From assembly GCA_963762145.1 (NCBI GenBank), contig CAVXJS010000010.1:266996-330995 (forward strand): a DNA stretch of 64,000 nucleotides. Reading direction: 5' to 3'. The notes under the pieces are model-generated. The model was not told the DNA's origin and searched no databases. It saw only the letters and a program-made list of their open reading frames with translations. A program made the translations under genes and the position numbers. The DNA is from an uncultured Candidatus Rokubacteria bacterium. Lineage in GTDB: Bacteria; Methylomirabilota; Methylomirabilia; Rokubacteriales; CSP1-6. Below, in pieces: positions 1 to 64,000 of the stretch (within the stretch, counting starts at the first letter, position 1; each line of letters starts with the position of its first letter).

Positions 1-1014
1 CGAGACGGACCAGCCCAGATTCTGGAGGTCCATCACGTCGTTCATCATCTCCTCGAGGCGCGAGGAGGCCTTCTGGCCCGCCGCGTCGGCGTCGAAGAGC
101 GCCACCACCTCGTCGGCGTAGCGGCGCAGCAGCCCGAGCTGGGCGGTCGTGAACGCGGTGCCGAGCGCGGCCACCGTCTCCCCGAAGCCGTGCTGGTGCG
201 CCATGAGGCAGTCGAGGTAGCCCTCGACGATGATGGCGCGGCTCCGCTCCCGCATCGCGATCCGGGCCACGTCGAGCGCGTAGAGGATCTGGCCCTTCAC
301 GTACAGCGGCGTCTCCGGGGAGTTGAGGTACTTGGGCTCCTCGCCCGAGAGCGCGCGCCCGCCGAACGCCACCACGCGGCCCTGCACGTCACGGATGGGA
401 AAGAGCAGCCGGCCGCGGAAGCGGTCGTAGAAGCCCGGCCCGTTCTGGCGCGCGAGGATGAGCCCGGCCTGCACCAGGACGTCCTCGCCGATGCCCTGCC
501 GGGCCATGACGCCCAGCAGCGCGTTCCAGCTCTCGGGCGCGTAGCCGAGTCCGAAGCGCTTCGCCACTTCCGGATCCACGCCGCGCTGCTCCAGGTACGC
601 GCGTGCCTTCTCGCCTCCCGGTTCCCAGAGCGAGCGGGTGTAGAACTCGGCCGCGAGGGCCATCGCGCGCCGCAGCGCCTCGAGCTTGCCGTCCACCTCC
701 GGTGCCCGCTGGCCCGCGTCGGGCAGGGCGACGCCGGCGCGGTCGGCCAGCGTGCGCACCGCTTCCGGGAACGCCACGCGCTCCTGGCGCATGAGGAAGC
801 TGAAGGCGTCGCCACCCGCGCCGCAGCCGAAGCAGTGATAGATGTTCCGCTTCGGGTTCACGGTGAAGGAAGGCGTCTTCTCGGAGTGGAAGGGACAGAG
901 GCCCTTCCAGTTCTCCCCGGTCCGCTTGAGCTTCACGACCTGGCCGACGATCTCGAGGATGTCGGCGCGGGAGCGGATCTCGTCGAGGAGCTGCTGGGAG
1001 TATCCGCCCGGCAT
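1..1014 (-). CDS. dnaG: DNA primase, N-terminal part (runs off the window edge)
   Basis: Manual translation from ATG 1014: MPGGYSQQLLDEIRSRADILEIVG...GLCPFHSEKTPSF..HCFGC (CHC2 zinc finger), DRFRGRLLFP, KYLNSPET, IIVEGYLD. Confidence 0.95.
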   Translation of the reverse strand, partial: MPGGYSQQLLDEIRSRADILEIVGQVVKLKRTGENWKGLCPFHSEKTPSFTVNPKRNIYHCFGCGAGGDAFSFLMRQERVAFPEAVRTLADRAGVALPDAGQRAPEVDGKLEALRRAMALAAEFYTRSLWEPGGEKARAYLEQRGVDPEVAKRFGLGYAPESWNALLGVMARQGIGEDVLVQAGLILARQNGPGFYDRFRGRLLFPIRDVQGRVVAFGGRALSGEEPKYLNSPETPLYVKGQILYALDVARIAMRERSRAIIVEGYLDCLMAHQHGFGETVAALGTAFTTAQLGLLRRYADEVVALFDADAAGQKASSRLEEMMNDVMDLQNLGWSVS

Positions 1015-1025
1015 CGGAAGTGGCC

Positions 1026-3477
1026 TCAGCCCTGGGTGAGCGTCGCGACGGTGGCGCCGGCGCCGCCCTCGGAGGACGCCCCCGGGCGGTGCTCGGCCAC
1101 GAGGGGGTGGGCGCTCAGCAATTCCTCGACCGCCCGACGGAGGGCACCCGTGCCCTTGCCGTGGATGATGCGAACCGACGGGAGCCCGGCCAGGAATGCA
1201 TCGTCGAGGTACTTTTCTAGCAGATCCCGCGCCTCATCGGTAGTCCGTCCTATGATATTCAGCTCCCCACCCACCGCGCTCTTGTCGGGGGTGGTGATTC
1301 GCCCCTCACCGCCGGCCCCCTCACCCTGCCCTCTCCCCCTTCGGGGGCGAGGGGACGTTTCACCCTCTCCCCGCCGGGGAGGGCTGGGGTGAGAGGCCAC
1401 GTGCTACGACGCGCACCGCCTGCATCGGCACCTTCACCGTCACCGCGCCGGCCTGCACCGTCACCGTCTCACCGTCCACGCCCAGCGCGTCCCCCTTGAG
1501 GCCGAGGTGCGTGATCTCGACGCGATCGCCCACGGTGACCGGGCCCGCCCCCTCCGGCTCTGGCCCGGTGGCCCCCGCAGTGTGCTCCACCTTCTGCGCA
1601 GTTTCCACCAGCCGCTTGCGCGCGCGCTCCAGCTCCGGCCGGCTCTTCTCGGCCCGCTTGAGCCGGTCCCACTCCTCGTTCACGTGGCGCCGAACCTCGG
1701 TGACCAGGCGCTGCGCCTCGGCCTTCGCGCGGGCGATGGTCTCCCGCGCGCTCGCGCGCGCGGTCTCGAGCTCGGCCTGCGCCCGCGCGAGCAGCCCCGC
1801 GCTCTCCGCCTCGCGCCGCTCGAGCAGCGCGCCGCGCTCGGCGTCCCGCCGATCCCGGTCGTCGAGGCGGGCCAGCAGCTCCTGGAGCTGTCGCTGCTGG
1901 GTGGAGCGGTGCCCGTGCGCCCGCTCGATGAGCGCGGCGGGCAGGCCGAGGCGGGCGCCGATGGAGAGCGCATAGCTCTGCCCCGGGCGATCGTAGACGA
2001 GCCGGAAGGTGGGGGCGAGCCGCTCGGGATCGAACTCCACCGAGGCGTTGCGGGCCCTCGGGTGGGTGGAGGCGAAACCCTTCAGCGGCTCGAGGTGGGT
2101 GGAGGCCACGACCATCGCGCCCCGGTCGGCCAGGTCCTCCAGCACCGCCTGGGCCAGCGCGGCGCCGTCGTCGGGATCGGTGCCCGCGCCCAGCTCGTCC
2201 AGGAGGACGAGCGAGCGGCCGTCCACGCGCTCGAGCACCTCGCGGAGCTGCTTGACGAACGCGGAGAACGTCGAGAGGTTCTCCGCCACGCTCTGCTCGT
2301 CGCCGACGATCGCGAAGCACTGCGAGAACACGGGTAGCCGCGCGCCGTCCCGCGCGGGCACGTGGCAGCCCGCCTGGGCCATGAGCGCGAGCAGGCCCAG
2401 GGTCTTCATCGCCACCGTCTTGCCCCCCGCGTTGGGGCCGGTGATGACGAGCAGCGGCCGCTCGGCCGGGATCTCGATGTCCATGGGGACGACCGCTCGG
2501 CCGCCGTCGGCGCCTGCCCAGCTCTGGGCGAGTAGGATCGGATTCAGCGCGCCGCGGAGGACCACGTCGCGCTCGTCGGTGATCGCGGGCTCGACCGCGC
2601 CCATGCGCTCGGCGAGCGCGCCGCGGGCGAAGATCAGGTCGAGGCCGCCGATGCCCGCGACCAGGTCGTCGAGCTCGGGCAGCGCGGCCCGCACCGCGTC
2701 GGTCAGCGCGGCCAGGACGCGGAGGATCTCGGTCTCCTCCTCGCGCACGGCCTGGACGAGATCGTTGTTGGCCTCCACGACCGCCTCCGGCTCCACGAAG
2801 AGCGTGGCCCCGCTCTGCGAGCGGTCGTGGACGATGCCGCGCAGCCGGCTCCTGGCCTCCGCGCGGATCGGCAGGACGTAGCGGCCGTGCCGGACCGTGA
2901 CGTAGCGCTCCTGGAACGTGGTGTCGGCGTTGGGCGCCCCGAAGTACGCCTCGAGCCGCTTCACGAGGTCGCGCCGCAGGGCGCGGATGGACTGGCGGAC
3001 GCGGCGCAGCGCGGGCGAGGCTTCGTCGCGCACCTGGCCGTCGGCGTCGAGCGAGCGCCGGAGCAGGTCGGCCAGCTCGGTCTGCCGCGGGAAGCCCGCG
3101 AGAGCCGCCGCGAGATCCGGCGCCACCGGCTGGATGGCGCGGCCGTAGGCGAGCAGGCGCCCCGCCGCCTCCAGCAGCGGGATCAGCGCGGCGAGGTCGG
3201 CGGCCTCGGCCACCGAGCCCACCACGCGCGCGGTCTCGAGCGTGGGCCGCACGTCGGGGATGCCCTCCCAGGGGGGCACGCCGGTCTGGCCCATCGCCGC
3301 CCGGGCCTGGCCGGTCTCGCCGAGCGCGCGCCGGATCGCGCCGGGATCCGTGACGGGGAGCGTGGCGGTCGCCAGCTCGCGGCCCATCGGCGTTCGCGCT
3401 TCGCGCGCGAGGAGCGCCAGCACCTGCGGCCACTCGAGGCCGCCGCTGCCCGCGGAGAGCCGGAACGCGGGGCTCAT
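1026..3477 (-). CDS. mutS2: Endonuclease MutS2 with C-terminal Smr domain; frame break in the REP-containing linker
   Basis: ITGPNAGGKT Walker A, LLDELGAGTDP, STH motif in the 705-aa ORF; Smr domain (IIHGKGTGAL) in another frame at 1026-1400. Confidence 0.93.
1317..1396. repeat. REP-like palindromic repeat inside the mutS2 linker
   Basis: CCCCTCACCCTGCCCTCTCCCC...GGGGCGAGGGG plus a second half-copy; the same 22-mer occurs at 29686. Confidence 0.75.
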
Positions 3478-3490
3478 GCGCGCCGGGCCC

Positions 3491-4033
3491 TCAGCGGCGC
3501 TCCACGAGGGCGAGCGCCTCGTCGGCGGCCTCGTCGCAGGCCGCCGCGATCGTCTCCTGCTCCTCGGGAAAGAAGGGCGAGAGCACGTGGTCGGAGACGC
3601 GATCCCGGTCCTCGCCGGGCCGGCCCGGCCGCCCGATGCCGATCTTGACGCGCCGGAGGTCGTTGGTGCCGAAGGCCGCGATCAGCGAGCGGACGCCGTT
3701 GTGGCCGCCCGCGCTGCCGGTGAGGCGCACCCGGACCTTGCCGAGCGGGAGATCCAGATCGTCGAAGACGATGACCACGTCGGCGGGTCCCAGGTGGAGC
3801 TTGCGCGCGAGGCGCGCCACCGGGGCGCCGGTGACGTTCATGAAGCTGCCGGGCTTGATGAGATAGAGGGGCTCGCCCTGCCAGCGGGCGGCGGCGACCG
3901 CGTGCCCGCTGTCGCGCTCGAAGCGCGTATGAATGCGATGGGCCAGCGCGTCGACGACGCGCTGGCCCACGTTGTGCCGGGTGTTGCGATATTCCGGGCC
4001 CGGATTCCCCAGGCCGACGATGGCCTGGGCCAC
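3491..4033 (-). CDS. pth: Peptidyl-tRNA hydrolase
   Basis: VGLGNPG..YRNTRHNVG, GGHNG, KIGIGRP motifs. Confidence 0.97.
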   Translation of the reverse strand: MAQAIVGLGNPGPEYRNTRHNVGQRVVDALAHRIHTRFERDSGHAVAAARWQGEPLYLIKPGSFMNVTGAPVARLARKLHLGPADVVIVFDDLDLPLGKVRVRLTGSAGGHNGVRSLIAAFGTNDLRRVKIGIGRPGRPGEDRDRVSDHVLSPFFPEEQETIAAACDEAADEALALVERR

Positions 4034-4732
4034 CTACTTCTTCTTCTCGCCGCCCTTGTCCTTCGCGTCCGCCTCGGCGGCTTCCCCCTCCTTCGGCTTC
4101 CGCTCGGTGAGCACTTCCGGCTCGGCCGCCGTCGCTTCCGTCGTCACCGCGGCCACCACTGCCGTCTCCTCGGCCGCCGGCGGGGCGACCGTGACCACCG
4201 CCTGGTTCGGGTCGTTGAGGACGCGCACGCCCTCGGGCACCTTCAGGTCCTTGACGGTCAGCACGTCGTGGATGGCGAGGTTCGTGATGTCGGCCTCGAG
4301 GTACTCCGGGATGTTTCCGGGCAGGCAGGAGACCCGCACCTCGCGGAGCACCATCTCGAGGATGCCCTGGGTGTCCTTGACGCCGATCGCCTCGCCGACG
4401 TGGTGCACCGCCACCGTGACCTGGATGGCGCGGTCCATCGCCACTTCCTGCAGGTCCACGTGGATGAGATTCTCCGAGACCGGATCGAACTGCATGTCCC
4501 GGATGATCGCCATCTTGGCGTCGGTGGTCCCCTCGAAGGTCACCCGGAACAGCTGGGTGCTGCCCTCGTGGCCGTGGATGAGGCGGAGCACGTCCTTGGG
4601 GGTCACCGCCACGTTCACCGGGCTCGCGCCGCCGTAGAGGGTCGCCGGGACCTGGCCCGCGGCGCGCAGGCGCCGGGCGGGGCCCTTGCCGGTGCCCTCG
4701 CGCTTCCGGATGGTCAACTCACGCATGTCCAT
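4034..4732 (-). CDS. rplY: 50S ribosomal protein bL25/Ctc
   Basis: ARRLRAAGQVPATLYG, HVDL; long Ctc-type C-terminus; conserved prs-rplY-pth order. Confidence 0.95.
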   Translation of the reverse strand: MDMRELTIRKREGTGKGPARRLRAAGQVPATLYGGASPVNVAVTPKDVLRLIHGHEGSTQLFRVTFEGTTDAKMAIIRDMQFDPVSENLIHVDLQEVAMDRAIQVTVAVHHVGEAIGVKDTQGILEMVLREVRVSCLPGNIPEYLEADITNLAIHDVLTVKDLKVPEGVRVLNDPNQAVVTVAPPAAEETAVVAAVTTEATAAEPEVLTERKPKEGEAAEADAKDKGGEKKK

Positions 4733-4763
4733 GACTCAGCTCCTTCAGGTGAAAGATTGGCTC

Positions 4764-5705
4764 TTACACGAAGAGGGTCGAGACGGATTCCTCGTCGTGG
4801 ATGCGACGGATCGCCTCCGCGAGCAGCGGGGCGACCGAGAGAACGCGGATCTTGGACAGCTGCCGCTCGGGCGTCAGCGGAACCGTGTTCGTGATGATGA
4901 CTTCCTCGAGCACCGACTCCTTGATGCGGTCGATGGCCGGGCCGGAGAGCACGCCGTGCACCGCGCAGGCGAGGACGCGGCCGCGCGCCCTCGCGGCTGG
5001 AGCGCGTCCACCGCCTGGATCAGCGTGCCCGCGGTGTCGATCATGTCGTCGACGATCACGACGTCCTTGCCCTTGACGTCGCCGATGAGGTGCATGAACT
5101 CGGCGACGTTGTTGCCCTCGCGCCGCTTGTCGATGATGGCGAGGCCCGCCTTGAGCCGCTTGGCGAGCGCGCGGGCGCGCTCCACGCCGCCCGCGTCCGG
5201 CGAGACCAGCACCGGGTCGTTCAGGTCCTTCTTGGCCAGGTAGTCGATGATCACCGGGGGCGCCGCGAAGAGGTGGTCCACCGGGATGTTGAAGAAGCCC
5301 TGGATCTGCCCGGCGTGCAGGTCGACCGCGAGCAGGCGCTGCGCGCCGGCCGCGGTGAGGAGGTCGGCCACCAGCTTGGCCGTGATCGGCATGCGCGGCT
5401 GCACCTTGCGGTCCTGGCGGCCGTAGCCGTAGTAGGGCAGCACCGCGGTGATGCGCCGGGCCGACGCGCGCTTGAGCGCGTCGATCATGACGAGCAGCTC
5501 CATCAGGTGATCGTTCACCGGGCGGGCACGTGGGCTGGATCACGAAGACGTCCTGGCCGCGGACGTTCTCGTTGATCTGCACGTAGACCTCGCCGTCGGA
5601 GAAGCGCGAGACGTCCGCGTCGCCCAGCGGGAGCTGAAGCGTCTTGGCGATCTCCTCCGCGAGCGGGCGGTTCGCGTTGCCGGAGAAGAGCTTCAGCTCG
5701 TACAT
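4764..5705 (-). CDS. prs: Ribose-phosphate pyrophosphokinase (frameshifted read)
   Basis: [47 protein letters not shown] across two frames. Confidence 0.96.
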
Positions 5706-5824
5706 GTCATGACCCCGTCTCCCTTGACTGACGTTCGCGCTCTTCTTGCTTGTATCCGCTCGGCTCGCCTTCGGCTGCGCCTCGCCAGGCCACTGCGGCT
5801 CGGCGCGCCACGATCCGCGGCGTT

Positions 5825-5898
5825 TGGCTGGGGCGGGAGGAATCGAACCTCCATTGCGGGGGCCAAAGCCCCGAGTCCTGCCACTGAACGACGCCCCA
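5825..5898 (-). tRNA. tRNA-Gln(UUG)
   Basis: Cloverleaf TGGGGCG...anticodon loop CTTTGGC...GGTTCGATTCC...CGCCCCAGCCA; canonical position between ispE and prs. Confidence 0.95.
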
Positions 5899-5916
5899 GT
5901 GGAAACCCGTTCAGGT

Positions 5917-6792
5917 TCATCGCGTCACCCGGATCGCGGGGCCGGAGTTGGTGCGGACCGCCCAGCAGGCCCAGCCCGCCCGGCTCACCCGCGATGCGGA
6001 TCTGCCGCGCGTGGTCCAGGGACCGCGCCATCCCGAACACGGTCGGGCCGCTGCCCGACATGATCGCTCCGAGCGCGCCCGCCGCCAAGAGGGCCGCCTT
6101 CATGCGGCCGATCACGGGCAGCACCGGCTCGACCACGCGCTCCAGATTGTTCGTCAGCGCCGCCGCTACCTTGTTCACGTTCCGCGTCCTCAACGCCTCG
6201 ATCACCCGCTCCGTGCCCGTGGGCTCGGCCCGCCAGCCTGCCGGAACCCGCCCGTACACCTCTGCCGTGGACAGCGGGACGCGGGGGTTCACCAGCACGA
6301 GCGCGTAACCGCCGCCCGCCGGGCAGCACGGTCAGCTGCTCGCCGCGCCCGCGTGGCCACCGCGCGCCCCGTGCCCAGGAAGAACGGCACGTCCATGCCC
6401 AGCTCCACCGCCAGCTCCGAAAGCCGCGCCCTGGGCCAGCGAAGCCGCCACAGCCGGTTCAGCCCCCAGAGCGTCGCGGCCGCATCGCTCGATCCCCCGC
6501 CCAGCCCCGCCGCCACCGGGATGCGCTTGGTCAGCCGGATCCGAGCTCCGGCCTCGATCCCCGCCGCCTTCTGGAGCAGCCGGGCGGCGCGCATCACCAG
6601 GTTGCCATCGTCGGTGGGCAAGTCGGGATCGTCCGTGTGGAGCGAAAGGGTGTCGGCCGCTTCCAGCTTCAGGCGATCGAACAGGTCCACCGCCTGCAGC
6701 ACCGTCGCGATCTCGTGATACCCGTCGCCCCGCTTGCCCAGCACCTCGAGGGCCAGGTTCACTTTGGCGGAGGTGCGAAGCACCACCTCCAT
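5917..6792 (-). CDS. ispE: 4-diphosphocytidyl-2-C-methyl-D-erythritol kinase (frameshifted read)
   Basis: [33 protein letters not shown]. Confidence 0.95.
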
Positions 6793-6850
6793 GCTGCCCC
6801 GTGACCGCTTCGACAAGGCGACGTAGGCTACCATGCGGTGCGAAAGAGTG

Positions 6851-7615
6851 TCAACGGAAGTCTTGGATTTTAACGTGTTCCGGGACAGTCGGCTTCAGCA
6901 GCGCGGGGTCGAGCCCCGTGTTCATCCGCGGGTCTCGGTAGGCCACCGTGACGCGCAGCGCCCCGTCCGGCGTCTCGAGCCTGAGGCCGGCGGGCGGGGC
7001 GTCCGGCGGCGTCGGGGTGAACGTCACCCGCGCGGGATTCTTGCCGGTCCACTCGACCTGCTTCGCCTGTCCGCTGGCGGGGTCGAACCAGATGCGCTGC
7101 TCGACGTCGCGCCCGGCGAGCCGGAGCGACGGGCCGATCTCGTCGGGGGCGACCAGCTCCCCCGGGTCGGGTCCGGCAGCGGTCGGGCGCGCCCCGCGAG
7201 CAGCGCGACGAGATCCTCGCCGCCCAGCGCCAGGCCGAGCCACCGCCGGTTGGCGTCCGGCGAGGCGGGCGCGATGTACGCGCGGTTGTCAGCACCTCCC
7301 AGAGCGTGACGGACTGCGGGTCGCCGGCCACGATCAGACCGGCGTGCCGAACGGGGAGAGGGCCTCGAACCGGAGCGAGGCGGGCTCCCGCAGGAGCAGC
7401 ATGACGCCGGAGAGGCGCTGGGCGCGCCCGCTGCGGCGCGAGCTGAGTCGACCAGCGATGCGCAGGTCGACCAAGAGCGGCGATGCTGCTCGAGTGCGCG
7501 GCGAGCGGCCGCGCGGGCGTCCTCGGCGATGGGCGTCGGCGCGGGCGCCGGAGGGACGGTGGCGCACGCGGACAGCCCGACGGCGAGCAGGAGGCCGCCG
7601 GCCAGGCGGAGCCGG
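6851..7615 (-). CDS. LolB/DUF4292-like outer-membrane lipoprotein (frameshifted; start approximate)
   Basis: Lipobox LSAC, LRFEALSPFGTP; sits between the TPR gene and ispE, where lolB usually lies. Confidence 0.55.
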
Positions 7616-9400
7616 CTACTTCTGCTCGGCCTTGGGCGGCGCCACCCTTGGCCCGGAGCTGCTTCTCCCGCGCGTCCCGGATCTTGTTCCTCACCGCGTG
7701 GGCGATGCGGCCGTCCTTGTCCACCTGGAGGGCCTTCTCCCACGCCTCGATCGCCTCGCTCGACCTTGTCGTTCTTCAGGTAGGCGTCGCCGAGGTGGTC
7801 GAAGATCACCGGGTCGTCCTTGGCCCGGTCGGCCGCGCGCTGCAGCTCGCGCAGGGCCTCCGGGTAGCGGCCCTGCTGGTAGTAGACCCAGCCCAGGCTG
7901 TCGATGAAGTAGCCGTTCTCGGGCTCGAGCGCGAGCGCGTGCTGGACCAGCTCGAGGGCCTCGGTCAGGTTCGTGCCCCGCTCCGCGTACATGTAGCCGA
8001 TGTAGTTGTAGGCCTCGGCGTGCTTGGGATCGATGGCGATGCACGCGGCGGAACGAGCTGATGGCGTCGTCGGAGCGCTGCTGCTTCTCGCGCACCACCC
8101 CGAGCTGGAAGTGGAGGTCGCTGTTCTTGTCGTCCACGCGAGAGCCCTTCCTGCAGCACGTCGGCGGAGCGGTCGTACTGCTGGCGCGGTAGAGCGCGGT
8201 GCCGAGGTAGAGGAAGAGCTCGGGCGCTTGGGCTCGATGTTGACCGCCTCGCGCAGGACGCGCACCGCGTCGTCGTGGCGCTTGGCGCGGCCGTGGAGGA
8301 AGCCGAGCTGCACGCGCGCGTCCACCGAGCGGGGATCGGCGGCGATGATGCTGCTCGAGCTCGCTGCGCGCCTCGTCGTCCTTGCCCGCCTCCATCAGCG
8401 TGGTGGCCAGGAAGTAGCGGGCGCGCAGGTTGCCGGGCTCGAGCGACGACGGCCCGGCGGAACGCGGCGACCGCCTTGTCCCACTCCTTCTGCTCGTAGT
8501 GGAGCGCGCCCAGCTTCATCCACACCCGCGGGTCGCGCGGGGCGGCCTCGGTCAGCGCCTCGATCTCGCTCTGCGCCTCCTTGAGCGGCCGAGCCGGATC
8601 GAGCAGGTCGCCCAGGCGCTCGACGAAGGCGGGATTGTCCGGGTTGGCCCGAGCGCGTCCTTGTAGACCGCGACCGCCTCGTCGGGCTTGCTTCTGGTTC
8701 TCGTAGACGAAGCCGAGCGCGGTCCACGCGCCGTCGTTGTCGGGGTCGAGCTCGACGGCGCGCCGGAGGCTGCACGATGGCCTCGGCCCAGCTCTCGTTC
8801 TCGATGCCGATGCGCCCGAGCAGGTAGTGGCCCTGCGAGAGATTCGGGCGCGCCTCGACGAGCCGGCGCAGCACCGCGCGTGCCTTGTCGTAGCTCTTCT
8901 GCTCGAAGTGGTGCTGGGCGAGGGCGAGGTAGCCGTCGGGGGTCTGCGGGTGCGAGCGCGATCGCCCGCTCCAGCTCGGCCTCCGCCTCGGGGAGCTGGC
9001 GCTGGCGCCGGTAGAGGTCGGCCAGCGTCATGTGCGCGCTCGCGGTTCTTGGGCTCGAGCGCGACGGCCTTCTGCGCGGCGGTCGAAGGCCCGGCGGTGT
9101 GCGTTGATCCGCGATCAGCCACTGCGCGAGCTGGATCTAGAGGCGGCGGTGTTCGGGATCGTACTTGATCGCCTCGCGCAGCTGGGTGATCGCCTGCGGC
9201 AGGCGGCCGCGCGCGCGCCTGGAGCTGCGCGACGCGTAGTGGTCGTAGGCCTCGGCCCTGGCCGCTCGACCGGCCGGCGCGCCCGGCGGGCCGATCGTGA
9301 CGGTCTGGGACTCGGCCGGGCCCGTCTGCGCGGTGGCGCAGCCGTGCGAGCGCCCGCCGACCACGAGCAGGAGCGCCAGTGAGCCCGCACGCCCCGGCGG
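7616..9400 (-). CDS. Tetratricopeptide-repeat lipoprotein (many indels; start approximate)
   Basis: AYNYIGYMYAERG..ALALEPENGYFIDSLGWVYYQQG; several TPR units; GCATAQ lipobox. Confidence 0.85.
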
Positions 9401-9868
9401 CGCGGATCAGGCCCTTGGCCATGATGCGCGCGGACGGTGGAGGCGAGCGCCTCGTCGCGCATCGGGGCGGCCGCCCCTTCCACCAGCGGCCAGCTCGTCG
9501 GCGTCGAGCCGGAGCGGAGGCGCGGGCGGTGGCGCGGCGGGCGGTCGGCGGTGCAGCGCGCCGGCGCGGGCGCCGCGAGGCTGAGCGCAGCGCGGTGACG
9601 GTCGGTGCCGTAGCGGGCGCGGAGCGCCGCGAGCGACTTCCGCGGATCGCATGGACAGCTCCTGGAGCCACGGGGAATTGTCGACCCGCACCTCGAGCGT
9701 GCCGGCCCGCAGATCGCCGGGCCGGGTGCGAGGGCCAGCGCGGCGCCGACCGCGCCGCGCCAGCCCTGGCGGATGCGTCAGCTCGAGCAGGCGCTCTTCG
9801 AGCGCGGGCACCGCGGCGGTGAGCAGGTCCGCCACGCGGAGCGGGAACGAGGAGCGGCCTGAGCGCAT
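9380..9868 (-). CDS. DciA/DUF721 family protein (frameshifted; end approximate)
   Basis: LRAGTLEVRVDNSPWLQELSM motif typical of DUF721. Confidence 0.7.
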
Positions 9869-9973
9869 CGTGGGTCCATGATACTTGAGCCGGGTATGCC
9901 ACTCGCCACGCTTGAACGCACGTCGGGCGGCAAATTGACTCAGATCGTACGCGACACTTATAGTGTCGCTACC

Positions 9974-11352
9974 ATGGCGCGACCGAAACGCGGCGAGATT
10001 CTGTCCATGACGATCGACGACCTCGCCTTCGGAGGCGAAGGCGTCGGCCGCGCCGACGGCTACGTCGTGTTCGTGCCGGGCGGCCTGCCCGGCGATCGCC
10101 TGCGGGTCCGGCTCGTGCAGGCGCGCGCCGCGCTTCGGCCGCGGCGTCATCGAGGCCATCGAGGAGCCCTCGCCGCAGCGCGTGCGACGCGCCGTGCCCA
10201 TACTTCGGGCGCTGCGGCGGCTGCCGCCTCCAGCACATGGCCTATCCGGCCCAGCTCGCCTTCAAGGCCAAGCAGGTGGCGGACTGCGCTGGAGCGCCTC
10301 GGCGGCCTCGGCGCGTCGAGCTCCGGCCGATCATCGGCGCGCCCGCGACCTTCGGGTACCGCAACAAGATGGAGTTCACGGTGGCGCGGCGCGCGACGGA
10401 GCCGCTCGTGGTGGGGCTCCACGAGGCCGAGCGCTACGACGCGGTGCTCGACATCGAGCGCTGCCTGCTCCAGTCCGACCGCATGAACGCCCTGCTCGGC
10501 GAGGCGCGCGCGCTTCTTCGTCGAGCGCGGCGCTCACCGTCTACGACCAGGACAGCGGCGAGGGGCTGCTGCGCTTCCTGATGCTGCGCGAGGGCACCGA
10601 CACCGGCGAGACTCATGGCCAACGTGGTCACCTCCGCGCCCGCGGTGTCCGAGCTGGCCCCGCTCGCCGCGCGGCTGCAGCGCGCGCGTGCCGGGGACGA
10701 CCAGCGTGGTCATGAACGTGAACCCCAAGAAGGCCAGCGTGGCGGTCGGCGTCGAGGAGCACCTGCTGGGCGGCCGCGACCACATCCGCGAGGGCATCGG
10801 CGGGCTCACCTTCCAGGTCTCGGCGAGCTCGTTCTTCCAGACCAATACCCGACAGGCCGAGCGGCTCTTCGAGCTCGTGCTCGAGGCGGCCGGCCTGACC
10901 GGGACCGAGACGGTCTGCGATCTCTACTCCGGCACGGGCGCGATCAGCCTGCTCCTGGCCCGCCGCGCCGGTGGGTCTACGGCATCGAGGTGGCGCAGGC
11001 CGCGGTGGACGACGCGCGGCGGAACGCGGCGGCCAACGGGATCACCAACTGCACGTTCGTGTGCGGGCGAGGTGCGCTTCGTGCTGCCCGCCCTGATCGC
11101 GAAGGGCGTGACCGCCGAGGTGGTGGTGGCCGATCCGCCGCGCGCGGGGTTCCATCCCAAGGCGCTCGCCGCGCTCGTCGCGCTGGCGCCCGCCGCATCG
11201 TCTACGTGTCGTGCAACCCCACCACGCTCGCCCGCGACCTGGGCGAGCTGGTGCGCGGCGGCTACCGGCTCGAGTGGGTGCAGCCGGTCGACATGTTCCC
11301 GCACACCCCGCACATCGAGGCGGTGGCCCGGCTGGAGCGCGTGGGCTCGTGA
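9974..11352 (+). CDS. rlmD: 23S rRNA (uracil-1939-C5)-methyltransferase with TRAM domain (frameshifted read)
   Basis: TRAM N-terminus, CGGC cluster motif, [34 protein letters not shown]. Confidence 0.93.
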
Positions 11353-12268
11353 AGTCGTACCTGCTGCGCCGCCTCTGGCAGTCGCTGCTGGTCCTCTTCG
11401 GCGTCTCGGTGGTGGTGTTCCTGATCCTGCACCTGACCGGCGATCCCGGCCGCGCTCCTGCTGCCGCCCGACGCGACCGCGGAGGACATCGCGAAGTTCC
11501 GCGACCGCGATGGGCTTCAACGATCCGGTCGCGGTCCAGTACCTCCGCTTCCTCCGGGGCGCGGTGCGCGGGGACTTCGGCGAGTCGCTGCGCCACGGCG
11601 AGCCCGCGATGGCCCTCGTGGTCGAGCGGCTGCCCGCGACCTTCCAGCTCGCGGGAGCCGGGCTGCTCATCGCGCTGTGCCTGGCCATCCCGGCCGGCAT
11701 CGTGTCGGCGGTCCGGCGCAACACCGCGGTGGACTACATCTCGACGGTGGTGGCGCTCCTCGGGCAGGCCATGCCGACCTTCTGGCTCGGGATCATGCTG
11801 ATCCTGGTCTTCTCGGTGCGGCTCAACTGGCTGCCCTCCTCGGGGCGCGGCGGCCTCGAGCACCTGGTCCTGCCCGCGATCACCCTCGGCCTCTTCACCA
11901 CCGCGCGCATCACGCGGCTGACGCGCTCCGGGATGCTCGAGGTGCTCGGGCAGGACTACATCCGCACCGCGCGCGCCAAGGGCGTCGGCGAGCCGCCGGT
12001 GGTGTGGAAGCACGCGCTCAAGAACGCGTCGATCCCGATCGTCACCATCGTGGGGATCGAGCTCGGCACGCTGCTCGGCGGCTCGGTGATCACCGAGACC
12101 ATCTTCGCGTGGCCGGGCGTGGGGCGGCTCTCGGTGCAGGCCATCTTCAACCGCGACTATCCGGTGGTGCAGTCCGCGGTGTTCCTGCTCGCCAGCACCT
12201 TCGTGATCGTCAACTTCCTGGTGGACGTGGTCTACACCTACCTCGACCCGCGCATCCGGTATCGCTGA
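11349..12268 (+). CDS. Peptide/nickel ABC permease, DppB-like
   Basis: [37 protein letters not shown]. Confidence 0.92.
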
Positions 12269-13222
12269 TGGCCGCGGTGCCGCCCTCCACGCCGGCCCAG
12301 GACGCGCAGCTCGCCCCCCGCGACGTGGTCGCGCCGCTGGTGCGCCCGGCGCCCCTGGGCCGAGCGCGAGTGGGTGACGCCTGCTGCGGCGGCTGGTGCG
12401 GCGCCGCACCGCGCTGTTCGGCCTGCTCGTCGTGCTGGTGGTGATGCTGGCCGCGGTGGCCGCCCCGCTCGTCGCGCCGTTCGATCCCCTGGAGCAGGAC
12501 ATCGGCCAGCGCCTGCGGGAGCCGGGCTGGCAGGACGCGCAGGGGCGGGTGCATCCGCTCGGCACCGACCACCTCGGGCGCGACATCCTCTCGCGCATCA
12601 TCTTCGGCTCGCGCATCGCGCTGCTGGTGGGCCTGGCCGCGGTCGCTGATCTCGGGCGTGCTCGGGATGATCATCGGGCTCGTGGCCGGCTACTTCGGCG
12701 GGCGCATGGACGACTTCCTGATGCGCCTGGCCGACGTGCAGCTCGCCTTCCCGTTCATCCTGCTCGCGATCGCGGTCATCGGCGTGCTGGGGCCGAGCCT
12801 GCGCAACATCATCATCGTCATCGGGGTGTCGTCCTGGGTGGTCTACGCGCGGGTGGTGCGGGGCGAGGTGCTCTCGATCCGCGAGCGCGAGTACGTGCAC
12901 GCCGCGGTGGCGCTGGGCAGCCGCGCACTGGCGCGTGCTGGTCACCCACGTGCTGCCGAACACCTTCACGCCGTGGCTGGTGGTGGCCACCCTCGACATG
13001 GCGCGGGTGATCGTGATCGAGTCCGCGCTGTCGTTCCTGGGGCTGGGCGTGCAGCCGCCCACGCCCACCTGGGGCGGCATGCTCGCCGACGGCCGCGTCT
13101 ACCTCTCGACCGCGTGGTGGCTCGCGACGTTCCCGGGCCTCGCGATCCTCATCACCGTGCTCGGCATCAACCTCTTCGGCGACGGGCTGCGCGACACGCT
13201 CGACCCGCGCCTCAAGGTCTGA
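12268..13222 (+). CDS. Peptide/nickel ABC permease, DppC-like (frameshifted)
   Basis: HPLGTDHLGRD, ESALSFLGLG, NLFGDGLRDTLDPR. Confidence 0.92.
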
Positions 13223-13234
13223 CCTCGAGGGCCC

Positions 13235-14431
13235 ATGGACAGCTCTGACACGCTGGTGCTGAGCGGGGCGCGCATCATCGACGGGACGGGGGCCGAGCCG
13301 GTGCGCGGCCGGTCGGTGGTGGTGGAGAAGGGCGTGATCACCGCGGTGGTGGACGACGCGCGGGCGCCGCGCGGCCACGGCATCGACCTGGCCGGCCACA
13401 CGCTCCTGCCCGGCCTCATCAACTGCCACGTGCACCTCTGCCTCGGAGCGGAGGCCGATCCGGTCCGGCCGATCCGCGAGGAGCCGCTGGCCCTCACCGC
13501 CATCAAGGCGCTGCTGCGGGCGCGGGAGACGGCGCGCGCCGGGGTGACCACGGTGCGGGACCTCGGGGGCCGCGAGTACGTGGAGATCGCGGCGCGGCGG
13601 GCCATCCAGGAGGGCCTCATCGACGGGCCGCGCATCCTGGCCGCGGGCCGCCCGGTGTGCATGACCGGCGGGCACGGGCACTGGCTCGGCCGCGAGGCCG
13701 ACGGGCCCGACGACGCGCGCAAGGCGGTGCGCGAGCAGCTCAAGGCGGGCGCCGACGTGATCAAGATCATCGCCACCGGCGGGGTCATGACCCCGGGGGT
13801 GGAGCCCGGCTCCCCCCAGATGACGCTCGAGGAGATGCGCGCGGCCATCGAGGAGGCGCGCAAGGCCGGCCGCCGCACCGCGGCCCACGCGATGGCCGCG
13901 ACCGGGATCAGCGAGGCGATCGACGCGGGGATCACCTCGATCGAGCACGGGGTCGTTCCTCACCGAGGCGATCGTGGCCCACATGCGCCGCGACGGGACC
14001 TTCCTGGTCCCGACCCTGAACGCGCCCGCCGCCATCGCGTCGGGTGGCGTCGCGGCGGGGATTCCCGCGTTCATGGTGCGCAAGTCCGAGGAGGTCCTGT
14101 CCGCCGCACGTGGCGAGCTTCCAGCTCGCGCATCGCGCCGGCGTGCGGATCGCGGCGGGCGCCGACTCGGGCACGCCGCTCAACTTCCACGGCTCGCTGC
14201 TGCCCGAGCTCACGCTGATGGTGAAGTACGGCATGACGCCGCTCGAGGCGATCCGGTCCGCCACCGTCACCGCGGCCGAGTGCCTCGGGCTGGGCGAGGT
14301 GACCGGCCGCGTGGCCCCCGGCTACGCGGCGGATCTGATCGCGGTGGCGGGGGATCCCGGCCGAGCGGATCGAGGCCCTCGCGGATCTGAAGACCGTGCT
14401 CGTGAACGGCCGCGTCATCCCGACCGCGTAG
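13235..14431 (+). CDS. Metal-dependent amidohydrolase (Xaa-Pro dipeptidase-like)
   Basis: PGLINCHVH, GVTTVRDLG, IKIIATGG, SIEHG, AGADSG. Confidence 0.9.
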
Positions 14432-14443
14432 GCGACGCGGCGC

Positions 14444-15913
14444 TCAGCCGCCCGGCGCGGCGAGCAGCCCGAGGCGGTCCGCCGCCGCGAGGAGGGCCAG
14501 CGCGGCGAACCCCAGCCCGCCCCCGATCACCACGATCTCGCGCCAGAGCGGCGCCCGCAGCGCCTCCGGCAGCAGCGCGCGATTGAGGCGCAGGGTGTGG
14601 AAGGACAGCACCGCGAAGTTCAGCGCCGCGACGTTCGCGCCGATCACGATGACGGTGAGCGGGTCGCCCGCCGTCATCGCGATGCCCCCCGCAAGCACGA
14701 AGAGCGCGAGGACCGGGTAGTAGACCCAGCCCGCCCCCGCGCTCGCCGGTCGCACGCCGGCCGTCCACAGCATCTCGGTCACGTTGCGCGCGAAGCCCTC
14801 CACGATGCCGACCTGGGTCGAGAAGAAGATCCAGAGCGTGGTCAGGAGCGCGGGGACCCAGAGCAGGGGCCAGTAGCGCCGGGCGAGCTCGCGCGCGAAG
14901 ATCGCGCCCGCCCCGAAGCCGCCCGTGTCGGTGCCCGGCGGGATCGCGTCGAGGGCGAGCAGCACCGGCAGCCCCATGCCGATCAGGCAGCCGGCCGTCC
15001 ACAGGTACGAGAGGTCCGCCCGGAGGTAGCGCCACCACTCGCGCCACTTGGCGAGGTTCGCCTCGCTGGGCGGGAAGATCGCTCCCTCGCGCGGCAGCAG
15101 GATCGTCCGATCCCCCACCGGGGTCGGCTGCGCCCCCACGGTGCCCGCCATGCCGAAGCCCTTGTCGCGCAGCCAGTAGGTGAGCATGGCGTTGATCGTG
15201 CCGCCCGCGCCGGAATAGGCCGCGAAGGCGGTGACGAGCGCCCAGTCGGGCGTGGCGGGAGGGAAGCTCGAGGGGATCCAGCCCGGCTCCCACAGCGGCC
15301 GGCCCGCGAAGCTCCACGCGAGCACGGTCCAGGCCCGCCCGGGCACGAACCGGACGGCCAGCCCGACGAGGAGGCCGAGCATCCACGCCATCATGATCCA
15401 CTCGGTGATCTCGAGCGCCCGATGGGCGCGCCGCCCGAGGAGCAGGAAGCCGACCGCGCCGAGGAAGATCAGGTAGCCGAGGCCGACCACCACCTCGCGG
15501 TCCTCCGCGCGCGGCACGCGGCCGAGCAGGAGCGCGGCCAGCGCGGAGCCTCCCGCGAGCGCCCAGCCCGGCCAGCCCACCTGGGCCAGGTGCAGCAGCG
15601 AGTAGCCGGTGGCCCAGAATCGCGCCCCCGGCCGCTGGCGCATGAAGCCCGTGAAGACGGGCTCCCCGGTGGCGAGGGTGTAGCGGGCCATCTCCGCGTT
15701 GAGCACGCCCTGGAAGAGGATCGACAGCGTGCAGATCCAGAGCAGGGTGGGGCCGTAGGCGGTCGCGACGGCGGGGCCGAGCAGCCAGTCGCCCGCACCC
15801 AGCGAGACCCCGAGCAGGATCGCGCCCGGCCCGATGACCCGGACCAGATTGACGAGCGTGTAGGCGGGCGCGTGCGGGAGGTCGCCCTGCCGCCACGCGG
15901 GCAGATCGCTCAC
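14444..15913 (-). CDS. Nramp/APC-superfamily membrane transporter
   Basis: IGPGAILLGVSLGAGDWLLGP, ARYTLATGE; multiple TM helices. Confidence 0.75.
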   Translation of the reverse strand: MSDLPAWRQGDLPHAPAYTLVNLVRVIGPGAILLGVSLGAGDWLLGPAVATAYGPTLLWICTLSILFQGVLNAEMARYTLATGEPVFTGFMRQRPGARFWATGYSLLHLAQVGWPGWALAGGSALAALLLGRVPRAEDREVVVGLGYLIFLGAVGFLLLGRRAHRALEITEWIMMAWMLGLLVGLAVRFVPGRAWTVLAWSFAGRPLWEPGWIPSSFPPATPDWALVTAFAAYSGAGGTINAMLTYWLRDKGFGMAGTVGAQPTPVGDRTILLPREGAIFPPSEANLAKWREWWRYLRADLSYLWTAGCLIGMGLPVLLALDAIPPGTDTGGFGAGAIFARELARRYWPLLWVPALLTTLWIFFSTQVGIVEGFARNVTEMLWTAGVRPASAGAGWVYYPVLALFVLAGGIAMTAGDPLTVIVIGANVAALNFAVLSFHTLRLNRALLPEALRAPLWREIVVIGGGLGFAALALLAAADRLGLLAAPGG

Positions 15914-16488
15914 GCGCGGACGCGCCTCCGCCGCCAGATCCAGAGGGCGAGCCACGCGGCGGGAACGCTCAGCCAGAGCCAGCCCGCCGGCGCGGCGGCG
16001 GCCACGTCGATCGCGAGCATCACGGTGCCGCCGGCGGCGGCGGCCCAGAGGAGGAGCCGCGCGAGCCCGTCGGCGGCGCGGCGCGGGCCCAGCGTGGCCA
16101 CCAGGAGAGCGCCGGCGGCCGCGCTGCCGTCGAGCAGCACGTCCACGAGGCGGCCCTCACGGGTGGGAGTCAGCGCCTGGCGTATCTCGTCGAGGCCGGC
16201 GGTCAACATCGCGAGGGCGAGCGGCCATCGCCAGGGCGCGGGCCCGCCGGGGCCGGCCAGGGCGCGGCGCCAGAGCAGGGCGAGCACCGCGTACTCGACG
16301 ACGTGACCGGTCTTCCGCAGGAGCCAGTGGGCTCCCGCGATCTGCTCGAGGGTCGCCCAGGGCATCAGCGCGCGCAGCCAGGGCTCGATGAGCGGCGCCG
16401 TGGCGCCCCCGTGATAGCGGGCGCCCGAGAACCACGCGATCACCACCGACCACGCGAGCGGCGGCAGGAATCGGAGCGCCGTCGTCAC
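15910..16488 (-). CDS. VanZ family membrane protein
   Basis: RKTGHVVEYAVL, DEIRQ...REG...DV. Confidence 0.85.
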   Translation of the reverse strand: MTTALRFLPPLAWSVVIAWFSGARYHGGATAPLIEPWLRALMPWATLEQIAGAHWLLRKTGHVVEYAVLALLWRRALAGPGGPAPWRWPLALAMLTAGLDEIRQALTPTREGRLVDVLLDGSAAAGALLVATLGPRRAADGLARLLLWAAAAGGTVMLAIDVAAAAPAGWLWLSVPAAWLALWIWRRRRVRA

Positions 16489-16535
16489 GACGATCTAGCG
16501 TGGCACAGGGGGCCCGGGATTGACAACGGGCCGGC

Positions 16536-17597
16536 TCAGAAGAACGCCCGCTCCACGAAGAGGACCGCGCCGACGACGAGAATCGCCAGCGAGGCGCTCC
16601 GGATCAGGCGGGGCTCCCATCCGGTTCTCCGGAGCAGCGCCAGCAGGGGAAGGGCCACCGCCAGGACCAGCGCCTGTCCGAGCTCGACCCCGGCGTTGAA
16701 CCCGACGAGCGACAGCACGAGGCCCCGCGTGGGCAGACCGATCTCACGGAGGACGGACGAGAACCCGAAGCCGTGCACCAGCCCGAAGACGAAGCTGACG
16801 AGCCACCGGCGGGAGAGCACCGGATGCGGGAAGAGGTTCTCGGCCGCCACCACCGCGATCGAGAGGGCGATGACCGCTTCCACGAGGCGGTCCGGCAGCG
16901 CCACGATGTCGAGCGCGGCGAGCGTGAGGGTGAGGCTGTGGGCCAGGGTGAAGGCGGTGATGATCTTGACGAGCGAGAGCCAGCCCCCGCCGCGCAGCAT
17001 GAGCGCCAGGAGGAAGAGCAGGTGGTCCCAGCCGGTCAGGATGTGCTCGACCCCGAGCACCACGAAGCTGGCGGCGCCGGGGCGCCGCTCGTCGAGGCTC
17101 ACCCGGGCCTCGCGCGCCTCGGTGCCGAACGCGAACTGGCTGGTCACGCCGGCCGCGTCGATGCGGGCCAGCGTGTGGTAATCGGCGCCCAGCGCGTCCG
17201 GAAGATCGTCCCGGATCTGGAGGTCGCGCACCACGAGGCCGCACGCGTAGTCCACCACCAGGATCAGGCTCTCGGCGGGCGGCGCCGGATCGGCCAGCGA
17301 CCCCGGGCCGGGTTCGCATCGTCGTCCCTGCGCGACGAGCGCCACCTTGTCGCGGACCACGCCGAGGAGCCGGCTGCGCTCCGGGCCGGGCGCGGCGCGC
17401 GCGAGCCCCCACGTCTCGATCATCTCGGGGGGCACGCTCGCCGGCCACAGGGTCAGCGAGTAACGGACGCGCTCGCCGTCGATCGCGATCGCGGCGTAGC
17501 CGTTGCGCCCGCCGGTGTGGGCCGAGACGCTCGCGGCGGCCGCCGCGAGGACCGCGAGGACCGCGAGGCCCGCCAGGGCCGTCCACGCGGCCCTCAT
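16536..17597 (-). CDS. HupE/UreJ-like membrane protein with extracytoplasmic N-terminal domain
   Basis: GVEHILTGWDHLLF, FTLAHSLTL, FGLVHGFGF, FNAGVELGQ. Confidence 0.9.
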   Translation of the reverse strand: MRAAWTALAGLAVLAVLAAAAASVSAHTGGRNGYAAIAIDGERVRYSLTLWPASVPPEMIETWGLARAAPGPERSRLLGVVRDKVALVAQGRRCEPGPGSLADPAPPAESLILVVDYACGLVVRDLQIRDDLPDALGADYHTLARIDAAGVTSQFAFGTEAREARVSLDERRPGAASFVVLGVEHILTGWDHLLFLLALMLRGGGWLSLVKIITAFTLAHSLTLTLAALDIVALPDRLVEAVIALSIAVVAAENLFPHPVLSRRWLVSFVFGLVHGFGFSSVLREIGLPTRGLVLSLVGFNAGVELGQALVLAVALPLLALLRRTGWEPRLIRSASLAILVVGAVLFVERAFF

Positions 17598-18209
17598 CAG
17601 CGCGGCGGCCCGGTCGCCCGCGACGGCTCCGGCGCCGCGGCCATCGTCCGGATCAGCTCCCGTAGATTGTCGATCTGATACGCGGGGATCGTCACCACCA
17701 CCGGATGCCCCACCGCGCGTCACGTAGCGGCTGACCGTGTCGGGAGCCACGTGGCCCACCGCGTACTGCACGAGCGGCTGCGCCTGCCCCGGCCGGTACA
17801 CGAGGATGACGAGCTCCGGCGAGGCGACCCCGTAAACGGCGCCGTCCTTGCCCAGCGGGAAGTCCCGCTCGGCGCGCGCCCGGTCGAGCGCGGCGAGGGC
17901 CCGCGCGATCCGCTCCGCGCGCGCCGGATCGGGATCGTGGGTGTGGGCGCTCTCGGCGGCGTCGTGGGCGCCGTGATAGAACCACGCGCCCGCTGCGTCG
18001 CGCTCGAACCGGTGGACCCGCCCGGCGTCGGCGATCTCGATCGCCCCGACCTCGCTCAGCGGGACGGGCAGCAGGCGGCGGGGGTCGGCGGGACCGGCTC
18101 CTCCCGACGTCGCGCGGAGATGGTCCGCCCATTCCAGCGCCCCGATTCCCACCGTCAGGGCCCCCAGTAGCAGCCAGACGACGGTGAGCCCGCGGCGCCG
18201 CGGGCTCAA
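17597..18209 (-). CDS. DUF4340-like membrane-anchored protein with a His-rich loop (frameshift joins it to the next ORF in the track)
   Basis: N-terminal TM, WFYHGAHDAAESAHTHDPD; lies after the GldG-like gene. Confidence 0.55.
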
Positions 18210-19795
18210 TGCTGCTTCCACCACACCGCGGTGCCGACCATCGCGAGCAGGGCGGGCACGAGCAGCACCGCGACGAAGAACGTGGCCTTCATCTGTCGGT
18301 TGGTGAGGTTGATGCGCGGCAGGTCCGCGCTCCGGGGCTGCAGGCCGATCAGGTTTTCCTGCGCGCCCAGGAAGTTGACCGCGTTCAGGAACAGCGCGCC
18401 GTTGCCCATGATGTGGAAGAAGGAGTTGGTGGCGAAGTCCGAGTCGCCCACCACCGCGATCCGGGAGCGCGGGCCCTCGGGCGCGGGCCCATCGCCGGTG
18501 GCGACCGGCCGGCGCAGCGCGACCGCCATCAGCGTGTTCGGGCCCGGCACGTCGCGGCCCTTGACGAAGCCCACGCGATCCGGGCTGGCTTGCCCCCAGC
18601 TGTTCTTCGACGAGTTCAGTAGCGGGACCACCGAGGTGCCGGGGACGCGCTGCGGGGTGGGGGAGACCGAGCGCGCGCCCGGGAAGAAGGTGAGCGGCAG
18701 GTCGCGGGTGATCTGGTGCCGGTTGTAGTCGCTGACCGCCGGGGAGGAAACGTCGGCCCAGAAGTGGCTCGCCTCGTCGATGACGATGTCGTCGTCAACC
18801 ACGATGCCGTATTCGCGGATCACCGGCTCGAGACCGGTGGAGACGAACGGGTCGAGCAGGAAGAGGGCGTTGCCACCCGCGACGAGGTAGGCCCGGATCG
18901 CCTCCACCTCCGCCGGAAGCAGCGGCACCTTGGGCCCCGCCACCACCAGCACCCCGCACCCGGCCAGCCCGTTCGCCTGCTGCAACAGCGAGACCTTCTC
19001 CGCCTTGTAGTTCAGGGTCTCCAGCGCGTGGCGCGCCTTGCCGAGGCCGTGACGCTCGTGCAGCACGTACTTGGCGCCCAGCCCGTGCGAGTGGCCGGGC
19101 GCGCCCTCGAGATGGTCGTGGGCCTCGAGACTGAAGGGATCCGCCTCCCGGTGGCCGTCGAGGAAGCACACCCGCTGGGTCGCGCTCTGGGACACGCGCA
19201 GGATCCCGTTGGCGATGTCGGTCTCGCTGCCGCCGTTGACCTGGAGCGTGCGCCCCTCGCTCTCCATGACCGCGGTGCCCGCGAAGTTGACGCCGAGCAT
19301 GCGCGCCTGGGCCGGGTTGATCATCGGATCGTAGAACTCGACCGCGATCCGCGGACTCTGCGCGGCGATCAGCTGATAGAGCTCGACGGTGTCGCGCATC
19401 ATCGGATCGTGGAAGAACACGATGCGCACCGGCCGATCGAGCCGCTTGAGCATGGTGGCGGTGGGTTCGGAGAGCGAGTACGCCCCGGTGGTGGAGAGGT
19501 CGAACCGGAACGGATAGCGTACCGAAAGATAGGCGATCGCGACCAGGATACCGACGATCCCCAGCGCGAAGAGCGCGATCTCGGCCCGTCGGCGATGGGC
19601 GAGGGCGGCGAGCCGGTGCCTCAGCCCGAACGCGCCGATCGCCGCGAGCAGGGCCCCGGCGCCCGCGAGGACCCACGTGGCGGTGACGGTCTCGAGGAGG
19701 ATCGCGTGCACCACGAGGGCGGCCGCGAGCAGCGCGATCCCCGCGAGGAGGATCAGCCCCGAGCGGATCGAGCGGTCCCGCCCTAGCGTCGCCAC
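18206..19795 (-). CDS. GldG-like ABC transporter auxiliary component with His-rich insert
   Basis: RFDLS..YSLSEPT, FLDGHRE, VVGDSDF, NGALFLNAVNFL; HDHLEGAPGHSHG insert. Confidence 0.85.
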   Translation of the reverse strand: MATLGRDRSIRSGLILLAGIALLAAALVVHAILLETVTATWVLAGAGALLAAIGAFGLRHRLAALAHRRRAEIALFALGIVGILVAIAYLSVRYPFRFDLSTTGAYSLSEPTATMLKRLDRPVRIVFFHDPMMRDTVELYQLIAAQSPRIAVEFYDPMINPAQARMLGVNFAGTAVMESEGRTLQVNGGSETDIANGILRVSQSATQRVCFLDGHREADPFSLEAHDHLEGAPGHSHGLGAKYVLHERHGLGKARHALETLNYKAEKVSLLQQANGLAGCGVLVVAGPKVPLLPAEVEAIRAYLVAGGNALFLLDPFVSTGLEPVIREYGIVVDDDIVIDEASHFWADVSSPAVSDYNRHQITRDLPLTFFPGARSVSPTPQRVPGTSVVPLLNSSKNSWGQASPDRVGFVKGRDVPGPNTLMAVALRRPVATGDGPAPEGPRSRIAVVGDSDFATNSFFHIMGNGALFLNAVNFLGAQENLIGLQPRSADLPRINLTNRQMKATFFVAVLLVPALLAMVGTAVWWKQH

Positions 19796-20490
19796 TGGAG
19801 ATACGCCACGCTGAGAGTCAGCGCGATCGCGGAGACGATCATGTAGAACACCACCGCCTCGGTGCGCACGAGGCCCTGGATGAACTCGGTGAAGTGGCGG
19901 GAGAACGACAGGTAACCGACGAGCGCGCGCATGCCCGGCGAGGCCTGAAAGGACTGGAGGTGTCCCACGAACCAGAAGGCGAGGAGCACCGCGGCGGAGA
20001 GCAGGGCGGCCACGATCTGGTTGTGGGTCACGGTCGAGAAGAGCTGGCCGACGGCGAGGCACGCCAGGCCGAGCAGCACGAACCCGAGGTAGCCGGACAG
20101 GATCGTGGTGGTCTCGGGCGTGCCGAAGAGGTAGAGCGGGATCAGGTCGACCGTGGTGCCCGCGGTGATCAGCAGGAGGATGGTGGCCGCGCCCAGGAAC
20201 TTCCCGACGACGATCTGCCACGGGGAGAGCGGCAGCGTGAAGAGCAGCTCCGCGGTGCCCGCGTTGTACTCGGCGGCGAGCAGCCGCATCGAGATCACCG
20301 GGGCCAGGGTCGTCAGGAGGATGCCCATGTTCTGGAACGTCCCCGCCATCGCGGTCTCGCCGCTCAGGAAGATGTTGTAGAGGAAGAAGTAGCCGCTGCC
20401 GAGCAGGAATACCGCGACCACGTAGTAGGCGATCGGCGACCGGAAGTAGGTCGCCATCTCCTTGCGGTAGACCGCCAGGGTTCCGCTCAC
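19783..20490 (-). CDS. ABC-2 permease, GldF-like
   Basis: KEMATYFRSPIAY, GTAELLFTLP, IVVGKFLG, NQIVAA. Confidence 0.88.
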   Translation of the reverse strand: MSGTLAVYRKEMATYFRSPIAYYVVAVFLLGSGYFFLYNIFLSGETAMAGTFQNMGILLTTLAPVISMRLLAAEYNAGTAELLFTLPLSPWQIVVGKFLGAATILLLITAGTTVDLIPLYLFGTPETTTILSGYLGFVLLGLACLAVGQLFSTVTHNQIVAALLSAAVLLAFWFVGHLQSFQASPGMRALVGYLSFSRHFTEFIQGLVRTEAVVFYMIVSAIALTLSVAYLQWRR

Positions 20491-21461
20491 GCCGCCTCCC
20501 CGCTCGCGGGCGAGTCCTGGACGTACCGCAGGAAGATGTTCTCGAGGGTGGGCTGGCTCCGCTCGAGGCGATGCAGATCGAAGTGGCCGGCGACCGCGCG
20601 GGCGATCGCCGCCTCCACGCCATCGCGGGCGTCCACCTGGCAGTCGACGGTGAGCACGCCGGGCTCGGCCGCCTCCGCGCGCAGGTCGACCGCCCGGACC
20701 CCGTCCACCGCCAGTAGCGCGTCTCGCAGGGCGGGCGCAGCCCCGGTGACCCGCAGCGAGACCCGGTTGGTCTGCTCCATCGCGCGCTGGAGGCCGGATG
20801 GGGAGTCGATGGCGAGCAGCCGGCCGTGGTTGATGATGGCCACCCGGCGGCAGATCAGGGTGGCCTCCGCGAGGATGTGGGTGCTGAGCAGGACCGCGTG
20901 CTCGGCTCCGAAGGCCCGGATCACCTCGCGCGTCTCCTGGATCTGGCCGGGATCGAGACCGGCGGTGGGCTCGTCGAGCAGTAGCACCTCGGGCGATCCC
21001 AGGAGGGCCTGCGCCAGGCCCAGCCGCTGCCGGTAGCCCTTGGAGAGCTTGTAGATCTCGTGATGGAGCACCGCCTCCAGACGGCACGCGACGGTGACCC
21101 GCTCGAGCTCCGCGGGGATCGCGGTCCGGGCCACGCCCTTGGCCCGGGCCACGAACCGGAGATACGCGGAAACGCCGAGCGCGTCGTAGAGCGGCGGGCG
21201 CTCCGGAAGATAGCCGATGCGCCGGGCCGCCTCGACGTTCTGGGTCGCCATGTCGTACCCGGCCACCGTCACCCGTCCCGAGGTGGCCGCGGTGAAGCCG
21301 GCGATCATGCGCATGGTGGTGGTCTTGCCCGCCCCGTTGGGTCCGAGGAAGCCGACGATCTCCCCCCGGCCGACCGTGAAGGAGAGGTCGTGAATGATCG
21401 AGGCGGAGCCGTAGCGCTTCGACACCGATTCGAGGGTGATGACCGGGGCGGATGTACGCAT
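20487..21461 (-). CDS. ABC ATP-binding protein, GldA-like
   Basis: GPNGAGKTT, LSKGYRQR, LLDEPTAGLD. Confidence 0.93.
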   Translation of the reverse strand: MRTSAPVITLESVSKRYGSASIIHDLSFTVGRGEIVGFLGPNGAGKTTTMRMIAGFTAATSGRVTVAGYDMATQNVEAARRIGYLPERPPLYDALGVSAYLRFVARAKGVARTAIPAELERVTVACRLEAVLHHEIYKLSKGYRQRLGLAQALLGSPEVLLLDEPTAGLDPGQIQETREVIRAFGAEHAVLLSTHILAEATLICRRVAIINHGRLLAIDSPSGLQRAMEQTNRVSLRVTGAAPALRDALLAVDGVRAVDLRAEAAEPGVLTVDCQVDARDGVEAAIARAVAGHFDLHRLERSQPTLENIFLRYVQDSPASGEAA

Positions 21462-21464
21462 GGC

Positions 21465-21500
21465 AGAAACAAGAAAGCCCCCCGCGCCGGGGGGCTTTCT
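21465..21500 (-). terminator. Intrinsic terminator after the lactonase gene
   Basis: AGAAAGCCCCC/GGGGGCTTTCT inverted repeat followed by a T-rich run on the minus strand. Confidence 0.65.
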
Positions 21501-21522
21501 CAGGCCTTCGCTCGTGGAGCGG

Positions 21523-22386
21523 CTACTTATACCACTTGTTGCCGCCGGCCTTCCACTGATCCTGATCGTGGCCGAAGTAGATGTCCGCGTTCTCGAGATC
21601 GCGGATCATCTTCAGGCGGTTCACCGAGTTGTTGTAGTCCTTGACGCTGTAGTTGAGCCCGGCCGGATGACCTTCCATGTTCTCCTTCATCCAGATGGCG
21701 TCCTGGGCCAGGACCATCGTCTTGCCGCCCGCGAGCTTGATCCGCACCGACTGGTGGCCGAGGGTGTGGCCCGGGGTGCTGAGGATCGTGACCGAGCCGT
21801 CGCCGAACAGGTCGTAGTCGCCGTCGAGCTCCAGGTAGTTGAACTCGCGGGCCGGCCCATCGAAGTCCGCCATCACGAAGGCCCCGCCGTCCCGCTGGAA
21901 CTTCTCCGGCCACCACGCCTGATACAGCTCCTTCTTCTGGAGGACGTGGACCGCCTTCGGGAACATCTTGATGTTCCCGATGTGGTCCAGGTGGGAGTGC
22001 GAGGTGATCACCGCCTTGACCTGGTCGGTCGAATACCCGAGCTTCTTGAGCTGCGAATCGATGGTGTCTTCACGCTTCTGGCTGGGCTTGAGGAAGTCGC
22101 AGTTGCCCGCCGCCCAGTGGCTCTTGCACTTGCCGTCGATGATCGCGTTGTTGTTGCCGGTGTCGAAGACGACCAGGCCCTTCGGATGGTCGATGACCCA
22201 CATGCTGACCGGGATCGTGATGTCGCGCGCCTGCTCCTTGGGGATGCTGGGGATCAGCCCCTGGATGTTGAACGGGCCGAAGAGCCCGCTGCTCGCCCAG
22301 TAGACGCCCTTGACCTGCGCGTCGGCGGCGAGCGGGAGCACGAACGAGCAGCTGAGCAGCACCGCGAGGATTCCGAACTTCTTCAT
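21523..22386 (-). CDS. Secreted metallo-beta-lactamase-fold N-acyl homoserine lactonase-like protein
   Basis: Signal peptide MKKFGILAVLL..ADA; DTG, SHSHLDHIG, TPGHTLGH, GHD. Confidence 0.85.
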   Translation of the reverse strand: MKKFGILAVLLSCSFVLPLAADAQVKGVYWASSGLFGPFNIQGLIPSIPKEQARDITIPVSMWVIDHPKGLVVFDTGNNNAIIDGKCKSHWAAGNCDFLKPSQKREDTIDSQLKKLGYSTDQVKAVITSHSHLDHIGNIKMFPKAVHVLQKKELYQAWWPEKFQRDGGAFVMADFDGPAREFNYLELDGDYDLFGDGSVTILSTPGHTLGHQSVRIKLAGGKTMVLAQDAIWMKENMEGHPAGLNYSVKDYNNSVNRLKMIRDLENADIYFGHDQDQWKAGGNKWYK

Positions 22387-22556
22387 GGCGGGATCTCCCT
22401 TGACCCTTCTCCGATCAGAGCACCGCACGACTGCTGACCCGGCGCGACCATAGCGCGAGGGTTCGCCGGATGTCAAGGTGGCGCGCAGCAGGAGCCCCGG
22501 GGGGTCCTTCCCTGCAAAGTTGACAACTTGCACCCACTAAACATAGGCTGAGCCCC

Positions 22557-24908
22557 ATGCAGATCCGGGAGCTGCTCGACGAGCTCTTGACCTCGCTGGA
22601 GACGGGGCCCCTCATCACCGCGGTCCGGCACTTCGACGCCAAGCCCCCGGTGTTCGCCCCGTTCCCGTCGTCCCTGGATCCCAGGATCGTCGAGGCCCTC
22701 AAGGCGCGCGGGGTGCAGCAGCTCTACTCGCACCAGGCCAAGGCATTCGACACGGTGGCCAAGGGCGAGCACCTCGTGGTGGTCACGCCGACCGCGTCCG
22801 GCAAGACGCTCTGCTACAACCTGCCGGTGCTGCAGGCGCTGGTGCAGCAGCCCGAGGCGCGGGTGCTCTATCTGTTCCCCACCAAGGCACTCGCCCAGGA
22901 CCAGCTCGCCGAGCTGATGGAGCTGTCGAAGTCGCTGCCCGACATGCGGATGTTCACCTACGACGGCGACACCCCGCAGGACGCGCGCCGCTCGGTGCGG
23001 GCGCGGGCCAACCTGGTGCTGACCAATCCCGACATGCTGCACTCCGGGATCCTGCCGCACCACACCAAGTGGGTGAACCTCTTCCAGAACCTCAAGTACG
23101 TGGTGATCGACGAGCTGCACGCCTACCGCGGCGTCTTCGGCAGCCACCTGGCCAACGTGCTGCGGCGGCTCAAGCGCATCTGCCGGCACTACGGGGCCAC
23201 GCCGCAGTTCATCATGGCCTCCGCCACCATCGCCAACCCGGGGGATCTGGCCCAGCGGCTCACCGGCGAGACGGTGGTCGAGCTCAACGAGAGCGGCGCG
23301 CCCACCGGCGAGAAGACCTTCATGGTCTACAACCCGCCGGTGGTGAATCCGGAGCTCGGCATCCGCGCGCCCTATCTCGGCGAGGCGTCCAAGCTCGCCA
23401 CCCGCTTCCTGAAGCAGAAGGTCGCCACCATCGTGTTCTGCCAGAGCCGGCTCTCCACCGAGGTGGTGCTGGCCTCGATCAAGAAGGGAGTCGAGGACAA
23501 GACCGGCGATTCCGGCATCGTGCGCGGCTACCGCGGCGGATACCTGCCGCTCCGGCGGCGCGAGGTGGAGCAGGGGCTGCGCTCGGGCGACGTGCTGGGG
23601 GTGGTGTCGACGAGCGCGCTCGAGCTGGGGATCGACATCGGGCACCTCGACGTCGCGGTGCTCGCGGGCTATCCCGGCACCATCGCCTCGATGTGGCAGC
23701 AGGCGGGCCGCGCGGGCCGGCGCACCGGGGAGTCCGCCGCGGTGATGGTGGCCACCAGCTCGCCGATGGACCAGTACCTGGCCGCACATCCCGACTACCT
23801 CTTCGGAGCGTCGCCCGAGCACGCGCGGATCAATCCGGAGAATCCGTTCATCCTGATCAATCACGTCAAGTGCGCGGCCTTCGAGCTGCCGATCGGAGCG
23901 GAGGAGGCCTTCGGCGGCGACGTGTCGGCGCACCTGGCCGCGCTCGAGGACGAGGGCGTGCTCCACCGGGCGGGCGAGCACTTCCACTGGAGCTCGGAGA
24001 CCTACCCGGCCGACCACATCTCGCTCCGCACCGTCACCTCCGATAACTTCCTGGTCATCGACACCACCGCGCGCGACGCGGCTCAGGTGAAGCGTCGGCA
24101 GATCATCGCGGAGGTGGACTGGAAGAGCGCCTTCTCCATGATCTATCCGAAGGCGATCTACATGCTGGAGGGCGACCCTTTCGAGGTGCAGGAGCTCCAC
24201 TATCGCGAGGACGAGGAGAAGGTGGCCTACGTCAAGCGGGTGGCGGTGGACTACTTCACCGACGCGATCAGCGCCAAGGGCGTGTGGATCCTCCAGCGCT
24301 TGAGCCGGCAGGAGACCCCCGGTCTGCTCGCGGAGCAGGGCGAGGTGCTGGTGGCGGAGAAGGTCGTCGGGTTCAAGAAGATCAAGATGGGCACGCTGGA
24401 GAACGTGGGCTCGGGCGAGGTCGAGCTGCCGCAGCAGGAGATGCAGACCACCAGCGTGTGGCTCACGCTGCATCCCGGGCTGCTCGCCGAGATCTCTCCG
24501 CGGCGCGACGACCTGGTGGACGGGCTCCGCGCCCTGACCCATCTCCTCCACAGCCTGGCCCCGATCTTCCTGCTGTGCGACATCCGCGACGTGGGGGCGT
24601 GGCTCGGGGACGGCTCGCCGTCCCAGGCCGGGCAGGTGGTGACGCGCGAGACGATGCGGGCCCAGCTCCTCCAGGGCGAGACCTTCACACCGACGATCTA
24701 CCTCTACGACAACCAGCCCGGCGGCATCGGCCTCGCGGAGCGCATCTTCGAGGTGCTGCCGGATCTGCTCGCGCGCGGGCTCGAGACGCTCGGGGCCTGC
24801 GGCTGCCGGAGCGGCTGTCCCTCGTGCGTGGGGCCCGTGAACGAGGTCGGACGCCAGGCCAAGCCGATCGCGCTCGCGATCCTCAAGCGCCTCGTGGCCC
24901 GGCGCTGA
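22557..24908 (+). CDS. DEAD/DEAH helicase with DUF1998 zinc domain (MrfA/YprA family)
   Basis: TPTASGKT, DELH, SATIANP, QQAGRAGR, YDNQPGGIG, CGCRSGCPSC. Confidence 0.93.
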   Translation: MQIRELLDELLTSLETGPLITAVRHFDAKPPVFAPFPSSLDPRIVEALKARGVQQLYSHQAKAFDTVAKGEHLVVVTPTASGKTLCYNLPVLQALVQQPEARVLYLFPTKALAQDQLAELMELSKSLPDMRMFTYDGDTPQDARRSVRARANLVLTNPDMLHSGILPHHTKWVNLFQNLKYVVIDELHAYRGVFGSHLANVLRRLKRICRHYGATPQFIMASATIANPGDLAQRLTGETVVELNESGAPTGEKTFMVYNPPVVNPELGIRAPYLGEASKLATRFLKQKVATIVFCQSRLSTEVVLASIKKGVEDKTGDSGIVRGYRGGYLPLRRREVEQGLRSGDVLGVVSTSALELGIDIGHLDVAVLAGYPGTIASMWQQAGRAGRRTGESAAVMVATSSPMDQYLAAHPDYLFGASPEHARINPENPFILINHVKCAAFELPIGAEEAFGGDVSAHLAALEDEGVLHRAGEHFHWSSETYPADHISLRTVTSDNFLVIDTTARDAAQVKRRQIIAEVDWKSAFSMIYPKAIYMLEGDPFEVQELHYREDEEKVAYVKRVAVDYFTDAISAKGVWILQRLSRQETPGLLAEQGEVLVAEKVVGFKKIKMGTLENVGSGEVELPQQEMQTTSVWLTLHPGLLAEISPRRDDLVDGLRALTHLLHSLAPIFLLCDIRDVGAWLGDGSPSQAGQVVTRETMRAQLLQGETFTPTIYLYDNQPGGIGLAERIFEVLPDLLARGLETLGACGCRSGCPSCVGPVNEVGRQAKPIALAILKRLVARR

Positions 24909-24921
24909 CCCGACCGCTCCC

Positions 24922-26230
24922 GTGGCGCGTGATCTCACCGAGCTGACCCGCATCATCCGCCGTATCGAGGCGAAGAGCCGCGAGCGCCCGGCCGCGGGCT
25001 CTCCTCGATCGCTCGAGACGCTCCTCGACGGCGCCGTCGAGGAGAACGAGCGGGGCAAGCTCCTGGTGGTCCGCCGCCGGTTCCCGGTGGGCCACCGGCA
25101 CGGCGCACAGCCGCTGCTGGCCGCGCGCGACGCCACGCCGGCCGCGCTGGCCTTGCTGAGCCGCGGCGGCGAGACGGTCACCGACGGGCGCCGCCTGCTC
25201 TACCTCGACACCGAGACCACCGGGCTCGCGGGCGGCACCGGCACCTACGCGTTCCTGGTCGGCGTCGGCTTCTTCGACGGCGACGAGTTCGAGGTGCGCC
25301 AGTTCTTCATGCGCGATCTCGACGAGGAGCCCGCGCTGCTCACCATGCTCGAGGAGACGTTCCGGAAGTTCGACGGCTTCGTCACGTACAACGGGGCCGG
25401 CTTCGACCTGCCGCTGCTCGAGACGCGCTTCGTGCTCGGCCGGCGACGGTTTCCCGGCGAGGTCTTCCACGTGGACCTGCTCGGCCCCGCCCGGCGGCTC
25501 TGGAGCGCGCGACTGGTCGACTGCCGCCTCGGAACCGTCGAGCAGGACGTGCTGGGCTTTCTCAGGGACGACGACCTGCCGGGCGCGTTGATCCCCACGG
25601 TGTACTTCGAATACCTGCGCCGGAAGCGGCCCGACGAGCTGCCGCGCGTGTTCGAGCACAACCGGCACGACATCCTCTCGCTCGTCGCCCTCACCGGCTG
25701 GGTCGCGGACGCGGTGGCGCGCGCGCCGCATCCCGAGCTCGATCCGGAAGCGCTCGCCGGTCTCGGCCGGATGCTCGAGGTCGCGGACCCGGAGCGGAGC
25801 CAGGCCTGCTATCGGCTGTCGCTCGACAGCGGACTGCCGACGCCCTCGCGCGAGCGCCTGCTGCTCCGGCTCGCGCACCGCGAGAAGCGCCTGGCGCGCT
25901 GGGACGAGGCGCGCGCGCTCTGGGAGGCGGCGGCCCGCGCGCCGCGCGAGTTCGACCCGCGGCCCTGGGAGGAGATCGCCAAGGTCCACGAGCACCGCCG
26001 GCGTGATCTCGCGGCCGCCGTCGAGGTGGTGGAGCAGGCCCTCGCGCTCGCCCGGCGGCACCGGGCCTCCGCGCGGGTGCTCGCCGCGTTCGAGCACCGG
26101 CTGGATCGGCTGGGCCGCCGCATCCAGATGGGTGCCCGAGTAGCTTTTGTTCGAGCGCCGGCTTTGCCGGCGCAACCCGTTTCGGGGGAGGTTCGGAGGG
26201 GGCCGTCGAGGCCCCCTCCGAGCAGATCTT
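24922..26230 (+). CDS. RNase H-like (DEDD) exonuclease with TPR-like C-terminus (MrfB/YprB family); true stop unclear
   Basis: LYLDTETTGL, TYNGAGFDLP, HNRHDILSL; directly after the DUF1998 helicase; ORF reads on to 26463. Confidence 0.88.
26128..26221. repeat. Double-hairpin REP-like element
   Basis: GCGCCGGC-TTT-GCCGGCGC and TCGGAGGGGGCC-GTCGA-GGCCCCCTCCGA between convergent genes. Confidence 0.7.
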
Positions 26231-26867
26231 ACCGACGCTCGGCAGCCAGCCTGATCCCGAGGGCGATCAGCACCGCCCCGCTCGCACCCTCGAGCCGGGC
26301 GCGCCAGAGCCGGCTCTCCACCAGCGGGCGGATGCGTACGAGCGAGAGCGAGAGCAGCGAGAGCCACACGACGCCGATGCCGATGTGCAGCCCGGCCAGC
26401 AGCAGCGACCGCGCGAGCACCGGGTCATCCGGGCGGATGAACTGGGGCAGGAAGGCCAGATAGAAGAGCCCCACCTTCGGGTTCAGCACGTTGGTGAGCA
26501 ACCCTTCCAGGAAGGACCGGAGCCGTCGGGACCCGGTCGGCACGGGATCCGCCGCCGCGGCCTTCGGCGCCGCGGCGTCCACCCGCCACCAGCCCCGGAT
26601 CGACTGGACGCCCAGGATGATGAGATAGGCCGCGCCGCCCCACTTGAGCGCCTGGAATGCCTCCGCCGAGCGCACCAGGATGAGCGAGACGCCGACCGCG
26701 GAGAGCCCGGCATGGACGACGCAGCCGGCGGCGATGCCCGCGATGGTCGCGAGCCCGGCGGTCCGGCCCCGCCCGAGAACATTGCGGGCCACCAGCAGGG
26801 TGTCCGCCCCCGGGGTCACCGCGAGCAGGGTCGCCACCAGCAGGAAGGCCCAGAGCTGCGGGTCCAT
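26229..26867 (-). CDS. LysE/RhtB family exporter
   Basis: TPGADTLLV, LKWGGAAYL, NVLNPKVGLFYLAFLPQF. Confidence 0.93.
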   Translation of the reverse strand: MDPQLWAFLLVATLLAVTPGADTLLVARNVLGRGRTAGLATIAGIAAGCVVHAGLSAVGVSLILVRSAEAFQALKWGGAAYLIILGVQSIRGWWRVDAAAPKAAAADPVPTGSRRLRSFLEGLLTNVLNPKVGLFYLAFLPQFIRPDDPVLARSLLLAGLHIGIGVVWLSLLSLSLVRIRPLVESRLWRARLEGASGAVLIALGIRLAAERR

Positions 26868-26917
26868 GGCCGCATTCTAGCCGGTGCGCCCGGGGAGGCC
26901 CACCCGACCCTTTAGGT

Positions 26918-26953
26918 TTGACACACTTTGATGATTAGGGTAGCCTCACCTTC
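26918..26953 (+). promoter_or_regulatory. sigma70 promoter overlapped by a DtxR/IdeR-like iron box
   Basis: TTGACA-N17-TAGCCT; TTAGGGTAGCCTCACCTTC (26935-26953) matches TTAGGTTAGCCTAACCTAA at 15/19. Confidence 0.7.
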
Positions 26954-26989
26954 CGCTTCACCCACCACGGCAGGCGAGGGGAGACGACC

Positions 26990-28012
26990 ATGGCGGCACG
27001 AGGGACGAGACGAGGCGGGGCCCGGATCCTGGCGGTGGCGCTCGGACTGGCCGCCGGGAGCGTGGCCTCCGCGGGCGAGAGCGCGGAGGTGATGGTCTAC
27101 TCGGCGCGCGCCCACTACGGGCAGGAGCCGGCGATGGAAGCCTTCACCAAGAAGACCGGCATCGTGGTCAAGAGCTTCGGCGGCGAGTCCGGTCCGCTCT
27201 TCGAGCGCCTGAAGGCGGAGGGCGACAAGACGCCGGCCGACGTACTGATCAGCGTGGACGCGGGCAACCTCTGGAACGCGGCGCGCGCGGGGCTGCTCGG
27301 CAAGGTCGACTCGCCCGAGATCCAGGCCAATATCCCGGCCCACCTGCGCGATCCCGAGAGCCGGTGGGTCGGGCTCACGGTGCGCGCCCGCACCATCATG
27401 TACAACACCACCAAGGTCAAGCCGGAGGAGCTCTCCACCTACGAGGCGCTCGGCGACCCCAAGTGGAAGGGCCGGCTCTGCCTGCGGAGCTCGACCCACA
27501 TCTACAACCAGTCGCTGCTCGCCACCATGATCAAGCGCTACGGCGAGCCGAAGACCGAGAGCATCGTGAAGGGCTGGGTCGCGAACAATCCCACCCTCAT
27601 CCAGGGCGACACCAAGGTCCTGGAGGCGGTCGCGGCCGGGCAGTGCGACGTGGCCCTGACCAACACCTACTACCTCGGGCGCATCCTCGCCAAGGACGCG
27701 ACGTTCCCGGTGGCGGCCTTCTGGGCCAACCAGCAGACGACCGGGACGCACGTGAACATCTCGGGCGCGGGTGTCACCACCCACGCGAAGAACCGGGCCG
27801 AGGCGATCAAGCTGATCGAGTTCCTCACCAGCCCCGAAGCCCAGCAGATGTTCGCCGACGCCAACTTCGAGTATCCGGCGAATCCGCAGGCGGGCGTGAA
27901 TCCGGTCATCGCCAAGTGGGGCAAGTTCAAGCAGGACGACACCAACGTCGCGGCGGCCGGCGAGTTCCAGGCGGCCGCGACCAAGCTGGCGGATCGGGCC
28001 GGCTACAAGTAA
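26990..28012 (+). CDS. Fe3+ ABC substrate-binding protein (FutA/FbpA-like)
   Basis: VYSARAHY, RLKAEGDKTPADV, NTYY, GTHVNISGAG, NFEYP. Confidence 0.92.
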   Translation: MAARGTRRGGARILAVALGLAAGSVASAGESAEVMVYSARAHYGQEPAMEAFTKKTGIVVKSFGGESGPLFERLKAEGDKTPADVLISVDAGNLWNAARAGLLGKVDSPEIQANIPAHLRDPESRWVGLTVRARTIMYNTTKVKPEELSTYEALGDPKWKGRLCLRSSTHIYNQSLLATMIKRYGEPKTESIVKGWVANNPTLIQGDTKVLEAVAAGQCDVALTNTYYLGRILAKDATFPVAAFWANQQTTGTHVNISGAGVTTHAKNRAEAIKLIEFLTSPEAQQMFADANFEYPANPQAGVNPVIAKWGKFKQDDTNVAAAGEFQAAATKLADRAGYK

Positions 28013-28019
28013 GTCCGCG

Positions 28020-29675
28020 GTGTCGGTAGGGTCCGCCGTCCGCGCGCTCGCGCGGCGGCCGGTGGGGCCGTTCCTCTGGACCTGGCTCGCGGTGGGCATC
28101 GCGACGGTGCTCGCGGTGCCCATCGCGGCCGTCGTCTCCTCCCTCGCGGCTCCCGCGGGCGACGTGTGGCTGCACCTCTGGCGCACCCAGCTCCTCGAGC
28201 TCGTGAGCCAGACCCTCCTGCTGCTGGTCTCGGTCGGCGTCGGGACGCTGGTGGTCGGGGGCGGGCTCGCCTGGCTCGTGGTGCACCACCGCTTCCCCGG
28301 GCGCGGCGTGCTCGAATGGGCGCTGATCCTGCCCCTGGCCGTACCGGCCTACGTGATCGGCTTCGCGTTCATCGGCCTCTTCGAGTACGCGGGGCCGCTG
28401 CAGAGCGGGCTGCGCGGCTGGCTCGGCCCCGGCGTGCGGCTGCCCGAGATCCGCTCCTACGGGGGCGTCGTGGTCATGATGACGCTGGTCTTCTATCCCT
28501 ACGTGTACCTGCTGGCCCGCGTGGCGTTCCGCGAGCAGGGCGCCGCCTCCGTGGAAACGGCCCGGATGCTGGGCCGCTCCCGGACCGGCGCGTTCCTGCG
28601 CGTCACGGTGCCGATCGCGCGCCCGGCGCTGGTGGCCGGCGTGGCCCTCGCGATGATGGAGGCGCTCGCCGACTTCGGCACCGTGGCCAGCTTCGGCTAC
28701 CGCACGCTCACCGAGGCGATCTACCGCGTCTGGTACGGGATGTTCGATCGAATCGCGGCGACCCAGCTCGCCAGCGTGCTGCTCCTCTTCGCGGCGGGCC
28801 TGCTCCTGCTCGAGCGCCATTCGCGCGGTCGCGCCCGCTTCACCCAGAGCGGCCGGCGCGGGCCGGTGGTGGAGCCGGTGCCCCTCGGCGGGTGGCGGGC
28901 CGTCGCCGCGACCGGCGCGTGCGTGGGCGTGCTCACGCTCGCGTTCCTGCTCCCGGTGGGCCAGCTCGCGTGGTGGGCGCTCGGCGCGATCCGGGCGAGG
29001 CAGGTGGCGCCCGACTTCGGCCCGCTGCTCTGGCACACCTGCGCGCTCGCCGGCGCGGCCGCGGCGGTGGCGTCCCTGCTCGCGGTGCTGCTGGCCTACG
29101 CGGGGCGGCTGCACGGCACCGCCACGGTGCGCGTGGCGGCCCAGCTCGCCTCGATGGGGTACGCGCTGCCGGGCGCGGTGATCGCGGTGGGGGTGCTGCT
29201 CCCGCTCGCCTGGGCCGATCACGCCCTGGTGCCCTCGCTCGAGCGCGCGCTCGGCCGGCCGCTCGGGCTGCTGCTCACCGGCTCCGCGGCGGGCCTCATC
29301 CTCGCCTACGTGGTGCGCTTCCTCGCGGTGGGCCTGCAGACGGTGGACGCGAGCCTCGGCAAGATCCCGTCGAGCCTCGACGACGCGGCGCGGGTCCTCG
29401 GCGCCGGGGCGGGGTCGGCGCTCCGTCGCGTGCACCTGCCGCTCATCCGGGGGGGCCTGCTCACCGCGATCGTGCTCGTCTTCGTCGAGACCATGAAGGA
29501 GATGCCGGCCACCCTGCTGCTGCGTCCGTTCGGGCTCAACACCCTTGCCGTGGAGATCTGGGAGCGGACCGCGGAGTCGCAGTGGCAGGAGGCGGCCGTG
29601 CCCGCGCTGACCCTGGTGGCGGTCGGGCTGCTTCCGGTGGTGCTGCTGATCCGCCTGACGTCGTCGCGGCGGTAG
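28020..29675 (+). CDS. Fe3+ ABC permease (FbpB-like)
   Basis: LPLAVPAYV, YPYVYLLAR, MEALADFG, MKEMPATLLLRPF. Confidence 0.93.
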   Translation: MSVGSAVRALARRPVGPFLWTWLAVGIATVLAVPIAAVVSSLAAPAGDVWLHLWRTQLLELVSQTLLLLVSVGVGTLVVGGGLAWLVVHHRFPGRGVLEWALILPLAVPAYVIGFAFIGLFEYAGPLQSGLRGWLGPGVRLPEIRSYGGVVVMMTLVFYPYVYLLARVAFREQGAASVETARMLGRSRTGAFLRVTVPIARPALVAGVALAMMEALADFGTVASFGYRTLTEAIYRVWYGMFDRIAATQLASVLLLFAAGLLLLERHSRGRARFTQSGRRGPVVEPVPLGGWRAVAATGACVGVLTLAFLLPVGQLAWWALGAIRARQVAPDFGPLLWHTCALAGAAAAVASLLAVLLAYAGRLHGTATVRVAAQLASMGYALPGAVIAVGVLLPLAWADHALVPSLERALGRPLGLLLTGSAAGLILAYVVRFLAVGLQTVDASLGKIPSSLDDAARVLGAGAGSALRRVHLPLIRGGLLTAIVLVFVETMKEMPATLLLRPFGLNTLAVEIWERTAESQWQEAAVPALTLVAVGLLPVVLLIRLTSSRR

Positions 29676-29685
29676 CCCGCGACCG

Positions 29686-29721
29686 CCCCTCACCCTGCCC
29701 TCTCCCCTGAGGGGAGAGGGA
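29686..29721. repeat. REP-like hairpin, same family as the copy in mutS2
   Basis: CCCCTCACCCTGCCCTCTCCCC-TGA-GGGGAGAGGG. Confidence 0.75.
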
Positions 29722-29734
29722 CATGAGGTGGGGA

Positions 29735-30763
<1,029 letters not shown>

Positions 30764-30765
30764 GG

Positions 30766-31761
30766 CTAGGCGCGCTTCAGGGCCTCGGGATTCACCGGGG
30801 ACGGCGGCGTCTTGCCCTCCAGGACCGCCAGGCAGTTCTCCACCGCGAGCGTGGCCATCTGAAGCCGCGTCTCGTGCGAGGCGCTCGCGATGTGGGGCGC
30901 CAGCACGACGTTGGACAGGTCGATCAGCCCCGGGTGCACCGTCGGCTCCTCCTCGAACACGTCGAGGCCCGCGCCCGCGATCCGGCCCTCGGTGAGGGCG
31001 GCCACCAGCGCCGCCTCGTCCACCACCGGGCCGCGCGCCGCGTTGATCAGGTACGCGGTCTTCTTCATGGTCCGCAGGGACTCGGCGTTGATCAGGTGGC
31101 GCGTCTCGGGGATGAGCGGGGTGTGCAGGGTCACGAAGTCGGACTCCCGCAGCAGGGTGGCCAGGTCGACGCGGGTGGCGTTGAGCTGGCGCTCGGTGGC
31201 GGGGTCCGCGGCCACCGCGTCCTGGTAGAGCACGCGCATGCCGAAGCCCAGGGCGCGCCGGGCCATGGCCCGCCCGATGCGGCCGAAGCCGACCACGCCG
31301 AGCGTCTTGCCGTGGACGTCGCCGCCCTGCAGCAGCATGTACTCCCACTGGCGGAAACGGCCCTCGCGCGTGTAGCGATCGGCCTCCACCAGGCGTCGGG
31401 CCGTCGCCATGAGCAGGGTCCAGGCGAAGTCGGCGGTGGTATCGGTCAGGACGTCGGGGGTGTTGGTGACCACGACGCCGCGCCGGGTGCAGGCCGCCAC
31501 GTCCACGTTGTTGTAGCCCACCGCGACGTTGGAGACCACGCGGAGGCCCGGCCGCGCCGCGAGCAGCGCCTCGTCGATGACCTCGCTGATCACGCAGATC
31601 AGGCCCTGCTTGCCGGCCAGGCGCTCGAGCAGCTCCGCCCGAGGCATGGGCGCGTCCTTGGCGTACGCGTCCACCTCCGCGCGGCTCCGGGCGAACTGGA
31701 CCGCTGGCTCGGGGAGCTGACGCGAGATCAAGACCGCGGGTCTACCGGCGCCAGTGGCCAT
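30766..31761 (-). CDS. D-2-hydroxyacid dehydrogenase (glyoxylate reductase-like)
   Basis: AVGYNNVD, GFGRIG, INAARG, DVFEEEP, PHIAS. Confidence 0.93.
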   Translation of the reverse strand: MATGAGRPAVLISRQLPEPAVQFARSRAEVDAYAKDAPMPRAELLERLAGKQGLICVISEVIDEALLAARPGLRVVSNVAVGYNNVDVAACTRRGVVVTNTPDVLTDTTADFAWTLLMATARRLVEADRYTREGRFRQWEYMLLQGGDVHGKTLGVVGFGRIGRAMARRALGFGMRVLYQDAVAADPATERQLNATRVDLATLLRESDFVTLHTPLIPETRHLINAESLRTMKKTAYLINAARGPVVDEAALVAALTEGRIAGAGLDVFEEEPTVHPGLIDLSNVVLAPHIASASHETRLQMATLAVENCLAVLEGKTPPSPVNPEALKRA

Positions 31762-31805
31762 GGATTTACCTTTCCAAGGTGCTTATTTTCAAGGCTATTT
31801 TGAAA

Positions 31806-31858
31806 TTGACATCGTCGGAAGCGCTGCTATATTAGCACTCGGCTTGGTTGAGTGCTAA
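31806..31858 (+). promoter_or_regulatory. groESL promoter and CIRCE (HrcA operator)
   Basis: Perfect TTAGCACTC-N9-GAGTGCTAA at 31832-31858; TTGACA at 31806 and TATATT at 31828. Confidence 0.97.
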
Positions 31859-31917
31859 GCTCTGCAGCGGGACAACCCGCAAGGCCCAACATCTTACTAT
31901 CTGGAGGCGCGTTGACT

Positions 31918-32205
31918 ATGAAGATTCGTCCGTTGCATGACCGAATTCTCGTGAAGCGGGAGGAGGAGAAAGAGGTCAAGAAGGGCGGGATCATCATCCC
32001 GGACACCGCGAAGGAAAAGCCCCAGGAGGGGAAGGTCGTCGCGGTGGGGGGCGGGAAGGTGAACGAGGACGGCAAGAAGATCCCCCTCGACGTGAAGGCC
32101 GGCGACAAGATCCTCTTCGGCAAGTACTCGGGCTCCGAGGTGAAGCTGGACGACGAGGAGTACCTGATCCTGCGCGAGGAGGACGTGCTCGCCATCATCG
32201 AATAG
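31918..32205 (+). CDS. groES: Co-chaperonin GroES
   Basis: [25 protein letters not shown]. Confidence 0.98.
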
Positions 32206-32327
32206 CCCCCGGAAGGGGAATAGCTCTCCGGAAGAGCGGCGAGGGGATCGAAGCGCGCAACCCAAACGAACCCGGTCGGGCCCGGTAGCGGGCGCGGCCA
32301 ATTCCATCGAATCGGAGGAGACTCAGC

Positions 32328-33947
<1,620 letters not shown>

Positions 33948-33978
33948 GCCCGGCGAGCACCGCCGGATCCGCGGAGCG

Positions 33979-34017
33979 CGGCCCTTGCCGGCGACGGCAA
34001 GGGCCGTACTCTTTCTT
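33979..34017 (+). terminator. Intrinsic terminator after groEL
   Basis: CGGCCCTTGCCG-GCGA-CGGCAAGGGCCG followed by TACTCTTTCTT. Confidence 0.75.
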
Positions 34018-34112
34018 GCACTCTTGACCGAGGTTGTCTTTCGCGGCAGCCTCTGGTAACGTTAAGCGCTTCAAATAGCGAGACTTAGCGAAATTGGCGA
34101 GGAGGTGAGTGC

Positions 34113-34457
34113 TTGTACCCGTACGAGACCCTAATGATCCTGGATCCCAGGCTGAACGAGGAAGAAGTCGCCGCGCTCCTCACGAAGGTGCAGGACACGC
34201 TCAAGACGCTCGGCGGTGAGATCGGCAAGGCGGAGAGCTGGGGCAAGCGACGGCTGGCCTACGACATGCGCAAGCAGCGCGAGGGCACCTACGCGGTCCT
34301 CGAGTCCAAGGCGGAGCCCGCGACCATCAAGGAGTTCGAGCGCCAGCTGAAGCTCAACGAGCAGGTCCTCCGGTATTTCACGACCCGCGTCCCGGCCCCC
34401 AAGCGGGTCCGGACGGCGCCGAAGCCGCCGGCTCCGGCAGTGGAGGAGGTCGTCTGA
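34113..34457 (+). CDS. rpsF: 30S ribosomal protein bS6 (TTG start)
   Basis: YETLMILDP, WGKRRLAY; strong GGAGGTG RBS. Confidence 0.96.
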   Translation: MYPYETLMILDPRLNEEEVAALLTKVQDTLKTLGGEIGKAESWGKRRLAYDMRKQREGTYAVLESKAEPATIKEFERQLKLNEQVLRYFTTRVPAPKRVRTAPKPPAPAVEEVV

Positions 34458-34873
34458 TGGCGAACCTGAACCGAGTGTTCCTGATCGGCAATCTGACGCG
34501 GACTCCGGAGCTGCGATACACGCCGAGCGGCACCGCGGTGGCCGACCTCCGGCTGGCCGTCAACCGGAACTACACCACCCAGGGTGGGGAGAAGCGCGAA
34601 GAGACCTGCTTCCTCACGGTGGTCGTGTGGGGCAAGCAGGCCGAGAGCTGCGGCGAGTACCTCGACAAGGGCAGCCCGATCATGGTCGAGGGGCGGCTGC
34701 AGACTCGCGACTGGGAAACCAAGGACGGTCAGAAGCGCAGCGTCGTCGAGGTCGTGGCGGAGCGGGTCCAGTTCATGGGACGTAGCAAGTCCGCCGCGGC
34801 CGCCGCACCGGGAAGCGTGCCCGAGCCGGTCGAGGCGGGCGCCGGCGAGGCCGACGACGAGGTACCGTTCTAG
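34457..34873 (+). CDS. ssb: Single-stranded DNA-binding protein
   Basis: NRVFLIGNLTR..ELRYTPSG; acidic DDEVPF tail. Confidence 0.97.
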   Translation: MANLNRVFLIGNLTRTPELRYTPSGTAVADLRLAVNRNYTTQGGEKREETCFLTVVVWGKQAESCGEYLDKGSPIMVEGRLQTRDWETKDGQKRSVVEVVAERVQFMGRSKSAAAAAPGSVPEPVEAGAGEADDEVPF

Positions 34874-34918
34874 CTAGCCCGTTCAGATTAGGTCCCGTTC
34901 CAAGAGGAGGAACAAGCC

Positions 34919-35164
34919 ATTCCGCCAGGTGGAAAGCCCGTCAAGCGGCGCCGGTTCGGTCGCCGCAAGGTTTGCAAGTTCTGCGTCGACCGGGTCAGCC
35001 TCGTCGACTACAAGGATATTCGCCGGCTCCGCAACTTCGTCTCGGAGCGCGGCAAGATCACCCCGCGCCGCATCTCGGGGAGCTGCGCCCGCCATCAGCG
35101 GCAGCTCACCCGCGCCGTCCGTCGCGCGCGGACGGTGGCCCTGCTCGCCCAGACCGCCGAGTGA
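34919..35164 (+). CDS. rpsR: 30S ribosomal protein bS18, zinc-binding type; apparent ATT start (absent from the ORF track)
   Basis: Manual translation: [51 protein letters not shown]. Confidence 0.95.
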
Positions 35165-35168
35165 CGCC

Positions 35169-35612
35169 ATGAAGATCATCTTGATGGACGACGTGCCGAC
35201 CCTGGGCCGCCGCGGCGAGGTCCGCGATGTCTCCGACGGCTACGCCCGCAACTTCCTGCTGCCCCAGAAGCTCGCCCTGCACGCCACCCCGGCGAACCTC
35301 AAGAACATCGAGCAGATCAAGGCGCGCCAGAGCGCGCAGGCGGCCAAGCTCCACGCGGACGCGCAGAGCCAGGCCCAGGCCATCGAGGCCCTGCACTTCG
35401 CTCAGCGCCGGCAGGCGTCCGACGAGGGCCGGCTCTTCGGCTCGGTGGGCCGCGCCGACCTCGCGAGCTTCCTCTCGCAGCACGGCATCGAGATCGAGCG
35501 GCGCCGTATCGGGCTCGACGAGCCGATCAAGACGCTCGGCGAGTTCTCGGTGCCGGTGCGCCTGCATCACGACGTCACCGCCCAGCTGAAGGTGTCCGTG
35601 ACCCGGGAGTAG
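35169..35612 (+). CDS. rplI: 50S ribosomal protein bL9
   Basis: MKIILMDDVPTLG..GYARNFLLP, GRLFGSV, IKTLG. Confidence 0.96.
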   Translation: MKIILMDDVPTLGRRGEVRDVSDGYARNFLLPQKLALHATPANLKNIEQIKARQSAQAAKLHADAQSQAQAIEALHFAQRRQASDEGRLFGSVGRADLASFLSQHGIEIERRRIGLDEPIKTLGEFSVPVRLHHDVTAQLKVSVTRE

Positions 35613-36976
35613 TGGTGGCGACGCTCACCGACCTGCTCACCTCCAAGATCCCGCCCCACAGCCTGGAGGCGGAGCGGGCCGTGCTGGGGGCGATTCTGCT
35701 GGAGCGGGAGAGCCTGCCCAAGGCCATCGAGCTCCTCAAGCCCGCCGACTTCTACAAGGAAGGGCACCGCAAGATCTTCGACGCCACCCTCGCGCTCTTC
35801 GAGCGCAACGAGCCGGTGGACCTGCTCACGGTGTCGGAGGAGCTGAAGCGGCGCGCGAGCCTGGAAGAGGTGGGGGGCGCCGCCGCCCTCGCGAGCCTGG
35901 TCGAGGAAGCCGCGACCGCGGCCCACCTGCTCTCCTACGGAGCGATCGTGCGGGAGAAGGCCCTCCTGCGCGACCTCATCCGCATCGCCACCGAGATCAT
36001 CGGGCAGAGCTACGAGGCCCGCGACGACGTCGACAAGCTGCTCGACGACGCGGAGCGGCTGATCTTCCAGATCTCCGAGCGGCGGATGCAGGGCTCGGCC
36101 TTCCCGGTGCGGGCCATCCTGAAGGACACCTTCGAGCACATCGAGAAGCTGTACGACCGCAAGGAGCACATCACCGGGCTCGCCACCGGCTTCGACGATC
36201 TCGACCGCATGACCTCGGGCTTCCAGCCCAGCGACTTCATCATCATCGCGGGCCGGCCCTCCATGGGGAAGACCGCCTTCGCGCTGAACATCGCCAAGTT
36301 CGCGGGGGTCGAGGATCACAAGCGGGTGCTGGTGCTGAGCCTCGAGATGTCCAAGGAGCAGCTCGTGCAGCGGCTCCTGTGCGCGGAGGCCAAGGTGGAC
36401 TCCCACAAGGTGCGCACCGGCTACCTCGACCCGCGGGACTGGACGCGGCTCACCAACGCGGCGGGGCGGCTCGCGGAGGCGCCGATCTACATCGACGACT
36501 CGCCCGCGCTCACCGTGCTCGAGGCGCGCGCCAAGGCGCGGCGCATGAAGGCCGAGCACGGGCTCGACCTGATCGTCATCGACTATCTCCAGCTGATGCG
36601 CGGCCGCCATCAGCAGGAGAATCGCCAGCAGGAGATCTCGGAGATCTCGCGGTCCCTCAAGGCCCTGGCCAAGGAGCTGTACGTGCCGGTGGTGGCGCTG
36701 TCCCAGCTCTCCCGCGCGGTGGAGACCCGCGAGCGCAAGGAGCCCCAGCTCTCGGACCTGCGCGAGTCGGGCGCGCTCGAGCAGGACGCCGACGTGATCC
36801 TCTTCCTCTACCGGCCCGAGCGATACGGCCTGCAATCGGAAGACGGGGACCGCGTCGCCGACGTGATCATCGGCAAGCAGCGCAACGGGCCCACCGGCAA
36901 GGTCCAGGTCACCTTCATCCCCGAGTACGCCTCCTTCGAGCGCCTGGCCAAGCGCCCGGAGGCCCAGCCCTTCTAG
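35612..36976 (+). CDS. dnaB: Replicative DNA helicase
   Basis: PPHSLEAE, RPSMGKT, IDYLQLM, LSQLSR, SDLRESGALEQDAD. Confidence 0.98.
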   Translation: MVATLTDLLTSKIPPHSLEAERAVLGAILLERESLPKAIELLKPADFYKEGHRKIFDATLALFERNEPVDLLTVSEELKRRASLEEVGGAAALASLVEEAATAAHLLSYGAIVREKALLRDLIRIATEIIGQSYEARDDVDKLLDDAERLIFQISERRMQGSAFPVRAILKDTFEHIEKLYDRKEHITGLATGFDDLDRMTSGFQPSDFIIIAGRPSMGKTAFALNIAKFAGVEDHKRVLVLSLEMSKEQLVQRLLCAEAKVDSHKVRTGYLDPRDWTRLTNAAGRLAEAPIYIDDSPALTVLEARAKARRMKAEHGLDLIVIDYLQLMRGRHQQENRQQEISEISRSLKALAKELYVPVVALSQLSRAVETRERKEPQLSDLRESGALEQDADVILFLYRPERYGLQSEDGDRVADVIIGKQRNGPTGKVQVTFIPEYASFERLAKRPEAQPF

Positions 36977-36984
36977 CCGGGCAG

Positions 36985-38337
36985 GTGACCAGGGTCGTCA
37001 TCGTCGGGGCGGGCAAGGGCGGGCGCGCCCTGCTCGAGATGTTCAGCGGGGACCCCACCGTCACCATCATCGGGGTCGCCGACGTCAACTCCTGGGCCCC
37101 GGGGCTCGAGCTGGCCCGGCGCCTCAACATCGCGGTGAGCACCGACCTGCGGGAGGTCGTCGCGGATCCGCGGGTCGACCTCATCATCGACGTCACCGGC
37201 AATGCCCAGGTACAGGAAGCCATCCAGCGGGTCAAGCCGCCCGGTGCCGAGGTGATGGGGGGCGCCAGCGCCAAGTTCATGTGGGATCTCCTGGCCGAGC
37301 GGCAGCGCAGCGAGGAGCTGGAGGACCGGTACTCGCTCATGCTCCGCGAGCTGCAGGCCAAGGACGAGGGCGAGCTCATCATCGGGCAGAACCCGAAGAT
37401 GCGGGAGCTGGCCGAGCAGGTCATCCGGGTGGCCCAGACCCCGACCACGGTGCTGATCCGCGGGGAGTCCGGCACCGGCAAGGAGCTGGTGGCCCGGGCG
37501 ATCCACCGCTACTCGAACCTCCGCGACAAGCCGCTCGTCACCGTCAACTGCACCGCGCTGACGCCGACCCTGATGGAGTCGGAGCTCTTCGGACACAAGC
37601 GCGGATCGTTCACCGGCGCGGTGGCCGACAAGGTGGGCCTCTTCGAGAAGGCGGACGGCGCGACCATCTTCCTCGACGAGGTCGGGGACATGCCGCTCGA
37701 GATGCAGGGCAAGCTCCTCCGGGTGCTCCAGGCGGGGGAGGTGAAGCCGGTCGGCGACGTGGTCACCCGGAAGGTGCGGGTGCGGGTGATCGCGGCCACG
37801 AACCGGGACCTCGAGAAGGCCCTGGCCGGCGCCGAGTTCCGCGAGGACCTGTTCTACCGGTTCAATGCGTTCACGGTCGTCCTCCCTCCGCTCCGCGAGC
37901 GCAGCGAGGACATCCCGGTGCTTGCCTACCACTTCCTCCGCAAGGCGGAGGCCAAGGTGAACAAGAAGGTGGATCGCTTCTCCCAGGACGCGCTGGACAT
38001 GCTCAAGAGCTACGGCTGGCCCGGCAACCTGCGCGAGCTGGAGAACATCATCGAGCGAGCCGTGGTGCTCTCCTCGAGCCAGCAGATCGACGTCGCGCAC
38101 CTGCCGCTCTATCTCCGCGAGTCGGGGCCGATCCGGGTGACGACGCAGGAGGGCTTCGTCCAGGCCAAGGAGCGGGTGGTGTCCATGTTCGAGAAAGAGG
38201 CCATCGATCGGTTCCTGTCCGAAGCCCGGGGTAACATCTCGGTCGCCGCCCAGAAGGCCGGCATCACCCGCCGGAACTTCCATCGGCTTCTGTCCAAGTA
38301 CTCGATAAATACGAAGAGGTTCAAGGGTGAGTCGTAG
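36985..38337 (+). CDS. sigma54-dependent activator with N-terminal Rossmann-like domain and Fis-type HTH
   Basis: VVIVGAGKGG; GESGTGKE, ESELFGH..GSFTGA, FLDEVGD, WPGNLREL. Confidence 0.92.
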   Translation: MTRVVIVGAGKGGRALLEMFSGDPTVTIIGVADVNSWAPGLELARRLNIAVSTDLREVVADPRVDLIIDVTGNAQVQEAIQRVKPPGAEVMGGASAKFMWDLLAERQRSEELEDRYSLMLRELQAKDEGELIIGQNPKMRELAEQVIRVAQTPTTVLIRGESGTGKELVARAIHRYSNLRDKPLVTVNCTALTPTLMESELFGHKRGSFTGAVADKVGLFEKADGATIFLDEVGDMPLEMQGKLLRVLQAGEVKPVGDVVTRKVRVRVIAATNRDLEKALAGAEFREDLFYRFNAFTVVLPPLRERSEDIPVLAYHFLRKAEAKVNKKVDRFSQDALDMLKSYGWPGNLRELENIIERAVVLSSSQQIDVAHLPLYLRESGPIRVTTQEGFVQAKERVVSMFEKEAIDRFLSEARGNISVAAQKAGITRRNFHRLLSKYSINTKRFKGES

Positions 38338-38536
38338 TCAGCCCATATATGAGTCGCTAGAGACTCATGGGTTGCCTTCCGGTTAGCGCCAGTAATTCAG
38401 CTAGTTCTGACCAGCCACGCAGGAATATGTCCCCCCGAGGTGAGTCGTAGGTGTCTCTATTTCTGTGTCGTCGATTTGCACAGAGGTAGACCAATCAACT
38501 ACTTCCGCTCGCTCTGAGTCCTGGAACGCTTCTTGA
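38328..38536 (+). promoter_or_regulatory. Putative sigma54 promoter with enhancer repeats and IHF-like site
   Basis: ATGAGTC-N6-GACTCAT at 38349-38368, TGAGTCGTAG copies at 38328 and 38441, AATCAACTACTTC at 38493, TGGAACGCTTCTTGA at 38522. Confidence 0.65.
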
Positions 38537-38573
38537 CTCTATCCGAGAGCATCTCGCACTCGAGGAGGGGCAA

Positions 38574-38747
38574 ATGGGGGCTCAGTGCCGCTGTGGAACC
38601 GACATCCAGTTCTCGTTCAATCACCTAGGCTGCATCGCCTGCGGGGCCGCCTGCTGTCCCGCGTGCTCGTACGAGCTCGAGTCCGCCAGCTACTGCTCGG
38701 CCTGCGCCGAGACTCTGCTGGAGCTGCCCTGGGCCGCGAAGGCCTGA
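38574..38747 (+). CDS. 57-aa Cys-rich zinc-finger-like microprotein (absent from the ORF track)
   Basis: GAGGAGGGG RBS; MGAQCRCGTDIQFSFNHLGCIACGAACCPACSYELESASYCSACAETLLELPWAAKA. Confidence 0.7.
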   Translation: MGAQCRCGTDIQFSFNHLGCIACGAACCPACSYELESASYCSACAETLLELPWAAKA

Positions 38748-38820
38748 TCGTTCCTTTACCTATCGCCGCCGGCGCGCGCTCGCCAGGGCGCCGGCGCTGT
38801 CGCTCCGAGGGAGGGTCACG

Positions 38821-39792
38821 ATGGAGTCCAAGGGGAAAACGTTCCGCCGCCTGCTGCAGGATGAGCCCTATCTCTTCACCGGCGGCATCTATTCACCGCT
38901 CGACGCCCAGATCGCCGAGCAGGCCGGCATGAAGTCCATCTACCTGAGCGGCTACTCGCTGGCCATGCTCAACGGCTGGCCCGACATGGGCTTCCTCACC
39001 ATGACCGAGGTGACGAAGGCGGCGTCGATGGTGGCGAGCGCGGTGGAGGTGCCCATCATCGCGGACGCCGACGACGGCTACGGCAACGCGCTCTCGACCA
39101 TGCGCACGGTGCAGGAGTTCGTGAAGACCGGAGTGGCGGGCATCCACCTCGAGGACCAGCGCTTCCCGAAGCGCTGCGGCCACATCGCGGGGAAGACGAT
39201 CGTGTCGCGCGAGGAGGCGCTCGGCAAGTACCGGTCCGCCCTCGCGGAGCGCGACCGGCTCGACCGGGACTTCGTGATCATCGCGCGCACCGACGCCTTC
39301 GGGGCGGTGGGCGGGAGCATGGACGAGGCGATCTGGCGCGGCCGGGCCTACGCCGACGCGGGCGTGGATCTCGTCTGGGCCGAGCTGTCGAGCTCGGACC
39401 GGGGGCCCGCGATCGAGTTCGCGCGGGCCATGAAGGAGACGCACCCGAACCTGCCCCTGGCCTTCAACTACTCGTCCTCGTTCCGCTGGCACAAGGACGA
39501 CAACCCGCTCACCTTCCGGGAGCTCGGCGAGCTCGGCTACCGCTTCATCTTCATCACACTCTTCGGAGCCCACGCCGCGATGCACTCGGTGTGGAACTTC
39601 ATGCAGGAGCTGGTCAAGAACGAGGAGCAGGCCCAGTGGACGCTCGAGCGCCTGAAGGTGGGCCATCCGACCGAGAGCCACCACGTGATGGCCCGCGTCT
39701 CGCACTTCCAGGAGCTGGAGCGCCGGTTCATCCCGGGCACCGCGGAGCGCCTGCAGGGATCCGACGGTTTCGGGGAGGCCAAGGGGCACTGA
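38821..39792 (+). CDS. Isocitrate lyase/PEP mutase family enzyme, short ICL-like
   Basis: IYLSGY, DADDGYG, HLEDQ..KRCGH, ARTDA, ICL-like LAFNYSSSFRW and GYRFIFITL. Confidence 0.88.
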   Translation: MESKGKTFRRLLQDEPYLFTGGIYSPLDAQIAEQAGMKSIYLSGYSLAMLNGWPDMGFLTMTEVTKAASMVASAVEVPIIADADDGYGNALSTMRTVQEFVKTGVAGIHLEDQRFPKRCGHIAGKTIVSREEALGKYRSALAERDRLDRDFVIIARTDAFGAVGGSMDEAIWRGRAYADAGVDLVWAELSSSDRGPAIEFARAMKETHPNLPLAFNYSSSFRWHKDDNPLTFRELGELGYRFIFITLFGAHAAMHSVWNFMQELVKNEEQAQWTLERLKVGHPTESHHVMARVSHFQELERRFIPGTAERLQGSDGFGEAKGH

Positions 39793-39842
39793 GCCGTGGC
39801 CGCGGGCACCGGACGCGGCGTGCGTCCGGTCCCCGCGGCGAT

Positions 39843-40460
39843 TCAGGCCTCGTCGCGACGGCGCATCGCCTGCACGATGCGCACCGCCACCAGGACCAGA
39901 ATGCCGACCAGCACGACGACCAGCACGACCCGCTCGACCTCCCCCACCACGTAGCGCAGGCGCTCCACGTAGCTCCCGAAGCCGTAGCCCACCGCGTAAC
40001 CCGCGCCGACCACCACCGGCACGTAGACGACGGCGCCCGCCACGTTGGCGATGAAGAAGGACGAGAACCGCATCCCGAGGGCCCCCGCGAGGGGCCCCGC
40101 GGTGAAGCGGACGCCGGGGACGAACCGGGCGACGAATACCGCGAGCGGCCCGCGGCGGCCCACGAAGGCCTTCATGGTCTCGAGGCGCTCGGGGTGGCCG
40201 AGCACCCAGCGCGCGTAGCGAGGCATCGCGGTCTGCCCGTAGCGGCGCCCGAGCCAGTAGCCGACGTTGTCGCCCACCACCGCGCTGACGATGCCGACCG
40301 CGAGCACCAGGGAGAGGCGGAGCTTGCCGCGCCAGACCAGGTAGCCGGCCAGCGCCAGGATCGTCTCCTCCGGCACCGGGAGGCCCACGTTGCCGAGCAC
40401 CACCACCACGAAGATGGCGAGGTAGCCCCAGTGCCCGACGAACCCCTGGAGGTCGCTCAC
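39843..40460 (-). CDS. DedA family membrane protein
   Basis: GLPVPEET, GDNVGYWLGR, ARFVPGVR. Confidence 0.92.
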   Translation of the reverse strand: MSDLQGFVGHWGYLAIFVVVVLGNVGLPVPEETILALAGYLVWRGKLRLSLVLAVGIVSAVVGDNVGYWLGRRYGQTAMPRYARWVLGHPERLETMKAFVGRRGPLAVFVARFVPGVRFTAGPLAGALGMRFSSFFIANVAGAVVYVPVVVGAGYAVGYGFGSYVERLRYVVGEVERVVLVVVLVGILVLVAVRIVQAMRRRDEA

Positions 40461-40482
40461 GAATCCTCGCGGGCGGAGGAGA

Positions 40483-40966
40483 TCACTCGCCGGCGGGCCG
40501 GCGGGTGACGACGCTCACGCGGCCGTCCTCCTCCAGGAAGGCGTAGCGGATGTCCCGCAGCGAGATGACGCCGTGATGGCGCAGGGCCGCACGCAGATCC
40601 CGGGGGCCGAGCCGCTCCCGCCGCAGGTTGTCGCGGATGATGCGGCCGTGGCGGACGAGCACGGTGGGGGAGTGCTCAACCACGCGGTCCAAGCGCTTGA
40701 AGCGGAAGGTCACGTAGGCCACCGCTGAGTTGAGAGCCAGGATGGTGACCGCGCCGATGATCCCGCCCCCGAGCGAGTTGTCGTTGCCGATCATCGCGTT
40801 CTGCAGCACGTTGCTGATCAGGAGCAGGACGACGAGGTCGAAGGCGGTGAGCTGGCCGAGCTGCCGCTTGCCGCAGAGGCGGAAGGCCAGCAGCAGGAAT
40901 GCGTACACCGCCCCCGCGCGCAGCACCTTCTCCGCGACGCTGATGTCGGGTACCAGGATGTCCATG
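40483..40966 (-). CDS. DUF421/YetF membrane protein
   Basis: GKRQLGQLTAFDLVVLLLISN, LEEDGRVSV. Confidence 0.88.
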
Positions 40967-41015
40967 AGGCTCCGGCCCTCAGCATCGCACCCGTCCCGAC
41001 GGATCGGGGCCGAAA

Positions 41016-41050
41016 TTGACACGCGGGCATCGCGGCCGTAGGCTCGCGGC
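41016..41050 (+). promoter_or_regulatory. sigma70 promoter, probably producing a leaderless transcript
   Basis: TTGACA-N17-TAGGCT-N6-ATG. Confidence 0.65.
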
Positions 41051-41335
41051 ATGTGGCGGCGGACGCTCGTGGTGCTGGGACTGGCGCTGCTGCACCTCCT
41101 CCTCGCCGCGACGGTGACCCTGGAGACCGCCGACGTCGCGTGGGCCCCGAGCTACATCGACGGCGACGACCGCGACGCGACGCGATTCTCCGAGCGGCTG
41201 TGCGCGCTGGCCGGCGCGCCCGCCGGCCTGATCCCGCTCCTGGCCGCGCTCGCGATGGTCGTGGCGCGCCCGCCCGCGGCCGCGCGCCGGGTCGCGCCCG
41301 CCCGCCTCCGCGTCCGCGCTCCACCTCGCGCCTAG
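41051..41335 (+). CDS. Putative leader/arrest peptide: RR-hydrophobic N-terminus, acidic motif, C-terminal RAPP
   Basis: MWRRTLVVLGLALL...WAPSYIDGDDRD...RLRVRAPPRA*. Confidence 0.65.
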   Translation: MWRRTLVVLGLALLHLLLAATVTLETADVAWAPSYIDGDDRDATRFSERLCALAGAPAGLIPLLAALAMVVARPPAAARRVAPARLRVRAPPRA

Positions 41336-41411
41336 TCCTCTCTCCGCGCGGTTCTCGGGCGGGACTCCCGCCCGCGTCGTGATCCAAATTCCACCGTCGA
41401 GGAGGACGCGC

Positions 41412-41606
41412 ATGTTCGGTCTCGGTGCTCAGGAGCTGATCTTGATCCTGCTGATCGCGCTGGTGCTGTTCGGTGGCTCGAAGATTCCGGAGGTCGGCCG
41501 CTCTCTCGGGCAGGCGATCCGCGAGTTCAAGCGGGGTGTGGAGACCGCGGACGCGCCCGCCGGGCCCCCGAACCGCCCCGGGCCGGACGGACCGAAGTCG
41601 ACGTGA
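41412..41606 (+). CDS. tatA: Twin-arginine translocase TatA/E subunit
   Basis: MFGLGAQELILILLIALVLFGGSKIPEVGRSLGQAIREFK; GAGGAGG RBS. Confidence 0.95.
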   Translation: MFGLGAQELILILLIALVLFGGSKIPEVGRSLGQAIREFKRGVETADAPAGPPNRPGPDGPKST

Positions 41607-41676
41607 CGCGGGCGGGCGCGGGGGACGCGAATGCTTGACACCCGGGCGCCCCCACCTCTAGCGTAGGTGCTTCAGG

Positions 41677-43495
41677 ATGAAGATCAGCGCCGTAAAGAAG
41701 CTGTTCGTGGGATCACCGCTCGCTACGGCGCAGGCCCGGCACGAGCGGCTCTCGAAGACGTCCGCGCTCGCGGTCTTCTCGTCCGACGCGCTCTCCTCGG
41801 TGGCGTACGCCACCGAGGAGATCCTGCTGGTCCTGGTGGTCGCGGGCACCGCCGCGCTCGTCTACTCGATTCCGATCGGGCTCGCGATCGCGGTGCTGAT
41901 CGCGGTCGTGGTCAGCTCGTACCGGCAGACCATCCTGGCCTATCCCCAGGGCGGCGGCTCCTACATCGTCACCAAGGACAACCTGGGCCAGGTGCCCGGG
42001 CTCGTCTCCGGGGCCGCGCTGCTCATCGACTACGTGCTGACGGTCGCGGTGAGCGTGGCCGCGGGCGTGGCCGCCATCACCTCCGCGTTCCCCGTCCTCT
42101 ACGACTATCGCGTCCCGCTCGGCGTGCTCTTCGTCGCCGGGATCGCGACCATGAACCTTCGGGGCCTGCGGGAGTCGAGCAATCTCTTCGCGGTCCCGAC
42201 CTACCTCTTCGTGATGAGCTTCGGGGGCATGCTCGCCTACGGCTTCATCCGGTGGGTGGCGGGATGGGAGACTCCGCCGCCTCCGACCGCCGATCTCGCG
42301 GTGACCCAGGACCTGTCCCTCTTCCTGGTGCTGCGCGCGTTCTCCTCCGGCTGCGCCGCGCTCACCGGCGTCGAGGCGGTGTCCGACGGCGTGCCCGCCT
42401 TCCGGCCGCCGGAGGCGCGCAACGCCCGCGTCGTGCTCGCCTGGCTCGGGTTCGATCCTGATCACGCTGTTCGTCGGCATCACGTTCCTGGCCCGTCACC
42501 TGCACATCGTGCCGCGGGAGGACGAGACGGTGGTCTCGCAGCTCGCCCGCCTCATCTTCGGAGACGGGCTCCTGTACTACGAGATCCAGGTCGTCACCAT
42601 GTTCATCCTGGTCTTCGCGGCCAACACCGCCTTCGCCGACTTCCCGCGGCTGGCCTACTTCCTGGCCCGCGACGGCTTCATCCCCCGCCAGTTCGCCACC
42701 CGCGGCGATCGGCTCGTCTTCTCCAACGGGATCCTGATCCTGGGCGGCCTCGCCGCCCTCCTCATCGTGCTGTTCGGCGGGGCCACCCACGCCCTCATCC
42801 CGCTCTACGCGGTGGGGGTGTTCCTCTCCTTCACGCTCTCGCAGGCGAGCATGGTGCGGCGCTGGCTCACTCGCCGCGAGCCGGGCTGGCGGTGGCGGTG
42901 GGGCCTCAACGCGGTGGGAGCGGCCACCACCGGCCTCGTGATGCTGGTCATCGCGATCACCAAGTTCAGTCACGGGGCCTGGATGGTCGTGCTGCTGATC
43001 CCGCTGCTGGTGGCGGTCTTCATGATGATCCATCGCCACTACGCCGACGTGGCGGGCCAGCTCTCGCTCGACGAGTACGGAGGGCCGCCCCCGATCGACC
43101 ACACCGTGCTCGTGCTGGTGGGCGACCTGCACCGCGGGGTGGCCTCCGCGCTGCGCTACGCGCAGAGCCTCTCGGCGTCGGTGAAGGCGGTCTACGTCGA
43201 GATGGATCCGGAGCGGACGCAGAAGCTCGAGGAGAAGTGGGGCAAGTGGGGGCTCGGGGTTCCCCTCGTGGTGCTGACGTCGCCCTACCGGTCGCTGCTC
43301 ACCCCGTTCCTCGACTACGTCAACCACCTCCTCGCGCTGAGCGAGCGCCAGGTGGTCACGATCGTGATCCCGGAGTTCGTTCCGGCCCGGTGGTGGCAGC
43401 ATCTCCTCCACAACCAGACCGCCCTGCTCATCAAGGGCGCGCTGCTGTTCCGCAAGGGCGTCGTGGTCGTGGACGTCCCCTTCCACCTCCGATGA
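41677..43495 (+). CDS. KimA/YdaO-like APC-family K+ transporter, copy 1 (one frameshift near 42455)
   Basis: SSDALSSVAYATEE, YPQGGGSY, ANTAFADFPRL, GDRLVFSNG, LLHNQTA. Confidence 0.88.
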
Positions 43496-45316
43496 ATCTC
43501 TCCAAGCTCAAACGATGGTTCGTGGGCACGCCGATCGCGACGGCCCAGGCGCACCACGAGCGGCTCGGCCCGGTCACCGGTCTCGCCGTCTTCGCTTCCG
43601 ACAACCTCTCCTCGGTGGCGTACGCCACCGAGGAGATTCTGCGTGTGCTCCTCCTCGCCGGGGTGGGGGCGCTCGCGTTCTCGGTGCCCATCGGCTTCTG
43701 CATCGCCGCGGTGATCGGGATCGTGATCATGTCGTACCGTCAGAACATCGCGGCGTACCCGCAGGGCGCCAGCGACTACATCGTGGCCAAGGACAACCTG
43801 GGGGTCTTCCCGGGCCTGACCGCGGGCGCCGCCCTCCTCATCGACTACACCCTGACGGTGGCGGTGAGCGTCTCCGCCGGAGTCGCCGCGCTCACCTCCG
43901 CCTTCCCGGTGCTCTACCCGTACCGGGTCGTGCTCGGCGTGGGCCTGGTGGTGCTCGTCGCGGTGGCGAACCTGCGGGGCATTCGCGAGTCCGGCCGGGT
44001 GTTCGCGGTGTGGAGCTACCTGTTCATCGCCGGGTATGCGCTGCTGATGGTCTACGGCTTCGCGGCGCTCGCGATCTGGGGCCGCCCCCCGGTGGAGTCG
44101 GTCGCGCCCCCTCCACCGCCTCTCGCCGAGCTCGGCGTGTTCCTGCTCCTGCGTGCCTTCGCCTCCGGCGCGGTCGCCCTCACCGGGATCGAGGCGGTCT
44201 CGGACGGCACCCCGGCGTTCCGGCCGCCGGAGGTGCGCAACGCGCAGACCGTGCTCGCGGTCCTCGGCGTGATCATGATCACGCTGTTCCTCGGCATCAC
44301 GGTGCTGGCGGCCAGCTACGAGATCGTGCCGCACGACCAGGAGACCGTGGTCTCCCAGCTCGCCCGCGAGGTCTTCGGGGGCGGCCTGCTCTACTACTTC
44401 ATCCAGGGCGTCTCGATGGTCATCCTGGCCCTCGCGGCCAACACCGCGTTCGCCGACTTCCCCCGGCTGGCGTCGTTCATGGCGCGCGACGGGTTCCTGC
44501 CCCGGCAGTTCGCGAGCCGGGGCGACCGGCTGGTGTTCTCGAACGGGGTCATCATCCTGGCGGTGGCCGCGTCGGCGCTGATCGCGCTCTTCGACGGGAG
44601 CACGCACTCCCTGATCCCGCTCTACGCCCTCGGGGTCTTCACGTCGTTCACGCTGTCGCAGGTGGGCATGGTGCGCCGCTGGCTCACGCAGCCGCCCCGC
44701 GGGATGGCGGCCGAAGGCGCTGATCAGCGGGCTGGGCGCGGCGACCACCGGGCTCGTGATGGTGGTCACCGCGCTCGCCAAGTTCTCGGACGGGGCGTGG
44801 ATCGTGGTGGTGATCGCGGGCGCCCTCATCGCGGGCTTCGTGAGCATCAACCGCCACTATCGCGAGGTGGCGGGCCAGCTCTCGCTCGACGGCTACGCGG
44901 GGCCGCCGCCCATGCAGCACACCGTGCTCGTCCTGGTCGGCGATCTCCACAAGGGGGTCGTGCAGGCGCTGCAGTACGCGCGCACCCTCTCGCCGTCGGC
45001 CAAGGCGGTCTACGTGGAGATGGATCCGGAGAAGACGCGCCGGCTCGAGGAGAAGTGGGGCAAGTGGGGCTTCGGCGTGCCGCTGGTGGTGCTGACGTCA
45101 CCCTACCGGCTGCTGCTGTCGCCGCTGCTCGACTACGTGGACCATCTCCTCGCGCTCGGCGAGAACCACATGGTGACCATCGTCATCCCCGAGTTCATTC
45201 CGGCCAAGTGGTGGCAGCAGCTCCTCCACAACCAGACCGCGCTGGTGATCAAGGGCGCGCTGCTCTTCCGGCGAAATGTGGTGGTCACGGACGTCCCGTA
45301 CCACCTGCGGAGGTAG
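43492..45316 (+). CDS. KimA/YdaO-like APC-family K+ transporter, copy 2 (frameshift near 44700)
   Basis: ASDNLSSVAYATEE and the same motifs as copy 1; ATGA overlap with copy 1. Confidence 0.88.
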
Positions 45317-45374
45317 TGAACGGTAATGAACCGGGGCTTGCCGAGGGACTCCAGATGAGTATTCTTGGGCAGAG

Positions 45375-46346
45375 ATGAGCTCGTTCCCGACCCTGCAGGC
45401 ACCGCTCGTCACGATCCGGTCGGCGACGGCAGCCGATCATGACGCGTTGCAGGCCCTCGAGGGTGCCGCCCCGGACTCGCGGGCGAGCCTGCTCCAGGCC
45501 CGGCGGAACTTCTTCTCCCGGATGGCCGCCTACGACCGTACCCATGTCCTGGTCGCCGAGCAGGAGGGCCGGGTGGTCGGGGTCCAGTGCCTGGCCCTGA
45601 CTCCCGTGCGGGTGGCGGGTCAGCCCTGCGCGGCCGGGTACTCGTTCAATACCCGCGTCGCGCCCGCCCACCAGACCCGGGGCCTCGGCACCCGGCTCAT
45701 GAAGGCCGGAGCCGAGTGGCTCGAGCGCCAGGGCTGTCGCTATGTCACGGGCCTCATCGGCATCTCCAACACCGCGTCAATGAAGATGGTTGGGGCGCTG
45801 GGCTGGGAGACCGCGGGGCGCTTCGACTATCTGATCCTGGATCTGGCCCGGTTCGAGCCCGACCCGGCCGTGCGCATCCGGAAGGTGGATGCGCTCGGGG
45901 ATCCGGCCCATGCCGCGTGGCGGTTCGGGGAGGTCTCGCTCCACCACTTCGTACCGCGGTACCTGGTCTCGGAGCTCTTCACGCCGTACCCCAAGGGCGC
46001 CTACATGGGGAGCTTGACCGCGTTCGGACCCGGGGGTAGCGCCTGGGTCTCCCTCTGGGACGACCGGGTCCGGCGTGGCCTGGATCCGGAGGTGGTCCGG
46101 GCGGTCAAGGCCTATGACGTGACCCTCAAGGGGGTGGGGGGCTTCCGCGCCTTCTCGGGCATCGCCAATACCCTCCGGGAGGCGGGTCTCGATCATGTCC
46201 TGATGCCGCTCCCGCACGATCCCGCGATGCGGGAGGTCCTGGAGCCCTACGCGGCGGAGATCCTGGAGTTCAATTTCGTCATCAAGCGACTGAACGGCGC
46301 GGGGCCCCTCCCCCCGGGCCCCATCTACTTCGACATCCGGCACTGA
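45375..46346 (+). CDS. GNAT-family acetyltransferase
   Basis: RVAPAHQTRGLGTRLM (motif A), NTASMK. Confidence 0.75.
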   Translation: MSSFPTLQAPLVTIRSATAADHDALQALEGAAPDSRASLLQARRNFFSRMAAYDRTHVLVAEQEGRVVGVQCLALTPVRVAGQPCAAGYSFNTRVAPAHQTRGLGTRLMKAGAEWLERQGCRYVTGLIGISNTASMKMVGALGWETAGRFDYLILDLARFEPDPAVRIRKVDALGDPAHAAWRFGEVSLHHFVPRYLVSELFTPYPKGAYMGSLTAFGPGGSAWVSLWDDRVRRGLDPEVVRAVKAYDVTLKGVGGFRAFSGIANTLREAGLDHVLMPLPHDPAMREVLEPYAAEILEFNFVIKRLNGAGPLPPGPIYFDIRH

Positions 46347-46412
46347 GCCGGTCGCCGGTTGCCGGCGCTGCGTTCCGCTGCCCGGACGCCTCTGGTACAC
46401 TGAAGCGCCGTC

Positions 46413-46628
46413 ATGGAGGCAAGCTTCGTCGTCCCGGGCCCCCTGGACGTGGCCGGGACGCTCTCCCGGTTCCACCTCTGGGTCGGAGACCCGGCCAACC
46501 GATTCGCCGACCCTGTCGCCCTCCCGGCGCCGGGACGCCCAGTGGTTTCCGGTCCGTCGTGTGGACCGGGGCGTGCGATGAGTGAGCCGGCGGTGCGCCG
46601 CCGCGCTGCTGCAGGAGGTGGGGCGTGA
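46413..46628 (+). pseudogene. Possible AlkA-like glycosylase remnant or collapsed sequence
   Basis: N-terminus PGPLDVAGTLSRF resembles AlkA N-termini; the rest is missing. Confidence 0.3.
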
Positions 46629-46957
46629 CGCCGCTCGGGAAGTTCCTCCCCATCGTCGGCCAGCCCGATCCGGCCAAGCCGAAGGACGTGCACCTGGTCG
46701 GCCGGTACGCGCTCGGCGTCACCTGGGCGGACGATCACGGCAGCATCTATCCATTCGATCGGCTCCGGCTGGACGATCCCGCGGGCGGCGAGGTCGACCA
46801 AGCGGCCGCGCTCACCCAGGAGATGACGTGGCCGAAGGAGATCAAGAAGCTCCCGGATACGCTGCGGGTGCTGTGGCTGGACGGCCGCGAGAGCCTCTAC
46901 CCGTACTCCACGCTCCGCGCGCTCTGCCGGTGCGCGGGCTGCACGGGTGGCCACTGA
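46625..46957 (+). CDS. DUF971/GBBH N-terminal-like protein
   Basis: VGRYALGVTWADDHGSIYPFDRLR, LRALCRCAGC. Confidence 0.75.
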   Translation: MTPLGKFLPIVGQPDPAKPKDVHLVGRYALGVTWADDHGSIYPFDRLRLDDPAGGEVDQAAALTQEMTWPKEIKKLPDTLRVLWLDGRESLYPYSTLRALCRCAGCTGGH

Positions 46958-48407
46958 TGAGCGGGGAGCTGGACGTGGCGACGCGCCGAGGGCTGGTGCT
47001 GAGCGGCGTGATGGCCGCCGTGTTCCTGGCCGCGATGGAATCCACCGTGGTGGCCACCGCGATGCCCACCGTGATCGCCAGCCTGGGTGGCATCCGGATC
47101 TACTCGTGGACGTTCTCCGCGTTTCTCCTGACCTCCACCGTGACGATGCCGATCTGGGGCCGGCTCGCCGATCAGATCGGCCGGCGGCCCGCGTACCTGG
47201 CCGGGCTCGCGCTCTTCCTCCTCGGCTCGGCCCTCGCGGGGCTGTCACGCAGCATGGAGCAGCTCATCGCGTTCCGCGCGCTGCAGGGACTGGGGGCGGG
47301 GTCCCTGATCTCGATCGGCATGACCATCGTCGGCGACCTCTACGGGGTCGAGCGGCGGGCGAAGATGCAGGGCTACTTCTCGAGCGTCTGGGGCGTCGCG
47401 TCCCTGGTCGGGCCGCTCGTGGGCGGTCTGCTCACGGATCGCGTGTCCTGGCGCTGGGTCTTCTACATCAACATTCCGTTCGGCCTGCTCGCCGCGGTGG
47501 CCATCGCGATCGGGCCTGCGCGATGAGCGCCGGGATCGGCCGCGCGGGTCATTCGACCTGCTCGGCATGAGCGTGTTCGCGGCCGCGATCTCGGCCCTGC
47601 TGGTGGGCCTGGTCGAGATCGGGGCGGGCGATCCCCGTCGGACGACCGGGACTCGCGCTGCTCGTGCTCTCCGCGGTGCTGCTCGTGCTGTTCGTTCTCT
47701 TCGAGCGCCAGGTGGCCGATCCGGTGATCCCGCTCCGTCTCTTCGCCAATCCGGTCCTGCGCGCGGCCGCGGTCACCGGCTTGCTCTCCGGGATGGCCAT
47801 GTTCGGCGCGCTCACCTACGTGCCGCTCTACCTGCAGGCCGTCACCGGCAGCACTGCGACCCAGGCCGGCTGGGTGCTGATGCCGTTCGTGCTGGGCTGG
47901 GTGGTCTTCTCGGTGGTGGGCGCCCGGCTCGTGATGCGCGTGGGCTACCGGCGCGTCGTCCTGGCCGGGATGACCGCGCTCGTGCTCGCCTTCGTCTTGC
48001 TCGCGGGCTGGGACGAATCGCTCACGCGGCTCACCGCGGCCCGTGACATCACGCTCGCGGGCGTCGGCATGGGGCTGGTCTTCGTGCCGATGCTGATCGC
48101 GGTGCAGAACTCGGTGCCGCGATCCCTGCTGGGGTCGGCCACCTCGCTGACCGGATTCTTCCGGACGGTGGGCGGCGCGCTGGGGGTCACGGTGATGGGG
48201 GCGGCGATGACCCACCGGCTCGAGCGGGCCCTCGATGGGGTCGTGGCGACCGCGCCGGTCGAGCTGCAGGAGCCCCTGCGCTGGCTGGCCGCCCATCCGG
48301 ATCTCGCGGTCAACCCGATCACCCGGGCGACACTCGGCGAGGCCCTGCTGGGCCAGATGCGCCCGGTGCTGGCTCACGCGATCGGCGGGGTGTTCGTGGT
48401 CGGCCTG
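46957..48407 (+). CDS. MFS DHA2 (EmrB/QacA-like) efflux transporter, frameshifted and cut at a junction
   Basis: STVVATAMPT, WGRLADQIGRR, SWRWVFYINIP. Confidence 0.9.
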
Positions 48408-48409
48408 TC

Positions 48410-48739
48410 CAGAAGAACAAGTACGGGCTGCCGGCGGTCACGCTCCGGGTCTTCAACGTCCTGAACGTGGACGCCTACCGGCTGCTCGACCACGCGGAAA
48501 TGCTGGCGTTCCTGGGCGAGGCGGGGCTCGAATCGGTGCCCCAGCTCGGGACGCTGGTGCTGAACCACACGGTGGACGAGCTGGTGGCCTTCTCCGAAGG
48601 GACGAGCGTGCTCAACCCGAAGGTCCAGCGGGAAGGCGTGGTGCTTCGCCCGCTCGCGGAGGAGTATGACGAGGACATCGGCGGCCGGCTGAGCTTCAAG
48701 GCGATCAATCCGAAGTTCCTGCTGAAGTACGACGAGTAG
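48410..48739 (+). CDS. ATP-dependent RNA ligase, DRB0094/Rnl5-like, C-terminal fragment
   Basis: QKNKY, VFNV, REGVVLRP (motif IV), SFKAINPKFLL (motif V). Confidence 0.8.
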   Translation, partial: QKNKYGLPAVTLRVFNVLNVDAYRLLDHAEMLAFLGEAGLESVPQLGTLVLNHTVDELVAFSEGTSVLNPKVQREGVVLRPLAEEYDEDIGGRLSFKAINPKFLLKYDE

Positions 48740-48817
48740 GCGGGCGGCTGCGTGGCGAGGGTCAGGTCCTCGCCACCGCCCGAACCACGAAGATCGGCAA
48801 CGCGATATCGGGTCCCC

Positions 48818-49720
48818 ATGAGCACCCTGCAACGCCTGACAGACCGTGGCCTGATCCGGCCGCCGCGATGGCTGCCCGGGAACGTCCAGTACGAGACGAT
48901 CATGGGCTCGGTGGCCTACGGGGTGTCCTCGGATACGAGCGACGTCGACGTCTACGGCTGGGCGATCCCGCCGAAGGAGGACATCTTCCCCCACCTCCGG
49001 GGCGAGGTCCCCGGCTTCGGGCGCCAGGCGAAGCGGTTCGAGCAGTTCCAGGAGCACCATATCCAGGACCGGGACGCCCTCGCCGGGCACGGCCGGAGCT
49101 ACGACCTGGCGATCTTCGGCATCGTCAAGTTCTTCGCCCTGGCGATGGAGAACAACCCGAACATCATCGACTCCCTCTTCACGCCCACGACCTGCGTCCT
49201 GCACAGCACTCGGGTGGGCAACCTCGTGCGGGAGAACCGGCGGCTGTTCCTGCACAAGGGGGCCTGGCCGAAGTTCAAGGGGTACGCCTACAGCCAGCTG
49301 CACAAGCTGGCGATCAAGGAGCCGCAGGGCAAGCGGGCCGAGCTGGTCGCCGAGCACGGCTTCGACACCAAGTTCGGCTACCACGTCGTCCGGCTCATCG
49401 GCGAGGTGGAGCAGATCCTGATGGAAGGCGACATCGACCTCCAGCGCAATAACGAGCAGCTCAAGGCGATCCGCCGGGGTGAATGGACCGAGGAGCGTCT
49501 GCGTCAGTGGTTCGCGGACAAGGAGGCGGACCTCGAGCGCGTGTTCGCCGAGAGCACGCTCCGGGCCGTGCCGGACGAGGCGGGGCTGCGAGCCCTGCTC
49601 CTGAACTGCCTGGAGGAGCATTACGGCAGCCTCGAGGGATGCGTCGTGGACCCCGATCGGGCGGTCGTCGCCCTGCGGAACATCCAGGCCGAGCTGGAAC
49701 GGGTGAAGGACCTGCTATGA
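48818..49720 (+). CDS. Pol-beta superfamily nucleotidyltransferase, RlaP-like (1)
   Basis: GSVAYGVSSDTSDVD, NNPNIID, FKGYAYSQL, DTKFGYHVVRL, LKAIRRG. Confidence 0.82.
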   Translation: MSTLQRLTDRGLIRPPRWLPGNVQYETIMGSVAYGVSSDTSDVDVYGWAIPPKEDIFPHLRGEVPGFGRQAKRFEQFQEHHIQDRDALAGHGRSYDLAIFGIVKFFALAMENNPNIIDSLFTPTTCVLHSTRVGNLVRENRRLFLHKGAWPKFKGYAYSQLHKLAIKEPQGKRAELVAEHGFDTKFGYHVVRLIGEVEQILMEGDIDLQRNNEQLKAIRRGEWTEERLRQWFADKEADLERVFAESTLRAVPDEAGLRALLLNCLEEHYGSLEGCVVDPDRAVVALRNIQAELERVKDLL

Positions 49721-50494
49721 GCGAGGACCGGACCGTGGACGTCGATGAACGGCTCAGGCAGGAGGTCGCCCGCCACCCGTACCCGCTGGTCTTCGCCACG
49801 ATCAGCGGGGCGCACCTCTACGGCTTCCCGTCGCCCGACTCGGACTACGACCTGCGGGGCTGCCACGTCCTGCCGGCGCGGGAGGTGGTCGGCCTCGACG
49901 TCGGGCCGGAGACGATCGAGTCCTCGAAGGACGAGGACGGGCTCGAGCTCGACCTGGTCACGCACGACGCCCGGAAGTTCTTCGGCCTGATGCTGAGGAA
50001 GAACGGCTACGTGCTGGAGCAGCTGTACTCGCCGCTCGTGGTCCACACCACGCCCGAGCACGAGGAGCTGAAGGCGATCGCCCGCGGGCTGCGTCACGAG
50101 GTACCAAGCCCACCACTACTTCGGGTTCGCCGAGACGCAGTGGAGGCTGTTCGACAAGGAGCGGCCCCGGCGGGTCAAGCCGCTGCTCTACGTCTACCGG
50201 GTTCTCCTCACGGGCATCCACCTGATGCGAACGGGCGAGGTCGAGGCGAACCTCGTGCGGCTCAACGTGGAGGCCCGGCTCTCGCACGTCGATGACCTCA
50301 TCGCCCGGAAGATCGCCGGGCCCGAGAAGTCGGCCCTCGACGATGCCGACGTGGCGTTCCACCGACGGGAGTACGAGCGGCTCAGGGCCGAGCTGGAGGC
50401 GGCCCATCAGTCCAGTTTGCTGCCCGAGACGCCGACCGCCCGGCCGGCCCTGAATGACCTGCTCGTGCGGATGCGGATGCGAACGGCGGGGTGA
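49717..50494 (+). CDS. Pol-beta superfamily nucleotidyltransferase, RlaP/YcgL-like (2); frameshift near 50090
   Basis: SGAHLYGFPSPDSDYDLRG, NGYVLEQLYSP, KPLLYVYRVLLTGIHLM. Confidence 0.85.
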
Positions 50495-50601
50495 GCGGCT
50501 TCGCCCGCCGCCAGGTCTGCGGCCATCGGTTGTTATCCGGCCCCCAATCGGTCACGATGATCGCTCCACTTACAGTTGTCGAAGGCGCGAGATCGTGACC
50601 G

Positions 50602-51576
50602 ATGAAGAACGTGGGTTGGCTCTTCCTGGCGGTCCTCATCGCGTATGGCTGCGCCGTGGTCGCGCCGCTCCTGCGATACCGGCTTCGGGGTGGGGTCGGC
50701 GCCTTCGTCGGCTGGTGCTTCGTGCCGATGATCCTCGCCTGCCCATTGCTCATCCCGTCCGCGAACGTCGGGCTGCGGGCCGCGTCCGCCTTCGCATCGG
50801 GCGACATCACCTTCAAGATGGTCGACTACTTTCGCCATTGGGGCCACGTGGACCGGAGCATCGTCCTTCGCGAGTACTACCGCTTCCTGATCCCGTTCCC
50901 GGTCCTCTCCGCCGTCTATCCCGATCACAAGCGCCGGTTGCTGCGTCCGGAGAGCCCCTGGCCGCAGGTCCTGCGCCTCTTCGGTGGGATCGTCGGTGTC
51001 ACCATGGCCCTCCTGGCGGTGAGGACTCTCTCCGGCATCGCCCAGGTCCGATCGAGCTTCGCGTTGAACCATGCCGTGATGTTGCCGACCTTCGTGCTCG
51101 CGATCGAATCGCTCTCGCGGGCGCTCTGCGGGCTCGAACGCCTGGCGGGATTCGACACGACTCCGATCATCCGAAACGCCTACCTGTCGCGGACCGTCTC
51201 CGAGTTCTGGCGACGGTACAACGACCGGATCCATGACTGGCTCTACCGCAACGTCTTCCAGGCGACCGGAGGCCGACGCGCCCCGGTCCGTTCCGTGCTG
51301 CTGGTGTTCCTGGTCAGCGGCCTGTTTCACGAGGTGATGTTCGCGCTGGCGACCTCGCGACTGACCGGCTATCAGCTCGCGTTCTTCGCGATCCAGGGCC
51401 CGGCGGCGCTGGCCTCGGGACGCCTCGAGCGCCTGGCCAGGCGAGGCGGGATCGCGGGCAAGATCGCGGCCCACGGGGCCACGATCCTCTTCGTCGCCGT
51501 CACGTCCGTCCTCTTCTTCGACGGGGTCGGCAAGATCTTCCCCTTCATCTATGCCAGCCAGTCGCCGCTGCCGTAG
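50602..51576 (+). CDS. MBOAT/wax-synthase-like membrane acyltransferase
   Basis: SRTVSEFWRRYN, FLVSGLFHE. Confidence 0.8.
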   Translation: MKNVGWLFLAVLIAYGCAVVAPLLRYRLRGGVGAFVGWCFVPMILACPLLIPSANVGLRAASAFASGDITFKMVDYFRHWGHVDRSIVLREYYRFLIPFPVLSAVYPDHKRRLLRPESPWPQVLRLFGGIVGVTMALLAVRTLSGIAQVRSSFALNHAVMLPTFVLAIESLSRALCGLERLAGFDTTPIIRNAYLSRTVSEFWRRYNDRIHDWLYRNVFQATGGRRAPVRSVLLVFLVSGLFHEVMFALATSRLTGYQLAFFAIQGPAALASGRLERLARRGGIAGKIAAHGATILFVAVTSVLFFDGVGKIFPFIYASQSPLP

Positions 51577-51747
51577 GACGCGTTCCCCAGGTGTCCGTTC
51601 AGTGACACCACGTCGCTCGTGAGTGTCCTTCGCCAAACGGATAGCGATTGGTGCTTGCGTGCAAAAGTTGGTGGGGTGGCTGCTACAGGAAGGCGAACCG
51701 TGAAGCAGGGCCCACCAGGGCGAATAGCCGGATGAGTCCGATAGCGG

Positions 51748-52340
51748 CTAACCACGGATGGCCTGGATCGCTCGTCCGCTTGCCAGCCGGACCACCACGT
51801 CCTTGTCCTCGAGCGCCGCGGTGAGGGCCGGGACGGCTCCCTGGCGTCCGGGCCAATCCGGCCCAGCGCCCCGCGCTGGCGCAGCGGACATTCCCTGCTC
51901 GTCCTTGAGCGCCGCGGTGAGGGCCGGCACGGCCTCCCTGGCATCCGGGCCGATCCGGCCCAGCGCCTCCGGCTCTCGCCAGCGTCCCAAGCGCCTCGGT
52001 GAGGGCCGGCACGGCCTCCTTGGCCTCCGGGCCAGATCTCTGTCCGCGCCCGAGGCATCGAGCCCGACGACCGGCATCGCGGCATCCGGCCTACCGCGTC
52101 CCTGAGCGGTGCGATGAGGGCCGGCACGGCCTCCCTGGCATCCGGGCCGATCCTGCCCAGCGCCTCAGCGGACTACCCGGACCTCGTCCTTGAGCGCCGC
52201 GATGAGGGCCGGCACGGCCTCCCTGGCAGCCGGGCCGATCCGAGCCCAGCGCGTGCGCGGCATTGCCTGCAGCGGACACTCGAATCCCCGTCCTTGAGGC
52301 CCGCGATGAGGCCTTCGACTCGTTCCTGCAAATCGGACAT
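51748..52340 (-). CDS. HEAT/PBS-lyase repeat protein, heavily frameshifted
   Basis: About 5 repeats of ALGRIGPDAREAVPAL(T/I)AALKD; tandem DNA repeat GAGGGCCGGCACGGCCTCC. Confidence 0.75.
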
Positions 52341-52787
52341 GACAACTCCCAGATTAAATACCCGGGGCGGTGGGGGAGAACACCTCCCTCGGCACCGCCT
52401 CCGCCGCGGGCGGTCGATGGACCGCCGGCGACGGAAGCGACGCCGTGAAAACCCTTGCCTCGCGTAGCAGCGCAGCCCGGGCCGGGGCCCCGGGGGGCCT
52501 CCGCGAGGGCAGCGCATCATCTATATATAGAAATCAGACCCGAGATTGAGAGGGCAAAGAGCGGGGTCTCGAAGAGACTGGAACGGTGGAGAGTGAAATC
52601 TAGTGAAATTATTGCGACATGTCAATATCGCCGGAATTTGGCTGCTTCAGGACGGACGTGCGGGAGCAGGGACCCGGCCAGGGGAACAATTGCATCCTCC
52701 GGTCCGGGCGAAGACGGGTGACGACCCGGAAGAATCCCCGACCGGGATCGGCCCGAGGCCCTTCCGGAACAAGTCTCGAATCGGCGC

Positions 52788-52812
52788 GAACATCTTCGGC
52801 GACTCCTGCGTC
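52788..52812 (+). promoter_or_regulatory. Putative ECF-sigma promoter for the tRNA array
   Basis: GAAC-N17-CGTC. Confidence 0.4.
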
Positions 52813-52896
52813 TACAGTGGCATGCAAGGCAAGGCGATGGCCCATGTGAGCGGCCTCGCCGAAGCGGCTCGAGGCACCGAAACGACCGAGGTCACG

Positions 52897-52998
52897 ATGT
52901 TTGCCGTGTGGACCAGTCACCCCTGTAAGCGATCCGGAGCGGGTCGTCTCGCCGGTCAACCGGCGTATTCGCTGCCCGTCCCTCCGCTGCGCCTGTGA
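52897..52998 (+). CDS. Putative 33-aa leader peptide upstream of the tRNA array
   Basis: GAGG RBS; MFAVWTSHPCKRSGAGRLAGQPAYSLPVPPLRL*. Confidence 0.4.
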   Translation: MFAVWTSHPCKRSGAGRLAGQPAYSLPVPPLRL

Positions 52999-53033
52999 CG
53001 CCCCGGCCGACGCAACCTCGACGGTTCGCCCCG

Positions 53034-53068
53034 GGCCCGGCGTCATGAGACAGCCGGGCCTCTTCGTT
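53034..53068 (+). terminator. Terminator-like hairpin immediately before the first tRNA
   Basis: GGCCCGGC-GTC-ATGA-GAC-A-GCCGGGCC followed by TCTTCGTT. Confidence 0.55.
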
Positions 53069-53072
53069 GGAT

Positions 53073-53144
53073 GGGCCGGTAGCTGAGACGGTGTAGCGGC
53101 GGCCTGAAGAGCCGCAGACGTGGATTCGAGCGCCACCCGGCCCA
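53073..53144 (+). tRNA. tRNA-Phe(GAA), degenerate T-arm
   Basis: GGGCCGG/CCGGCCC acceptor stem; GCGGC-CTGAAGA-GCCGC. Confidence 0.75.
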
Positions 53145-53156
53145 CTCTCAAAGAAT

Positions 53157-53229
53157 GGCTCGTTCGTCTATCGGCCGAGGATACCGCCCTTTCAAGGCGA
53201 AGAGGTGGGTTCGATTCCCACACGGGCTA
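53157..53229 (+). tRNA. tRNA-Glu(UUC)
   Basis: CCGCC-CTTTCAA-GGCG; GTGGGTTCGATTCCCAC. Confidence 0.88.
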
Positions 53230-53243
53230 CTCGCAGGAACGAT

Positions 53244-53317
53244 CAGGGCGTGGGAAAGCCTGGCAATCCGCAAGCTCGGGGGGCTTGAGACCGCCGGTTC
53301 GAATCCGGCCGCCCTGA
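53244..53317 (+). tRNA. tRNA-Pro(GGG)
   Basis: CAGGGCG/CGCCCTG acceptor; CAAGC-TCGGGGG-GCTTG; GGTTCGAATCC. Confidence 0.85.
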
Positions 53318-53395
53318 CTCACAGACAGAACTCGTAGCGAGGACCGAGGCGATGGTCTGGATCAAACGCATACCCCGGCACGAGGTCTCCCGACC

Positions 53396-53466
53396 GGGGT
53401 CGTGGTGTAGCGGCAGCATGTCGGCCTTTTAAGCCGGTCGGCGGGGTTGAAATCCCTCCGGCCCCA
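53396..53466 (+). tRNA. tRNA-Lys(UUU), degenerate T-loop
   Basis: GGGGTCG/CGGCCCC acceptor; TCGGC-CTTTTAA-GCCGG. Confidence 0.75.
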
Positions 53467-53541
53467 TGGCGCCTCGCTCAACGGGAGAGCGCTCGCCTTA
53501 TAAGCGAACGACGAGGGGTTCAACTCCCCCGGCGCCGACCA
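53467..53541 (+). tRNA. tRNA-Ile(UAU)
   Basis: GGCGCC acceptor pair; TCGC-CTTATAA-GCGA; GGTTCAACTCC; ACCA end. Confidence 0.78.
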
Positions 53542-53561
53542 ACGGGAGAAGCAAACAGAGG

Positions 53562-53632
53562 CGGCCTGTCGTTCAACGGGAGAACACCCGGCTGATAACC
53601 GGGCGGCGGAGGTTCGACTCCTCCCTGGCCGA
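53562..53632 (+). tRNA. tRNA-Ile(GAU)
   Basis: CCCGG-CTGATAA-CCGGG; GGAGGTTCGACTCCTCC. Confidence 0.85.
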
Positions 53633-53647
53633 CTCGCGATGGCTATC

Positions 53648-53720
53648 GGGACTGAAGTTCTAGCGGCAGAACGTCCGGCTCTTAACCGGTTCGGTGAGGG
53701 TTCGAGCCCCTCCGGTCCCA
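53648..53720 (+). tRNA. tRNA-Lys(CUU)
   Basis: GGGACTG/CGGTCCC acceptor; CCGG-CTCTTAA-CCGG; GAGGGTTCGAGCCCCTC. Confidence 0.87.
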
Positions 53721-53730
53721 CTCCGATGCT

Positions 53731-53802
53731 GCACTGGTCGTCTAGCGGCGAAGATTCCGCCCTCGTAAGGCGGGGACGTGGGTTCGAGTCCCACCCGGTG
53801 CT
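53731..53802 (+). tRNA. tRNA-Thr(CGU)
   Basis: GCACTGG/CCGGTGC acceptor; CCGCC-CTCGTAA-GGCGG; GTGGGTTCGAGTCCCAC. Confidence 0.85.
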
Positions 53803-53812
53803 CTCGGCCCTC

Positions 53813-54423
53813 TTTGCACTTCCATCTGCAGGCAGCCGTTGTGCGCGGTGACGACCTGGTAGCTGAAGCCGGCGGCGAGCAGCAGGTCGGGCGGGTCAGG
53901 CCGTGGCGGAGCAGCCAGCCGGGTCCGAGCTCGCCGCCGAACTCCTCGTCGTAGGTGAAGTGCAGCTCGACCGCGCCCTTCAGCGGCAGGTTCAGCGCCT
54001 TCGAGCGCGCGCAGCGCGAAGGTGTAGGTCGCGAAGTCGCTCTTGCTGACCGCCGAGGCGCGGCCGTAGAGCTTGCCGTCGGCGACCTCGCCGCCGTAGG
54101 GATCGTGGGTCCAGCCGTCGCCGGGCGGCACGACGTCGCCGTGCGCGTTGAGGGCGATCGTCGGGCCGTCGCCGTGGCGGCGCCGCACGATCAGGTTGGT
54201 CAGCGATTCGAGCCCGTAGGCCGCGACATCGTCGGCCGGGACCGGCGTGGCGCTCGGCCTCGAGGCCGAACTCGGCGAGCAGTTCGGCGGTGCGTTCGGC
54301 GTGCGGCGCATTGCGGCCGGGCGGGGTGTCGGTCGGGACCTGCACCAGCGCCTGCAGGAAGCGGACTTCCTCGGCGAAGTGCGCGTCGACCCAGCGGTCG
54401 AGTTGTTCGTACGGAGTGGTCAT
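53813..54423 (-). CDS. M20/ArgE-DapE metallohydrolase, N-terminal half (cut at a junction)
   Basis: NAHGDVVPPGDGW, YGRASAVSKSD, DEE, TAHNGCLQMEV. Confidence 0.85.
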
Positions 54424-54449
54424 GCGGTGTCGACGGCTGGCGGCGTCCG

Positions 54450-56326
54450 TCAGCGGGTCGTTTCGGCGGCCACCTGGTCGAGCAGGCGGGCGAATGCCTC
54501 GACGGCGAGCTGGATGTCGTCGTTGGTGCTCGATTCGAGCGGGTTGTGGCTGATGCCGGCGTTCTCGCCGCGCACGAACAGCATGCCCTGCGGCATCACC
54601 TCGTGCAGCTTCATCGCGTCGTGGCCGGCGCCGCTCGGCATCCGGTGCGGCGGCAAGCCGGCCGCCTCGACCGCGCGGGCCCAGTGCTGCTGCCACTCGG
54701 CCGCACACGGCGCGGCGGCGGCGCGCATCGTCTCCTCGATCCGGTAGCTCAGGCCGCGCCGCTCGCAGATCGCTTGCAGCTCGCGCGAGCACGTCGTGCG
54801 CGCAGGCGTCGCGCACCGGGTCGGTCGTCGAGCGGATGTCGAGCGTGAACTGGCAGCGGCCCGGGATCACGTTGGTCGAGCCGTTCGGCACGTTCAGGAT
54901 GCCCATCGTGCCGACCACGTTCGGCTCGGCCGCCGCGCGCTCCTCGAGGTAGAGCGCGAGCTCGGCGACCGCGGTCGCGGCGTCGCGGCGGCGGTCCATC
55001 GGCGTCGTGCCGGCGTGGCTCGCCATGCCGATCACCTCGCCGGCATAGCGCACGCCGCCGTTGATCGACGTGACGACGCCGAGCGGCAGGTCGAGCTCGT
55101 TCAGGACCGGGCCCTGCTCGATGTGCAGCTCGACGAAGCCGAGGTACATCGAGGGGTCGCGGCGCAGCGACGCGATCGTCGTCGATGCGCAGGCCGGCCT
55201 GCTGCATCGCGTCGCGCATCGCGACGCCGTCGGCATCGAGCTGGTCGAGCCAGGCCGGGTCGAACTGGCCGACCAGCGCGCCCGAGCCGAGGAACGTCGC
55301 CTTGTAGCGCTGGCCTTCCTCCTCGGCGAAGCCGACGACCTCGAAGTCGTAACGGCAGGCGCCGGCCGGCGCGGTGCAGCTCGCGCACGCAGGCCATCGG
55401 CGCGAGGATGCCGAGGCGCCCGTCGTACTTGCCGCCGTTGCGCACGGTGTCGTAGTGGCTCCCCGTCAGCAGCCGCCGGCTGCTGACAGGGGCCACTTCG
55501 TGGTTGAACGGGCCCGACCCCTCCCGCTCCCGCCCCGTCCAGGGGAGGGCCTGACGCGTTCGGCAAGCGTGGTGTCGCTCCAGTAAACACCGACGACGTT
55601 GCCGACCGCATCGATCGAGACCTCGTCGAAGCCGCACTCGTCGCGCATCCAGGCGACCAGCTGCGCCGCGCAGGCGCGGTGCGCGTCGGTCAGGTAGGTG
55701 ACCGTCAGCTGTCCCAGCTCGGCATAGCCGGGGTCGGTGTGCCGGGCGAGCGATTCGGCCCAGTCCCAGACGAGGTTGCCGAGCTCCGGCGTCACGCCGA
55801 ACTTGTCGTCGAGGCGGATCTCGGCGATGCGGTGGATGTTGCGCAGGCACTCGGCGAGCTCGAAGTCGGGGTGGTTCGCGAGTCGGCGCTCGAAGGTCGC
55901 GATGATCTGCCGCGCGGCTCAGGCCGGCGCCGCGCGGGCCGCGCACCGCGAGGATGAACGGCCAGCCGAACTTGGCGTTGTAGTCGGCGTTGAGCCGCTG
56001 GATCCGCGCGAACTCGTCCGGCGTGCAGTCGGTCAGGCCGGCGCGGCCCTGCTCGTTGCGTCGACTCCGCGGTCAGGCTCTGGCTGACCATCGCCTTGCC
56101 GGCCAGCTCCGGGTGGGCGCGCACCAGCGCGATCTGCTTCTCGCGCCCGCTGCCGCGCACGACCTCGACGAGTGCACGCTTCAGCGCCGCGAGGCTCGCG
56201 AACGGCCGCGCGCCCGCGGCCTGCGCCGGCGATCCACGGCGAATGCTCGTAGGTGCCGTCGAGCAGCGCGGTGAACTCGTCGCGCGAGGCGGCGTTCAGT
56301 CGGTCGAGCGTCAGCACAGCGGGCAT
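54450..56326 (-). CDS. OHCU decarboxylase (UraD) fused to allantoate amidohydrolase (frameshifted)
   Basis: YEHSPWIA, HPELAG; GSHYDTVRNGGKYDG, ELHIEQGPVL, HAGTTPM, SGAGHDA, GISHNPLE. Confidence 0.9.
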
Positions 56327-56336
56327 CGAGAAAGCC

Positions 56337-57348
56337 TCAGAGGGTCACGCGGATCGTCTTGACCAGCGGCGCGAGCGCTCGCCACCTGGTCGCGCACGAA
56401 CGCGTTGAATTGCGCCGGCGTGCCCGGCGTGGCGGTCACGCCGAGCTCGAGCAGGCGCTGCCTGATCTCGGGCTGGGCGAGCACTTCGTTGACCGCGGTG
56501 TTCAGGCGTGCGACGAGGTCGGCCGGCATCTTGGCCGGGCCGGTCAGGCCGAAGAAGTTGTCGAGCACGAGCTTGCGGTAGCCGGCCTCGACGACGGTCG
56601 GCACGTCGGGCACGAGCGGCGAGCGCTGCGACGACGTCACGGCGAGCGGGCGGATCTGGCCGCTCTTGAAGTACGGCACGAACGCGGTCACGACGTCGAT
56701 GCCGACCGGGATCACGCCGGAGATCAGGTCGGTCGTCATCGGCGCGCCGCCGCGGTACGGCACGTGGCCCATCTTGATGCCCATCGTGCGCATCATCAGC
56801 TCGCCGTAGATGTGGCCGATCGAGGCCGGGCCGCCGGAGCCGAACTGCAGCTGGCCCGACTTGCGCGCGGCGTTCTCGAGGTCGACGATGGTGTTGATGC
56901 CGGTCGCCGGATTCGCCATCACGACGCACGGCGCCGAGCCGATCGCCGCGATGTGCGTGAAGTCGACGAGCGGGTCGTACGGCTGCTTCTCGAGCGCGAA
57001 CGGGCCGATCGAGATCGGCGTCGAGTTCGACAGCATCAGCGTGTAGCCGTCGGGCGCCGACTGGGCGACCGCGCTGCCGCCGACGCTGCCGCCGGCGCCC
57101 GGCCGGTTGTCGACGATCACCGCCTGGCCGAGCCGCTTGCCGAGCTGCTCGCCGACGACGCGGGCGACGATGTCGCTGGCGCCGCCGGCCGCAAACGTGA
57201 CGACGATCTTGATCGTCTTCTCGGGATAGGCCGCGAACGCCGGGAAGGCGAGGGCGGCCGCGCCGGCGCCGGCGAACTGGAGGCAGCGGCGGCGCGAGAC
57301 GCCGCTGCGGGCATGCGGTGCGGAAACGGGGGTGGCGAGCTTCGTCAT
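56337..57348 (-). CDS. Bug/TctC tripartite tricarboxylate transporter substrate-binding protein
   Basis: Tat-like signal, AGGASDIVAR, DNRPGAGG, PDGYTL, HVPYRGG. Confidence 0.92.
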
Positions 57349-57397
57349 GACGGATCCTTTCGGGAGATCGGGGGTGGAATACCCGTCGACGCAAAGC

Positions 57398-58344
57398 TCA
57401 GGCCAGCGCGGCCGCGGGGGCCGGGTGGACCTGCATCCAGTGGCGCGCGATGTCGATCCGGCGCGCGATCCAGACCCGGTCGTGCGCCTGCACGTGGTCG
57501 AGGAAGCGCTGCAGCGCGCGAAACCGCGCCGGGCCGGCCGAGCAGGCGGCAGTGCATGCCGATCGACAGCATCTTCGGCGGCCTCGGTCGCCTTCGGCGT
57601 ACAGCACGTCGAACGCGTCCTTCAGGTAGGCGAAGAAGTGGTCGCCGGTGTTGAAGCCCTGCGGCGACGCGAAGCGCATGTCGTTGGTGTCGAGCGTGTA
57701 CGGGCACGATCAGCCGCTGCAGCGTCGTGCCGTCGGACTTCTCGACCGGCATCCAGAACGGCAGGTCGTCGCCGTAGTAGTCGCTGTCGTACTCGTAGCC
57801 GCCGTGGTCGGCGACCAGGCGCTTGGTGTTCGGGCTGTCGCGGCCGGTGTACCAGCCGAGCGGCCAGGCGCCGCCGGTCAGCTCGCGGATGATCCGCGTG
57901 CCGGTCTCGATGTGCGCGCGCTCCTCGGCCTCGGCCATGTGCTGGTGGTGGATCCAGCGCCAGCCGTGGCAGGCGATCTCGTGGCCGAGGTCGACGAAGG
58001 CCTGCGTCAGCTCGGGATGGCGCTGCAGCGCCATCGAGACGCCGAACACCGTCAGCGGCAGGCCGCGCCGCTCGAACTCGCGCAGGATGCGCCAGGCGCC
58101 GGCGCGCGAGCCGTACTCGTACATCGACTCCATCGACAGGTGGCGCGCCGCGAAGGCCTGCGCGCCGACGATCTCGGACAGGAAGGTCTCCGACGCCGCA
58201 TCGCCGTGCAGCACGCAGTTCTCGCCGCCTTCCTCGTAGTTGAGCACGAACTGCAGCGCGATGCGGGCGCTGGCCGGGCCAGCGCGCATGCGGCGGGTTG
58301 CGGCCGTAGCCGATCAGGTCGCGCGGATAGTCGCGGGTCATCAT
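57398..58344 (-). CDS. puuE: Allantoinase PuuE (polysaccharide deacetylase fold), frameshifted
   Basis: YPRDLIGYG, NYEEGGENCVLHGD, YEYGSRAG, YGDDLPFW, MLSIGMHCRL. Confidence 0.93.
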
Positions 58345-58395
58345 GGCGCGGGTTCCGGCAGGTCGATGCGGCGAGCGAGCAGGCGGGCGCGGCTG

Positions 58396-59170
58396 TCATG
58401 GCGCGAGCACCGCTTCGAGGTCGTGGCGCGCGCGGGTCGAGGCGCAGGTTGCGCTCGACGTGGCGCAGGTGCTCTTCCATCAGCCGGACCGCCGCGCGCG
58501 CGTCGCGCTTCTCGAGCGCATCGACGATCGCGACATGCTCGGCGAACGAATGCTCGGCCGAGTGCGCCGACTGGTACATCAGCGCGATCAGCGACGAGCG
58601 CGAGACGAGGTCGGCGAGCATGCCGGCCAGCACCTCGTTGCCGAGCATGCGCGCCAGCACGACGTGGAAGTCGGCGAGCAGCCGCGTGCGGCCCGGGACG
58701 TCGGTGCGCCGGACCGCCGCCTCCTCGTCGCGCAGGTGCGCGCGCAGCTCGGCGATCTGCGCCTTGCTGAGCTCGGCGCGCGGCGCGCCGCACCATCGCC
58801 GCTTCGAGCAGGTGGCGCGCCTCGAACACCTGGCGCGCCTCCTCGACGCTCGGCTCGGCGACGCGCGCGCCGCGCGCCGGCTCGAGCGTGATCAGCTGGT
58901 CGCGGCTGAGCTGGTTCAGCGCCTGGCGCACCAGGGTGCGCGAGACCTTGAAGATGTCGGCGATCTTCTGCTCGGCGAGCTTGGTGCCGGGCATCAGGCG
59001 GCGCTCGACGATCGCCGACGGTGATCGAGTCGGCGATGCGCTGGGTCGAATTGGCGCCGCCGTCGCCGGCGCCGTTGCGGGCGGCCGCGGGCCGGCCGAG
59101 CGCGCCGGCGCGGCCGCGCCCGCCGGGTCGGCGTCTTGATCACCTGCAGTCGGGGCGCGGGTCGGGGCAT
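58396..59170 (-). CDS. GntR family regulator with FCD domain (frameshifted; ends approximate)
   Basis: PGTKLAEQKIADIFKVSRTLVRQAL; EHVAIVDAL..MEEHL. Confidence 0.88.
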
Positions 59171-59212
59171 GGAAGGAGCCGGATTCGCGAAACAGGCCTT
59201 GCCTTGTGCCGC

Positions 59213-59228
59213 AAAGTGTATACACTTT
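59213..59228. promoter_or_regulatory. Perfect 16-bp palindromic operator
   Basis: AAAGTGTATACACTTT between gntR and uraH. Confidence 0.8.
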
Positions 59229-59290
59229 TGACGGAACATCAAGCCATTATTTGGCGATGCCTTCCGCGCCGCCGCGCACAGGGAATCGAC

Positions 59291-59645
59291 ATGGGAACCT
59301 TGACGACGCACGTGCTCGACACGGCGAACGGCGTGCCGGCCGCCGGCATGGGCGCGAAGCTCTATCGGATCGGCAGCGACGGAGCGGCCAGCCTGCTGAA
59401 GGCGATGACGCTGACGCCGACGGCCGCGCCGACGGCCCGCTGCTGGCCGGCGACGAGTTCCAGCCGGGGCGCTATCGCTGGTGTTCGCGGTCGGCGACTA
59501 TTTCCGGCGCGGCGGCGCGGAGCTCGCCGAGCCGCCGTTCCTCGACGAGGTGCCGCTCGACTTCGGCCTGGCGTCGATGGGCCAGCACTACCACGTGCCG
59601 CTGCTGGCCAGCCCGTGGGCGTACTCGACCTACCGCGGCAGCTGA
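59291..59645 (+). CDS. uraH: 5-hydroxyisourate hydrolase (frameshifted)
   Basis: LTTHVLDTANG; HYHVPLLASPWAYSTYRGS. Confidence 0.93.
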
Positions 59646-59695
59646 GGCGCGCGAGCTCGAGCGGTGGTCGGGATTACCCGTATGCGATAAGCCGG

Positions 59696-59711
59696 AAAGT
59701 GTATACACTTT
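59696..59711. promoter_or_regulatory. Second identical palindromic operator
   Basis: AAAGTGTATACACTTT upstream of puuD. Confidence 0.8.
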
Positions 59712-59843
59712 ATCGGCGTCGCCGCGGAGCCCGGCGCTCGAGAAGCCGGTCGCGACGTTCCTGCCTTACAGAGCCCGCCGTGGTAAGGGATGGCACTGGC
59801 CGGCTTCTTGCTGAGCCGTGCGACCACACCGGGACCGAAGGCC

Positions 59844-61064
59844 ATGGATGCGTATCTCCTCGACTGGGTCAACCTGCTGCTGCGCTGGGCCCACGTCATC
59901 TCGGCGATCGCCTGGATCGGCTCGTCGTTCTACTTCGTCTTCCTCGACAACAGCCTGACGCCGCCGACCGACGCCGACCTGGTCGCGCAAGGGCGTCGAC
60001 GGCGAGCTCTGGGCGGTGCACGGCGGCGGCTTCTACCACCCGCAGAAGTACCTGGTCGCGCCGAAGCACGCTGCCCGAGCACCTGCACTGGTTCTACTGG
60101 GAGAGCTACTGGACCTGGCTGACCGGCTTCGCGCTGTTCACGGTGCTGTACCTGTTCAACGCCGGCACGTTCCTGATCGACAAGAACGTGTACGACTGGT
60201 CGCCGGCCGCCGCGATCGCCGCGTCGCTCGGCCTTCCTCGCCGTCGTTCTGGTTCGTCTACGACGCGATCTGCCGCATGCTTCGGCGCAGCGCGCGCGAC
60301 GGCGACCTGATCGTCGGCGTGCTGGTCTTCGTGTTCGTCGTCTTCGCGTCGTGGCTCGCCTGCCAGCTGTTCGCCGGCCGCGCCGCGTTCCTGCTGGTCG
60401 GCGCGATGCTGGCGACGACGATGAGCGCCAACGTGTTCTTCTGGATCATCCCCGGCCAGCGCAAGGTGATCGCGCAGATGAAGGCCGGGCCAGCCGGTCG
60501 ATCCGATCCACGGCCAGCGCGCCAAGCAGCGCAGCGTGCACAACACCTACTTCACGCTGCCGGTGCTGGTCGCGATGCTGTCCAACCACTACGGCTGGCT
60601 CTACCAGGCGCAAGCACAACTGGCTCGTGCTGGTGCTGCTGATGCTCGCCGGCGCGCTGATCCGCCACGTCTTCGTCGCGCGCCACAAGGCGCTGGTGCG
60701 CCGGCAAGCGCGTGCCGTGGGAGCACGCGGTCGTCGGCACGCTGGTCCTCGTCGGCGCTGGCGTTCTGGCTCGCGCCCGCGCCGACCGCAGCCGGCGCGG
60801 CCGTCGGCCGGCGCCACGCCGGTCACGCTTGGCCGAGGTCAAGGCGGTCGTCGACCAGCGCTGCGCGATGTGCCACAACGCAGCAGATGCAGCAGAAGAA
60901 CGTCGCGCTGCACACGCCCGAACTGATCAAGCAGCACGCGCAGGCCGTCTACCAGCAGGTCGGTCGTGCTGAAGCTGATGCCGCTCGAACAACGCGACCC
61001 AGATCACCGATGCCGAGCGCGCGCTGATCAAGCGCTGGTTCGAGGCCGGCGCCCCGAGCGCTGA
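59844..61064 (+). CDS. puuD: Membrane urate hydroxylase PuuD with cytochrome c domain (frameshifted)
   Basis: LRWAHVISAIAWIGSSFYF, VHGGGFY, SVHNTYFTLPV, MLSNHY, RCAMCH. Confidence 0.92.
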
Positions 61065-61303
61065 TCGACTTCAAGACCAACTGGCACAACCTCTACTTCG
61101 TCGCGATCTCGATCGGCGCCGGCATGATCCCGCTCGTCGCGCCGCGCTGGAGCCAGCAGATGCCGAAGGGCCTGCATCCGCTGCTCGAGTCGGGCATTCT
61201 GCTGACGGCGCTCGCCGCGTGCTGCTCAACCTCTATTTCAACGGCGCACGCGGCACGTCGGACGAGGCGGCCGAGCTCAGCCAAGCCGGCCGAAGCGCAC
61301 TGA
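61065..61303 (+). pseudogene. NCS2 xanthine/uric acid permease, C-terminal fragment only
   Basis: NLYFVAISIGAGMIPLVAP...LLESGILL..LLNLYFNG with no N-terminal portion. Confidence 0.65.
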
Positions 61304-61445
61304 GCGGGCGATCGCGCCGCGCCTGCATGACGCGAGCCGCGGCCTGTAGGGGGTCCTTCATCGGCCCACGATAGGTCGAGCGCCGAGTGCCTTGCATCGG
61401 GGCTCACCCGATGGCGGCGGGCTCGACTTCGACGCTGGCGCGCTG

Positions 61446-62070
61446 TCAATCCGGCTTGATCTTCGCCCGCGCGATCACCGGCTTCCAGCGCTGCCTGCTC
61501 GGCCGCGATGAAGCGCGCGAACTCGGCCGGCGTGCTGCCGACCGCGATCGCCGCGTCGGCCGCTCAGTCGCTCCAGCGCGGCCGGCTCCTTGCACCGCCT
61601 TGGCTGCCGCGGCGGCGAGCTTGTCGGCCGCCGGCGCGCGGCATCGGCCCGGCGCGAGCAGGCCGTACCACTGCGTCATCTCGAAGCCCGGGAAGCCCTG
61701 CTCGGCGACCGTCGGCACGTCGGGCAACTGCGCGATGCGCTGCGGCGTGCCGGTGGCGATGCAGCGCAGCTTGCCGGTCTTGATGAACTGCAGCACCGCC
61801 GGCGCGCCGACCGCCGCGGCGTCGAGCCGGCCGGCGAGCAGGTCGGTCAGCTGCGGCCCGGTGCCGCGGTACGGCACGTGCACCACGAAGATGTCGGTCG
61901 CCGCCTTCAGGTACTCGAACGCGAGGTGGCCGGCGCTGCCGTTGCCGGCCGAGCCGTAGTTCAGCGCGCCCGGCTTCGACTTCGCGAGCGCGACGAACTC
62001 CTTCATGTCCCGGGCCGGCAGGTCCGGCCGCACGACGTACAGGCTCGGCACCTTCGCGAGCAGCGAGAGC
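61446..62070 (-). CDS. Bug/TctC protein, C-terminal part (5' end lost at a junction)
   Basis: LNYGSAGNGSAGHL, HVPYRGTG, PDVPTVAE. Confidence 0.85.
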
Positions 62071-62273
62071 GTCGCGTCGACGCCCTCCTTCGCGAGCTGC
62101 TTTGCGGCCGGCAGGATCGCGTTCCAGGCGGCGTCGTAGCCTTCGGGTGTGAGCGCGCGCACACCCACGGCACGCGGAATGAACTTCACGCCCGGATACA
62201 TCACCGGGCCCTCTTCCGGCACCTTGTCGGTCGAGAACGGCACGACCAGGCCGATGGTGAGTGGCTTGCTCAT
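62071..62273 (-). CDS. Asp/Glu racemase/maleate isomerase-like N-terminal fragment
   Basis: TIGLVVPFSTD...AKQLAKEGVDA, abruptly joined to Bug sequence. Confidence 0.55.
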
Positions 62274-62302
62274 GGATGGCTTCCTCCGCGTTTGACGCAA
62301 TT

Positions 62303-63280
62303 TAGCTAATTTGATGCTGATGCCTATGCCCCTGATGACTTCGGTCCAGCGCGCGCCTCCTTGACGATATGCTCATGCGCCTGTTTCGGCGTGCTGGTCC
62401 GGGGCTGCATACCGAGCGAGGTGAAGTAGTTCTGCGCCTCCGGCGTCACCATGACACTGGCGAGCGCGCCATCGAGCCGTGGACGATCGGCTCCGGCATC
62501 TGCTGGGGCCGATCATGATCTGCCAGGTGTTCGCCTCGTAGCCGGCGACGCCAGCCTTGTCGAGCGTCGGCACCTCCGGCAGATTGCTGCTGCGGGTCGC
62601 GGTGGTGACGCCGAGCGCCTTGAGCTGGGCCGATTTGATCAGCGCCGCGGCAGGCCCCGCATCGGCAAAATAGACCGGTACGTGGCCCGCAACGACGTCG
62701 TTCAGCGCAGGCGCGCCACCGCGATACGGCACGTGCCGCATTTTGAGTCGGTCATCCTTCATGAACAGTTCGCAGAAGATGTGATGCACCGCGCCGACGC
62801 CCGCGGAGGCAAAACGCCAGCTCGCCCGGCTTGCTCCTGGCGAGCGCGACAAGTTCCTTCACGGAACTCACGCCGAGCGACGGGTTGACCACCAGCACGA
62901 ACGGTACACTGGCGAAGAAACATCACCGGCGCGAAATCCTTGACCGGATCGTAGGCGAGCCTGTCGTAGAGCCCGGGCGCCGCCGCGAAGGTCGATGCGG
63001 TGCCGACCATCAGAGTGTAGCCGTCGGGGTCCGAGCGGGCGACGGCGGTTGCGGCTCAGCGTGGTGCCTGCCCCTGCCCGGTTTTCGACGATGAACGGCT
63101 GGCCGAGCCGCCGCTCCATGCCTTTGGAGATGAAGCGTGTCAGCGCATCGGTGCCGCCGCCGGCCAGAAACGGCACGACGACTTTGACGGGGCGATTGGG
63201 ATAGTCCTGCGCTGAGGCAACGCTTCCCCCGAGCAGACCCGAAACCGCGACAATGGCGGCACAGATAGCGGCCCGTAATC
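62303..63280 (-). CDS. Bug/TctC protein (frameshifted; ends approximate)
   Basis: QDYPNRPV, AGGGTDAL, ENRAGAG, HVPYRGGAPALND. Confidence 0.85.
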
Positions 63281-63499
63281 CCCACGCCTCCCTCCGTCGT
63301 GCCCACGCATCGTGGGCACCTGTTCTTTTCAGGAGAGCTTAAAGACATGGGTGGCCGGAACAAGCCTGACAGCGGCTTTGCGACGACCTATCGCTGCTTT
63401 TCCTCGCAGCGCTTTCTCGCGTTGCTGAGTGGGAAATCGCATTCCTGCGGTTGAGCCGGGCCCGTTGCCGCCGACGGCAGTGCTGGAGCGATCTGTGGC

Positions 63500-64000
63500 T
63501 CATACTGTTGCAAGTTTATCGATGAGGCGAAGCGGATAATTGGCCTCAAGATGGCCGGCGAGCCGACGACCAGAACGGACAGGCCAGCCGTGCTTTGCGG
63601 CGATCGCGACGACGACTTCGCGATCGGGGGGATTTCCTGGCTTGCGAGCGTCAGTGTGCTGGACCCGGCCGCTCAATCCGAAAAACGCTGATCGGGCTGG
63701 ACGCCCCGAGGCGCCGGAGCTGAAGATCGGAGTGCACGCCCGGAACGATCCGGAGCGCCTGGGCGACATTGTCAGGATGAAGCAGAGCTTCCGCATCCTG
63801 CATGTCCGGATCGCCAAGCTCCAGTCGGTAAAACGCGCCGAGCCCCTGTTCACCGAGGCATTTTTCGCAGTCCGCGGACCGCACGCCTTCGAGCCAGAGG
63901 AGGAACATCCATTGACCGCTCTGGTCGACGAGCCGCGCGCCGCGCGGCGTCGTGCCGTCCAGCCATTCCGCGGACTTGGCATTCGGGCCGTAACTGCTCG
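63500..64000 (-). CDS. Hypothetical protein, partial and probably frameshifted
   Basis: Overlapping minus-strand ORFs; no recognised motif. Confidence 0.25.
   Translation of the reverse strand, partial: RAVTARMPSPRNGWTARRRAARGSSTRAVNGCSSSGSKACGPRTAKNASVNRGSARFTDWSLAIRTCRMRKLCFILTMSPRRSGSFRACTPIFSSGASGRPARSAFFGLSGRVQHTDARKPGNPPDREVVVAIAAKHGWPVRSGRRLAGHLEANYPLRLIDKLATV

Follow-up and report, generated by a model that had tools for sequence, protein, structure and literature searches.

ApdA, ApdP and the RAPP/RGPP upstream ORFs (uORFs) of Streptomyces lividans are small proteins with an N-terminal localisation signal and a conserved RAPP core a few residues before the stop codon, encoded directly 5' of the regulated gene and on the same strand; their targets are secDF, yidC, metal, redox or ECF genes (PMC7897499, PMC10951233, PMC12992588). 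RAPP is described in PMC12992588 as refractory to EF-P and avoided in proteomes, and 7/7 S. lividans proteins with a C-terminal RAPP or RGPP stalled in vitro. In CutF of Rhodobacter capsulatus (PMC9973294) and the DUF2946 protein CruR of Bordetella pertussis (PMC9426467), a co-translationally exported nascent chain carries a periplasm-exposed Cys/His copper motif that modulates a C-terminal stall. CutF acts on a stem-loop in the mRNA by which the ribosome-binding site (RBS) of the next gene is masked, and RAPP arrest in CruR prevents Rho-dependent termination. In SecM, whose RAGP is RAPP-like, and in MifM and VemP, the pull of export frees the arrest; a ribosome that is still arrested exposes the Shine-Dalgarno sequence (SD) ahead of a gene whose product serves protein localisation. 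Our literature search found no paper linking an arrest peptide or a monitoring substrate to tatA or the Tat pathway, and the searched part of the PMC12992588 supplement held no TatA, twin-arginine or leader-family motifs. The tatABC genes of E. coli are placed under a sigma-70 promoter in a review (PMC10502375).

The locus described here lies in a 64,000-nt window (the whole stretch of DNA analysed) from an uncultured Candidatus Rokubacteria bacterium. We put at roughly 0.6 the probability that its leader ORF encodes a RAPP-type arrest peptide, like ApdA, CruR and CutF, that gates translation of an accessory tatA paralog. The locus contains the following features:

41016..41044, + strand: promoter-like element TTGACA-N17-TAGGCT, its -10 ending 6 nt 5' of the ATG
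41051..41335, + strand: leader ORF, 94 aa, GC3 0.947, 46 homologues (alignments A1 and A2)
41141..41176, + strand: acidic motif WAPSYIDGDDRD, W31-D42 (residues 31-42), a family hallmark
41225..41266, + strand: second hydrophobic segment GLIPLLAALAMVVA, residues 59-72 (alignments A2 and A5; AF2 helix 60-72)
41315..41326, + strand: RAPP, codons CGC GCT CCA CCT, residues 89-92 of 94; P91 and P92 invariant, R89 and A90 nearly so (A2)
41328..41346, + strand: anti-SD region, comprising the last codons, the stop TAG (41333-41335) and GTCCTCTCTCC; paired with the tatA SD in the minimum free energy fold
41356..41374, + strand: GC-rich hairpin CGGGCGGG-ACT-CCCGCCCG between anti-SD and SD, with no U-tract
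41399..41411, + strand: tatA SD region GAGGAGGACGCGC; AGGAGG invariant in 29/29 sequences
41412..41606, + strand: tatA paralog, 64 aa; Pfam TatA_B_E PF02416, 1.2e-17, 63.3 bits against a cut-off of 21

The leader resembles ApdA, ApdP and the S. lividans uORFs in its small size, its RAPP close to the stop, its place before a co-oriented gene and a putative N-terminal localisation signal, and has no sequence relationship to them outside RAPP. Its target is tatA, and it differs in having an acidic motif whose distance from RAPP is fixed, and probably a leaderless mRNA; the stall here is a prediction. With CutF and CruR it would have in common the co-translationally exported chain and a periplasm-exposed motif acting on the predicted stall, and with CutF the putative masking of an SD. 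However, its motif is acidic instead of Cys/His, its single cysteine (C51) is not kept in relatives, it has no CxxC/CxxxC motif and no Pfam match to DUF2946 (PF11162), and CruR acts via Rho, unlike the SD masking considered here. The proposed logic is that of SecM, MifM and VemP, with no homology to them; the leader looks like a client of Sec, SRP or YidC whereas the regulated factor belongs to the Tat pathway, and it would therefore not monitor the pathway that it regulates.

Judged from base composition and alignment, the leader ORF (94 aa here, 97 aa in most relatives) is genuinely coding and conserved. Its GC content by codon position is 0.82/0.59/0.947; GC3 is 0.94-0.97 in neighbouring genes, compared with 0.61-0.79 in three overlapping alternative frames, and its differences from relatives are in-frame indels. 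Neither the ORF nor its relatives matched any Pfam or NCBIfam family, seven relatives having been compared with Pfam. From the N-terminus, the ORF encodes a hydrophobic anchor, the acidic motif, the second hydrophobic segment, which is specific to the tatA-linked ('type II') subfamily, a basic tail and RAPP-Arg-Ala-stop. This topology was read from hydrophobicity and a low-confidence AF2 model (mean pLDDT 68) made up of helices only (residues 2-31, 43-54 and 60-72), with no fold to search; helix 2-31 was modelled with high confidence, and the hydrophobic stretch falls at residues 5-24.

The promoter-like elements can be read directly from the DNA (TTGACA at 41016-41021, a 17-nt spacer, TAGGCT at 41039-41044, then 6 nt to the ATG at 41051), as the first-pass annotation had done. 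The pattern TTGACA-N17-TANNNT was observed 3 times in the window, with 0.01 expected, and 11/11 same-genus loci, as well as L094 from a second genus, agree with the window in -35, -10, spacer length and the 6-nt distance to the ATG. A stricter consensus scan returned 0 sites because TAGGCT matches TATAAT at just 3/6 positions. The conserved position of the promoter 6 nt before the ATG suggests a leaderless transcript, and the mRNA of the leader ORF is on this comparative evidence probably leaderless, as had been claimed. In metatranscriptomes, four RNA runs held short contigs from relatives 88-95% identical to the locus. One of these, of 172 nt, spans 40954-41097, and others lie over tatA or the tatA-kimA junction; being contigs, they give no transcript start, strand or level.

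By alignment, RAPP is the most conserved feature of the leader. Among 37 tatA-linked loci examined (the scan used alignment A1, A2 being too diverse for this), the 34 with a complete ORF end were counted, and RAPP was kept in 34/34 with 2-7 residues after it. The codons vary synonymously among loci (CGC/CGG/CGA, GCT/GCG/GCC, CCA/CCT/CCC/CCG). The leader belongs to a large, unnamed family of 954 cluster representatives, whose members combine RAPP with a signal peptide or anchor and with an acidic motif of the YDDxDxDD type that is invariant; these members precede varied, often envelope-related genes. In an alignment of 52 family sequences (A3), the R, P and P of RAPP are invariant and the A nearly so, and the preceding ~45 residues are barely conserved. 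R[AG]PP occurs within the last 20 residues of 127/147 further family representatives, and exactly two residues follow RAPP in 59/94 members scored, as in the window ORF, which ends Arg-Ala-TAG. The earlier expectation that RAPP and its position before tatA would be conserved thus held: RAPP, its spacing to the stop and the position of tatA are kept across two genera.

The acidic motif was likewise found to be conserved, a point that the first-pass annotation had raised for the upstream ORFs. D28, D37 and D42 are invariant in both A2 and A3, and D40 is invariant in A2 and nearly so in A3. The motif lies 52-58 residues from RAPP in 94/94 members scored, with 54 residues in 56/94 and 52 in the window ORF. 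We propose that it acts as a sensor or as a pulling handle. In a review (PMC6028853, citing Ismail 2015), the membrane potential is described as pulling acidic clusters that cross SecYEG hard enough to free SecM arrest.

The genome has three genes of the TatA/B/E family, among them this tatA paralog, which is unlinked to tatC; a housekeeping-like tatA paralog on contig 9 has an ordinary SD leader and no RAPP ORF upstream. Within the genus, tatA follows the leader ORF at 34/34 loci, and it does so at 2 loci from the second genus; in every complete locus it is co-oriented and starts 46-114 nt 3' of the leader ORF. Furthermore, in all five variant loci examined the two were lost or broken together. 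Both are missing from G007 and G001, where kimA and its promoter remain; in G020 all that is left, ahead of the kimA promoter, is a piece of the 3' end of tatA; in G014 the leader ORF is deleted and tatA frameshifted; and in G139 RAPP has become RVPP and tatA is truncated.

The two genes 3' of tatA are conserved neighbours and encode KimA-type K+ transporters (PDB 6S3K, E 3.6e-109). They had earlier been tied into the regulated unit. This was not supported: kimA has its own conserved promoter, TTGACAC...TAGCGT, which is kept where the leader ORF and tatA are deleted. An 11-codon frame in the tatA-kimA gap, MLDTRAPPPLA (41632-41667), was considered as a second RAPP leader and rejected; it overlaps the kimA promoter, and relatives do not keep it intact, L005 and L008 having no ATG and L005 and L011 no RAPP.

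At the RNA level, the first-pass annotation had proposed that the end of the leader ORF is complementary to the tatA RBS. GTCCTC (41335-41340) and CGCGTCC (41309-41315) are both complementary to the tatA SD region, across a spacer of 76 nt (41336-41411). Most loci carry a post-stop CCUCCUC (TAG-CCUCCUC). Six (L003, L038, L048, L051, L052 and L053) have no post-stop anti-SD, and their Pro-Pro-Leu codons read CCU CCU CUC; in the comparison of loci, then, the anti-SD element at the ORF end is retained even when shifted in position. The complementarity is real and the anti-SD is kept in relatives. The fold of the window region was not more stable than shuffles (z = -0.08). With the SD, the ORF end forms a predicted duplex of -20.1 kcal/mol on average, where control windows from within the ORF reach a mean of -16.5 (sd 3.5); in 11/28 sequences the ORF-end duplex falls outside the best 10% of controls, control duplexes also being strong in a 70% GC genome.

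The GC hairpin covaries in the alignment of 29 sequences: the share of paired cells is 93% (39-58% in slid controls), and 4/8 pairs have changed on both sides; it is absent in L056 and L057. RNAalifold on the same number of sequences recovered the hairpin, a short local helix within the ORF end and a brief stretch in which the codons immediately before RAPP pair with the SD, and no clear SD helix. Column covariation is uninformative for that helix because its registers are degenerate, (CCU)n against (AGG)n, and an SD:anti-SD helix cannot covary because the SD is invariant.

The effect of a parked ribosome was predicted with a stall geometry at RAPP taken from PMC10951233. Counted from the first nt of the P-site codon, the post-stop anti-SD begins at +16 in most loci, at the edge of the stalled ribosome. 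The mean unpaired probability of the tatA SD is predicted to rise modestly, from 0.14 in the free RNA to 0.24-0.33 with a ribosome at RAPP; if the ribosome covers only to +12/+13, the predicted SD pairing stays. A terminating ribosome would open the SD about equally (0.31 unpaired), and plain translational coupling therefore fits the RNA layout too. The leader could then be a small membrane protein of the usual kind, which may partner TatA, with tatA translationally coupled to it and RAPP kept for a reason at the protein level, and the co-occurrence and joint loss of ORF and tatA would also fit such a partnership. We consider this distinctly unlikely. A C-terminal RAPP is the one feature common to relatives that stand before many unrelated genes; the motif is strongly avoided in ordinary proteins and, in the seven S. 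lividans cases reported in PMC12992588, stalled throughout; and the stretch between acidic motif and RAPP, poor in sequence conservation and fixed in length, is typical of a ruler and not of a folded partner.

A transcriptional output was also considered. The same arrest peptide could act as CruR or TnaC does, the parked ribosome blocking Rho on a C-rich spacer so that release of the stall leads to termination before tatA. The CruR precedent (PMC9426467) fits this, as do the C-rich, G-poor run CCUCCUCUCCAC with which the spacer opens, a second such run, AAUCUCCACC, and the result of a terminator scan, which found no intrinsic terminator (0 sites). However, a spacer of 46-114 nt, much of which is in most loci a stable GC hairpin, would be a poor Rho substrate. 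In addition, the pyrimidine runs are exact SD complements, and the shift of the anti-SD into codons in one subgroup is expected for SD masking and not for a rut site. We regard Rho-dependent control as quite improbable here.

The N-terminus had initially been read as a Tat signal on account of its RR pair. The pair is present in the window ORF, yet in only 17/30 distinct tatA-linked ORFs, of which 14/30 fit RR-x-phi-phi; the other 13/30 have a single R or R-P-R, and L005-L010 all have a single R. Members of the wider family have ordinary AxA-type signal peptide sites. Because the RR is not conserved, near-invariance having been looked for, the Tat-signal reading was dropped. A further idea is that of a 'TatM', a leader that is itself a Tat substrate and monitors Tat activity as SecM does Sec. 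RR followed by hydrophobic residues in the window ORF and 16 others, together with the identity of the regulated gene as tatA, would suit this idea. It is nevertheless highly improbable, given the RR-less ORFs and the same-motif family members with AxA-type cleavage sites before unrelated genes. Moreover, Tat exports folded proteins, after translation, and such post-translational export fits poorly with the freeing of a co-translational stall in which the last ~30 residues are in the tunnel.

Under the preferred reading, that of an exported arrest leader acting by SD masking, events could run as follows. The mRNA would begin at or beside the AUG of the ORF and hence be leaderless. The N-terminal hydrophobic segment would bring the nascent chain co-translationally to Sec/SRP (or YidC), and the acidic motif would be threaded to the outer membrane face. 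With the ribosome at RAPP, two codons ahead of the stop, peptide-bond formation would halt, as is known for RAPP elsewhere; at this point the acidic cluster would lie ~52-58 residues (52 here) from the Arg of RAPP, a gap established by comparison. Where export proceeds, aided by the membrane potential tugging at the acidic cluster, chain tension would free the stall, the ribosome would terminate and depart, the pyrimidine-rich ORF end would pair with the tatA SD across the hairpin, and tatA expression would be low. Where export or membrane energisation is poor, the ribosome would stay on the last codons, the anti-SD would be partly or wholly unavailable, and tatA would be translated. We infer both the sign of this switch and the nature of the sensed signal (export, membrane potential or a cation); most likely, tatA translation is switched by how well the leader peptide itself is exported.

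The signal could alternatively be a periplasmic ligand, most plausibly a divalent cation (Mg2+, Ca2+) or cationic peptides, that tunes the arrest at the acidic motif in place of export capacity or membrane potential. Such a role suits the D-rich motif (DxDxD / DGDDGD), which is invariant and lies at the exported end. A Pfam scan of 26 proteins downstream of other family members returned PMT_2 (ArnT-like fold) twice, RND pumps twice, GT2, NAD epimerase, DegT aminotransferase and AsnB-type synthase (four times), and thus includes lipid/LPS-modification-like enzymes as well as pumps. Enterobacteria run such a lipid/LPS-modification set via the cation-sensing PhoPQ/PmrAB. The K+ transporters are conserved neighbours, and exported nascent sensors have precedents in CutF (PMC9973294) and CruR. 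Against this, no metal-binding fold is predicted and the motif region has a pLDDT of 53-58 in the AF2 model, Pfam gave nothing for 9/26 of the downstream proteins and several more have no relation to cations, and kimA is driven by its own promoter. A ligand as the main signal therefore seems doubtful to us.

More tentatively, the acidic cluster, at its ~52-58 residues from the Arg of RAPP, may gauge how well the membrane is energised, or else sense divalent cations in the periplasm. In the former case, the duration of the stall would be set by the electric force on aspartates crossing SecYEG. The family would then consist of nascent-chain 'voltmeters', up to a dozen per Rokubacteria genome, that tune an envelope regulon (extra TatA, ArnT-like and other sugar-modifying enzymes, RND pumps, and an ECF/CpxP-like stress cluster). 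We hold this extension to be possible and no stronger.

If the arrest-leader reading is true, the locus would be the first case of arrest-peptide control of the PMF-driven Tat pathway, and it would carry nascent-chain sensing over to Tat from Sec/YidC and metal homeostasis. The analysis further delimits the exported RAPP leaders as a large family that has no name so far, in the Rokubacteria, a soil lineage that is abundant but uncultured. The sensor motif proposed for these leaders is of a new type: an acidic cluster held at a constant, ruler-like distance. The family members differ in the position of the anti-SD, in the presence of the hairpin and in whether the signal is cleavable or an anchor, and the family would thus offer many natural variants for studying in what way the exported segment determines how long a RAPP stall lasts.

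The sequence upstream of tatA, in a window of 70% GC base composition, carries the features listed below. All elements described in the first-pass annotation were found, at the positions it had assigned to them.

40483-40965, minus strand: DUF421/YetF gene, the divergent flank of the leader ORF-tatA segment
41016-41044, plus strand: promoter-like element, TTGACA (41016-41021), 17-nt spacer, TAGGCT (41039-41044)
41051, plus strand: ATG start of the leader ORF, 6 nt past TAGGCT
41051-41335, plus strand: leader ORF of 94 codons ending R-A-P-P-R-A-TAG (RAPP 41315-41326, stop 41333-41335)
41336-41411: leader ORF-tatA spacer of 76 nt with a hairpin inside (41356-41374)
41399, plus strand: beginning of the tatA Shine-Dalgarno sequence (SD), GAGGAGGAC
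41412-41606, plus strand: tatA

GC content at codon positions 1/2/3 of the leader ORF is 0.82/0.59/0.947; the third-position value agrees with those of the neighbour genes (0.94-0.97), the three overlapping open frames having 0.61-0.79. A protein search recovered 46 homologues, mostly of 97 aa, from which the window copy is set apart by in-frame deletions. Six-frame searching across 61 related genomes (E < 1e-9) matched the leader ORF in 10 of the 20 other genomes from its genus and in no genome beyond that genus; G029, among the genomes counted, gave no significant match. We compared 37 loci (11 from genomes of the genus, 2 from genome contigs and 24 from metagenome contigs), of which three (L047, L058, L059) are cut or frameshifted. 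Conservation of RAPP and of its placement in homologues, which the first-pass annotation had set as a check on its proposed tatA-controlling leader peptide, is seen in all 34 loci complete at the ORF end: RAPP ends the ORF, followed by 2 residues (7 in L010), and a tatA frame begins 52-114 nt downstream (with AGG for ATG in L060). Some loci are duplicates, leaving 29 distinct sequences for the ORF-end-to-tatA region. Synonymous variation is seen in the codons for RAPP (CGC/CGG/CGA, GCT/GCG/GCC, CCA/CCT/CCC/CCG), so the peptide is what selection acts on. Judged by these comparisons of sequence, the leader ORF and its features are real and well conserved. The RR signal described earlier is not general, being present in just 17 of 30 distinct ORFs, and a conserved Tat substrate was rejected on this count.

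The leader ORF belongs to a broader family. When 1.84 billion cluster representatives were searched with its profile, 954 matched at E <= 1e-3, nearly all of ~95-130 aa and aligned end to end. Of the 150 matches listed, 147 were new, and 127 of these have R[AG]PP within the last 20 residues. In most members (type I) an AxA-type site precedes SPPDPxWIxGxYDDxDxDDVV; type II, the tatA-linked form, carries SYFD(G/D)DDxD together with a second hydrophobic segment. The invariant positions of a 52-sequence family alignment are three Asp within the acidic motif and R, P and P of RAPP. Counted from the cluster's first Asp, the RAPP Arg was 52-58 residues away in 94/94 members, and 54 in 56 of them, scored where the pattern found both motifs (it missed 53 of 147). 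No Pfam or NCBIfam model matched the leader ORF or the relatives tested. The family was found in 61 of 151 genomes sampled from the phylum, with up to 12 copies per genome, and its bearers belong to two families, both within one order (f1 with 51/93 and f4 with 9/11, against 0/46 in the remaining nine families).

The window genome has a second member (locus L062, G000:C8:32519-35791, ORF 1495-1779; …LAHA/SPPDPAWIPGIYDDDDGD…SRAPPAR, then stop), which follows genes for an ECF sigma factor, an anti-sigma factor of zf-HC2-like type and a periplasmic protein resembling CpxP/Spy (labels by translation reading only) and precedes one for a secreted protein of 149 aa that lacks a Pfam match. The 26 downstream proteins scanned for other members included four AsnB-type synthases, two PMT_2 glycosyltransferases, two RND transporters, and one each of GT2, NAD epimerase, DegT aminotransferase, response regulator and HTH protein; two beta-propeller repeats and a sub-threshold FlgA-N were weak matches, and nine proteins had no match. 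By eye and unscored, a CUCC or CCUC run follows the stop in many family loci, and L080 repeats the order anti-SD, GC hairpin, SD. Members also occur in tandem or divergently (L014, G007:C53, 1456-1770 and 1845-2156; L075 and L076, G014:C74 and G019:C57), and contig 57 of G019 has four copies in ~10 kb beside asparagine-synthase and glycosyltransferase genes, which suggests local amplification of a regulatory cassette.

Published work (PMC12992588) describes RAPP as resisting EF-P and as a motif that proteomes avoid, except close to the C-terminus of small proteins that are secreted or membrane-bound and encoded ahead of a variety of genes; seven of seven such S. lividans proteins, plus CruR, stalled in vitro. 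Other studies show that an exported motif can tune a RAPP-type stall, as in CutF (PMC9973294) and CruR (PMC9426467), and that membrane potential pulls acidic clusters crossing SecYEG, enough to release SecM arrest (PMC6028853). By analogy with these systems, the leader ORF most likely encodes a RAPP arrest leader. Membership in CruR/DUF2946 was rejected, since the leader ORF differs in having neither a DUF2946 Pfam match nor a CxxC motif. We infer that the export status of the peptide would set the dwell time of the ribosome on its last codons, and that this dwell time would set ribosome access to the tatA SD. Arrest, topology, switch sign and signal are all proposed on this basis, and regulation of tatA by the leader ORF is plausible.

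In most loci the stop is directly followed by (C/U)CUCCUC(U/C)CC, which is complementary to GAGGAGG, the invariant SD. This post-stop anti-SD is missing from six loci (L003, L038, L048, L051, L052, L053), in which the Pro-Pro-Leu codons are CCU CCU CUC, placing the anti-SD within the arrest codons. In a second genus, L094 has a post-stop anti-SD (CUCCCUCUC vs SD GAGAGGAG) and L095 has it within P-L-S codons. The best calculated SD duplex with the ORF end averaged -20.1 kcal/mol vs -16.5 (sd 3.5) in control windows from the same ORFs, and in 17 of 28 sequences it ranked with the top 10% of controls; the SD partner lies at -5 to +8/+13 or +9 to +23 relative to the P-site codon. A GC hairpin, absent from L056 and L057, had 93% of cells paired vs 39-58% in slid controls, with both-side changes at 4 of 8 pairs. 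The fold of the window's own copy of this region was not more stable than shuffles, and a scan for terminator-like sites found none. Without a ribosome, the SD had a mean unpaired probability of 0.14. The earlier proposal that a stalled ribosome frees the tatA RBS fits the anti-SD layout; the predicted opening with a ribosome at RAPP (0.25/0.24/0.33 for coverage to +12/+15/+18) compares with 0.31 for a terminating ribosome, and sharp opening (0.00 to 0.22-0.41) was confined to the subgroup whose anti-SD lies within codons. The folding calculations lend moderate support to SD masking, and, with the anti-SD arrangement, make the RNA layout compatible with masking by the leader ORF end. The layout alone does not separate opening by a stalled ribosome from opening by any finishing ribosome.

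The architecture TTGACA-N17-TAGGCT-N6-ATG is identical in 11/11 genus loci, and L094 has TTGACA-N17-TAACCT-N6-ATG. TTGACA-N17-TANNNT occurs three times in the window vs 0.01 expected, the two remaining sites preceding leadered genes. A stricter consensus scan called no promoter because TAGGCT agrees with TATAAT at just 3/6 positions. The leader ORF mRNA is likely leaderless. Upstream of the -35, 40966-41015 (CAGCATCGCACCCG...GACGGATCG) is kept in all genus loci, ORF-less ones included, and may serve the DUF421/YetF gene as 5' UTR or operator, or else be a site where a regulator acts on the ORF promoter.

The window genome has three TatA/B/E genes, plus tatC elsewhere; the copy on contig 9, a paralog, is preceded by an ordinary SD leader and lacks a RAPP ORF upstream. 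The leader ORF-tatA pair is intact in 11 of 21 genus genomes, the window's own included. Both genes are absent from G007 and G001, where a remnant of the ORF promoter abuts the kimA promoter; only a tatA 3' remnant is left in G020; G014 has lost the leader ORF and has a frameshifting deletion in tatA; and in G139, of the second genus, RVPP replaces RAPP and tatA is truncated. Among these few, related and often incomplete genomes, neither an intact tatA without the leader ORF nor the ORF without tatA was seen, and from gene content the two appear as a unit in the genus. Deletions removing the ORF and/or tatA (L127, G014:C169; L137, G007:C18; L128, G001:C8; L141, G020:C46) end in or beside two similar promoter elements, and GAAT..TTGACAC repeat recombination could be their cause.

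Downstream of tatA are tandem KimA-type K+ transporter genes (41677-45316; PDB 6S3K match, E 3.6e-109 for the second), each shifting reading frame once in the assembly (near 42453-42509 and 44691-44756), through either true frameshifts or assembly indel errors. The first-pass annotation had linked the leader to K+ transport; a single operon was rejected, as the kimA genes have their own conserved promoter, which persists even where leader ORF and tatA are deleted. The tatA-kimA spacer (41607-41676) contains this second promoter-like element (GAATGCTTGACACCCGGGCG...TAGCGT), also conserved, and a hairpin that follows the tatA stop. The element's extended -35 (GAAT..TTGACAC.CGGGC) is similar to that before the leader ORF, which hints at a common regulator or sigma factor. 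An 11-codon frame overlapping the element, MLDTRAPPPLA, was rejected as a conserved peptide (ATG gone in L005 and L008, RAPP in L005 and L011).

No paper linking an arrest peptide to tatA was among those listed by full-text literature searches combining arrest peptide, translation arrest or monitoring substrate with tatA/Tat, and 'Tat' does not occur in the main text of the three Chiba-lab survey papers. In the portion of the 2025 survey supplement that the search covered, neither TatA nor twin-arginine appears in any row and the family's motifs are absent; a row could lie in the remainder. Among RAPP arrest leaders, a class already described, this is a new family with a new putative target, Tat, and its fixed ruler between acidic motif and RAPP is the most original aspect.
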